From Nitrososphaera viennensis EN76 (lineage in GTDB: Archaea > Thermoproteota > Nitrososphaeria > Nitrososphaerales > Nitrososphaeraceae): a DNA stretch of 32,000 nucleotides. Below, one piece after another: positions 1 to 32,000 of this stretch (positions are counted from its first letter, which is position 1; each line of letters starts with the position of its first letter). The notes beneath the pieces were generated by a model, which saw only the letters and a program-made list of their open reading frames with translations, made no database searches and had not been told where the DNA came from. The position numbers and the translations under genes are program-made. The DNA lies in NCBI RefSeq assembly GCF_000698785.1, contig NZ_CP007536.1, forward strand, positions 240,001 through 272,000. Reading direction: 5' to 3'.

Positions 1-641
1 ATGAGCGACTGCAATTTCGCAGGCTCTATGGCGTCCTTGTATTCTGCTAGCACGCCCTGCGCGCCCTTTTTTGGCACCTTGTCGACTGCGCGGAACATTT
101 CAAGCACCTTTTCTTCTTCGCTGATGCCAAGCACTTTTCTGATGTACTCTTCTACCAGCTGCCGGTCGTTTACCTGTATGGATACTGCAAGACCGAGTTT
201 CTTGAAAAACGCCGACACGAATTCGATTACCTCCGCGTCGGACTCGAGCGAAAACGGCCCGTACACTTCAATGTCCCACTGGTGGAAATACCTGTAGCGC
301 CCCGCCTGCGGCTCGTCGTAGCGCCACACGCCGGCAAACGCCGCTATTTTGGCCGGCATCTTCAGGTCGCGCCTTGCAGCAACGTGGCGCGTAAGGCCTA
401 TAGTCAGGTCAAAGCGCAAAGCAACGTCGCGGTCGCCCTTGTCCTTGAACGCGTAAATTTCATTGGAAATGGAAGCGCCGCTCTTGGCCTCAAGCGTGGA
501 GAGCATCTCCAAGGGCGAGGGCTCCATCATGCGAAAGTTGAACAGCCGCGCGGTCTCAAAGAATTTCTCCCGGACGAAATTGATGCCTGCAAGGTCATCG
601 CTTTCGATGTCCCTCATGCCGCGGGGAAGTTCCAGCTTCAC
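1..641 (-). CDS. hisS: histidyl-tRNA synthetase, N-terminal part (3' end runs off the window start)
   Basis: My reverse-strand translation is absent from the ORF track because no stop falls in the window. It reads LELPRGMRDIESDD..FRMMEPSPLE..ALRFDLTIGLTRHVA..WRYDEPQAGRYRYFHQWDIEVYG, which are class II aaRS motifs in the HisRS form. Start placed at GTG 641 (MKLELPRGMRD); an in-frame ATG at 719 is the alternative. Confidence 0.85.
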   Translation of the reverse strand, partial: MKLELPRGMRDIESDDLAGINFVREKFFETARLFNFRMMEPSPLEMLSTLEAKSGASISNEIYAFKDKGDRDVALRFDLTIGLTRHVAARRDLKMPAKIAAFAGVWRYDEPQAGRYRYFHQWDIEVYGPFSLESDAEVIEFVSAFFKKLGLAVSIQVNDRQLVEEYIRKVLGISEEEKVLEMFRAVDKVPKKGAQGVLAEYKDAIEPAKLQSL

Positions 642-724
642 ACCAGTAGCACGAGGCTGTTGGCATTTAGATTTTGCGCTGGTCGCAAGCGCGCTTAAAT
701 ATGACGGTGTGTAATACATAAAGT

Positions 725-943
725 GTGACGACAATAAGCGTGAGGGTATCAGAGAAGGAAAAAGCCGCGCTCAGAAGGCACGGCAAGATTTCCAAGGTGG
801 TAAAAGAAGCCATAAACCTTTACCTTGATTCTGCGCGATCCAGAGAGACCTTCAAGAGGCTAAAAGAACTTCAGCAAGCAGAGAACATCACGACAACTAC
901 GCGGGAAGAAGCCGCATTGATCAGGGAAGACCGGCATAGATAA
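725..943 (+). CDS. vapB: ribbon-helix-helix antitoxin (VapB/CopG-like)
   Basis: 72 aa with N-terminal TTISVRVSEKEKAALRR, a typical RHH beta-strand plus helix. It ends 3 nt before the PIN gene. GTG start. Confidence 0.7.
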   Translation: MTTISVRVSEKEKAALRRHGKISKVVKEAINLYLDSARSRETFKRLKELQQAENITTTTREEAALIREDRHR

Positions 944-946
944 ACA

Positions 947-1312
947 ATGATCGTTGCAGACAGCAGCTACCTTGTGGAAGGGTTGCTCAAGGACGTATCC
1001 TTGATTGAAAACGAAGGAGTGGTGGTCTCTCCCGATCTTGCTCTCTATGAAGTCGTCAACGCCGTCTGGAAGCATGAAACCGTATTAAAAGACATCAAGG
1101 ATGGCCGGCCATATCTGGATGTCCTGTCCAAGTTGGTCTCTGCTCGCGCAGTTCGATTCGTAAAGCCGGACAAGAAAATAATCGGACAGGCTTATCAGCT
1201 TGCTTCCAAGAAAAGATGCACCTTTTATGACGCCGTTTTTGTAGTCCTTGCCCTAGAACTTGGACTTGAACTAAAGACATTTGACGAGGCTCAGCGCGCC
1301 CTTTTGCCTTGA
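947..1312 (+). CDS. vapC: PIN-domain ribonuclease toxin (VapC-like)
   Basis: 121 aa with an N-terminal IVADSSYLV acidic motif (Asp at position 5), internal acidic residues, C-terminal TFYDAVFVVLA and FDEAQ. Size and pairing with an upstream RHH gene fit VapBC. Confidence 0.75.
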   Translation: MIVADSSYLVEGLLKDVSLIENEGVVVSPDLALYEVVNAVWKHETVLKDIKDGRPYLDVLSKLVSARAVRFVKPDKKIIGQAYQLASKKRCTFYDAVFVVLALELGLELKTFDEAQRALLP

Positions 1313-1359
1313 AAAAGTGCGCCGCTGTCTTATTATAACAACATGGAGCAGCAATCGTC

Positions 1360-1791
1360 ATGGCCGGCGGCTACCGGTTTTTGGACCACATGACAGACGC
1401 CGTGGTAGAGGCACACGGCAGCACGCTGGAAGAAGCGTTCGTACAGGGCGCACGTGGGCTTGTGGACACGATGGTGGACCTTGACACCGTACGGCCTGTT
1501 ATGGAAGTAAAGATAGAGGCAGAAGGCCACGACCTTGAATCCCTGCTTTTTGACTGGCTTGACAGGGTGATGCTCTTGATGGTGGCAGACGGGATTGTAC
1601 TGTCGGAATTTTCAGTGAAGATACAGAAACTGGACGGCGGTAATTATCTTCTGAAGGGCGCTGCCAAGGGAGAAAAAATAGACCTTGCCCGGCACCGCTA
1701 CAAGGTCGAGATAAAGGCGATAACGTACCACGAGATGCTTGTCAGGCAGGAAAAAGGCAGGGTGACGATAAGGTTCCTGATGGACCTCTGA
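1360..1791 (+). CDS. archease
   Basis: 143 aa. FLDHMTDAVVEAHGSTLEEAF at the N-terminus and IKAITYHEM near the C-terminus are the conserved archease signatures. Confidence 0.8.
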   Translation: MAGGYRFLDHMTDAVVEAHGSTLEEAFVQGARGLVDTMVDLDTVRPVMEVKIEAEGHDLESLLFDWLDRVMLLMVADGIVLSEFSVKIQKLDGGNYLLKGAAKGEKIDLARHRYKVEIKAITYHEMLVRQEKGRVTIRFLMDL

Positions 1792-1806
1792 AAGAAAAAG
1801 GAGAGG

Positions 1807-2319
1807 CTACTTGACGTCCACCTTGGTCTCGTCTTCGCCTCTTGTCGGGACCTTTTTTGGCAGTTCAAGCTTCAGTATGCCGCTTTCCACCTTGGCGCTG
1901 ACTTTTGAGGGGACTATTTCTTCTGGGACCGGGACGTTGCGGTAAAACGACCTGTACAGCCTTTCGGTGTAGAGGTAGCGCTTGCCCTTTTCCTCTGTTT
2001 TCTCAGAGTGCTTGCCGGATACCTCGACGGTGTACCTTGTGGCCTTGACGTCTATCTTTTCCTTTTCTATTCCCGGCACCTCTACCTGCAGCTCGTACCT
2101 GTCGCCCTTGTCGACCAGGTCGTACAGCGCCAGCCTCATGTCCCTTGCCTCAAACAGCGACGGCATGTCTGGCCAGTTCATTGCCAGCGGCCAGGGCCTC
2201 ATCATGCGTTCCATGTCGCGCCTAAAGTTGTCAAAGATGTTTTCAAACCTCCTCGGCGTAATGGCGGTACTGCTATTTTCCTCGTCTCTTTTCGACTCTC
2301 TCCCTTCTTTGGAGCTCAT
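1807..2319 (-). CDS. small heat-shock protein, Hsp20/alpha-crystallin family
   Basis: Alpha-crystallin domain pattern (DLVDKGDRYELQVEVPGIEKEKIDVKA..VEVSGKH...GILKLELPK). Start moved to the internal ATG at 2319 (MSSKEGRE), because the 24-codon upstream extension in the track looks non-coding. Confidence 0.85.
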   Translation of the reverse strand: MSSKEGRESKRDEENSSTAITPRRFENIFDNFRRDMERMMRPWPLAMNWPDMPSLFEARDMRLALYDLVDKGDRYELQVEVPGIEKEKIDVKATRYTVEVSGKHSEKTEEKGKRYLYTERLYRSFYRNVPVPEEIVPSKVSAKVESGILKLELPKKVPTRGEDETKVDVK

Positions 2320-2686
2320 ATTCTCTATACGTTGGCAAATTATTTGAGAGCTTTGAATGCAGTGCAATGCAAAAAGCTGATTTCTGCACATATAGAACTG
2401 AAGTTTTGGATAACAGGCTAAAGTCGGCCGGCAAGATTGATAGGTACGAGAAAAAGATCAGTTTGAACTCACAGAAAACGGATGTAGTTTGATGGATCGC
2501 AGTTACTACGTAAGACGAAGTTGTGCGACTCCGCACCTATCAACATCAACTTGGTTGCAGATATCATTGCAAAGAAGGACGAAATACAGTGGGAAGATGA
2601 AGAAGAGGGAGATACGAACCTGAGAGTGATCTTTAGAACAGGAGGGATAAGGATATAATCTTCTATAATTATGCAAATCTGAATAG

Positions 2687-5600
2687 TTGGAAATCGAGGA
2701 GTTCGATGCTCGACTTAAGGAGTACAGCCACGATGTAGCGGGCGCAAATACAGAATCCATGAAGGCATTCTATTTCTTGGAATTTGTTAGGTCAGTTTTC
2801 CGCAATAGTGATAGTGCTCTCGTAGCAAATACTCCGCATAAGGTATTCCCTGACCTTGAAAGATACATTAAGAGTGAGAAGACTGTCATTGTCAAAGGAA
2901 GAGTAGATGCATTTCTAGGAAATCTGATAATCGAGTTTGAAGGGAATTTGCGGCAGGCGAAAATGGAGGAAGCAACACGTCAATTAAAACAATACACTTC
3001 AATTCTCTGGAATAATCATGGTCGTGTTGACTACCTTTGTCTCGCAACGGATGGTCTTAGCTTCTTTATTTTTAGACCAAAATCAGAAGCAACAGAGAAC
3101 TATACACCCGGTTCGATCCAGTTGCAGCCAGTCGATGAATTTGATATCCGAAAAGAAAGTGCTAGAACTATTCTCAAACAACTAGAGCGCTATATGCTAT
3201 ATCCTGCTCTACGTCCTGTAACTGGAGAGGATATTGCTCGGGATTTTGGCACCAACAGTCTTGTATTATCATATTCTATCGATGTCTTGAAACGCGCTTG
3301 GAACAAGATAAAGGATGAAATCACAGTTGTTCATAATGAATGGTCAAAGTATCTAAGTATAGTGTATGGTAGCGAGGTCAAGAATGAAGAATTATTCCTA
3401 AAGCATACTTACCTTGCTACTCTTGCAAAATTGATGGTCTATACGTACTATCAATCTAACACACTGCCCACCTCAAGGGAAGTCATCAATAAGATACTGA
3501 AAGGTGATGTCTTTAGGGAGTGGGGGGTAGAAAATTTCCTTATTGAAGATTTCTTTTCGTGGATTATTAAAGACTCGGTTAATGAAGAGGGAATCGAAGT
3601 CTCCAGAAGGATCTTAGATGCACTAGAACGGTATGACTTAACAAAGTTAAATGAGGATATTTTCAAGGAGCTTTATCAGGAACTAGTCGATCCAACGGAA
3701 CGTCATGCGTTAGGAGAATTCTATACTCCTGATTGGCTTGCCGAGATGATGGTCGAAGAAGTCGTAACAAACCCCACAGCAAGGATTTTGGATCCATCAT
3801 GTGGCTCCGGAACATTCCTCGCAGCGACTATTCGATACAAGCTATCAAAACTCTCCGGAAAGAGAGCAGGAGACCAAATAAAAATAATCTCGACTACAGT
3901 AGTCGGTATAGATGTTCATCCACTTGCGGTTCTTATCAGTAAGGCAAACTACCTAATGGCGCTCGGAGATATGCTGAGCAAATTGGGAGGAAAAATTTTC
4001 ATCCCGATTTACATGGCAGATTCAATAACTTTTCCTGTGCCATCCAAATCGATCGCAACATACAGTGCAAGGGAAAACGAAGATGTTTACGTATACACAG
4101 TAGATAATCGGACACAACTAATCCTGCCTCAAGCGATTATAGATGCAGAGTCTGTCGATTTTGTGATTGATATCATTAAAGATTATGCAATCAAGAAATC
4201 TGCCAATGCCGACTTCTCCAGCAAAGGGTTTCAAGCTCTTCTCCAAAAAGGCTATGGCATTACAAATGATCAATTCGATGTTATTCTTGCCACTGCAAAT
4301 GCTCTAGCAGACCTGATCAAGAATAAGAGAGACAGCATACACCCCTTCATTCTGAAAAACATCTACAAGCCCTCAATGATTGGCAAATTCGATATTATAA
4401 TAGGAAATCCGCCTTGGCTGTCGTACAAGGATGTTAGGAGCGTCGACAGACAGAGGAAATTAAAAGAGATCATCATTCAGAAGTACCGGCTACTAGACTC
4501 TTCTGAAGAGAAATTACTCACACACATGGAAATGGCAACATTATTTTTTGCAAGGTGTTCTGATATTTTTCTTAACGAAGAAGGAAAGATAGCATTTGTC
4601 CTTCCGCGAAGTGTCTTCAACTCAGACCAACACGAGCGATTTAGAGATAATACCTTCATCCCTCAAGTAGGTTTTACTCTTTTGTTCGATTTAGAGAAAA
4701 ATCAAAGAGAAAGAGTTAGTCCGCTTTTTAGCATTGAATCGTGTGTTGTTTTTGGTCAAAAGGGAGCAAAAACCAAATACCCAATAAATACTCGTCTAAT
4801 GATCGGCAGACTTCCTTCGAAGAATGTAACGCTAGAAGTAATAAGAAGCCGTATCGAAACAGGAGCTTTCAAAATAACGTCGCATAGCACGCAACTAACT
4901 GTAATTGGAAAAAGAAAGACGTGGAGTTACGACAAGCAGACTGAATTGAAAAAAGCGCGCAGTCCGTATATGCAGCTATTTCGCCAAGGAGCAACCATTG
5001 TACCGCGAAGTTTTTGGTTTGTAGAAGTTGTGGAACACCCAAAGTTCCCAATCGATCTAGCAGAACCCTACGTTCAGACTAGCAAACGAGCGCAAGAAAT
5101 GGGAAAGACGGATTACAAAAGTATTGTAATTCAAAACAAAGTTGAAAAGGATTATCTTTATTCTTCTATTCTGGGATCCGATTTACTGCCATTTTGTAAT
5201 CTGCCATACAGACTCACAGTCTTGCCAGTCTCTGTATCTGATAAATCATTTCGTATTATAACCAAGGAGACAGCAGAAATGAGAGCACATAAACACATGC
5301 AGCAATGGCTTGAACAAGCTGAAAACAATTGGAGTAAGATTAGAGGACAAAAGGCCGAAAAAATGACAATTTATGAAAGGCTGGATAGAGGAAAAGCTAT
5401 TTCAAATCAGGATCCTTTGGCCAAGTTGGTAGTTGTTTATAATGCTACGGGAAGAAAAAACCTAGTTGCTTCCTTGCTGCATTCGGATGAATTTCATAAA
5501 GTTGGAGAGGGACAAAGGTCGATAGCGACTCAAGGTTTCATCTGTGATCATAAGGCGTACATGTATTATCCTAAGAGCTCTGACGAAGCATATTATCTCA

Positions 5601-5917
5601 TTGCTATACTCAATTCAAATTTCGTTTTTTCAATTTTATTAAAAATCAAATCTGCCAGAGGTATTCATAAGAAGATTTGGGAATTGCCTATTCCGCTATA
5701 TGATAAAGACAATCCTCTCCACAGAGCTATAAGCAAATTAGGGATGATATGCGAACAGAAAGCAAGGAAACTTTTGGATGAAGAGCTTCGTCACTTTGGT
5801 TCTACAGAATCGCTTCACACAGGTGCCACAGGAAAACTTCGCAAGGTCTTAAGAGAAGGTATAAAAAAAGAACTTGATGAAATCGATAAGCATGTCGCAT
5901 CCCTTCTTAAGGCTTGA
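2687..5917 (+). CDS. fused restriction-modification-type protein: N-terminal PD-(D/E)xK-like region, gamma-class N6-adenine DNA methyltransferase, and a large C-terminal target-recognition-type region (type IIG architecture)
   Basis: GEFYTPDWLAEMMV followed by ILDPSCGSGTFL (SAM motif I, nt ~3783-3818) and IIIGNPPW (motif IV, nt 4403-4417). The order X-I-IV with ~500 aa after motif IV indicates gamma class with a C-terminal TRD. N-terminal KGRVDAFLGNLIIEFEGNL resembles the MmeI-type nuclease segment. TTG start lies directly after an in-frame TAG. The gene is AT-rich relative to its flanks. Confidence 0.8.
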   Translation: MEIEEFDARLKEYSHDVAGANTESMKAFYFLEFVRSVFRNSDSALVANTPHKVFPDLERYIKSEKTVIVKGRVDAFLGNLIIEFEGNLRQAKMEEATRQLKQYTSILWNNHGRVDYLCLATDGLSFFIFRPKSEATENYTPGSIQLQPVDEFDIRKESARTILKQLERYMLYPALRPVTGEDIARDFGTNSLVLSYSIDVLKRAWNKIKDEITVVHNEWSKYLSIVYGSEVKNEELFLKHTYLATLAKLMVYTYYQSNTLPTSREVINKILKGDVFREWGVENFLIEDFFSWIIKDSVNEEGIEVSRRILDALERYDLTKLNEDIFKELYQELVDPTERHALGEFYTPDWLAEMMVEEVVTNPTARILDPSCGSGTFLAATIRYKLSKLSGKRAGDQIKIISTTVVGIDVHPLAVLISKANYLMALGDMLSKLGGKIFIPIYMADSITFPVPSKSIATYSARENEDVYVYTVDNRTQLILPQAIIDAESVDFVIDIIKDYAIKKSANADFSSKGFQALLQKGYGITNDQFDVILATANALADLIKNKRDSIHPFILKNIYKPSMIGKFDIIIGNPPWLSYKDVRSVDRQRKLKEIIIQKYRLLDSSEEKLLTHMEMATLFFARCSDIFLNEEGKIAFVLPRSVFNSDQHERFRDNTFIPQVGFTLLFDLEKNQRERVSPLFSIESCVVFGQKGAKTKYPINTRLMIGRLPSKNVTLEVIRSRIETGAFKITSHSTQLTVIGKRKTWSYDKQTELKKARSPYMQLFRQGATIVPRSFWFVEVVEHPKFPIDLAEPYVQTSKRAQEMGKTDYKSIVIQNKVEKDYLYSSILGSDLLPFCNLPYRLTVLPVSVSDKSFRIITKETAEMRAHKHMQQWLEQAENNWSKIRGQKAEKMTIYERLDRGKAISNQDPLAKLVVVYNATGRKNLVASLLHSDEFHKVGEGQRSIATQGFICDHKAYMYYPKSSDEAYYLIAILNSNFVFSILLKIKSARGIHKKIWELPIPLYDKDNPLHRAISKLGMICEQKARKLLDEELRHFGSTESLHTGATGKLRKVLREGIKKELDEIDKHVASLLKA

Positions 5918-6136
5918 GTTGTCAAACACAGTAGAAATGTATTGCAGACCATGACGTATGGTTCTACAAGGGGATAACTTCTCTAGTACGAGGCACAATC
6001 CAAGGCTATTCTATTAATGCCTTTATCGTTATTTTTGCTCCTTGTCCATGAACTCTTTAGGGAGTAGCCATTACCAAGATATCAAACCTTATTAGATCCT
6101 GTACGCCCGCCCAACCGTAAGTGACACGTGACAAAA

Positions 6137-6757
6137 ATGAGCGAAGACCATCACAACAACAATGACAAGATAAACGTAGTAGGGATAAACGTGCTAAAGC
6201 AGAACGGGGCAAACGTGGACGAGATAGTCAGGCTCTTGGTGTACAACGCGTCGGTCGAGTTCACCGCGTACTATTACTTCACGAACCTGCGCGCACACTG
6301 CACCGGCCTTGACGGCGAGGGGCTAAAGGGCGTCATCGAGGACGCGCGCCTTGAGGACCTGAGCCACTTCGAGTCGTGCATCCAGCGCATCTACGAGCTG
6401 GGCGGAACGCTGCCATACGACGCAATAGAGTTTGTAAGGATGTCGGGGTGCGAATTCCTGCAACTGCCAACACCTACAACAAACATCCAAGAGATAATGA
6501 AAAAGTGCCTTGCAGCAGAGCAGGGTGCCATAGTCAACTGGAACAAGCTGTGCAACCTTACAATAGGCAAGGACCCTGCGACCTACGAAATAGCCAAGGA
6601 CATACTAAAAGAAGAGATAGAGCACGAGGCGTGGTTCCTCGAGCTTATCTACGGCAGGCCGTCAGGCCACATGCGCAGAAAATACGCCGGCGAGCGGCCG
6701 CACACGCACAAGCACTCTAGACAACTACCTGATCACGCTCTATCGGACATAACATGA
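6137..6757 (+). CDS. ferritin-like diiron protein (Dps-like/bacterioferritin-like)
   Basis: Four-helix-bundle ferritin-like pattern: SVEFTAYYYF..EDARLEDLSHF..AEQGAI..EEIEHEAWF (E..H metal ligand pairs). ATG 6137 preferred over the GTG 6128 in the track. Confidence 0.65.
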   Translation: MSEDHHNNNDKINVVGINVLKQNGANVDEIVRLLVYNASVEFTAYYYFTNLRAHCTGLDGEGLKGVIEDARLEDLSHFESCIQRIYELGGTLPYDAIEFVRMSGCEFLQLPTPTTNIQEIMKKCLAAEQGAIVNWNKLCNLTIGKDPATYEIAKDILKEEIEHEAWFLELIYGRPSGHMRRKYAGERPHTHKHSRQLPDHALSDIT

Positions 6758-7080
6758 GAAAGTTGGAAAAATCATTACTCATCCAATATCTGGGAGACAC
6801 GCCCAAGCTCAGGATAATAGACTTTTTTCTGGAAAACCGGAGCGACTACTCCAAAAAAGAGATCATAGAAAACACGGGGATATCCAAAACGACGTTCTAC
6901 AAGGTGTGGGATGAACTGGTGCAGTTTGGCATCGTGAAGGAAACAAGAAAGTACGGCATGGCGCAACTCTACACGCTGGACGAAAAAAATCCCGTGATAA
7001 AAAAGTTCATGGCTCTTGATGCCGAGCTGGCCAAGCAGGCCATGAAAAGGGCTACTGGCGAGCTGGCAATCGCCGGCTAG
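6754..7080 (+). CDS. winged helix-turn-helix transcriptional regulator
   Basis: 108 aa. LRIIDFFLEN..YSKKEIIENTGISKTTFYKVWDELVQFGIVKETRK..LYTL is an HTH plus wing. Its start overlaps the ferritin-like stop (ATGA), suggesting co-transcription. Confidence 0.65.
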   Translation: MRKLEKSLLIQYLGDTPKLRIIDFFLENRSDYSKKEIIENTGISKTTFYKVWDELVQFGIVKETRKYGMAQLYTLDEKNPVIKKFMALDAELAKQAMKRATGELAIAG

Positions 7081-7086
7081 GCGCGT

Positions 7087-8112
7087 TTATCCAAACCACT
7101 TTTCAAGCGACTGGCTCCGGCTTTCCTGCGCCTTTTGCAGCTTGTCAAGCATGCCGGCGACCCTGTCGGTTGAAAAGCTCTTTTGCACGCACAGAAAATC
7201 CAAGATCTTTTCGCGGCTGACCTCTCCAAAGCTGACGCCGTCTGATTTTGGCACCTCCGGCTTTAGAAAGATGTCGCGTATCTCCTGGTACGGGACCTCT
7301 GCAAGCTGGCTCTTTACCTTCTCTACGTTTTCAAGCCTGCCGTTTTCCTTTATCAGTTTTATAGCCGTCTTGGGGCCGATGCCGGGAAACCCGCCGGGGT
7401 TAAAGTCGGTGCCAATGAGTATGCCCACGTCTACCAGTTGCTCGTGCGTAAGGCCGGTCTCCTTCAGCACGTTGTCGTGCTCTATTATCTCTGGCTCGAC
7501 GTCGATGTAGGTGTTCTTGCCGGGGACCTTGCGCCTGCCCGACGCGGCAAGGTTGCGCACCAGCCTTCTTGCGCCAAACAGTATTGAATCGTAATCCTGG
7601 CTTGCAGACGCGTACGCCACGCCCGTCTTTGTCAGGTGCGCCGCGGCAGCCTCGCCGTCGGCCGGCGCCTGCACGTACGGTATGCCAAGCGCAGCCAACA
7701 GCATTTTTGATTCTTCCACCATGCTGTCTGTCAGGACGGACGTGCGCTTGCCGTATTTCACCGCGTCTTCCATCCTGCCTTCTTCCAGCGCATGGTTGTA
7801 CTGCGCGACCGCCTCCTGCTTGAGTTTGGACCTGCGCTCTATCTCCTGCGCCTTGAGCGCGTGCATCTTGCCGTCAAAGACGTACACCGGCTTGATGTTT
7901 TCTGCAAGCAGGTTGACGTTCCTGTAAAAGAGACCGCTGAGGTGGCTCGTCACCTCTCCCCTGCCGTTCATCAGGAGCTCGCCCGTAGGCCCGCGGATGG
8001 TGGAGAGGAACTGGTAGATGGTGTTGAAAGCGTCAATGGCAACTACCTTGCCCGACAGTTCTGCCAGCTTTATCGGCGTCGAGGTTATGAGCGGCTTTAG
8101 GTCAAGCCCCAT
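7087..8112 (-). CDS. fen: flap endonuclease 1
   Basis: MGLDLKPLI..LSGKVVAIDAFNTIYQFLSTIRGPTGELL..TSHLSGLFYR..PVYVFDGKMHALK..GIPYVQAPADGEA..SQDYDSILFGA..GTDFNPGG are XPG-N/XPG-I signatures. Start set at ATG 8112, since the track ORF's 57-codon extension overlaps the next gene. Confidence 0.92.
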   Translation of the reverse strand: MGLDLKPLITSTPIKLAELSGKVVAIDAFNTIYQFLSTIRGPTGELLMNGRGEVTSHLSGLFYRNVNLLAENIKPVYVFDGKMHALKAQEIERRSKLKQEAVAQYNHALEEGRMEDAVKYGKRTSVLTDSMVEESKMLLAALGIPYVQAPADGEAAAAHLTKTGVAYASASQDYDSILFGARRLVRNLAASGRRKVPGKNTYIDVEPEIIEHDNVLKETGLTHEQLVDVGILIGTDFNPGGFPGIGPKTAIKLIKENGRLENVEKVKSQLAEVPYQEIRDIFLKPEVPKSDGVSFGEVSREKILDFLCVQKSFSTDRVAGMLDKLQKAQESRSQSLEKWFG

Positions 8113-8165
8113 TGGGGTTTCTTGCACACGAGAAATTATAAGAATTTTTGCTACTGCTGTTACTA

Positions 8166-8921
8166 TTACTGCTTTTTGTAGTTGCGCATGGTTTGGGCTA
8201 TCCACTCGACGTCCTCCTTGCTCTTGGCAAGGCGGCCCAGTTTTACGCAGTCGCGTATGTCCTTTGACTTTAGCCTGTTCCACACCGCGTCAGCTATTGC
8301 AGCCGCAATGTCGGGCGCGACGCCCTCGCGTGCAAGCAGGTGCGTGCAGATTTCCGTGAAACTTCCAATGGAATACTGCTTGAAGTGGAGCACGATGAAC
8401 CTTGACAGGAGCGGCGTCAGCATGCGCTCGGTGCCGTTGCTTGTCGCAAACACCCACGTTTTCAGCTGCGTGTTGCGCGTTTTCTGGAACTTTGTCTCTG
8501 ACACGATCCCAGTCTCCATGAGGCTCAGGAGCGCGGTCTGGTCCTTCATGGGCATGTGCTCTATCTCGTCGACGATGAGGTAGCGGGGCCTTTTCTCAAA
8601 CAGATAATCGATCATGCCTGACTTGGTGCTGTGGCTCCCAAGCGTGAAGTAGGATCGCTCCAGCTTCATGCATTCCAGCATGAAAAGCGTCTTGGCCGAC
8701 GCCGGCGGGCCCACGAGGAGGATGTGCACCGGCTTTTCCGACGAAAGCGACATCTGGAACAGGCGCTTGACGTCGTCATAGCCCACGATGCTGTCAAAGG
8801 CAAGCGGCGACTGGTCCTGTTTTTGCTGCTGTTGCTCCTGCGATAGCTCTGCCGTCTTCTCGATCTTGTATTCGGAAAACTCTTCTTCGCTTACGCCGAC
8901 AGGCAGATCCTCAGACGACAC
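8166..8921 (-). CDS. AAA+ ATPase (RuvB/RFC-like clade), function unknown
   Basis: Walker A LLVGPPASAKT, Walker B YLIVDEIEH, sensor-1 FATSN, LLSRF. Q-rich acidic N-terminal tail. Confidence 0.7.
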   Translation of the reverse strand: MSSEDLPVGVSEEEFSEYKIEKTAELSQEQQQQKQDQSPLAFDSIVGYDDVKRLFQMSLSSEKPVHILLVGPPASAKTLFMLECMKLERSYFTLGSHSTKSGMIDYLFEKRPRYLIVDEIEHMPMKDQTALLSLMETGIVSETKFQKTRNTQLKTWVFATSNGTERMLTPLLSRFIVLHFKQYSIGSFTEICTHLLAREGVAPDIAAAIADAVWNRLKSKDIRDCVKLGRLAKSKEDVEWIAQTMRNYKKQ

Positions 8922-9006
8922 TCTGGGATGAGTTCTGCAAAACCGGTATTAGCCGTACCTGCTAAAGTTAGGTGCCTGCCTGCTCTAAATTTCTAGACCT
9001 GAATAG

Positions 9007-9029
9007 TAGCAGCAGCTAAGCTGCTGCTA
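9007..9029. repeat. 23-bp perfect palindrome TAGCAGCAGCT-A-AGCTGCTGCTA
   Basis: 11-bp arms around a single central base. It spans the stop codon and last Ala codons of the 9016..9342 gene. Confidence 0.9.
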
Positions 9030-9342
9030 TGGTGAACGAGCGGATTGCGGCAAGCACACTTTCGCTCAGTTTCACCGTGTACGCGGCCGCGTCGTCCGAG
9101 GACATTTTCGACAGCTCCTCAAGAAACTGCGCCTTGTCTTTTCCACGCTCGTACATGCCGCCAGATTCCTTGATGCACAGCGGGAACTTTTGCATTTTTA
9201 TGCCGTTGGCGTTCAGGTGCTGGATGAACCTGCGGTACGCGCCCGTGTCGTACCAGTCGCGCTTTTGCTCCTCGCAGTACGCTATCCAGACGTCTATGGT
9301 GTTCTGGAAAAATGCCTTGTTGCGCAGCTCTTCTAGTGTCAT
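9016..9342 (-). CDS. hypothetical protein
   Basis: 108-aa ORF with protein-like composition and no motif I recognise. Confidence 0.5.
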   Translation of the reverse strand: MTLEELRNKAFFQNTIDVWIAYCEEQKRDWYDTGAYRRFIQHLNANGIKMQKFPLCIKESGGMYERGKDKAQFLEELSKMSSDDAAAYTVKLSESVLAAIRSFTIAAA

Positions 9343-9351
9343 ATCTGTTGT

Positions 9352-9663
9352 TTAAAAGTCGGCCCTTCTCATCTTGGAGCCGCAGCGCGGGCATGCTCCG
9401 CCCTTGAACTTGTGGCCGCATGCGATGCAGACGTAGCTGATTCCCCCGCCGCCTCCAAGCATGCCTCCAAAGCCTCCGCCCTGGCCTCCCATGCCCATGC
9501 GGGCCATCTGGCGCCTGCGGATAAAGTATGACATGGCAAGGAACACGCCGATTATCGGGATTATCGTGAGCCATCCGAGGTACGGGCCCAGCAGGAAATT
9601 GAGCGCGATGCTGATGCCAAGGGACACCATTATCCACATCATCGTCTGGGCCATCCAGTTCAT
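9352..9663 (-). CDS. membrane protein with Gly-rich linker and C-terminal zinc ribbon
   Basis: Two hydrophobic helices (MMWIMVSLGISIALNFLL, LTIIPIIGVFLAMSYFI), a GMGGQGGGFGGMLGGGGG linker, then CIACGHKFKGGACPRCG (CxxC..CxxC). Confidence 0.6.
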   Translation of the reverse strand: MNWMAQTMMWIMVSLGISIALNFLLGPYLGWLTIIPIIGVFLAMSYFIRRRQMARMGMGGQGGGFGGMLGGGGGISYVCIACGHKFKGGACPRCGSKMRRADF

Positions 9664-9861
9664 AAGCCATGGATACTTGAACTGTTTCTTTTATTAAGTT
9701 TTCCGAGCTGGTGTTTGCTGGCAATAAAACTTGTTGCCAGATGCGACTGTGGGAAAGGCGTGATTTGCCCAGATGGTGAATGATAGTTATAGAACACGCG
9801 GAGCGGGCATGACAACAACAGAGCTTAAAAACATGTCCATATAACTACTACTGTTACTGGC

Positions 9862-10080
9862 ATGCCCAAGGCGCAGCCGTCGGTTTTCATACTGTGCGAG
9901 GCCTGCCGCTGGTGCGCCACTTATACAGACAAGTCCAGGGCGGGCGACAGGTGCGCCACGTGCTCCGGCTCGGTGCTTTCCAGCTTTCCGATAATGCCCG
10001 ACGAAGCGTTCACCTTCAGCTATGACGAAAAGCGCGGGGTGGAGCTGGACTTTTTCAGGCGCGCCTCACCTAAAGCCTGA
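9862..10080 (+). CDS. small zinc-ribbon protein
   Basis: 72 aa with CEACRWC....CATCSG (CxxC-x16-CxxC). Confidence 0.45.
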   Translation: MPKAQPSVFILCEACRWCATYTDKSRAGDRCATCSGSVLSSFPIMPDEAFTFSYDEKRGVELDFFRRASPKA

Positions 10081-10239
10081 CTGGATGCCCTGGTACGCAA
10101 GCCACGTCAGGTACGGGTCGCCGTACGCGTAAATTTTCCTTTTACGGCTGTGGACCTTTTTGTGGTTTTCAAGGCGCTGTTTATTGGCAAGTTCCGCGCC
10201 GCAAACCCTGCACCTGAACGACGATGTCTTGATGTCCAT
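10066..10239 (-). CDS. small classical C2H2 zinc-finger protein (57 aa)
   Basis: Hand translation, below the ORF-track cutoff: MDIKTSSFRCRVCGAELANKQRLENHKKVHSRKRKIYAYGDPYLTWLAYQGIQSGFR. The spacing is exactly C-x2-C-x12-H-x3-H. ATG at 10239, TGA at 10066-10068. Confidence 0.55.
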   Translation of the reverse strand: MDIKTSSFRCRVCGAELANKQRLENHKKVHSRKRKIYAYGDPYLTWLAYQGIQSGFR

Positions 10240-10339
10240 ATGCTAGGACTTACTTTGTTTGATATAAACAGCAACATCCAGTTAATTCATTAAAGCAAGC
10301 AGGCCGTTCCACTGGAAGCACGCCCCTCCCTCTTTCTAC

Positions 10340-10798
10340 TTAATCGACGATCCTGATCTCCATCTTTTTGCCGGACCTTTCGTACGCGGCTATGGTCTCG
10401 TACTCGTACGGAAAGTGAATTATCACAGACACAAAGCCGAAAAAGTGGTTAAGATCCTCAAGCGACGGCCTGTTTGACGGGCCGGGGTGCGAGTGCGCGG
10501 TGCCGATGTACGAGTTGTCAAACGGCAGGTCGTACAGCGAAAACCCCGAGTAGAACGGGCCGTTTGACGAAAACGGCGGGATTACGAGGCCGTCTATCGT
10601 TATCTCGTTTCCCTTCTTTTTCCCCTGCAAGATGAGTATCGCCTCGTTTGGGTGGTACGTCTTGGAAAACGTGATGATGCCGTCTGCGGCCTGGCGCGTG
10701 AGCAGGACTATTTTCTTCTCCTCTTTCTTCTCCTGCTCGGCCTTTTTGAACACGGTATTTTTTGTCGGCGTGCTTATTTTAAGATTGATTGATTGCAA
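10340..10798 (-). CDS. JAB1/MPN/Mov34 (JAMM) metalloprotease-domain protein
   Basis: EAILILQG (Glu) followed by AHSHPGPSNRPSLEDL, which is the JAMM motif H-x-H-x7-S-x2-D. The TTG start at 10798 abuts the IS target duplication, so the start is uncertain. Confidence 0.75.
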   Translation of the reverse strand: MQSINLKISTPTKNTVFKKAEQEKKEEKKIVLLTRQAADGIITFSKTYHPNEAILILQGKKKGNEITIDGLVIPPFSSNGPFYSGFSLYDLPFDNSYIGTAHSHPGPSNRPSLEDLNHFFGFVSVIIHFPYEYETIAAYERSGKKMEIRIVD

Positions 10799-10799
10799 C

Positions 10800-11504
10800 G
10801 GCTCTGTTAACTTAGGGTAATCTGTATAGCTAGGACTGTCCTAGCTTTTCATTGGCATGAGAAAGAGGACAGACCCAGCTATAATCAGATATGCACTGTA
10901 CCTGTATTTTAATTCTAGGAGCTTTCGGCTGGCAGCCAGATCGCTATCACCAATAAAGAGAAGGAGCCACGTTGCTGTATGGAAATGGGTACAGAAATAT
11001 TCCAGCCTTGCAGACAGGTTCCGGACAGACAGACGCCTTGTCAGGGCAATATTTGTTGACGAAACACTATTGCAGATAGATGGGCATGACTATTGGCTAT
11101 GGATAGCGTACGAACCAACTATTGGCACATGCTTGATGATGCATCTGTCTCGTGAGAGGACCATTTTCGTATGTTACCAGTTCTTCAAGCAGTTGCAAAG
11201 GAGGTATGGAAGGAGGCCGATATTCACAGACGGTGCTCAGTGGTACAATGATGCTTGCAGGTGGCTCAGATTACGCCATTATGTGTACGGTACAGAATTG
11301 AAGAATTTGATGGAGCGGTTTATACAGCATATCAAGGACAGGACGGAGTGTTTTGACGACCACTTTCCATGCAGGAAGGAGAATTGTGACAGACAGCATG
11401 TCTGGAACTGGTTCAAATTATTTTTACTGTACCTGCATATGGGCGCAGACATGATACGGTTTATGACATTCCTGGCCAAGGATGGTGGCTAAGTTAACGG
11501 AGCC
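10800..11504 (+). mobile_element. IS6-family insertion sequence, apparently intact
   Basis: Terminal inverted repeats GGCTCTGTTAACTTAG (10800-10815) and the reverse complement of 11489-11504 (GGCTCCGTTAACTTAG) match 15/16. They resemble the IS26-type end GGCACTGTTGCAAA. TTGCAAC is duplicated directly outside both ends (10793-10799 and 11505-11511). Single DDE transposase ORF, with its stop inside the right IR. Size 705 bp. Confidence 0.85.
10857..11492 (+). CDS. IS6-family DDE transposase
   Basis: 211 aa. FVDETLLQIDG (D), IFTDGAQWYNDA (D), NLMERFIQHIKDR (E), with an N-terminal HTH-like segment. Confidence 0.85.
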   Translation: MRKRTDPAIIRYALYLYFNSRSFRLAARSLSPIKRRSHVAVWKWVQKYSSLADRFRTDRRLVRAIFVDETLLQIDGHDYWLWIAYEPTIGTCLMMHLSRERTIFVCYQFFKQLQRRYGRRPIFTDGAQWYNDACRWLRLRHYVYGTELKNLMERFIQHIKDRTECFDDHFPCRKENCDRQHVWNWFKLFLLYLHMGADMIRFMTFLAKDGG

Positions 11505-11569
11505 TTGCAACTGGCAGAATGGATAATAACCAGAACATGCATAGGAGAGCTGAACGGTGACGTCGGGAA

Positions 11570-11902
11570 ATGCTGCTGAAACGGGAAGATGAAAAGATAA
11601 TCATACGGCGCGGCATGGTTGGCAACGACATGGACGGGACGCCGCTTTTGATAAACGGCCGGGGCGAGGCCTACCGCGTAAACGACACTGCTGTTTCCCT
11701 GTGGAACATGTGCAACGGCATCACTTTTGAAGACCTTTACCTCGAAGTCCTCCGCATTTCTTCCGGCGACGAAGACGACGTCCGCAAGTCGCTGGAAAAG
11801 ATGGTCAAGCAGTTCCACAAGATATCTGTGGTCGAGATGAAGGAGATGGGGAGAGGAAACGGGGGACCTAGCGCTGACCGCAGACCTGGAATGCAAACAT
11901 GA
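11570..11902 (+). CDS. PqqD-family (RiPP-recognition-element-like) small protein
   Basis: LLINGRGEAYRVNDTAVSLWNMCNGITFEDLYLEVL...DEDDVRKSLEKMVKQFHKISVVE follows the PqqD pattern (x-LN-x-tA-x-iW-x-cDG-x-t-x-eL ... Dv-x-fL-x-L). The tail overlaps the convergent next gene by 35 nt. Confidence 0.55.
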   Translation: MLLKREDEKIIIRRGMVGNDMDGTPLLINGRGEAYRVNDTAVSLWNMCNGITFEDLYLEVLRISSGDEDDVRKSLEKMVKQFHKISVVEMKEMGRGNGGPSADRRPGMQT

Positions 11903-12341
11903 AGTAGCCTGCTACCCTGCCGTTTCTGCGGTACGGGTAAAAGTTGCCCCACTCTTTTGGCATCATCTCGTGCTTTAACGCCTTTGCCTCTTCCTTTGTC
12001 ATCGGTATCTTGGCCAGGCGCTCGCCCAGCATTGCAGACCATGGGAGCTGCGGGAGCGAGTCGCGCTTGTTCACTATCATGGCCACGACGCGGTTTGGGT
12101 TCTCCTTGTCGAGTACTGCCGAGTACGTGCAGTCGTCGCTATCGCCAAACGGGTCGACGACCGTGAACGGGTCGATGGCGACGTACTCCCTCATCCTGTC
12201 GCGCAGCGCGTCTGAAAGACCCGACGCGATTGCAAGATCGGAAATAGTCAGTCTCCTGACTTCCTCTGTTGAAGGTAGCCTGATGGATGTCGCCAACACG
12301 CCTGCTATTCTATGCGCCTGATTATATAATTTTAATTCCAC
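11868..12341 (-). CDS. hypothetical protein (157 aa)
   Basis: Long ORF with protein-like composition. The segment TISDLAIASGLSDALRDRM is possibly HTH-like. No family recognised. Confidence 0.5.
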   Translation of the reverse strand: MELKLYNQAHRIAGVLATSIRLPSTEEVRRLTISDLAIASGLSDALRDRMREYVAIDPFTVVDPFGDSDDCTYSAVLDKENPNRVVAMIVNKRDSLPQLPWSAMLGERLAKIPMTKEEAKALKHEMMPKEWGNFYPYRRNGRVAGYFMFAFQVCGQR

Positions 12342-12391
12342 TTTTTTCAGACCTACAAAGGCATAAATTGCAACGCCCTTGCAGGAAGGGT

Positions 12392-12517
12392 GCTGAGGTA
12401 CCCAAGCTAGGTAAGTCGTCCTAGACCCTGAACGGGGTCAGCCTCGAGATCATACACACACTTGACGTGCTAGCTGATGTCCTTCGGGACTCGTGGGTTC
12501 GAGTCCCACCCTCAGCG
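12392..12517 (+). tRNA. tRNA-Ser(CGA) with two introns
   Basis: Acceptor GCTGAGG/CCTCAGC, T-arm GTGGG-TTCGAGT-CCCAC, long variable arm GTCC-TTCG-GGAC, anticodon stem TCAGC (12438-42)/GCTGA (12473-77), loop CTCGAG..A giving anticodon CGA. About 23 nt are inserted at position 37/38 (12449/50-12471/72). The D region is ~18 nt too long (about 12415-12432) and has a CTAGG/CCTAG exon-intron helix. 126 - 23 - 18 = 85 nt, the size of a type II tRNA. A TATA-like TTATATAATTTTAA lies upstream. Confidence 0.75.
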
Positions 12518-12848
12518 CTCTACTCTTTCTTGCGTGTATGTGTATCCTAACGGCAAGGCGCAAATCAAGCGCTGAAAGGGAGAGATCGACGCTGCTGTCG
12601 GCCAGGATGATTATTATTTTGCGTGCCAGAGTGAGTGAATTGTTCTCTTTTCAAGGAACTGTGCAAGGTTTGGTCATTTAACTGCGGTTAGTTGCCTGCA
12701 AATTTGCCGCTACTGGCTTTTTTCTCCATAAAACAATCAAAAATGAATAACATAATGACCCCTGTACGTATATACAAAACTCTTATAGAATTGTTATATG
12801 GTATTTACGCATCTTCTGTACGGTCGCGACAGAACCCGCGCCTGCGTC

Positions 12849-15587
12849 ATGAAAAAAACTGCCCCCGCGGCAACACTAGCCGCCTTGGTGCTTGTTTTAA
12901 ACATCCTGGTTTCTGTTCCCGCTGCTAATTCTGCCCGCGCGGCTACCATTCCCGGCGCGTGCAACTGCGTCATATTTAGGCTTGACGACGTCCAGGATTT
13001 CTGGCTCAACACGGTCCAGGTTGCAGTCATGGATCGTTTCATTGACAGGAATGAAAAACTAAACATTGGAGCAGTGATGAACTTTATCGGAAACGACTCG
13101 TCTGTAGTAAACAAGGTAAGGGCAGGTCTTTTATCCGGGCAGTTCGAGCTTGCAAGCCACGCGTGGGACCACGTCGACTACACGACCCTGAGCCCCCAGG
13201 AGCAGCACGACACGCTGCAGCGGGCCAACCAAAAGATGGTCGCGCTCTGGGGAACCAGTGCGATGGTCTTTATACCGCCGTACAACATCTACAACAACGC
13301 TACCCTCACCGCGCTCCAAAGCCTTGACATGAAGATGATAAGCGCCGAGTTTGACCAGGAGCTTTTGAGCATATACAACCCTGACGAGCCGGACAGCCCG
13401 GACAACAAGGTCTACAAGGCAATACCTGGTTCTGACATCGCAGACTCGTTTGGCATATACCACCTTCCAGAAGTAATCGGCTTTTACACTTACGAGGATA
13501 CCATGCCTGCCAAGAACCCTGTAAACACAATCGCGGACAGAATTAACGCCACCATCGCTTCGTACGGGTATGCCGTGGTGACCCTGCACCCCCAAGACTT
13601 TGCCGTCAAGTCAAACGGGGTTCCTGTCAACCCTGCTCAAGTTAACAGCGCCGAAATAGCCGATCTGGACACGCTCATTGACAACATTCACGCGCAAGGT
13701 TACGTGATAAAGAGCTACTCTGAAGTTACAAACGTTCCGCCGCCTACCATAACTGATATCACTCCGCCTGAATTTACACCTCCTATAGATTTACCTGTGG
13801 TTTCATCGAGCCAGCTTACCATTATCAACGATCTTGGACCTTACTCGGTGTTAGACAATGTTGACCCTGATCCAGAAGTTACCAACGACGCACCTCCGGC
13901 GGGATTTCCACAAGGAATTACCAAAGTGACTTGGAAGGCGACTGATGAGTCAAATAATTTTGTTCAAAAAATACAGTATGTCACAGTCCAGGCAAATGCA
14001 GACACTGTCAGGCCCACAGTTGCTATTACCGAGCCGCAAAATAACAGCCACAAGGGCGGACCTACAGCCGGGGTAAACATAATGGTGACGGGAAAAGCCT
14101 CGGACAGTCAAACTGGAATAAAAAAAGTTGAGGTAAGGACCAATGGTACCGCCTACAAGCCAGCCGCTCCTGGTTCTGATGGAAATTGGACCAGCTGGTC
14201 TTTTAGCCTGCCCATCAGCAAATCAGGCGTCTACAACGTTACTGCCAAAGCTGAAGACTTTTGGGGGCTAAATCAATGGGCTTATTCTCTTGTCACGGTA
14301 ACCCTTGGCGCTAATGTTGATGTGGATGCCCCTCAAATAACCGCGCCGCCGCCTTTTACAAAGGAAGCGACGGGCATACTGACCCCTGTTTCACGTGCGG
14401 AACTTACAGAGCCCGAAGTGCATGATAATGTTGATCTCGATCCAACTGTAACCAACAATGCTCCCGGCGGCGCAGAAGGTTCTGGCTTTACTGTAGGGAC
14501 CCACATCGTTACATGGAGGGCAGAAGATGATGCTGGAAATGTTGCAACTGCAAACCAGACAGTCACCATAACTGCCGCCTCTCCAGTACTGCCCAAGCCA
14601 AAAGCTGGAGCATACAACGCCCCGCAATCAGTCACCCTGACGCCGCTGCTGGCCAACTCGACAATCCACTACACCACAGACGGCTCGACGCCTACGGCAA
14701 ACAGTACCACGTACACCGGGCCAATACAGATATCCAAAAGCACTGACTTGAAGCTCATTGCAGTGGACTTGCAAGGCGACGCTGGCAACGTCACGACCCT
14801 GTCGTATGTCATTGACACTACGGCCCCGACAGTCACAGCTTCGCCTGCAGGCGGCACGTACAGTACGGCCCAATCTGTTGTTCTTGCGCCAAGCGAATCC
14901 AACAGTACAAAGATCTACTACACCACCGACGGCTCGACGCCCACAACGTCCAGTACCGAGTACGTTACCTCAATAGCTATAGCATCTACCACGACGCTCA
15001 AGTTCGTCGCCAAGGATAGCGTTGGCAACCTTGGCCCCGTCGGCACCGAGAACTATGTCATCAACGTCGTTAGCAGCGGAAGCGGCGGTGGAGGAGGAGG
15101 CGGTGGTGGCGGCGGAGTAGGCTCTGGCGGCAGCATGACTGTCGGAGGCGAGGTCTTTACCTACCCGGACTCGCACTTTGTGACGCACCAGCTGGACAAG
15201 ATCAAGTTCGTCAGCTTTGGAGTCGTGAGCCCGCAGAACAGTAACGTCGTACTCACTACTGCCGCACCCGGACAGCAGGTAAGCATATCTGCCACGTTCA
15301 AGAACTACCAGAACAAGCCGCAGAATTACGTCTACATAACCCAGGTTGAAAAGAACGGGATCACCTTCCGCATCGACTGGCAGGCCGGCGCCGTAAACAC
15401 TGGACAGACAGAGACTGTGTCAAGGTCATGGACGACACCCGTAGAGCCTGGCAACTATGCAATCAAGCTCTTTGTATGGGACAAGCTGAGCGGGTCTCCT
15501 GCCGCGCTGTCTGAAGTGGGAACGTCTAGGATCTCTGTGACAGAACCTGCTAACACCGCGGAAGTAGCGGTGCCGCCGCAATCATAG
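12849..15587 (+). CDS. large secreted multidomain surface protein: polysaccharide-deacetylase-like N-domain, HYR-like/Ig-like repeats, two chitobiase-C/Fn3-associated-type repeats, poly-Gly linker, CARDB-like C-terminal domain
   Basis: Signal peptide MKKTAPAATLAALVLVLNILVSVPAANSARA (start moved to ATG 12849). FRLDDVQDFW...ASHAWDH is deacetylase-like. Two DNVD(P/L)DP(E/T)VTN..G(I/T)..VTW.A.D..N segments are HYR-like. Two IHYTTDGSTPT / IYYTTDGSTPT repeats. G11 run, then a C-terminal beta-sandwich-like domain. Confidence 0.75.
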   Translation: MKKTAPAATLAALVLVLNILVSVPAANSARAATIPGACNCVIFRLDDVQDFWLNTVQVAVMDRFIDRNEKLNIGAVMNFIGNDSSVVNKVRAGLLSGQFELASHAWDHVDYTTLSPQEQHDTLQRANQKMVALWGTSAMVFIPPYNIYNNATLTALQSLDMKMISAEFDQELLSIYNPDEPDSPDNKVYKAIPGSDIADSFGIYHLPEVIGFYTYEDTMPAKNPVNTIADRINATIASYGYAVVTLHPQDFAVKSNGVPVNPAQVNSAEIADLDTLIDNIHAQGYVIKSYSEVTNVPPPTITDITPPEFTPPIDLPVVSSSQLTIINDLGPYSVLDNVDPDPEVTNDAPPAGFPQGITKVTWKATDESNNFVQKIQYVTVQANADTVRPTVAITEPQNNSHKGGPTAGVNIMVTGKASDSQTGIKKVEVRTNGTAYKPAAPGSDGNWTSWSFSLPISKSGVYNVTAKAEDFWGLNQWAYSLVTVTLGANVDVDAPQITAPPPFTKEATGILTPVSRAELTEPEVHDNVDLDPTVTNNAPGGAEGSGFTVGTHIVTWRAEDDAGNVATANQTVTITAASPVLPKPKAGAYNAPQSVTLTPLLANSTIHYTTDGSTPTANSTTYTGPIQISKSTDLKLIAVDLQGDAGNVTTLSYVIDTTAPTVTASPAGGTYSTAQSVVLAPSESNSTKIYYTTDGSTPTTSSTEYVTSIAIASTTTLKFVAKDSVGNLGPVGTENYVINVVSSGSGGGGGGGGGGGVGSGGSMTVGGEVFTYPDSHFVTHQLDKIKFVSFGVVSPQNSNVVLTTAAPGQQVSISATFKNYQNKPQNYVYITQVEKNGITFRIDWQAGAVNTGQTETVSRSWTTPVEPGNYAIKLFVWDKLSGSPAALSEVGTSRISVTEPANTAEVAVPPQS

Positions 15588-15588
15588 G

Positions 15589-15606
15589 AGAGAGTGAAAA
15601 CTCTCT
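15589..15606 (+). terminator. stem-loop immediately after the surface-protein stop
   Basis: AGAGAGT-GAAA-ACTCTCT (7-bp stem, GAAA loop) begins 2 nt after TAG 15585-15587. Confidence 0.45.
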
Positions 15607-15800
15607 GGAAAGAGACTATATGCGGCAAGCTGTGCTCTACCCTGCTGCATCATGCGATGTATGGTTGCAACAACTTGATGCGGCAAGGCACACCGGAAAA
15701 ATGAATATCTCTAGGGCTCTGCTGCCGTGACCGCAGCTAGAGTGTCATCATCCATATGGAACACACACCCTCCCAAATACTGCAACAAGAGGTTCAAGCC

Positions 15801-15835
15801 CCGCCCACCCGCTGCGGCGGTTTTTTTTTCTTTTT
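15801..15835 (+). terminator. hairpin plus T9/T5 tract
   Basis: CCGCC..(10 nt)..GGCGG followed by TTTTTTTTTCTTTTT. Oligo-T is the archaeal termination signal. It lies between the convergent surface-protein and phaC genes. Confidence 0.4.
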
Positions 15836-15845
15836 CTTGCAGCTA

Positions 15846-16991
15846 CTATTGGGACCTTGCCTTGAGCCACTGTCCCACTTTGGGGAGCACGTTGTTCTGC
15901 GAGTACGAGCTGGCGATGAGCCCGACGTGGCCTGTGTGGAAGCGCATGAGGCGCTTGTCTGTGCTTGACACCATGTCGTTGAGCGGCACGCTGCACTCTG
16001 GCGAAACAAGGTGATCCTCGTCGGCGACGAGGTTGAGCAGGGGCACAGTTATCTTTGACAGATCGACAACGAGGTCGCCGAGGTAGAACTCGTTTTTGGC
16101 GAGCAGGTTGTCCTGGTAAATGTCAGATATCCACTCCCTGAACGTCGCGCCGGCTATCGGAGGGGTGTCGTACAGCCACTTTTCTATGCGCAGGAAATTG
16201 CCGACAAACGGCTCGTTGTCGATGTTCTGCACTAGGTTAAAGTACTTGGCGACTCCCTGCTTGAACGGCTTGAGCGCAGAATAGCATGCAAACAGCTGCT
16301 CTGGCGGCAGGTTGCCTATCGTGTCGACCATCTTGGCAACGTCCATGTGCTTGGCCATGTTGCCGATGACTGTCGAGTCTTTTTCAGTGTCAATGACAGG
16401 GGCAATTACTGCCAGGTTGCGCACCTTTTCTTGGTGCAGGGCGGTGTACATTATGGACATTGACGCGCCCATGCAGTAGCCGTGCAGCGTCAGCTTGTCA
16501 GCCTTGCTCTTTTTCAGCACGGTATCGACGCAGTCGCTGATATAGCCGTTGACATAGTCGTCAAACGTCAGGTACTTGTCCACGGTTGACGGGTCCTTCC
16601 AGTCAATAAGGTAGACGTCAAAGCCCTGAGTCAGCAGGCTCCTTATCCAGCTCTTGTCCGGCTGGAGGTCAAGCACATACGACTTGTTGATGAGCGCATA
16701 AACTGTCAGAATGGGCGTCTTGAAGGTCTTGCTCACAAGCGGCTGGTAGTGCAAAAGCCGGTATGCCCTTGTCTCTACCAGCACTTCATGCGGCGTCTGG
16801 CCGACTTCGACCCTTCCTGCGGTATGCAGGATTTCCCTTGTCTTTTCAATCTTGCGAAGGTTCTCCTGCGCCTCTTTTGCCAGGTCTTCTGCCGGCTTTA
16901 TCGCCAGCTCTGTTGTTGCAGCGGCAGGCGATCGTGGCTGCTGCTGTTTTTGCTGCTCCGGCTTGTCTGGAAGCGTTTCTTGCTGTGTCAT
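15846..16991 (-). CDS. phaC: class III poly(3-hydroxyalkanoate) synthase, PhaC subunit
   Basis: 381 aa alpha/beta hydrolase with lipase-box-like GYCMGA (Cys nucleophile), a VADEDHLV Asp region and HTGHVG His. Class III size, with a 4-nt overlap to the upstream phaE. Confidence 0.88.
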   Translation of the reverse strand: MTQQETLPDKPEQQKQQQPRSPAAATTELAIKPAEDLAKEAQENLRKIEKTREILHTAGRVEVGQTPHEVLVETRAYRLLHYQPLVSKTFKTPILTVYALINKSYVLDLQPDKSWIRSLLTQGFDVYLIDWKDPSTVDKYLTFDDYVNGYISDCVDTVLKKSKADKLTLHGYCMGASMSIMYTALHQEKVRNLAVIAPVIDTEKDSTVIGNMAKHMDVAKMVDTIGNLPPEQLFACYSALKPFKQGVAKYFNLVQNIDNEPFVGNFLRIEKWLYDTPPIAGATFREWISDIYQDNLLAKNEFYLGDLVVDLSKITVPLLNLVADEDHLVSPECSVPLNDMVSSTDKRLMRFHTGHVGLIASSYSQNNVLPKVGQWLKARSQ

Positions 16992-17542
16992 TGTTTTTCT
17001 AGGCTCCTTTTCAGGTCGCGGACAGACCTCTTTAGCTCGTGTATGTCCTTGAGGATCTCGTCCATCTCTCCCCTCGTCGGCAGGTTGAGCGCCTTGAAGT
17101 TGCGCTCGGTTATGGTCTGCATGGCCCTTGACATGTCCAGCTGGCTACTGAACAGTTTGCCGTAGACCTGCGAAAACTCGGGCGACGCGTACAGGCCGGT
17201 GAATGCGTCCTCAAACGCCTCTATCATGGCCTTGCGGTAGCCGTCAAAGTCGTCCTTGGTCAAGAACTGCTTTGGTGCCCTTTCGGCCGTCTCTTTTGAC
17301 GCCTTGGTGTAGGCGGCGTTTATCATGGACCAGTACTGGTCCATGTGGGTCTTCATGTCAGCCATTATCTTGCCTAGGCTGACAAATTCGTTTGCGTACG
17401 TGTTAAAGTCCCTCGTAAATGCGTACATGGGGCCTATGGTCGGCAGCTTCAGCACCTCGGACCACATGTCAAACATCTTGCTTGCCTGGTCCGGGGTTAG
17501 CCCGGGCTTGAAGTTGTTATTTTTACTGTCATCAGTCGTCAT
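16988..17542 (-). CDS. phaE: PHA synthase PhaE subunit (short archaeal type)
   Basis: 185 aa from ATG 17542 (MTTDDSKNN). Coiled-coil-like C-terminus, translationally coupled to phaC (ATGA). The track's 85-codon upstream extension runs through AT-rich promoter-like DNA. Confidence 0.65.
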   Translation of the reverse strand: MTTDDSKNNNFKPGLTPDQASKMFDMWSEVLKLPTIGPMYAFTRDFNTYANEFVSLGKIMADMKTHMDQYWSMINAAYTKASKETAERAPKQFLTKDDFDGYRKAMIEAFEDAFTGLYASPEFSQVYGKLFSSQLDMSRAMQTITERNFKALNLPTRGEMDEILKDIHELKRSVRDLKRSLEKQ

Positions 17543-17936
17543 TATTAAATCACTTCTATTATTGACTAAGGTAGAGTTCACCCGCCAACTATTATAGTTT
17601 GTCTGTATGGGAATTATGCTATTATATGAAATGTTATGTAAAATCTTTACTATTAGGTACAGGTTTTGAGGCTTCTGCAATTGCAGAAAACGACCTCTTC
17701 CTGCTGAGGTGCAGATGTTTATTACGTCATGCGGCGTAAAGGATGGATAGTTGCAGAAACTGCCACAGGCGTGTATTTTCTTTATCATGTCTGGCATTTT
17801 GTTGCTATCTTTAGCATATCCTTTGCAAAAAAATAACGCGTAAGCCCACTACACATCGTCGCACGTAAAGGACCTGCCCGTAAGGATAGACAACGAGCAG
17901 TTCTCAAGCAACAGGGCAAGCACGGATGGCTTTATA

Positions 17937-18836
17937 GTGGTGACAGGCACGCTTGCAAGCCTCGCGACAGAGAGGATCGAGATGTCGCCGTACATCTTTG
18001 TGACTCTCTCGGAAGTGATTGATGCAAATGGCGTACGCCAAGAAGTGCCTCCATACTATGATCTCCTTGCTTTTATCTACCCTCCTTACCGCGACCAGTC
18101 AAGCTGGTACTTTAGGGTGGAACACCGCCTGCCCAGCTCGATAGTGCTTGAACCGGGCGAAAGAGTAGATTATGAAATCCGGATATATCCGCTCAAGGCA
18201 GGCGCATACCATGTTCACTCTTTCTTCCTGTCAGAGAACTTTCCGCGTCTTGGAATCGGCCAGACGATAATCGTGACAGGCTCTGGTGCGCCAACGACTG
18301 GGGAAATCACGCAGCTGTACCTGCCGCTTGCTCTGGGGCTGGCGTCATTTGCCATCCTGATGCTCAGGGTAATGCAGATTTCAAGGAAAACAAGTGCGCA
18401 TTTCACCAGAGAAAAGGTAGCCCGGGTATATTTTGCGGCCAAATCCTCGTTTGAAACCGTGTGGCTTGCCGGCGTCCTGTTCTGGCTTGCATCGGCCATG
18501 CCTTACCTTCCCGCGATTGAAGCAAGGTGCGCTTTTGTATTGTCTGCGTCCGCGGCGCTGGCAGCCATTATCGTAGCAGGTTATGCCTCTGCAATTATAA
18601 TGCCAAAAACCCGCCATCTGGCATTTGCAATGGCCACGTCAGCCATAACCGCTGCGTTCTACTTTGCGCTGCTGTTCGGCGAAGGCTCGCTGTATTCAAC
18701 CTACAAAGTGCCGCACTTTTTTGTGGACGGCTTGACATTATTTGCCGTCATGGTGGCAAACTCCCTCCTTGCGATTTATTTCGCAATTGCGGCACGGAAT
18801 GAGAGAAGAAAAAACAGACTGACAAGCGTCGCATAG
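17937..18836 (+). CDS. integral membrane protein with N-terminal soluble (beta-rich) domain
   Basis: About 120 aa of soluble region, then at least 5 hydrophobic helices (LYLPLALGLASFAILML, VWLAGVLFWLASAM, FVLSASAALAAIIVAGYASAII, AFAMATSAITAAFYFALLF, LTLFAVMVANSLLAIYFAIA). GTG start and no signal peptide, so the start is uncertain. Confidence 0.55.
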   Translation: MVTGTLASLATERIEMSPYIFVTLSEVIDANGVRQEVPPYYDLLAFIYPPYRDQSSWYFRVEHRLPSSIVLEPGERVDYEIRIYPLKAGAYHVHSFFLSENFPRLGIGQTIIVTGSGAPTTGEITQLYLPLALGLASFAILMLRVMQISRKTSAHFTREKVARVYFAAKSSFETVWLAGVLFWLASAMPYLPAIEARCAFVLSASAALAAIIVAGYASAIIMPKTRHLAFAMATSAITAAFYFALLFGEGSLYSTYKVPHFFVDGLTLFAVMVANSLLAIYFAIAARNERRKNRLTSVA

Positions 18837-18886
18837 CCGCACCTTAAAAAACATTTTATAAAGGAACTGCCCGCATTCCAAAACGC

Positions 18887-18978
18887 GGGCTCGTAGCTCA
18901 GCATGGATAGAGCGCCTGCCTTCTAAACGTCCTGTTGAAGACAGCCGGAAGTCGTGGGATCGAAGCCCACCGGGCCCG
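18887..18978 (+). tRNA. tRNA-Arg(TCT) with a 17-nt anticodon-loop intron; integration target
   Basis: Acceptor GGGCTCG/CGGGCCC (one T-G pair), D-arm GCTC-AGCATGGATA-GAGC, anticodon stem CCTGC with loop CTTCTA.A (anticodon TCT), ~17-nt insert containing hairpin CTGT-TGAAG-ACAG, 3' stem GCCGG (one T-C mismatch), variable AAGTC, T-arm GTGGG-ATCGAAG-CCCAC. 92 - 17 = 75 nt. Confidence 0.7.
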
Positions 18979-18981
18979 CTT
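18970..18981 (+). repeat. attL core (CCGGGCCCGCTT)
   Basis: Exact 12-mer shared with 24389-24400. It covers the last T-stem base, the 3' acceptor strand, the discriminator and 3 nt downstream of tRNA-Arg. Confidence 0.6.
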
Positions 18982-19081
18982 TTTCCACTTATCGAGTCCA
19001 TGCCTTAAAAGCGCAGAAAATACGAAATTAGCGGAGGGAAAACAGGGAAACAAGAGCTGCAAGAAAAGAAGCAAGGATCTT

Positions 19082-20041
19082 TTGAAGGACGACGATGTAA
19101 GGAGATGGTACGAAAACCTGTGCCGCAGCAGCAAGCTGAACGCAGATGTATATCTGCGCAGGCTGAGGCTCTTTTGCGAGCAAAGGCACACGACACCAAG
19201 CAAGCTCGTCACCATCGGTACCGCCAACCCAAAGCAGGTCGAAGACATGCTGCATGACCACGTTCAGCAGCTGGAGACTGAAGGTTACGCGCCATCCTAC
19301 ATCAAGGGTGTCCTAAAAGCAGCCAAGTCGTGGCTTTCGTACAACTATGTCGAGCTGAAACGCAAGATAAAGGTGGCAAACGCAGATATGGCAATCACCT
19401 TGCAGGACGAAAGGGTGCCTACAAGGGAAGAGCTGAAAGCCGTACTGAATCATGCTTCGGTAAGAGCAAGGGCAAGTGCAGGCCTGATCGCATTTGCCGG
19501 ATTGAGGCCGCAGGTTCTGGGAAACGCTTCTGCTTCCGACGGGCTGACTGTTGGAGATATACCCGACCTGAAGATAGTCGACGGAAAAGCTGTGTTCCAG
19601 ACAGTGCCGGCGATGGTCATCGTAAGGTCAACATTGAGCAAGGCGCGTCACCGGTACTTTACGTTCCTTACAAGCGAAGGGTGTGAATATCTGGCTGCAT
19701 ACCTTGACAAGAGAATTGCCAGCGGTGAGACCATCAACGAAAGTTCAGCTGTGATGACCTTGAGCCAAGGCTACCTGATGAAAGGGAGGAACAAAGACGC
19801 TGGCAAGAAGTTCATCACCACACCTGCAATCACAAAAGAGATCAGAGAAGCCATGCTGCCAGTAATCAAGGCTAGGCCGTATGTCCTGAGGGCATACTTT
19901 GACACACAACTGTTGTTAGCTGAAAGCCAGGGCAAGATTGCACACGCGTACAGACAGTTCTTCATGGGCCACAAGGGAGACATCGAAGCCCGGTACACTA
20001 CGAACAGGGAAGGCTGCCTGACGAGCTTTTATCAGACATGA
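19082..20041 (+). CDS. tyrosine recombinase/integrase (catalytic core)
   Basis: AGLRPQVL (Arg I), SKARHRYFTF, PYVLRAYF (box with Arg II), FMGHKGDIEARY (His/Tyr nucleophile). The track ORF starts at 18935 inside the tRNA. TTG 19082 is the first canonical start downstream of the tRNA (MKDDDVRRWYENL). The 3' end appears frameshifted (see findings). Confidence 0.8.
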   Translation: MKDDDVRRWYENLCRSSKLNADVYLRRLRLFCEQRHTTPSKLVTIGTANPKQVEDMLHDHVQQLETEGYAPSYIKGVLKAAKSWLSYNYVELKRKIKVANADMAITLQDERVPTREELKAVLNHASVRARASAGLIAFAGLRPQVLGNASASDGLTVGDIPDLKIVDGKAVFQTVPAMVIVRSTLSKARHRYFTFLTSEGCEYLAAYLDKRIASGETINESSAVMTLSQGYLMKGRNKDAGKKFITTPAITKEIREAMLPVIKARPYVLRAYFDTQLLLAESQGKIAHAYRQFFMGHKGDIEARYTTNREGCLTSFYQT

Positions 20042-20421
20042 GAAGAGCCTTCCGAGAATCAGAACGATTCCTGAGTACGGCCACAGCGGAGGTCCAAGAA
20101 CAAGACAGAAAGGAAATACTGCTTGAAATGTGGAGGGAGCAGGCCAAGCTGTACGGCATCGACCCGATGAAGATAAAGATAGAAAAGCAAAGAGAAGACA
20201 GCAAGCCTCTTGGCATCGAAGATGAAATGCTTGCGATAAAGGACGCGATTGCAAGGGCAAGGGAGCTGGATGAAGAAGAAAAGTACAAGAGCAGGATCTT
20301 GGCAGACGAAGAAGAGCTTGTCTCCTATGTCCAAGATGGATGGGACATCGTAAAGGAGCTGAAGAGCGGCAAAGTTCTTGTCAGGAGGAAGAAGGTTTAC
20401 TGTCATCCACTAGCAGTTTAA
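20038..20421 (+). CDS. ORF that probably continues the integrase in a shifted frame (C-terminal tail/extension)
   Basis: The frame stays open upstream of its ATG and reads ..EQGRLPDELLSDMRRAFRESERFL. This is the type of segment that normally follows the catalytic Tyr of such integrases. It overlaps the integrase stop by 4 nt. Confidence 0.5.
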   Translation: MRRAFRESERFLSTATAEVQEQDRKEILLEMWREQAKLYGIDPMKIKIEKQREDSKPLGIEDEMLAIKDAIARARELDEEEKYKSRILADEEELVSYVQDGWDIVKELKSGKVLVRRKKVYCHPLAV

Positions 20422-20739
20422 GCGCGTCTCTACCGCCTCTTCCTTCTTTTTGTATGCATCTTCGGATATCTCTGACAAGAGTACGTTGACCAGTTTCAGA
20501 TAAGGTTGGATGGCGCTGCTTACAATCAAGTCGACAAATTCATGCCGCAGGGTCTGTAGCGCTTCCTCGACATCTAACGAATAGAGAATGGTGTCGCCAA
20601 CAACCTTTCCTTCATTCTCTGAATCTGATTTGGGAGACCAGACAACCTTAAACTCGGTCTTTATTCCTGCCCTATCTTTTAGCCTTTCCAGCTCTTTTTC
20701 AAGGATGAAGGAGCCGTTTTGTTCAAGTCTTGGATTCAT
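20410..20739 (-). CDS. hypothetical protein
   Basis: 109 aa from ATG 20739 (MNPRLEQNGSF...). Charged, protein-like composition, no recognised motif. Convergent with the integrase region. Confidence 0.45.
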   Translation of the reverse strand: MNPRLEQNGSFILEKELERLKDRAGIKTEFKVVWSPKSDSENEGKVVGDTILYSLDVEEALQTLRHEFVDLIVSSAIQPYLKLVNVLLSEISEDAYKKKEEAVETRLNC

Positions 20740-20813
20740 TGCCAAGTGATAAGTCAAATGTATAAAAGCCGTGAAACAGCTGAAACTTGGTGCAAGCCGG
20801 GAGCATGGTTTTT

Positions 20814-20854
20814 CGCCTTAAATATTTTGGATGCATATTATAGCGTAGCGTAAA
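20814..20854 (+). repeat. 41-nt module R, copy 1 (contains TATA-like CTTAAATATTT)
   Basis: CGCCTTAAATATTTTGGATGCATATTATAGCGTAGCGTAAA matches copy 2 at 33 of 41 positions (hand alignment, no gaps). Confidence 0.75.
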
Positions 20855-20947
20855 TCATGGCAAAAAGCCTGCCAGGGACAGGGGGATCGTAGTAGCACCG
20901 GCCTCGAATTATGATTTGCTTGGAAAAATGCAGTTTTGTTGCGTGAT

Positions 20948-20968
20948 GCATCAAAGAACCTAAATACA
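20948..20968 (+). promoter_or_regulatory. 21-nt module S, copy 1: BRE/TATA-like GCATCAAAGAACCTAAATACA
   Basis: 20/21 identical to 21208-21228. A purine-rich tract is followed by a TAAATA box, as in archaeal promoters. Confidence 0.4.
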
Positions 20969-21031
20969 AGCTACGTAGGCAGCATAAGACAATCGTCGAC
21001 TATTCTGCTGCAAAAATCGGGCGTCGATTTC

Positions 21032-21072
21032 CGCCTTAAATATTTACGATGTGTATTATGGTGTAGTATAAA
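21032..21072 (+). repeat. 41-nt module R, copy 2
   Basis: CGCCTTAAATATTTACGATGTGTATTATGGTGTAGTATAAA, 33/41 identical to 20814-20854. Confidence 0.75.
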
Positions 21073-21115
21073 CTAAGAACCGAACGACTGTTGTCCGTCA
21101 GGACAAAAACCTTGT

Positions 21116-21388
21116 TGGTACCAGTGGTACCAGAAGAACGCGGTGCCGTAGCACTAACCTATTTTGAAATATCCTTTCTCTAAAGCAGTGTGGTCTTGGT
21201 GCCCCGGGCATCAAAGAACTTAAATACATGATATATAAGGAACGGCTAAACCAATGGCATCAGTGGTGCCACTCCTGCAGGCGGGTGTCAAATTTTGATA
21301 CCAGAGCGTGAATATGTGGTACCAGTGGTACCACTGGTACCAACTTTCAACAGGATGGACACTCTGCCTGGTACCAGCGATGGCACCA
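21116..21388. repeat. cluster of at least 10 copies of the palindromic 8-mer TGGTACCA (iteron-like)
   Basis: Perfect copies at 21116, 21125, 21317, 21326, 21335 and 21369 (start positions). One- or two-mismatch copies are TGGCATCA 21255, TGGTGCCA 21264, TGATACCA 21296 and TGGCACCA 21381. Adjacent copies are mostly spaced 9 nt apart. I saw no perfect copy elsewhere in the window. Confidence 0.9.
21208..21228 (+). promoter_or_regulatory. 21-nt module S, copy 2: GCATCAAAGAACTTAAATACA
   Basis: 20/21 identical to 20948-20968. BRE/TATA-like. Confidence 0.4.
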
Positions 21389-22016
21389 GACAGGATCGAG
21401 TGATACGCCGATGCATAGCCTGCCAACGGTGGGAAATAACATGAAGAACAACGGTCGTGGCCACGACTTGATACGCCTGACAATGCACGATCCGTAGGAT
21501 GCGCTACCAGACCGGTTAATCCCTAGCTCGGCAGAATGATCGGAAGAATATTTGCCGTCGCAGAGCACTGTTCTTGCGCTTTCAGACGCTGCTCTAGTTC
21601 TGCGGCTGAATGCAGAGATATTGAATATGTACCTACAATGCAAAATGATATTGCTGCTGGTGCCAGACATTCTCCCCGCATTATCCATTTTCATGTCAAG
21701 TTTTCTTTTACCTTATCATACATCTTATATCTGTCCAACTACGTTGTATGCTAAGATTCTACCGTTTGCTTACGATTGATATTTGCCCTAACTCTGTAAC
21801 TTCGCTCCCCTATTTTCTATCTGCAATCCGTTCTTTGCGTTGTGCATGGTAATAATCCATGTCCAATTTTCTATTCACACAATTCTCGATGGTACTGTTC
21901 CACATCTGTTAGCTACTACAATATATCATAGCTATTTTGGAAGAATCCTTTGATTCCTTGACTGCCCTTCTATTATTCCGTATGCTCTGGATAGCAGCAT
22001 TGCTAGCAAAAAATAA

Positions 22017-22265
22017 TCATACTCCAAGAATCTTCTTGATCTCTTCGATCATGCGCGGATTGAGCGACACCTGCATACCGTAGCTTGTAGGCTTTGGCAG
22101 GATGAACCCTATCTTTATCAGCTTGTGAACTTCGTCTTCAACTTCGCCGCGCATGTGCTTTGGAAATCCTTTCTTGAGGTTTTCAATGGCGGTGTGCTTG
22201 CCGCCTATGATGGTGTCTTTGAGCATTCTCTCCAGTACCGTCTTCTGGACGGGATTCACGGCCAT
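22017..22265 (-). CDS. small wHTH-like DNA-binding protein
   Basis: 82 aa from ATG 22265 (MAVNPVQKTVLERML...). The C-terminal HKLIKIGFILPKPTSYGMQVSLNP looks like a recognition helix plus wing. Divergent from the next wHTH gene. Confidence 0.45.
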   Translation of the reverse strand: MAVNPVQKTVLERMLKDTIIGGKHTAIENLKKGFPKHMRGEVEDEVHKLIKIGFILPKPTSYGMQVSLNPRMIEEIKKILGV

Positions 22266-22353
22266 AGTTACAAGCACTGATTTATATAATAATCATGACA
22301 TACATGACGTAAGGTAACGACATATTATATAGCGGCCATCGCATAGCTATGGC
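22266..22353. promoter_or_regulatory. divergent promoter region of the two element-borne wHTH genes
   Basis: Opposed TATA-like boxes TTTATATAATAA and ATATTATATAG, direct repeat CATGACA-TA-CATGACG, and a 10-bp palindrome CATAGCTATG abutting the 22354 start. Confidence 0.4.
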
Positions 22354-22719
22354 ATGGCAAGAAAGAAAGAGTTGGAAAAGGCGTTAGAATCAGGCCCGCT
22401 TGAGCGCCTGTTTGCCGGAAACGCCACGGCAAAGATTTTGGACTTTCTGTCGACATTTAGAGAGTTCGACTATTCAGAATCAGATATCGCAAGGTATTCC
22501 GGCGTTTCCATAAGGCATGCGCAGCGAGAGCTTCCCAAGCTGGAACGGCTGAAGCTGATAAAGATGACGAGGATATCCGGTAAATCCAAGATGTACAGGA
22601 TGGACGCAGAGTCGCAGACAGGCATGACGGCAAGCAAGTTTGGACTTGCATTGGCCAGCATTGAAGTGGACAGCGTACTGGCTAAGGAGAAGCAGAAAGA
22701 AAAGCCGCTGACAGCCTAG
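22354..22719 (+). CDS. winged helix-turn-helix transcriptional regulator
   Basis: AKILDFLSTFREFDYSESDIARYSGVSIRHAQRELPKLERLKLIKMTRISGKSKMYRM. It has the same layout as the chromosomal regulator at 6754..7080. Confidence 0.6.
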   Translation: MARKKELEKALESGPLERLFAGNATAKILDFLSTFREFDYSESDIARYSGVSIRHAQRELPKLERLKLIKMTRISGKSKMYRMDAESQTGMTASKFGLALASIEVDSVLAKEKQKEKPLTA

Positions 22720-22726
22720 GCTTTTC

Positions 22727-22747
22727 AATCTCCACTACTTGGAGATT
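22727..22747 (+). terminator. stem-loop after the wHTH gene
   Basis: AATCTCCA-CTACT-TGGAGATT (8-bp stem) starts 8 nt after TAG 22717-22719. Confidence 0.4.
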
Positions 22748-22909
22748 TCAACTTTAACTTCGACCCGCAAGCAGCGTCGACGGGGCGGGGCCCTCTGAGA
22801 CAGACAGGACAGGCGGCAGGCCAGGGACTCGCGACGTCAAGACTCGCCAAGTCACGCCACATCTAGAGCGTGCAATCCTTCTGGCCGAGTTAAACCAGCT
22901 TGAATGGAT

Positions 22910-22932
22910 GAGAGGCTCCGGCCTCTCTTTTT
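22910..22932 (+). terminator. intrinsic-terminator-like hairpin plus T5
   Basis: GAGAGGC-TCCG-GCCTCTC followed directly by TTTTT. Confidence 0.5.
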
Positions 22933-23056
22933 ATAATACATATCGACAGCATGTCTATATCCCAACTGTCTGCCTCGCCCTCCCGCTTGGAGGGCTCGGC
23001 CACGGTTGGCTTTAAACCCTCAGAGAGAGATATCCCAAAGAAAGAGTGATAGTACC

Positions 23057-23617
23057 TCATACCACTTCAAGTTCTGCAACTTTGACAGGTTTGGTAAGAG
23101 CGAAGTCCGTATTTTGCACGTCCTTGGGCTTGAATACATAGATGAACATCGTGTATTTTCCGACAGTGTCCGGATGCCACATTGAATCGATGCTATATTG
23201 TGTACTTCCTGCAATCGTTGCATTATTCATGACATTTACCACTTCATTCCCATCCCCATCTCTTACCTGAAGCACCACTACATTCTCCACATTCTTTTCA
23301 GAAGGATTGGTGAAGACTGCGTGTAGTGTGATTGGCTGTCCATTTTTTATTTGCAGACTCTGTTCGATTGTGCCTATCTTCTCTCCGTTTTCATTTTTTG
23401 CAGTCACTTCAGATAATGCCAGTAGGGGAGATGTAGCATTATTGGTGGCAGCACCGTTGTTGTTTCCCTCGACATTGTTATCGCTTCCGTTAAAACCGGA
23501 AGATTTTTGGTCTGATAATGTTCCGTACGCCAGGTATGCTGATAACGCACCTAATGCTATTATGACGCCTACCAAGATTACGATTACTTTTTTGCCGGAT
23601 TTTGAATGTTGTTCCAT
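23057..23617 (-). CDS. N-terminally membrane-anchored extracellular protein with CARDB-like beta-sandwich domain
   Basis: MEQHSKSGKK plus hydrophobic VIVILVGVIIALGALSAYLAY, an N/S/G-rich linker, then ITLHAVFTNPSEKNVENVVVLQVRD...GSTQYSIDSMWHPDTVGKYTMFIYVF. This parallels the C-terminal domain of the 12849..15587 protein (VSISATFKNYQNKPQNYVYITQVEK...GQTETVSRSWTTPVEPGNYAIKLFVW). Confidence 0.6.
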   Translation of the reverse strand: MEQHSKSGKKVIVILVGVIIALGALSAYLAYGTLSDQKSSGFNGSDNNVEGNNNGAATNNATSPLLALSEVTAKNENGEKIGTIEQSLQIKNGQPITLHAVFTNPSEKNVENVVVLQVRDGDGNEVVNVMNNATIAGSTQYSIDSMWHPDTVGKYTMFIYVFKPKDVQNTDFALTKPVKVAELEVV

Positions 23618-23689
23618 GGATGTTCCCTAATATAGAAACAGAATAAACAAATGAACAATAAAAAAATTATGGAGGTTGCTACTACTGCC

Positions 23690-24334
23690 TCACCAAATCT
23701 GAGCTCCGTTGCTTTTAGTAGCACCGTTATACCCTATCTGGAAGTTGCCCGGTGTTCCGAGGTAAGTAACCCCATAGCTTGCATTGTTTGTTCCAACACA
23801 ATTCTTGTTAACATATGCATCATCCCAGTTGCTAAATGTGACTCCGTCACCTGCAACACGTGTAGCTTTCAAGAGAGTCTGCACTGTTACCAAGCCTAAG
23901 GTCTGAGTATTTGAGTTGGGTCCAAACCCGTTGCTTTCTGCGAAAATAAATGTGTCACTTGCCACGCTGACAGAACTAGAACCTATAGCCATTGTTTGGA
24001 GCTGACCTGTATTTTTGTCGTTGAACCACGCTTCCCATCTGCTTGCACTGCTAATGTATATCAGAGAAATCTCTACTTGATGTCCCGCCACCGGAGTTAT
24101 GCTTGAAACACCTAGTATCTGCCCTCCTTTTCCCCATGCAAACTGAAAGACATTGGGATTATAGCCCGACCCACCTCCTGAAGTAAACGATCCGTAATAC
24201 ATTCCTGCCTCATAGTAATTGGCATCGTTTCCTACAAAGGCCACATGGATGTTGACGCCATTTGATGAATTGCCACTGCTCTGTATTGTTGAGATTGTTG
24301 AGTATATAATCCGCCTGCACAACACCGCAAGCAT
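23690..24334 (-). CDS. hypothetical beta-rich protein, possibly concanavalin-like/peptidase-G1-like fold
   Basis: Start set at ATG 24334 (MLAVL...), because the longer track ORF would cross the attR repeat. The motif order VAFVGND..YYEAG, FQFAWGKGG, NDKNTGQ, FIFAESNGF loosely parallels G1 (eqolisin) family blocks. Function call is weak. Confidence 0.4.
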   Translation of the reverse strand: MLAVLCRRIIYSTISTIQSSGNSSNGVNIHVAFVGNDANYYEAGMYYGSFTSGGGSGYNPNVFQFAWGKGGQILGVSSITPVAGHQVEISLIYISSASRWEAWFNDKNTGQLQTMAIGSSSVSVASDTFIFAESNGFGPNSNTQTLGLVTVQTLLKATRVAGDGVTFSNWDDAYVNKNCVGTNNASYGVTYLGTPGNFQIGYNGATKSNGAQIW

Positions 24335-24388
24335 GTCCGAAATCAACCGTTTGAGTTCGGACTCGATATCTGGAGAATCAGGGAACCG

Positions 24389-24400
24389 CCGGGCCCGCTT
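24389..24400 (+). repeat. attR core (CCGGGCCCGCTT)
   Basis: Exact copy of 18970-18981. A 7-bp inverted repeat GTCCGAA..TTCGGAC lies just inside it (24335-24362). Confidence 0.6.
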
Positions 24401-24407
24401 CTCTTTT

Positions 24408-24977
24408 TTACCTCCTTGACAAGAGTGCATACGCCCCGCCGACCGCGTAGGCTATGGCTATCAGTATCCTTGAAACCATGACTGCGACGTCCTGATGCGT
24501 AGCAAAGAGCGAGCTGTCTATCACAAAGGCGACAGGCAGGGCCACAAGCGAAATGGCGCCCACCAGCAGTTGCTCTGTGTTGTTCTGGCCGCTGTACTTT
24601 CTCATCATGATGTAGGTGGAGAGGTTGCCAAGGCCGATGCCCAGCAGGATGAGATACTGGTAGAGGGAAGGAAACGCGCTGATGGCCGCAAACGGCCCTG
24701 CCCAGGATATGCCGTTTATTGCTTTTGCCGAAGTCGACCACTTGATGCTGTTCTTCATGCGCCCCCGAATGGCCGGGATTGCCTTGCGAAAGCGCGGACC
24801 TGCGGCTGCAAGGACCGCGCCGAAACTTCCCCCCCATATCACTGCGTACCAGTAGGCAGACATACTGTTGGTTGCGGCAAGCTCTGAAAGGACAGAGCCG
24901 GCGCCAACGGCCGCTGACACTGCCACGAAAAGAACGCCAAACGCCCGTCTGGTCTGGAGCGCCGAGTTTTCCAACAC
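24408..24977 (-). CDS. integral membrane protein, unknown function
   Basis: 189 aa with about 6 hydrophobic segments. G+C-rich like the core genes. Confidence 0.55.
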   Translation of the reverse strand: MLENSALQTRRAFGVLFVAVSAAVGAGSVLSELAATNSMSAYWYAVIWGGSFGAVLAAAGPRFRKAIPAIRGRMKNSIKWSTSAKAINGISWAGPFAAISAFPSLYQYLILLGIGLGNLSTYIMMRKYSGQNNTEQLLVGAISLVALPVAFVIDSSLFATHQDVAVMVSRILIAIAYAVGGAYALLSRR

Positions 24978-25052
24978 CCGGTATGGGCGGGATATCTAAT
25001 TTAAAGCAAATTGTGAAAATAATGAAAGGAGAGAAAGAGTGGGCAAAAGCCC

Positions 25053-27176
25053 TTACTTTGCCGCGCCGGACACCTTGGCCCATCTGGCCATCGCGCCTGC
25101 CGCCGTGACCCACTCGATTACCGAGTGGTAGACTGGCACGTTGGCATCTTCGATGCGCTTTGAGATGTTCCTGGTGAACGGTCCTCCCATCGCGCCGATG
25201 AGTATGGGCTTTTTCTTTTGCTTTTGGAACGACGCAAGCACGTCAACGATCGTCTCTTCAAGCGGGTCGTCCTGGAAGACGAACCACGGCATGATGATGT
25301 CGACGTTGGGGTCGTCCATGAACGCCTGTATCGCAAAGCGGTAGTCGTCGGCGTTTGCAGAGCCTGTGATGTCGCACGGGTTGCCGATGACGTAGGTCGC
25401 CGGGTAGTGCTCCTTGAACGCCTTCTTGGTCTGATCTGACAGTTCTGCGACCTGCAGGCCGAGGCGCTCAAAGTTGTCAATCGCCGCGATTATTGGCCCT
25501 GCGCCGTTTGTGACCATTGCCACGCGGCTTCCCTTTGGCACCGGCTGCCAGTTCAGCGCCTTTAGTGCTGCTGTAAGTTCTTCATAGCTGTCAGCCCCGA
25601 TGATGCCTGCCTGGTCCAGCGCGCCTTTCACGACGCCGTACGAGCCTCCAAGCGATCCCGTGTGAGAAGCCGCCTGCTTGGCGCCCCTTGCACTCCTGCC
25701 GTTCTTGAATACTACTATTGGCTTTTTGCGCTCTGTGATGACCTTCTTGGCTGTGTTCATGAACTTGCGTCCGTCGCCGAGGCCCTCCACGTACAGGCCG
25801 ATTACCTTGGTGTTTGGATCTTCAGAGAGGTACCAGATCATGTCTGCCTCGTCCACGTCGGACCTGTTGCCGTACGAGATCATCTTGCTCATGCCAAAGA
25901 CGTCGGAACTTTCCATGAAGGCGATGCCGACCGTCCCGCTCTGGGAGAGGAACGCGACGTTGCCGTTCTTGGGGCGAAGCATCCTTGCGTGGCCTTGGAA
26001 CGCGCAGTCGAGGCGGTTTGCGCCGTTGAACATGCCGATGCAGTTGGGGCCGATGATCCTTATCTTCAGTTCCCGTGACAGCTTCTTTACCTCTGCCTCG
26101 ATGGCCGCGCGCTCGCCTCCAAGCTCCTTGCCTCCGCCGGAAATTACTACAAAGTTGTGGATGCCCTTCTTTGCCGCCGACCTCATGAGGTCCGGGACGA
26201 ACTTCAGGTCTACCGTCACGACCACGAGCTCGACGTTTTCAGAGATGTCGTCGAGGCTCTTGTACGCCTTGATGCCCATGATTTCTGGGTAGCCCTTGGC
26301 GTTTACCGGGAACACCTTGCCCTTGTAGTCGTGCTTGACCATGCTCTCAAGAACCGAGTTGCCGACCTTTCCTGCCTCCGGCGACGCGCCAATGAGCGCA
26401 ATCGACTTGGCATTGAAGAACAGGTCCATGTACGAGGAGTCAGGCTGCGCCCTGGACACGGCGTTTGCGTCGACTGCCTGCCTGAGGATTATCTTGGCGT
26501 CGACTACGTAATAGTCCTTCTCGTAGAATATCACGGGGTTAAAGTCGATGCTCTCGTAGTAGGATGCCATCTCTGTGCCGAGGTTGCCGATGCTCACAAG
26601 GGCGTTTGCAATCATGTCCTTGTCGACCGGGGCCGCGCCGCGGAACCCTTCGAGGATCTTCTTGCCCTTGAGGTCGTTTATCATGTCCAGCGCGTCCTGC
26701 TTTGTAATCGGCAATACTCTGAACGCGACGTCCTTGAAGACCTCAGTGTAGATGCCTCCGATTCCGACCATGATAATCGGGCCAAACTGGGGGTCGTTCT
26801 GCAGGCCGACAATGAGCTCTGCGCCTGGTGGCACCATCTTTTCAAGGAGCACGCCCTTGACCGTGTTGTATTGTTTTGACAGCCTGCCGTGCATGTCGCT
26901 AAAAGCGTCCTTGACCTGTGCCTCGTTCTGCAGGCCGACCTTGACACCCTTGACGTCTGTCTTGTGCAGGATCTCGGGCGACACTATCTTGGCGACAAGC
27001 GGAAAGCCCATCGCCTTGGCCTTGCCTGCGGCATCTGCCTCGCTTGTGACAAGCGCGTACGGCGGCACCTTGACACCGTACTCTGTCAAAACCTGTTTAG
27101 CCAATTCTTCTGTGATTACTTTTTCCTTGGTTGCAAAAACATCATCAAAGATCTTTTGGACCTTTTGATTCGCCAT
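25053..27176 (-). CDS. ADP-forming acyl-CoA synthetase (NDP-forming), fused beta-alpha arrangement
   Basis: N-terminal ATP-grasp ([26 protein letters not shown]), then CoA-binding [31 protein letters not shown], the phospho-His loop SHTGSLGG, and a ligase-CoA C-terminal domain. 707 aa. Confidence 0.88.
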
Positions 27177-27215
27177 ATTGAATCTGAGGAAAAGCTTCTC
27201 AAGCTTCTTTTATAG

Positions 27216-27914
27216 TTACCTAAGCATCGCTGTAAAGTTTCTATACACAACTTTGCACTTTTTTTCAAGTTCTGACAGGTCGCCGAGAGCCGGGAGGATG
27301 CTTTTTGCGTCCACCTTTTCCGCCGTTACTTCCGCGTCGTACTCTTTCATCCAGCTCTTGATGAGGCGCTCATCGACTTCAAGGTGGAACTGGACGCCTA
27401 TCGCGCTGCCTACCTTGAACGCCTGCGGGTAGAGGTCGGTGTATGCCAGGACGGTTGCAGCTTCTGGCAGCTCGTAGGTGTCGCCGTGCCACTGGAACAC
27501 CCTCATCTTTTTCTCGTTAATGCCCGAGAACAGGCTCTTCCTTCCCTGCGGCGACAGGAGGACGTCGTGCCACCCTATCTCTTTTTTTGTGCCCTTGAAC
27601 ACCCGCCCGCCGGCCGCCTGCGCTATCAGCTGTGAGCCAAGGCACACCCCAAGGACTGGCACGCCATTCTTGATTGCATCCCTTATCAGGTCCTGTTCTT
27701 TTTGCAGGTATGGGAGATTGTCATAGACTGCCATCGGGCCTCCGAGAACGACAACTGCAGAGTACTCGGACGACTTGATGGGTATGCCTCCTTCCTGTGC
27801 ACTGACATTTTCGACCTCCAAGCCGTCCTTTCTGAACATGCCTTCAAGCGTGCCAAGCGTCTCGCACGCAATATTCTGGATGGAAAGGACCTTCTTCTTC
27901 AAGCATTTCTCCAT
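27216..27914 (-). CDS. class I glutamine amidotransferase-like protein
   Basis: VLGVCLGSQLIA (nucleophile elbow Cys), FQWHGD and VQFHLE (His/Glu). Start moved to ATG 27914 (MEKCLKKKV). Confidence 0.8.
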   Translation of the reverse strand: MEKCLKKKVLSIQNIACETLGTLEGMFRKDGLEVENVSAQEGGIPIKSSEYSAVVVLGGPMAVYDNLPYLQKEQDLIRDAIKNGVPVLGVCLGSQLIAQAAGGRVFKGTKKEIGWHDVLLSPQGRKSLFSGINEKKMRVFQWHGDTYELPEAATVLAYTDLYPQAFKVGSAIGVQFHLEVDERLIKSWMKEYDAEVTAEKVDAKSILPALGDLSELEKKCKVVYRNFTAMLR

Positions 27915-28000
27915 GCCGTGCCGGGCAGTATTATTGTTTATTGTGCCGCCGACATGGCACAAAAGTATTAAATCGCACTTGCGTTAAACTACAGCTGCCG

Positions 28001-28444
28001 ATGGGCTATCAGGCAAACGACGAGCAAGTCCTTGAGAAGCTGAGGCATTTTGTTGGCATGCTAAACGAAGAGTCTGAGCGGGGTTCTGTGATCGTCGTGG
28101 AGGGCAGGCGCGACGCCGAGGCGCTCTCAAGCATCGGCTTTACGGGAAGCCCTGCCGTGTTCCACAACTTCAAGGGCATAGCCGACTTTGTAGATTGCCA
28201 CTGCCACGGCCACGAGAAAAAAAAGATAATCCTGCTCCTTGACATGGACCGGACGGGCAAGTACCTCACAAGCAGGCTTCTCTCAAACCTACAGTCCCGC
28301 AGGAACCACGTCAGCCTCTTTTACAAGCACGCGCTTGCCAAGATAACAAACGGCAAGGTGAGGCACGTCGAGGACCTGTCTATATATGCCCCACAGATGG
28401 CCGGAGTGACCGGCGTCCGCAAGGACCTGTACTTTTACACCTGA
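28001..28444 (+). CDS. small stand-alone Toprim-domain protein
   Basis: VIVVEGRRDAEAL (Toprim Glu) and KIILLLDMDRTGKYL (DxD). 147 aa from ATG 28001. Confidence 0.7.
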   Translation: MGYQANDEQVLEKLRHFVGMLNEESERGSVIVVEGRRDAEALSSIGFTGSPAVFHNFKGIADFVDCHCHGHEKKKIILLLDMDRTGKYLTSRLLSNLQSRRNHVSLFYKHALAKITNGKVRHVEDLSIYAPQMAGVTGVRKDLYFYT

Positions 28445-28537
28445 CGTATCTCACGATACACAAAAGCACTTATATTCAAGCGACAGCGAATTTCAATCAG
28501 TTACGGACAAACTAGTAAACGAGGTTATGAAGAAAAA

Positions 28538-29971
28538 TTGCCTAGCACAGGAATCGTAAAGTATCATGTTAAGCTAAAGTTTGAAGTTGATGGTTTGGTC
28601 GAGAAGGCCGACATTATCGGTGCTATTTTTGGACAGACCGAAGGTCTCCTTGGACCTGAAATGAACCTCAACGAGCTGCAAAAGGTGTCAAAGGTTGGAC
28701 GAATTGAAGTAAACGTCGAGACAAAGGGCAACGTGGCCAAGGGCGACGCGCTGATACCCATGAGCACCGACATCTCTACCGCCGCGCTCATTGCCGCGGC
28801 TATAGAGAGCATCGACAAGGTCGGGCCGTTTCAGGCCAAGTTCCAGCTGATGGGCATAGACGACATCCGCGCCATCAAGAAAAAAGTCATCGTCGACAGG
28901 GCCAAGAAAATAGTCCAGGACTGGGCGACCAAGACCATATCCGAGGGCGAGGAGATGCTCAAGGACGTCTATGATGCAAGCAAGCCCGGCAAGCTCACGT
29001 CGTACGGCAAGGCACAGCTTGCGTGCGGGACCGGCGTTTTTGACGCAGAGTGGATAATACTCGTGGAAGGCCGCGCGGACGTCATCAACCTGCTCCGCGC
29101 AGGCTATGACAACGCGATTGCCATCGAGGGCGCCAAGATCGACGAGACTGTCGTAAAACTGACGGAAGGCAAGAAGGTGATCGCCTTCCTTGACGGCGAC
29201 AGGGCCGGCGACCTCATACTCAAAGAGCTGGCAGGCGTGGTCAAGATCGACAAGGTCCTCCGGGCACCTCCTGGAAGAGAAGTGGAAGAATGCACGCCTC
29301 TTGAAGTTGCCGAGATACTAAAAGATGCATACTCGACTGACGTTGCTACAAGGCCGCAGCAGCAGGAGTTTCCACCTGTGCAGCAGGAAGAGCGCAGGCA
29401 CGAGCGCCGTGACCGCGACGATCGTGGCGGAGGAGGATACCGTGACAGAAGGGACCGCGGAGGCTATGGAAGGAGGGACCGCGGGGGATACCGCGACAGA
29501 GGTGGCTACCGTGACCGCGACGACCGTGGCGGAGGAGGCTATGGCGGCAGAAGGGACGACTATCAAGACCGCGGCCGCGAAGAATACTCTTCTCCTGCAG
29601 CATCCGCGCAGGAAGAGCCCGCACAGGCGCCGGTTACGCCCGGACAGCCATCTGCATTGGCGGCGAACGACGCGCCCGAGCTCTTGACTGCGATCCGCGA
29701 CGTGTACCCGCAGATAAACGAGACGCTTGAGGCAGTAATCCTCGACGGCTCGATGAAGCAGCTGCTAAAGGTTCCGGTATCCGAGGTAATCAAGAGGCTG
29801 GACTCGGCCGAAGGTGCCAAGTACCTTGTAATCGACGGCATCGTGACCCAGAGGCTGGTCGAGGCCGCCGACAAGGCAGGCATCGAGTACGTCGTGGGCC
29901 ACAGGACCACGGGAGTCAAGCCAAGCGACATCAAGGTGCGGACCTTCGGCGACGTGGGCATCACGAACTAA
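28538..29971 (+). CDS. dnaG: archaeal DnaG (Toprim primase-like, exosome-associated) with RG-rich insert
   Basis: KYHVKLKFEVDGLVEKADIIGAIFGQTEGLLG..LNELQK.GRIEV is the conserved archaeal DnaG N-terminus. Toprim motifs ILVEGRADVINL and AFLDGDRAGDLI. C-terminal domain ..YLVIDGIVTQRLVEAADKAGIEYVVG. TTG start. Confidence 0.9.
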   Translation: MPSTGIVKYHVKLKFEVDGLVEKADIIGAIFGQTEGLLGPEMNLNELQKVSKVGRIEVNVETKGNVAKGDALIPMSTDISTAALIAAAIESIDKVGPFQAKFQLMGIDDIRAIKKKVIVDRAKKIVQDWATKTISEGEEMLKDVYDASKPGKLTSYGKAQLACGTGVFDAEWIILVEGRADVINLLRAGYDNAIAIEGAKIDETVVKLTEGKKVIAFLDGDRAGDLILKELAGVVKIDKVLRAPPGREVEECTPLEVAEILKDAYSTDVATRPQQQEFPPVQQEERRHERRDRDDRGGGGYRDRRDRGGYGRRDRGGYRDRGGYRDRDDRGGGGYGGRRDDYQDRGREEYSSPAASAQEEPAQAPVTPGQPSALAANDAPELLTAIRDVYPQINETLEAVILDGSMKQLLKVPVSEVIKRLDSAEGAKYLVIDGIVTQRLVEAADKAGIEYVVGHRTTGVKPSDIKVRTFGDVGITN

Positions 29972-30685
29972 ATGCCGGAAATAAAACTGCAGCACATACT
30001 GACGATGGTGCAGCTCCTGTCAAAGGGGGCGCGCCACAATTTTATCGAAGTGACCACTGCAGACCTTGGCAAGAACATCGGGAGGTCCCAGCAGGCTGCT
30101 TCAAAGCACCTTTTGGATCTGGAGACGGCAGGCTATATAGAACGGGTGAGGCGCGGCCAGAAATTCGCCGTGCGCGTGACTGACAAGGGCAATACCGAGA
30201 TCCAGAGCCTGTTCGCATCGCTAAAGTCGGCGCTTGAATCCGCGCCGGCCGCAATCGACTTTGAAGGAAGTGTCGTTTCAGGCATGGGCGAGGGCGCCTA
30301 CTACATGTCGCTTGAAGGCTACAAAAAGCAGTTCCTTGAAAAGCTGGGCTACGAGCCATACCCCGGCACGCTCAACGTGCGCCTTACAGATCAGGTGTAT
30401 ATGAACGCAAGGCGGGAGCTTGGGCGCCACCCGTCGATATTCCTTGAAGGCTTTTCCGACGGGACGCGCACGTACGGCTGGGTAAAATGCTACAGGGCAT
30501 CCATAAACGACGGCGCGATGGAAAACGCCGCCGTCCTTGTCTTGGAGCGGACGCACTATGACGACAGCATGCTTGAAGTCATTGCGCCGGTTTCAATAAA
30601 GGACGCGACCGGGATAAAGAACGGCGACAGGATAAAGGTGCAGGTAAGGATAGACAACAGTCATGGTCATCATCAGATGCCGTAG
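29972..30685 (+). CDS. ribK: CTP-dependent riboflavin kinase fused to an N-terminal wHTH domain (RbkR-type)
   Basis: N-terminal TTADLGKNIGRSQQAASKHLLDLETAGYIERV (HTH). C-terminal GSVVSGMGEGAYYMSLEGYKKQF..GYEPYPGTLNVRL..HYDDSMLEVIAP (archaeal riboflavin kinase fold). Confidence 0.85.
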   Translation: MPEIKLQHILTMVQLLSKGARHNFIEVTTADLGKNIGRSQQAASKHLLDLETAGYIERVRRGQKFAVRVTDKGNTEIQSLFASLKSALESAPAAIDFEGSVVSGMGEGAYYMSLEGYKKQFLEKLGYEPYPGTLNVRLTDQVYMNARRELGRHPSIFLEGFSDGTRTYGWVKCYRASINDGAMENAAVLVLERTHYDDSMLEVIAPVSIKDATGIKNGDRIKVQVRIDNSHGHHQMP

Positions 30686-31302
30686 ATGGTGTCGCCAAGC
30701 TCTTCTTTTATCTTGGACGATTTTGACCCCGGTATTGGTGTCGACAGCCTGATCACCTGCACGTTGAGGTTGCGCTTTTTGCAGTTCTCTGCAACATCCT
30801 TTTCGCTGTGCGCCTGATCGTAGCCAAGCGCAATCACGTCCGGCCTGACAAACTCGACTGTATCGTAGAGCGTCCCCTCTCTGCCGATGAGTGCAAGGTC
30901 GACAAAGCTGAGCGACTCTACAAGCTCTTTTCGGAGGCCTTCATCGTGGTAAATCTTGCGGTCTTTTTTTATCTTCAGCGCGGTGGCGGTCCTTGCGATG
31001 ACTACTACCAGCACGTCTCCCACCTCCTTTGCCGCCTTTAGCGTATGGATGTGGCCGGGGTGTATCAGGTCAAAGACTCCGCCTACTAGCACCACCTTGA
31101 GCGCGTCGCGGCCGATGAACGTCAACCTTGGCGGGTTGCTGCCCTTTTCAACCATGCCTTTTGCTACGAGGTGCTTTATCCGCTCTTCAAAGAATTTCTT
31201 ACCAACCGTCAGCTTTGTCCTGAGCCTGTCGTACGCCGGCACGGAAGGGTCAAGCGAGCTTGCGTAAATTGCAGCAAGTATGGACTTGTCTTCAGGCTCC
31301 AT
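30673..31302 (-). CDS. ribL: FAD synthase (RibL-type cytidylyltransferase-fold nucleotidyltransferase) with an N-terminal wHTH-like extension
   Basis: VVLVGGVFDLIHPGHIHTLKAAKEVGDVLVVVIARTATALKIKKDRKIYHDEGLRKELVESLSFVDLALIG closely follows the RibL pattern (GTFDxxHPGH ... ARDxT ... R.E.V..L..VD). An extra ~65 aa N-terminal domain is present (LVAKGMVEK..PPRLTFIG). Confidence 0.75.
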   Translation of the reverse strand: MEPEDKSILAAIYASSLDPSVPAYDRLRTKLTVGKKFFEERIKHLVAKGMVEKGSNPPRLTFIGRDALKVVLVGGVFDLIHPGHIHTLKAAKEVGDVLVVVIARTATALKIKKDRKIYHDEGLRKELVESLSFVDLALIGREGTLYDTVEFVRPDVIALGYDQAHSEKDVAENCKKRNLNVQVIRLSTPIPGSKSSKIKEELGDTIYGI

Positions 31303-31347
31303 CTATATGGTCTCCGAAAGCGACAGGTGGGTGTGGGGCTGCTAACT

Positions 31348-32000
31348 CTATAAATCATTCGACTTTTTTTGGGTCACGTAATAGTAGTTCAGCATGTCGC
31401 CCTCCACCTGCTTGACGTCTACGCTTCCAAAGCCTGCCTCTGCCAGCTTTTCCTTTGCCTTCTGCTCGCCCCACACGGTGCCAAGCCCTTCGCCACCGTA
31501 TGCAAGCGACACGGTCATGCAGTGCATGGTGGAAATCGTGTATAGCGTCGGCGCAAGCGTGTTCTGCATATTTTCATGCAGGCGGCTTGAAGCGGCAATG
31601 TCCTGCATCAAAAACGTGCCTCCCTTACGCAGCGCCCTGTAGATGCACTTGAGCACCTTGGTGGGCCTTGCCTGGTCATGTATCGTGTCAAACGCAGTGA
31701 TGAGGTCGAACTTTTCCCGGTCGTCTATCTTGGCAGCATCGACTATTTTGAACCGGGCGTTTTTGAGCTTCATCTTTTTTGCTTCTGCCCTTGCCGCACC
31801 GATGCCTTCCCTTGAAATGTCATAGCCCCAGAACCTGCTCTTTGGAAAGGTCCTTGCCATCAAGTTGATGGCATGTCCAGTGCCACAGCCGACGTCAAGC
31901 ACATCTATACCGGATTTGAGCCGGTCTGTCTGCCCTGCAAGCGGGAGTATGTCGCTTACCAGCCTTGCGTCAAACACGCGTGCAGTCTCTTCTGCCTGGA
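31348..32000 (-). CDS. class I SAM-dependent methyltransferase (5' end probably beyond the window)
   Basis: VLDVGCGTGHAINL (motif I), FDLITAFDTIHD, GGTFLMQD. The frame is still open at nt 32000, and the GTG at 31977 is only the track's first start. Confidence 0.75.
   Translation of the reverse strand, partial: QAEETARVFDARLVSDILPLAGQTDRLKSGIDVLDVGCGTGHAINLMARTFPKSRFWGYDISREGIGAARAEAKKMKLKNARFKIVDAAKIDDREKFDLITAFDTIHDQARPTKVLKCIYRALRKGGTFLMQDIAASSRLHENMQNTLAPTLYTISTMHCMTVSLAYGGEGLGTVWGEQKAKEKLAEAGFGSVDVKQVEGDMLNYYYVTQKKSNDL

What the first reader, a model, noticed from the sequence alone, without database searches (positions are those of the whole stretch)
18887..24400. About 5.4-kb element integrated at tRNA-Arg(TCT), bounded by a 12-bp direct repeat
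The 3' acceptor strand of tRNA-Arg plus 4 nt (CCGGGCCCGCTT, 18970-18981) recurs exactly at 24389-24400. Under a uniform-base model, a given 12-mer recurring on either strand of 32 kb has a chance of about 4 in 1000 (my arithmetic). An integrase gene abuts the tRNA. The second copy sits 8 nt from the stop of an ordinary-looking membrane-protein gene. The enclosed genes are of a type common on mobile elements (integrase, two wHTH regulators, unknowns, two exported proteins), and there is a 1.25-kb iteron-bearing region with no convincing protein-coding ORF. I recognise no capsid, replication-protein or conjugation genes. It is therefore either a minimal or defective element or a new type whose replication and packaging functions are not recognisable.
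Basis: partly seen in the sequence, partly recalled or inferred. Interest (0 to 1): 0.7.

Follow-up and report, generated by a model that had tools for sequence, protein, structure and literature searches.

The report
Known small integrated element NitVie-E1
The 5.4-kb stretch is a real mobile element inserted at the end of a tRNA-Arg gene in the soil archaeon Nitrososphaera viennensis, but it was already catalogued in 2019 as NitVie-E1; the only possibly new point is that its integrase gene appears to be cut in two by the insertion itself.

Summary
An intron-containing tRNA-Arg(TCT) lies at 18887-18978. The 12-mer CCGGGCCCGCTT occurs only at 18970-18981 and 24389-24400. GC content drops inside the interval. 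At least 15 related Nitrososphaera genomes have an empty site, with the tRNA running straight into the membrane-protein gene.

The window is N. viennensis EN76 (CP007536, offset 240,000). The element is NitVie-E1 in Table S2 of Krupovic et al. 2019: 258970-264400, 5431 bp, att CCGGGCCCGCTT, tRNA-Arg(TCT), class "cryptic integrated element". The finding is therefore already known.

Points not in that catalogue:
- The "integrase" and the next "unknown" ORF are one gene, broken by a genuine 1-nt deletion near 20005.
- The integrase has a Xer/Cre-like fold and is not a detectable SSV-type (PF16795) member.
- Its TATA box, ATG and first 19 codons sit at the far (right) end and read in frame across att. 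Two other bounded relatives show the same arrangement. This suggests a split ("suicidal") architecture (about 0.7).
- The integrase is paired with a conserved 115-aa gene across the whole family.
- The 1.25-kb non-coding region, with its TGGTACCA iterons and two wHTH genes, forms a backbone conserved in relatives.
- A 97%-identical, intact integrase in NitVie-E4 could act in trans.

The parts
18887..18978 (+). Host tRNA-Arg(TCT) gene with a 19-nt intron. Its last 9 nt lie inside attL.
   Evidence: Rfam RF00005, 42.6 bits. Missed by ARAGORN. Conserved at 88-98% in related genomes.
18970..18981 (.). attL: left copy of the 12-bp direct repeat CCGGGCCCGCTT. The core shared with relatives is the 10-bp CCGGGCCCGC.
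   Evidence: Same att listed for NitVie-E1 in Table S2 of PMC6563490.
18991..18999 (.). ATCGAGTCC: inner inverted-repeat arm next to attL, pairing with 24359-24367. Candidate integrase-binding site.
   Evidence: the repeat finder I9. CGAGTCC is retained in all 10 related left ends.
19003..19011 (+). CCTTAAAAG: TATA-like box that precedes the start codon in classical family members. Here the corresponding start position (19031-19033) reads GCG instead of GTG.
18982..20041 (+). Integrase body, int(C): an unconstrained linker, a basic segment, the core-binding domain and the catalytic domain up to 3 codons past the catalytic Tyr. The ORF reads out of the tRNA with no ATG or GTG; RefSeq starts it at TTG 19082.
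   Evidence: invariant R, K, Y..R, H, Y; Xer/Cre/lambda Int fold.
20004..20007 (+). Site of the 1-nt deletion (ACGAAC-AGGG against ACGAACAAGGG in relatives) that frameshifts the integrase.
   Evidence: The separate downstream ORF is on record in 11 contigs of independent assemblies.
20007..20421 (+). Conserved C-terminal region of the integrase (about 135 aa, helical plus a small beta-alpha-beta-beta end), out of frame with the body. Called as a separate 127-aa ORF at 20038-20421.
20410..20757 (-). o115: a 115-aa protein convergent with the integrase and overlapping its 3' end. It is the integrase's conserved partner across the whole family. Function unknown; it has an invariant H-E-x-x-D motif.
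20758..22016 (.). Conserved non-coding region. Two copies of a promoter-like repeat (20788-20854 and 21006-21072) each contain CGCCTTAAATATTT. An AT-rich tail spans 21700-22016.
   Evidence: (77-84% DNA identity in L117, L118, L119, L001 and L002).
21116..21388 (.). Iteron cluster: 6 exact TGGTACCA palindromes plus 3 one-mismatch variants, partly at 9-bp spacing.
   Evidence: All 6 exact copies in the 32-kb window lie here. The cluster is conserved in L117, L118 and L002.
22017..22277 (-). o86: small protein (arCOG13240 in the published table), divergent from o121.
   Evidence: (88-94% identical in L117-L119). No Pfam hit.
22354..22719 (+). o121: winged-helix / HTH protein.
   Evidence: Weak HTH_Crp_2 hit (E=0.002). 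PHROG HTH DNA-binding protein. arCOG01210 in the published table. 92-93% identical in L117-L119.
23057..23617 (-). o186: cargo protein with an N-terminal membrane anchor, annotated as a PKD-domain protein (arCOG08800). Absent from related elements.
23690..24334 (-). o246: cargo protein of unknown function, absent from related elements. The RefSeq start at 24430 would lie outside the element; an internal ATG at 24334 is the alternative start.
24303..24310 (+). TATATAAT: TATA-like box at -30 to -23 of the ATG at 24333.
   Evidence: The same geometry is seen in L083 and L115. Only 5 such boxes occur on the + strand of the window.
24333..24388 (+). Putative int(N): ATG plus 18 further codons (MSEINRLSSDSISGESGNR, with the last base of codon 19 being the first base of attR), reading in frame into attR and, in the excised circle, into the integrase body.
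24359..24367 (.). GGACTCGAT: inner inverted-repeat arm next to attR, pairing with 18991-18999.
24389..24400 (.). attR: right copy of the 12-bp direct repeat.

Best explanation
This is NitVie-E1, a 5,431-bp cryptic integrated element of Nitrososphaera viennensis EN76. A circular form carrying an attP recombined with the 3' end of the chromosomal tRNA-Arg(TCT) gene, within the shared core CCGGGCCCGC. The reaction was catalysed by the element's tyrosine recombinase. The tRNA was regenerated and the core was duplicated as attL and attR (shown: borders, empty sites, recombinase identity). In the circle, the integrase gene most likely runs across attP: a TATA box and ATG at what is now the right end, 19 leader codons, the att core, then the body at what is now the left end. 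Integration therefore separates the promoter and start codon from the body, switches the gene off and locks the element in, as with SSV-type 'suicidal' integrases (inferred, about 0.7). In this copy the integrase also carries a genuine 1-nt deletion three codons after the catalytic tyrosine. That detaches a family-wide conserved C-terminal region, so the element is probably unable to excise on its own (the deletion is shown; loss of activity is inferred). A 97%-identical, intact integrase in NitVie-E4 in the same genome recognises the same core and could act in trans (inferred). There is no capsid, conjugation or recognisable replication gene. The conserved TGGTACCA iteron array, its promoter-like boxes and the two small HTH proteins form the only candidate maintenance or regulatory module (function inferred, weakly). 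The two right-hand genes are strain-specific cargo.
For: Identity:
- o115 is 100% identical to an N. viennensis protein on a 2,527,938-bp contig.
- Table S2 of PMC6563490 lists NitVie-E1 at 258970-264400, 5431 bp, att CCGGGCCCGCTT, tRNA-Arg(TCT).
- All seven gene coordinates in the published table match the window's ORFs at an offset of 240,000.

Insertion:
- Empty sites occur in L003, L005, L008, L014 and at least 11 more relatives, with base-level junctions.
- GC content drops inside the interval.
- L083 and L115 are bounded by the same core.

Recombinase:
- R142, K187, Y267, R270, H297 and Y305 are invariant in 55 homologues.
- The predicted fold matches XerA, IntI, Cre and lambda Int.
- PHROG phrog_1 integrase, E=3.5e-7.

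Frameshift.

Split gene:
- The rebuilt junction gives one ORF.
- The ATG leader is conserved and in frame in all 3 bounded elements.
- A TATA-like box lies at exactly -30 to -23 in all three, and the window's upstream sequence is unrelated to the other two.
- Every length difference in the basic segment among 10 left ends is a multiple of 3, so the segment is coding. Yet 8 of the 10 have no GTG and 3 also have no TTG.
- The integrase bodies of those 8 are under strong purifying selection: 2740 synonymous against 774 nonsynonymous differences.

Trans helper: L001 is the left end of NitVie-E4, with a 441-aa intact integrase, 97% identical.

Backbone.
Against: - No excised circle or attP junction was found in the collections I could scan, so mobility of this copy is not shown.
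- The split-gene reading is not proven. The 19 leader codons and the 19 codons between att and the basic segment show no sign of selection on the protein (variable sites 12/6/6 by codon position; 59 synonymous against 298 nonsynonymous differences). Their DNA conservation could simply reflect att-arm binding sites.
- A TATA-like box (CCTTAAAAG) lies downstream of att. L083 and L115 have a GTG at the spacing expected for a classical leaderless start, and RefSeq uses TTG 19082.
- All folded domains lie in int(C), so an internally started protein might work.
- Nothing shows that the iterons act as an origin. No initiator, helicase or primase was detected.
Confidence: 0.9

Rival explanations
1. 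The integrase is classical (not split). It is transcribed from the CCTTAAAAG box just inside attL and starts at an internal codon (TTG 19082 here, GTG in L083 and L115). The conserved 72 bp at the right end is only the other arm of attP, and its ATG, open frame and TATA-like box are coincidental.
For: Distant family members are clearly classical, with their own TATA-like box and start codon after the tRNA and, in L093 and L100, an in-frame stop between them. The same box is conserved in the window, and L083 and L115 have a GTG 26 nt downstream of it. The leader and linker codons show no purifying selection. All folded domains lie downstream of 19082. RefSeq and the 2019 table annotate it this way.
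Against: Eight of 10 close relatives have GCG or CCG in place of the GTG, and three also lack the TTG. Yet the basic segment upstream of the TTG is coding (all indels are multiples of 3), and the gene bodies are under strong purifying selection. The frame is open from att to the body in all 10 sequences, while the other two frames carry stops. The right-end ATG is in frame in 3 of 3 bounded elements, with a TATA-like box at exactly -30 to -23, in two unrelated upstream contexts.
Confidence: 0.25
2. NitVie-E1 is an integrative plasmid that can replicate on its own once excised. The TGGTACCA iteron array would be its origin, and one of the small HTH proteins (o86 or o121) its initiator, recruiting host replication proteins.
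For: There is a dense, conserved iteron cluster with an adjacent AT-rich stretch. It co-occurs with the two HTH genes in L117-L119 and L122. The 2019 paper raises the same idea for the 2.6-kb NitUzo-E2, by analogy with wHTH Rep proteins of IncP-1 plasmids.
Against: No Rep, helicase, primase or partition gene is detectable. 8-bp palindromes are equally typical of operators for dimeric repressors. No free circular contig was found. The more distant relatives L083 and L115 lack the iterons altogether, so the array is not essential to this kind of element.
Confidence: 0.25
3. NitVie-E1 is not a 'minimal' element by design. It is a decayed deletion remnant of a larger element of the NitVie-E4 / L117-L122 type.
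For: The closest backbones (L117, L118/L119 and L122) continue for more than 10 kb and carry extra genes, including a DUF6788 gene that is missing from the window exactly where similarity is interrupted (21722-21934). The integrase is frameshifted. Part of the non-coding region is duplicated (D2).
Against: Both att copies, the inverted repeats and the leader with its TATA box are intact. Bounded relatives of similar size exist (7.0 and 9.7 kb). The published catalogue contains even smaller elements (2.6 kb). Cargo differs between elements, as expected for modular exchange as opposed to simple decay.
Confidence: 0.35
4. The region is not an insertion. It is ancestral DNA that relatives have lost, and the 12-mer repeat is a chance match.
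For: The repeat is short (12 bp), and the locus is variable in other ways: the 299-aa gene left of the tRNA is also strain-specific.
Against: At least 15 species-level relatives have the same precise junction, with the tRNA end joined to the membrane-gene end. The repeat is exactly the recombination core used by independent elements in three different tRNA-Arg genes. An integrase abuts it. GC content drops inside the interval. 0 of 100 shuffles reproduce the repeat.
Confidence: 0.02

Closest known systems
NitVie-E1, cryptic integrated element of Nitrososphaera viennensis EN76 (Krupovic et al. 2019, Environ Microbiol 21:2056; PMC6563490, Tables S1/S2)
   Same: It is the same object: 5431 bp, att CCGGGCCCGCTT, tRNA-Arg(TCT), and seven annotated genes at coordinates equal to the window's ORFs plus 240,000.
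   Different: Nothing differs in the object itself. The catalogue lists the integrase (arCOG01241) and the next ORF as separate genes. It does not mention the frameshift, the leader at the right end, the iterons or the partner gene, and it never discusses the element in the main text.
NitVie-E4 (20.3 kb, same genome) and relatives L117-L122, L083 and L115
   Same: The integrase is 83-97% identical, with the same att core (CCACCGGGCCCGC[T]) in tRNA-Arg genes, the same int-o115 pair and, for the closest relatives, the same iteron region and HTH genes.
   Different: They are larger, with an intact integrase and different cargo: CRISPR-Cas I-B and VirB6 in NitVie-E4 according to the paper, and Cas genes in L118. 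L083 and L115 lack the iterons.
SSV-type ('suicidal', type I) archaeal integrases: SSV1, pTN3, pT26-2 and, in Nitrososphaera, NitEve-E3
   Same: The architecture appears the same: attP inside the integrase ORF, so integration splits the gene into int(N) and int(C) at opposite ends, with a tRNA 3' end as the target (definition in PMC8371274).
   Different: The integrase is not a detectable homologue: 0 of 55 members hit PF16795 and no SSV1 integrase appears among the 50 fold matches listed. The att is 10-13 bp against 40-50 bp. Only about 19 unconserved codons are split off, where SSV-type integrases lose a functional N-terminal part. The host is a mesophile. Sister lineages of the same family are classical.
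Classical (pNOB8-type / lambda-type) integrases and archaeal XerA
   Same: It has a two-domain tyrosine recombinase fold, closest to XerA (4a8e), IntI, Cre and lambda Int. Distant members of the family keep the gene intact on integration.
   Different: No Pfam or NCBIfam model recognises it. It has a Tyr in place of the His of the HxxR box and a conserved extension of about 135 aa after the catalytic Tyr. The Nitrososphaera lineage lacks a conserved start codon inside the element's left end.
NitUzo-E2 and other very small thaumarchaeal cryptic elements; iteron plasmids with wHTH initiators (IncP-1 TrfA), as suggested in PMC6563490
   Same: The gene set is tiny: an integrase, wHTH protein(s) and hypothetical proteins, with no recognisable replication protein. 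Iterons sit near HTH genes.
   Different: Replication from the iterons is untested here, and the iterons are 8-bp palindromes, as in operators. I did not examine the NitUzo-E2 sequence.

Membership tests
Thaumarchaeal cryptic integrated elements (CIE; Krupovic et al. 2019) | A multigene insertion in a thaumarchaeal chromosome, bounded by direct repeats (att) and validated against an empty site in a relative | tested here: met
   The 12-bp direct repeat; empty sites in at least 15 Nitrososphaera genomes; listed by name with the same borders.
Thaumarchaeal cryptic integrated elements (CIE; Krupovic et al. 2019) | Encodes an integrase but no capsid or packaging genes, no casposase and no conjugation apparatus | tested here: met
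   Pfam, PHROGs and NCBIfam scans of all the ORFs give only the integrase and weak HTH hits.
Tyrosine recombinase superfamily | Catalytic residues R...K...(H)xxR...H/W...Y | tested here: met
   R142, K187, Y267-x-x-R270, H297 and Y305 are invariant in 55 homologues. Tyr replaces the first His.
Tyrosine recombinase superfamily | Two-domain fold: a helical core-binding domain plus the catalytic domain | tested here: met
   AlphaFold model with pLDDT 81.7. Foldseek hits XerA 4a8e (E=6.6e-6), IntI 2a3v, Cre and lambda Int over 320-375 columns.
Tyrosine recombinase superfamily | Recognised by the sequence model PF00589 (Phage_integrase) | tested here: not met
   No hit for the window protein or P0001. 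1 of 55 members hits at E=6e-4. The fold and catalytic residues nevertheless place it in the superfamily.
SSV-type / suicidal integrases (SSV, pTN3-like and pT26-2-like families) | attP lies inside the integrase ORF, so integration splits the gene into int(N) and int(C) | tested here: inconclusive
   For: a continuous in-frame ORF across the rebuilt junction in 3 of 3 bounded elements; a TATA-like box at -30 to -23 of the leader ATG; no conserved internal start although the basic segment is coding. Against: no selection signal on the leader or linker, and an internal TATA-like box. No transcript or protein data.
SSV-type / suicidal integrases (SSV, pTN3-like and pT26-2-like families) | [quoted passage not shown] | tested here: not met
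   0 of 55 members hit PF16795 at E<=0.01. No SSV1 integrase structure appears among the 50 PDB matches listed. No profile-profile comparison was run.
SSV-type / suicidal integrases (SSV, pTN3-like and pT26-2-like families) | att site of about 40-50 bp | tested here: not met
   12 bp here and 13 bp in L083 and L115; the shared core is 10 bp. Short att sites are typical of Thaumarchaeota (median 17 bp).
Classical (pNOB8-type) integrases | The integrase gene, with its own promoter and start codon, stays intact after integration | tested here: inconclusive
   Met in distant members (L084, L093, L100, L123). In the window the only canonical in-frame start after the tRNA is TTG 19082, which is not conserved. 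The gene is in any case broken by the frameshift.
Iteron-controlled replicon | Clustered direct repeats (iterons) next to an AT-rich region | tested here: met
   6 exact and 3 near-exact TGGTACCA sites in 21116-21388, conserved in relatives. GC is 0.42 at 21500-22100.
Iteron-controlled replicon | A cognate initiator (Rep) protein, and demonstrated replication | not testable with these tools
   No Rep-like domain was detected. o86 and o121 are only candidate DNA binders.
Provirus / integrative-conjugative element | Capsid and terminase genes, or a VirB4/VirD4-type transfer apparatus | tested here: not met
   None detected with PHROGs, Pfam or NCBIfam. 5.4 kb leaves no room for them.

The most novel reading that the evidence does not exclude
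The Nitrososphaera lineage of this integrase family targets tRNA-Arg genes. The family is Xer/Cre-like, invisible to Pfam, and has more than 3,000 members in ammonia-oxidising archaea. In this lineage the promoter and start codon lie on the far side of attP, so integration splits the gene. That would be a second, independent origin of the 'suicidal integrase' architecture, in mesophiles. The 2021 review assigns that architecture to a single clade (PF16795) and describes it as a feature of hyperthermophiles. Sister lineages of the same family are still classical, and L083 and L115 keep both start codons. The classical-to-suicidal transition would therefore be caught in progress.
Probability: 0.45. 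Interest if true: 0.55.

Novelty: already known. Interest (0 to 1): 0.22.

Why it matters
As stated, the finding adds nothing new. The element, its borders, its att and its target tRNA were published in 2019. Its value is as a clean positive control, because a reader working from sequence alone recovered a catalogued element to the base.

The side results could matter to specialists in archaeal mobile elements:
- If the split-gene reading holds, self-disrupting integrases are not confined to one hyperthermophile clade but arose again in soil ammonia oxidisers. Transitional forms are still present, which would make it possible to test how such an apparently self-defeating arrangement evolves.
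- N. viennensis EN76 is a cultured strain. It carries one frameshifted copy (E1) and one intact 97%-identical copy (E4) that recognise the same core. That offers a natural system for testing excision in trans.
- The integrase family is abundant in ammonia-oxidising archaea yet mostly annotated as 'hypothetical protein'. A dedicated profile would improve detection of mobile elements in these ecologically important organisms.

Tried and rejected
- ARAGORN found no tRNA in the window. The cause is the intron, and Rfam resolved it.
- Exact-string scans for the predicted empty site (genome collection) and for the circular junction (viral contigs) found nothing. The empty site was found instead through the flanking gene. 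Its flank differs slightly between species, which explains why the exact string missed it.
- Sequence searches of the integrase against Pfam, NCBIfam and PDB sequences gave nothing useful. Only PHROGs, the alignment and the fold identified it.
- A viral-contig search with the integrase found no relative.
- No terminal overlaps, which would indicate circular contigs, were found in 21 integrase-bearing loci.
- The 146-aa ORF called in L119 over the iteron region looks like translated GGTACC repeats rather than a gene. The 115-aa ORF at 21347-21694 is only 43% identical in protein where the DNA is 77% identical, so I treated it as non-coding.
- The long N-terminal extension of homologue P0082 is an over-called ORF. 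L124 (P0085) has an att-like core with no tRNA upstream and an ORF open across it, but I could not tell whether that element is free or integrated.
- NitGar-E3 uses the same att core, but its integrase lies next to the partial att copy in the opposite relative orientation. I could not show that it belongs to the same family.
- The o115 fold search gave no significant match. The afdb50 library was unavailable.
- The bacterial sigma-70 promoter scan does not apply to an archaeon, so I ignored it.
- No right ends were found for the larger relatives L002, L117, L118 and L122 within the 10 kb available.

Full report
**1.
- The 12-mer CCGGGCCCGCTT is exact at 18970-18981 and 24389-24400 and occurs nowhere else in the window, even with one mismatch allowed. 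None of 100 dinucleotide-preserving shuffles gave two matches.
- ARAGORN reported no tRNA. Rfam finds one at 18887-18978 (42.6 bits, gathering score 29) with a 19-nt insertion after the anticodon loop, which is an archaeal intron. The loop CUUCUAA gives tRNA-Arg(TCT).
- The repeat spans the last 9 nt of the tRNA plus 3 nt. Its second copy ends 7 nt before the stop codon of a 189-aa membrane-protein gene.
- GC falls to 0.42-0.48 across 20300-24200, against 0.53-0.59 outside.
- No longer copy of the tRNA 3' half exists in the window.

**2. It is an insertion.** I used the conserved 707-aa acyl-CoA synthetase gene to the right of the element to fetch 80 Nitrososphaeraceae loci, then mapped the window's landmarks onto them.
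- In the closest relative (L003, synthetase 95% identical) and in L005, L008, L010, L014-L018, L021-L024, L027 and others, the order is synthetase, 189-aa membrane gene, tRNA-Arg(TCT), PhaE, PhaC.
- In those loci nothing lies between the membrane gene and the tRNA, and no integrase or other element ORF is present.
- At base level, the tRNA end (...CCGGGCCCGC) runs within 5-25 nt into the sequence that lies right of the second repeat in the window.

**3. It is already known.**
- The element's 115-aa protein is 100% identical to a Nitrososphaera viennensis protein on a 2,527,938-bp contig.
- Supplementary Table S2 of Krupovic et al. [quoted passage not shown]
- Window 18970-24400 is 5431 bp. All seven annotated genes of NitVie-E1 match the window's ORFs at an offset of exactly 240,000. 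The IS6 copy listed at 250857-251492 matches the ORF at 10857-11492.
- The paper classes the element as a cryptic integrated element. Such elements are 2.6-98 kb and have no signature gene other than an integrase. The paper also notes that thaumarchaeal att sites are unusually short (median 17 bp, minimum 8 bp).
- NitVie-E1 is not discussed in that paper's main text, nor in the text of any paper in the library.

**4. The integrase.**
- Pfam and NCBIfam do not recognise it. PHROGs gives phrog_1 integrase at E=3.5e-7.
- It has 3,422 homologues at E<=0.001, from Nitrososphaera, Nitrosopumilus and Nitrosotalea, mostly unnamed.
- All full-length homologues are about 440-480 aa and read ...ARYTTNKGRLPDELLTDMRRAFRESERF.... 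So the window's "integrase" (ending ...ARYTTNREGCLTSFYQT*) and the following 127-aa "unknown" ORF are one gene.
- The break is a single-base deletion near 20005 (ACGAAC-AGGG against ACGAACAAGGG in five relatives), three codons after the catalytic Tyr.
- The separate 127-aa ORF is on record in 11 contigs from independent assemblies, so the deletion is real and not a sequencing error.
- Across 55 diverse members, R142, K187, Y267, R270, H297 and Y305 (P0001 numbering) are invariant.
- An AlphaFold model (pLDDT 81.7) matches archaeal XerA, integron integrase, Cre and lambda Int over both domains. No SSV1 integrase appears among the 50 matches listed.
- None of the 55 members hits PF16795, and one weakly hits PF00589.
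- The roughly 135 residues after the Tyr are conserved family-wide. They are predicted as four helices plus a small beta-alpha-beta-beta unit.

**5. A probably split gene.**
- In the window, no ATG or GTG lies between the tRNA and the conserved LLKDDDVRRWY motif, and the ORF reads out of the tRNA through attL.
- Joining ...24388 | att | 18982... produces one ORF starting at ATG 24333 (MSEINRLSSDSISGESGNRRARFFHLSS...), with both att copies read in the same frame.
- Two independently bounded relatives carry the same ATG-led 19-codon leader, in frame, just inside their right att: L083 (7.0 kb, CCACCGGGCCCGC at 76 and 7039) and L115 (9.7 kb, core at 2263 and 11946).
- In all three elements an 8-nt TATA-like box (TATATAAT or TTAATAAT) spans exactly -30 to -23 of that ATG. 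To my knowledge that is the usual archaeal geometry for a leaderless mRNA. The window's upstream sequence is unrelated to the other two. Only five such boxes occur on the + strand of the whole window.
- Among ten distinct left ends, the distance from att to the VRRWY motif differs by 0, +6, -9, -3, +9, +6, +15, +12 and +9 nt, all multiples of 3. The basic segment upstream of the RefSeq TTG is therefore coding.
- Eight of the ten have GCG or CCG where L083 and L115 have GTG, and three also lack the TTG.
- Those eight genes are under strong purifying selection: 2740 synonymous against 774 nonsynonymous codon differences, and variable sites of 70/29/224 by codon position.

*Caveats.* The leader and the 19 linker codons show no selection on the protein. 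A TATA-like box (CCTTAAAAG) lies just inside attL, at the spacing used by classical relatives. Distant family members (L084, L093, L100, L123) are clearly classical. I put the split reading at about 0.7. If it is right, the element works like an SSV-type "suicidal" integrase (defined in PMC8371274) without being a detectable member of that family.

**6. Targets and a possible helper.**
- All close relatives sit in tRNA-Arg genes that share the 3' end GTCGTGGGATCGAAGCCCACCGGGCCCG:
  - TCT: window, L083, L117, L118.
  - TCG: L002, confirmed by ARAGORN.
  - A third gene: L001, L115, L116, L120, L122. It reads as Arg(CCG) once a variable insert in the anticodon stem is removed.
- L001 is the left end of NitVie-E4 in the same genome. 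The offsets from att to the integrase (115 nt) and to the transposase (2292 nt) match the published table.
- The NitVie-E4 integrase is intact (441 aa) and 97% identical to the window's. It could therefore act on the NitVie-E1 att sites. This is an inference.

**7. The rest of the element.**
- A convergent 115-aa gene (o115) accompanies the integrase in nearly every family locus, including members only 35-50% identical. It has an invariant H-E-x-x-D motif. No structural match is significant; the only compact superpositions are with minigluzincin metallopeptidases (TM about 0.4, E about 2).
- The region 20758-22016 has no credible gene but is 77-84% identical at DNA level in L117, L118/L119, L001 and L002.
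- That region holds two promoter-like repeats containing CGCCTTAAATATTT, a box conserved in all relatives.
- It also holds a cluster of TGGTACCA palindromes. All 6 exact copies in the window lie in 21116-21376, and there are 9-16 sites in the relatives.
- The two small genes o86 and o121 (the latter with a weak HTH hit) are 88-94% identical in the same relatives.
- The two right-hand genes, o186 and o246, have no counterpart in any related element and are cargo.
- No capsid, packaging, conjugation or replication protein was detected.

**8. Verdict.** It is a minimal cryptic integrated element, and in this copy probably a defective one. The frameshift, the likely split integrase of a non-SSV family, the family-wide int-o115 pair and the conserved iteron/HTH backbone are additions to the published record. 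None of them has been tested experimentally.

Noticed in passing
window 17937-18836: The 299-aa membrane-protein gene between PhaE and the tRNA is absent from nearly all relatives. L003 has only about 255 bp at that position. L118 has a 74%-identical copy at the same place. The protein has a weak AmoB-like hit (Pfam Monooxygenase_B, E=0.0017; NCBIfam AmoB, E=0.0014). It is a second strain-variable insertion, on the other side of the tRNA.
   Followed up: partly
L006, L009, L012, L013, L020 (between the 189-aa gene and the tRNA); L023 (between the tRNA and PhaE): Other relatives carry 1.2-1.45 kb between the membrane gene and the tRNA 3' end, or about 4 kb on the tRNA's 5' side, with no similarity to NitVie-E1 genes. 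This tRNA-Arg locus is a general hotspot of variation.
   Followed up: no
L001 9806-9898; also L115, L116, L120, L122: The tRNA targeted by NitVie-E4 and several relatives is missed by both Rfam and ARAGORN. It reads as tRNA-Arg(CCG) if a variable 14-20-nt insert interrupting the anticodon stem (CUG|insert|GC CUCCGGA GCCAG) is an intron. The 2019 table calls the NitVie-E4 target tRNA-Phe(GAA), probably by reading CTGAAAA inside that insert.
   Followed up: partly
L125, L129, L130, L131 against window 18951-21882: Contigs from several independent assemblies join the NitVie-E4 left junction to the NitVie-E1 frameshifted integrase and downstream sequence. The switch falls inside a 379-nt tract (19002-19381) that is identical between the two integrase copies, or by 19645 in L131. 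This is most likely an assembly chimera. The long identical tract also suggests gene conversion between the two elements, and real E1 x E4 recombinants are not excluded.
   Followed up: partly
window 10857-11492: This is an IS6-family transposase ORF (211 aa), listed as ISNamo12-like in Table S3 of the 2019 paper. A transposase with the same protein accession is annotated inside NitVie-E4, and the L001 contig breaks at that position.
   Followed up: partly
window 23690-24430 (- strand): The RefSeq start of the last element gene (ATG 24430) lies outside the element, beyond attR, and overlaps the end of the host membrane-protein gene. So either the first 10 codons come from host DNA, or the true start is the ATG at 24334. 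That ATG overlaps the putative integrase leader ATG (24333) on the other strand by 2 nt.
   Followed up: no
window 20788-21223: A segment of about 218 bp in the non-coding region, containing the CGCCTTAAATATTT box, is present twice in the window and in L002 but only once in L117, L118, L122, L001 and L120.
   Followed up: partly
L118 15293-21314: The relative at the same PhaC-PhaE-tRNA-Arg(TCT) locus has Cas6, Cas3, Cas5 and Cas7 (DevR) genes 4-10 kb downstream of the integrase. [quoted passage not shown] Its right end was not found within the DNA held for the locus.
   Followed up: no
L124 6939-7170: A distant family member has an att-like core (CCCCCGGGCCCGC) with no detectable tRNA upstream. 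An ORF is open from an ATG three codons before the core into the integrase body, and none of the 10 genes on the 10-kb contig has a Pfam hit. This could be an unintegrated element with an att-spanning integrase gene.
   Followed up: partly
window 15846-17797 and 25053-27176: The host flanks encode PHA synthase PhaC/PhaE and a 707-aa ADP-forming acyl-CoA synthetase. The order synthetase, membrane gene, tRNA-Arg, PhaE, PhaC is conserved across many Nitrososphaera genomes.
   Followed up: partly

What the first reader, a model, noticed from the sequence alone, without database searches (positions are those of the whole stretch)
21116..21388. Dense array of the palindromic octamer TGGTACCA (iteron-like) within 270 bp
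There are six perfect and at least four near-perfect copies. They are arranged as doublets or a triplet with 9-nt (once 12-nt) spacing: 21116/21125; 21255/21264; 21296; 21317/21326/21335; 21369/21381. I found no perfect copy elsewhere in the 32 kb. The ORFs predicted over it translate the repeat as WYQWYHWYH and are almost certainly artefacts. Roughly one-helical-turn spacing of a dyad-symmetric site is what is expected for cooperative binding of a dimeric DNA-binding protein. It could be a replication origin, a partition (centromere-like) site or a master operator of the element. The two wHTH proteins encoded 0.6-1 kb downstream are obvious candidate ligands.
Basis: seen in the sequence. Interest (0 to 1): 0.7.

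Follow-up and report, generated by a model that had tools for sequence, protein, structure and literature searches.

The report
Palindrome array in an archaeal mobile element
A tight cluster of TGGTACCA palindromes is real and forms the core of a conserved non-coding control region in a small mobile element of the soil archaeon Nitrososphaera viennensis; it is most likely a set of docking sites for a DNA-binding protein that has not been identified.

Summary
All 6 exact TGGTACCA copies in the 32 kb lie in 21116-21376 (0.28 expected). With degenerate units there are 11.

The window is Nitrososphaera viennensis EN76. The array lies in the unannotated 1.26-kb gap of the published integrated element NitVie-E1 (window 18970-24400, tRNA-Arg).

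Related elements carry the same roughly 700-bp non-coding module (21025-21722). It is more conserved than integrase third codon positions. Unit number varies from 5 to 17. I counted 42 exact octamers in 5.3 kb of modules against 3 in 199 kb outside them.

The working unit looks like a 17-bp dyad: two octamers 9 bp apart. Two dyads bracket a TATA-like box.

No ORF is conserved, no Rfam family matches, and there is no covariation. Stems are invariant in sequence. This favours sequence-specific protein sites on DNA over a structured RNA.

The downstream wHTH pair is a separate, portable cassette. It occurs without the array, and the array occurs without it.

Whether the module acts as operator array, origin or both is unresolved, and the ligand is unknown.

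Verdict: a real, previously undescribed cis-element of a known element class. Moderate interest.

The parts
21116..21388 (.). Array of TGGTACCA-type octamers: 6 exact and 4 degenerate units (TGRYRYCA). They are arranged as doublets or a triplet with 9-nt spacing, once 12-nt.
21025..21722 (+). Conserved non-coding module that contains the array. It is present in L051, L061, L065, L066/67 and, partly, in L064, L068 and L069. Block identity is 0.7-1.0, except where units are gained or lost.
21116..21132 (.). 17-bp dyad A, TGGTACCAgTGGTACCA. It sits in the most conserved stretch of the module.
21197..21213 (.). 17-bp dyad of the same architecture, TGGTGCCccgGGCATCA. It ends 5 bp upstream of the TATA-like box at 21219.
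21255..21271 (.). 17-bp dyad B, TGGCATCAgTGGTGCCA (TGGCACCAgTGGTGCCA in relatives). It starts about 29 bp after the TATA-like box, over the expected transcription start.
21317..21342 (.). Triplet of exact octamers, equal to two overlapping 17-bp dyads (g-type and c-type).
21369..21388 (.). Octamer pair with 12-nt spacing (TGGTACCAgcgaTGGCACCA), conserved in all relatives.
21658..21665 (.). Isolated unit, TGGTGCCA here and TGGTACCA in L061 and L066.
21114..21344 (.). Segment bounded by a perfect 19-nt inverted repeat, GTTGGTACCAGTGGTACCA / TGGTACCACTGGTACCAAC.
21219..21226 (+). TATA-like box CTTAAATA (P4), invariant in the 7 relatives whose sequence reaches it.
21035..21042 (+). TATA-like box CTTAAATA (P2), inside the second copy of the 67-nt direct repeat.
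20817..20824 (+). TATA-like box CTTAAATA (P1), inside the first copy of the 67-nt direct repeat (20788-20854 / 21006-21072).
21091..21106 (.). Conserved inverted repeat TTGTCC-N4-GGACAA. The arms are nearly invariant (one mismatch, in L065) and the centre varies (GTCA, GCCA, ACTA).
21142..21155 (.). Conserved inverted repeat GGTGC-CGTA-GCACy.
18887..18978 (+). tRNA-Arg(TCT) with intron, the integration target. attL CCGGGCCCGCTT lies at 18970-18981.
   Evidence: PMC6563490 Table S2
24389..24400 (+). attR copy of CCGGGCCCGCTT, the published right end of NitVie-E1.
19082..20421 (+). Tyrosine integrase, split in this genome by a 1-nt deletion near 20006 into ORFs 19082-20041 and 20038-20421. Relatives have a single ORF of 437-490 aa.
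20410..20757 (-). ORF115, a conserved partner convergent with the integrase across the family. It has an invariant HEFxD motif and no DNA-binding fold was detected.
22017..22719 (.). Divergent pair ORF86 (minus strand, 22017-22265) and wHTH ORF121 (plus strand, 22354-22719). It is a portable cassette, not a constant partner of the array.

Best explanation
The array is the core of a conserved non-coding, cis-acting module (window 21025-21722). The module belongs to the NitVie-E1 type of small tRNA-integrating elements of Nitrososphaera.

The functional unit is not the octamer but a 17-bp dyad with 7-bp arms and a 3-bp centre, TGGyrCC-NNN-GGyrCCA. A sequence-specific dimeric protein binds these dyads on double-stranded DNA. 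Several dyads plus single octamers, spaced in steps of 9-12 bp or about 21 bp, would allow cooperative loading.

Two dyads bracket a TATA-like box. One ends 5 bp upstream of it, next to where a BRE would lie. The other covers the expected start site. The remaining units lie just downstream.

The most likely action is therefore control of a promoter inside the module, by repression or a switch. Building a larger nucleoprotein complex that could also mark the element's replication or maintenance site is possible.

Shown here:
- the array exists;
- it is specific to the module;
- it is conserved;
- it is non-coding;
- it has dyad architecture;
- it varies in copy number;
- it is independent of the wHTH pair.

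Inferred: protein binding, promoter activity, and the regulatory or origin role. The ligand is unknown. By co-inheritance, the weak candidates are ORF115 or the integrase C-terminal domain, or else a host factor.
For: Specificity. All 6 exact copies lie in 260 bp against 0.28 expected. There are 42 exact copies in 5.3 kb of modules against 3 in 199 kb elsewhere. Six 17-bp dyad matches lie in the module and only two weak 2-mismatch matches elsewhere in 32 kb.

Conservation. The module recurs in five full and three partial relatives. Its 20-nt block identity is 0.7-1.0. Integrase third codon positions show 0.59-0.63.

Non-coding. No ORF stays intact in relatives.

The dyad is the unit. TGGCACCAgTGGTGCCA and TGATACCAgTGGTATCA keep 7/7 cross-symmetry while each octamer loses its own palindromy.

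The constraint is on sequence, not only on pairing. Of 33 putative stem pairs, 25 never vary, none changes on both sides, and the counts are no better than shuffles. RNAalifold gives a covariation term of +0.85. Fold z-scores are -1.4 and -0.95. There is no Rfam match.

Each orthologous site keeps its own variant sequence across elements, as graded operators do.

Copy number runs from 5 to 17 units among elements whose modules are about 75-85% identical.

Promoter context. Three of the six CTTAAAWA boxes in 32 kb lie in this gap. The tRNA and the gene at 9862 have such a box 38-44 nt upstream, and the box at 694 lies just before the ORF at 725. The dyads at 21197-21213 and 21255-21271 flank the box at 21219.

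Analogy. More distant relatives of the element family carry other short-repeat arrays: CTGACAG doublets inside a Prim-Pol gene, and TAGGGCCCTA twice around TATA-like boxes upstream of what reads by eye as an AbrB-like ORF.
Against: No ligand is identified.
- No recognisable repressor, Rep or Par gene is constantly linked to the module.
- The ORF115 model (pLDDT 76) shows no DNA-binding fold.
- L154/L155 have an integrase that is 89% identical but no module.

The symmetric double changes in some dyads, and a G.U / A-U / G-C series at one pair of the 21197 dyad, are also what a hairpin in RNA or single-stranded DNA would give.

All four TATA-like boxes point the same way and a T-rich stretch ends the module. 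The module could therefore be transcribed and act as RNA.

The roughly 330 bp downstream of the array (21390-21722) is conserved without any octamer. Binding sites alone do not explain that.

The promoters are consensus matches only. No expression data were found.
Confidence: 0.5

Rival explanations
1. The module is one or more non-coding RNA genes. Transcription would start about 30 nt after the TATA-like boxes at 21035 and 21219 and end at T-rich stretches near 21160 and 21690-21712. The octamer doublets would be 7-bp hairpins with 3-nt loops. The RNA could act as a regulator, a protein sponge or a replication primer.
For: - Four promoter-like boxes lie on the same strand.
- The whole 700 bp is conserved, including 330 bp with no octamer.
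- There is no coding potential.
- Several doublets keep the 17-nt symmetry through paired changes.
- One pair shows G.U / A-U / G-C, and the loop of the 21091 hairpin varies while its stem does not.
Against: - RNAalifold gives a covariation term of +0.85, with 1 of 167 pairs compensatory.
- The curated hairpins show no two-sided change and are no better than shuffles.
- The MFE is not better than shuffles.
- There is no Rfam match.
- The stems are invariant in sequence although neutral sites differ by about 40%. That is not expected if only pairing mattered.
- The T-tract after 21155 is broken in L065 and L066.
Confidence: 0.2
2. The array is the replication origin of an element that has no Rep gene. 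The dyads would be ORB-like boxes read by the host Orc1/Cdc6 or another host initiator. The 19-nt inverted repeat would bracket an AT-rich region that unwinds.
For: - The doublet junction ACCAGTGGT shares CCAGTGG with the Pyrococcus mini-ORB TTCCAGTGGAAC (PMC1904270) and with the common ORB motif TCCA[CG]T[TG]GAAA (PMC4164010).
- Inverted copies flank 193 bp that include stretches with GC of 0.37-0.42.
- The element encodes no recognisable replication protein.
- Krupovic et al. 2019 note that many such elements lack an obvious Rep.
- Copy-number variation is typical of iterons.
- A distant relative that has a Prim-Pol carries an iteron-like array.
Against: - The Pyrococcus core motifs TTCC and GAA are absent (TACC and GTA here), and so is the G-string. 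The match is a 7-mer.
- No orc1/cdc6 gene is nearby.
- The ORB sequence of Nitrososphaera could not be examined.
- Nothing shows that this element replicates on its own.
- Its integrase is frameshifted here.
Confidence: 0.15
3. The sites serve recombination rather than replication or transcription. They could be accessory (arm-type) sites for the integrase, whose family has an extra C-terminal domain of about 120 aa. Or they could be folded hairpin sites in the manner of integron attC.
For: - The module always travels with this integrase subgroup and ORF115.
- In L154 the integrase C-terminal part (72%) and ORF115 (63%) are more divergent, and the module is missing.
- Integron integrase is among the best structural matches.
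- In L065, cargo genes sit between the two 67-nt repeats.
Against: - The array lies 2.1 kb from attL and 3.0 kb from attR as published, too far for arm sites.
- Arm sites are normally not palindromic.
- Cre and lambda Int match the integrase model about as well as IntI does.
- The conserved residues of the C-terminal domain are shared with relatives that have no TGGTACCA.
Confidence: 0.07
4. The array is selfish or neutral repeat DNA. It could be a MITE bounded by the 19-nt inverted repeat, or palindromes amplified by slippage, with no function.
For: There is a perfect 19-nt inverted repeat. Units are gained and lost between relatives.
Against: - No other copy occurs in the window or in 199 kb of related loci.
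- No relative lacks just the 231-bp segment.
- Each orthologous site keeps its sequence well above the neutral level.
Confidence: 0.05

Closest known systems
Cryptic integrated element NitVie-E1 of Nitrososphaera viennensis EN76 (Krupovic et al. 2019, PMC6563490)
   Same: It is the same locus. The published coordinates 258970-264400 of CP007536 equal window 18970-24400. The att site is CCGGGCCCGCTT in tRNA-Arg(TCT), and the seven annotated genes coincide with the ORFs seen here.
   Different: In the text and supplements I searched, the paper lists genes only. The 1.26-kb gap 260758-262016, the array and the conserved module do not appear there. My comparisons also suggest the element is modular. 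Integrase, ORF115 and the module form one block. The wHTH pair is a separately mobile cassette.
Operator arrays of temperate phages and archaeal viruses or plasmids, such as lambda OR/OL (from my own knowledge, not tested here)
   Same: Several dyad-symmetric sites of one family, each with its own conserved variant, sit on and around a promoter. The spacing allows cooperative binding.
   Different: No cognate repressor gene sits next to the sites. There are many more sites (5-17) and their number varies. The promoters appear to drive no protein-coding gene.
Iteron origins, such as lambda ori with four dyad-symmetric O-binding sites and iteron plasmids (Konieczny et al. 2014, as cited in PMC6563490)
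   Same: A clustered array of short sites with variable number, in a mobile element, next to AT-richer DNA.
   Different: There is no initiator gene. The sites occur in both orientations. Replication has not been shown.
Archaeal ORB / mini-ORB boxes bound by Orc1/Cdc6 (PMC1904270, PMC4164010)
   Same: A dyad core CCAGTGG, multiple copies, and inverted copies around a less GC-rich stretch.
   Different: The flanking TTCC...GAAA and the G-string are missing. No orc1/cdc6 gene is adjacent. The 9-bp tandem packing is not an ORB feature.
TGGTACCA clusters in bacterial phage contigs (IMG/VR; loci L013, L027, L035, L043, L026, L016, L034)
   Same: The same octamer occurs as doublets 9-10 bp apart in non-coding DNA of mobile elements. 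In the GC-rich group the cluster lies between a D5-type primase-helicase gene and HNH/terminase genes.
   Different: The hosts and genes are unrelated. These contigs were found by searching for the motif itself, so the resemblance may be convergence or chance.

Membership tests
Thaumarchaeal cryptic integrated element (NitVie-E1) | Integrase next to a tRNA gene, flanked by direct repeats of the tRNA 3' end, at the published coordinates | tested here: met
   tRNA found. The 12-nt repeat lies at 18970 and 24389. The integrase matches phrog_1 and has the Cre / IntI / lambda Int fold. Coordinates and genes match Table S2 and S1 of PMC6563490.
Iteron-type replication origin | Array of repeated initiator-binding sites | tested here: inconclusive
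   Repeats are present, with 5-17 units. They are palindromic and occur in both orientations. Binding was not tested.
Iteron-type replication origin | Cognate initiator (Rep) gene linked to the iterons | tested here: not met
   No Rep-like family was found in any element ORF with Pfam, PHROGs, NCBIfam or PDB sequence searches. The wHTH pair is not co-inherited with the array.
Iteron-type replication origin | Autonomous replication conferred by the region | not testable with these tools
   This needs cloning or marker-frequency analysis.
Archaeal ORB / mini-ORB origin | Match to the ORB consensus (TCCA[CG]T[TG]GAAA, with TTCC and GAA cores, often a G-string) | tested here: not met
   Only CCAGTGG is shared. 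The flanks are TACC and GGTA, and there is no G-string (sequence; motifs).
Archaeal ORB / mini-ORB origin | Adjacent orc1/cdc6 gene, or Orc1 binding | tested here: not met
   The published NitVie-E1 gene list has no orc1/cdc6, and the Pfam scan of ORFs between 15.8 and 24.4 kb found none. The rest of the window was not scanned. Binding is not testable here.
Repressor operator array | Dyad-symmetric sites of one family | tested here: met
   Six 17-bp dyads lie in the module.
Repressor operator array | Sites overlap core promoter elements | tested here: inconclusive
   Dyads lie 5 bp upstream and 29 bp downstream of a conserved CTTAAATA box. The promoter itself is unverified.
Repressor operator array | Cognate regulator gene linked to the sites | tested here: not met
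   No HTH, RHH or AbrB gene is constant next to the module. The neighbours differ: the wHTH pair, DUF6788, or HxlR/HTH_45 in L065.
Partition centromere (parS / parC) | Adjacent ParA-type ATPase and centromere-binding protein genes | tested here: not met
   No such genes are found in the element.
Structured non-coding RNA | Match to a described RNA family | tested here: not met
   Rfam gives nothing at gathering thresholds, and only chance-level hits at E of 2.4-4.5.
Structured non-coding RNA | Base pairs supported by compensatory change | tested here: not met
   None of 33 curated pairs changes on both sides, and the counts equal the shuffles. RNAalifold finds 1 of 167. Power is low: 5 sequences and 8.
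MITE / insertion element | Terminal inverted repeats plus dispersed copies or empty sites | tested here: not met
   A 19-nt inverted repeat is present. There is no second copy and no relative lacking just this segment.
Protein-coding gene | An ORF kept intact in relatives | tested here: not met
   All 11 ORFs of 25 aa or more in the module are broken or change length by non-multiples of 3 in relatives.

The most novel reading that the evidence does not exclude
The module is the complete replicon of a minimal archaeal mobile element that encodes no initiator. One possibility is that the dyads are degenerate ORB-like boxes that hijack the host Orc1/Cdc6. Another is that a transcript from the internal promoters primes replication, ColE1-style. 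In either case the variable octamer array would set copy number or incompatibility. This would be the first defined origin of a thaumarchaeal extrachromosomal element and a starting point for a vector for ammonia-oxidising archaea.
Probability: 0.12. Interest if true: 0.75.

Novelty: new member of a known kind. Interest (0 to 1): 0.45.

Why it matters
Mobile elements of ammonia-oxidising archaea are known almost only as gene lists. For most, nobody knows how they are regulated or replicated. No genetic system with a replicating vector exists for Nitrososphaera, to my knowledge.

This is a compact, conserved cis-acting module with a defined 17-bp site. It gives a concrete handle. The site can be used as bait to fish out the binding protein. 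The module can be tested directly for promoter control and for autonomous replication.

If it is only an operator array, it is an ordinary kind of element in an under-studied lineage. If it is an origin, it has practical value.

Tried and rejected
- Coding. All ORFs over the array are broken in relatives.
- Known RNA family. Rfam found nothing at gathering or permissive thresholds.
- RNA structure. RNAalifold, curated hairpin counts and MFE z-scores gave no support.
- wHTH pair as ligand. Rejected as the default on co-occurrence.
- A second att site near 21700-22011 for a 3-kb minimal element. No tRNA-like repeat was found there. The published 5.4-kb boundaries were kept.
- DUF6788 remnant in 21722-21930. 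No tblastn signal.
- Integrase C-terminal domain. No Pfam family in 54 homologues. The fold search was dominated by the catalytic domain.
- Module in other collections. Absent from IMG/VR by two conserved 22-24-mers. Absent from GenBank phages and PLSDB plasmids. Absent from 80 metagenomic relatives found through ORF115. The integrase has no relative in phages or plasmids.
- Restriction-site avoidance. GGTACC outside the array occurs 4 times against about 4 expected.
- Literature. No paper describes a TGGTACCA array, and I found no TSS or ncRNA data for N. viennensis.

Full report
**1. The observation.**
TGGTACCA occurs exactly six times in the 32-kb window, at 21116, 21125, 21317, 21326, 21335 and 21369. 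Dinucleotide-preserving shuffles give a mean of 0.28 and never more than 2. With one mismatch, further units appear at 21264, 21296, 21381 and 21658, and 21255 has two mismatches. A perfect 19-nt inverted repeat, 21114-21132 / 21326-21344, extends beyond the palindromes themselves.

**2. Where the array sits.**
- A tRNA with an intron lies at 18887-18978.
- It is followed by a tyrosine integrase. The integrase matches PHROG 1, and its model matches Cre, IntI and lambda Int.
- Next comes a convergent 115-aa ORF (20410-20757, minus strand).
- Then a 1.26-kb gap with no credible gene (20758-22016).
- Then a divergent pair of small genes, one of them a weak wHTH.

ORF115 is 100% identical to a protein of Nitrososphaera viennensis on a 2,527,938-bp contig. 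Table S2 of Krupovic et al. 2019 (PMC6563490) lists the cryptic integrated element NitVie-E1 at 258970-264400 of CP007536, 5431 bp long, with att CCGGGCCCGCTT in tRNA-Arg(TCT). The same 12-mer lies at window 18970 and 24389. The window is therefore CP007536 240001-272000. The seven annotated genes match the ORFs seen here, and nothing is annotated in the gap. The element is known. The array is not mentioned in what I read of that paper.

**3. Relatives.**
I fetched related loci in three ways:
- homologues of the wHTH protein with their contigs;
- an exact 19-mer scan of 185,579 genomes;
- homologues of the integrase and of ORF115.

A non-coding module homologous to window 21025-21722 is present in full in L051, L061 (a Nitrososphaera MAG), L065 and L066/L067. 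It is present in part in L064, L068 and L069, where the contigs end. All of these carry the octamers. The number of TGRYRYCA units is 5 in L065, 11 in the window and L051, 13 in L066 and 17 in L061.

Across all thaumarchaeal loci fetched, 42 exact octamers lie in 5.3 kb of modules and 3 in the remaining 199 kb. The motif is therefore not common. The full genome could not be scanned.

**4. Non-coding but constrained.**
Every ORF of 25 aa or more in the module is interrupted in relatives, or changes length by a non-multiple of three. Yet mean pairwise identity in 20-nt blocks is 0.7-1.0 along most of the module. Integrase third codon positions in the same comparisons are only 0.59-0.63 identical. 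Identity collapses only in the middle of the array, where whole units are inserted or deleted. The roughly 330 bp after the array (21390-21722) is also conserved, although it contains a single isolated unit.

**5. Anatomy.**
The doublets are 17-nt dyads. Several variant doublets (TGGCACCAgTGGTGCCA at two paralogous positions, and TGATACCAgTGGTATCA) keep perfect 7/7 symmetry across the pair, while each octamer alone is no longer a palindrome. The unit that is kept is therefore the 17-bp dyad, with 7-bp arms and a 3-bp centre.

A pattern search for that architecture finds six sites in the module and only two weak 2-mismatch matches elsewhere in 32 kb. One of the six is a previously unlisted site at 21197-21213, TGGTGCCccgGGCATCA.

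The gap also holds four TATA-like boxes, all on the plus strand: CTTAAATA at 20817, 21035 and 21219, and CCTAAATA at 20959. The window has only six CTTAAAWA in total. The tRNA and the gene at 9862 have such a box 38-44 nt upstream, and the box at 694 lies just before the ORF at 725. The motif is therefore a plausible local TATA box.

The box at 21219 is bracketed by two dyads. One ends 5 bp upstream of it. The other starts 29 bp after it, about where transcription would begin.

The boxes at 20817 and 21035 lie inside a 67-nt direct repeat. L066 has one hybrid copy of this repeat, and L065 has three cargo genes between the two copies. The repeat therefore looks like a place where the element is rearranged.

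**6. DNA site or RNA structure?**
- RNAalifold on five modules gives a covariation term of +0.85 kcal/mol, with one compensatory pair out of 167.
- I defined five local hairpins by hand and counted them on eight sequences. Cells are 97.5% paired. Of 33 pairs, 25 never vary, none changes on both sides, and the scores equal the shuffles.
- Minimum free energies of the best-conserved 103 nt are no better than shuffles on either strand, with z-scores of -1.4 and -0.95.
- Rfam finds nothing.

With about 40% divergence at neutral sites, a structure-only constraint should have left compensatory changes. Instead both arms are fixed in sequence, and each orthologous site keeps its own variant. That is the pattern of sequence-specific recognition, as in sets of operators with graded affinities.

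The case is not closed. The paired changes among paralogous dyads, a G.U / A-U / G-C series at one pair of the 21197 dyad, and the one-directional promoter-like boxes would also fit hairpins in a transcript. With only 5-8 sequences the tests have little power.

**7. Who binds?**
The ORF86/ORF121 pair is a block of about 0.8 kb (window 21927-22745). It appears with the same boundaries directly after the tRNA with no integrase and no array (L053), beside TnpB (L054/55), and at about 70% identity beside restriction-modification genes (L056-58). None of these has an octamer. L052 begins at the ORF121 gene and has cas6/cas3 downstream, so its upstream side is unknown. Conversely, L065 has the module but not the pair. 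This does not exclude binding, but it removes the reason to expect it.

The only constant neighbours of the module are the integrase and ORF115.
- ORF115 has an invariant HEFxD motif. Its model (pLDDT 76) has one long helix pair and a small sheet. Its best fold matches are weak ones to 105-110-residue minigluzincin peptidases. Nothing is DNA-binding.
- The integrase family (3269 proteins at E < 1e-10) normally has 437-490 residues, with an extra C-terminal domain of about 120 residues and unknown family.
- L154/L155 have an 89%-identical integrase core. Their C-terminal domain (72%) and ORF115 (63%) are more divergent, and they have no module. This is a single hint that those parts and the module travel together.
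- Eighty more distant relatives from metagenomes have no such module.

A host factor remains possible.

**8. What it does.**
I commit to a cluster of binding sites for a dimeric, sequence-specific DNA-binding protein, forming the control region of the element (confidence 0.5). The placement around a TATA-like box makes transcription control the best-supported action.

An origin function is the main alternative for the same sites.
- The element has no recognisable replication gene. Krupovic et al. noted this for many such elements.
- The doublet junction ACCAGTGGT shares CCAGTGG with Pyrococcus mini-ORB and the common ORB motif.
- Inverted copies flank a less GC-rich stretch.
- Against this, the ORB-defining TTCC/GAAA flanks and the G-string are absent, no orc1/cdc6 is near, and I could not look at the host oriC.

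Partition is unsupported because there are no par genes. Arm-type integrase sites are unlikely at 2-3 kb from the att sites. A MITE is unlikely because there is no second copy.

Some distant relatives of the element family do carry other short-repeat arrays. One has CTGACAG doublets in both orientations inside a Prim-Pol gene. Others have two TAGGGCCCTA palindromes around TATA-like boxes, upstream of what reads by eye as an AbrB-like ORF. Arrays of this general kind, with lineage-specific sequences, therefore recur in the family.

**9. Comparison and novelty.**
The host element is already published. The array and the 700-bp module appear to be undescribed. In kind it is a member of the familiar class of operator or iteron arrays of mobile elements, found in a lineage where no such cis-element has been characterised. 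It is not categorically new.

The same octamer also forms non-coding doublet clusters in several unrelated bacterial phage contigs. In a GC-rich group these lie between a D5-type primase-helicase gene and HNH/terminase genes. I found those contigs by searching for the motif itself, so the resemblance is a curiosity and not evidence.

**10. Verdict.**
It is a binding-site array of a mobile element, but the wHTH ligands are not supported, and origin versus operator is unresolved.
- Novelty: a new member of a known kind.
- Interest: 0.45.
- Most novel reading still open: the module is the whole replicon of a Rep-less archaeal element. Probability about 0.12, interest if true 0.75.

Noticed in passing
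window 19990-20045: The integrase of NitVie-E1 is frameshifted. A 1-nt deletion (AACAAGGG to AACAGGG, near 20006) splits it into ORFs 19082-20041 and 20038-20421. Every relative has one ORF of 437-490 aa. The element may be a fossil, or this may be a sequencing error.
   Followed up: yes
window 21927-22745; L052, L053, L054, L055, L056-L058, L066: The divergent ORF86 / wHTH-ORF121 pair is a portable two-gene cassette with sharp, shared boundaries. It is found next to cas6/cas3, TnpB and restriction-modification genes, and directly after a tRNA. ORF121 is arCOG01210, 'nucleotidyltransferase and HTH'. In L066 a Polbeta-type nucleotidyltransferase gene follows about 0.2 kb downstream, after a 73-aa gene. 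It may be a toxin-antitoxin or defence-island module.
   Followed up: partly
window 20410-20757 (minus strand) and homologues P0171-P0209: ORF115, always convergent with the integrase in this family, has an invariant HEFxD motif. It shows weak fold similarity (E of about 2, TM of about 0.4) to the minigluzincin peptidases abylysin and selecase. It may be a small metallopeptidase acting as a switch, like ImmA, but this is unproven.
   Followed up: partly
L013 13488-13672; L027 9165-9463; L035 12781-13080; L043 688-885; also L026, L016, L034: Unrelated bacterial phage contigs carry non-coding clusters of the same octamer TGGTACCA, with doublets 9-10 bp apart. In the GC-0.63 group the cluster lies between a D5-type primase-helicase gene and HNH plus terminase genes, so it could be an origin or a packaging site.
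   Followed up: partly
L137 2560-2740; L141 1286-1445: A distant relative of the element family has eight CTGACAG units, as doublets 8-12 nt apart in both orientations. They lie inside the linker of a 929-aa Prim-Pol gene, an iteron-like array within a replicase gene.
   Followed up: partly
L097 3670-3705 (same in L079, L089, L090, L098, L099, L109): Two copies of the 10-bp palindrome TAGGGCCCTA, 25 bp apart, bracket TATA-like sequence upstream of a small ORF that reads by eye as AbrB/SpoVT-like. This sits next to the ORF115 homologue of marine relatives.
   Followed up: no
L064 7166-7292 versus window 11378-11504: A contig from a 'synthetic metagenome' assembly that carries a 97%-identical integrase ends with 127 nt that are 100% identical to window 11378-11504 in reverse orientation. 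This is either an assembly chimera or a dispersed repeat.
   Followed up: no
window 18943-18981; L065 4817-4891; L068 4720-4820: Elements of this family sit in three different tRNA genes that share the last 29 nt, GTCGTGGGATCGAAGCCCACCGGGCCCGC. In the window this leaves a U.G pair in the acceptor stem. NitVie-E4 in the same genome uses the same core in tRNA-Phe (PMC6563490).
   Followed up: partly
window 21660-22016: This 350-bp stretch is AT-rich (GC 0.30-0.43). It is strongly pyrimidine-rich on the plus strand, with GC skew down to -0.48. It lies between the module and the stop codon of ORF86. In L051 and L065 it is replaced by a DUF6788 zinc-ribbon gene.
   Followed up: no
window 20788-20854 and 21006-21072: A 67-nt direct repeat (72% identical) carries the TATA-like boxes. 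L066 has a single hybrid copy. L065 has three cargo genes (HxlR, a 60-aa ORF and HTH_45) between the two copies. The repeat may be a recombination or cassette boundary.
   Followed up: partly
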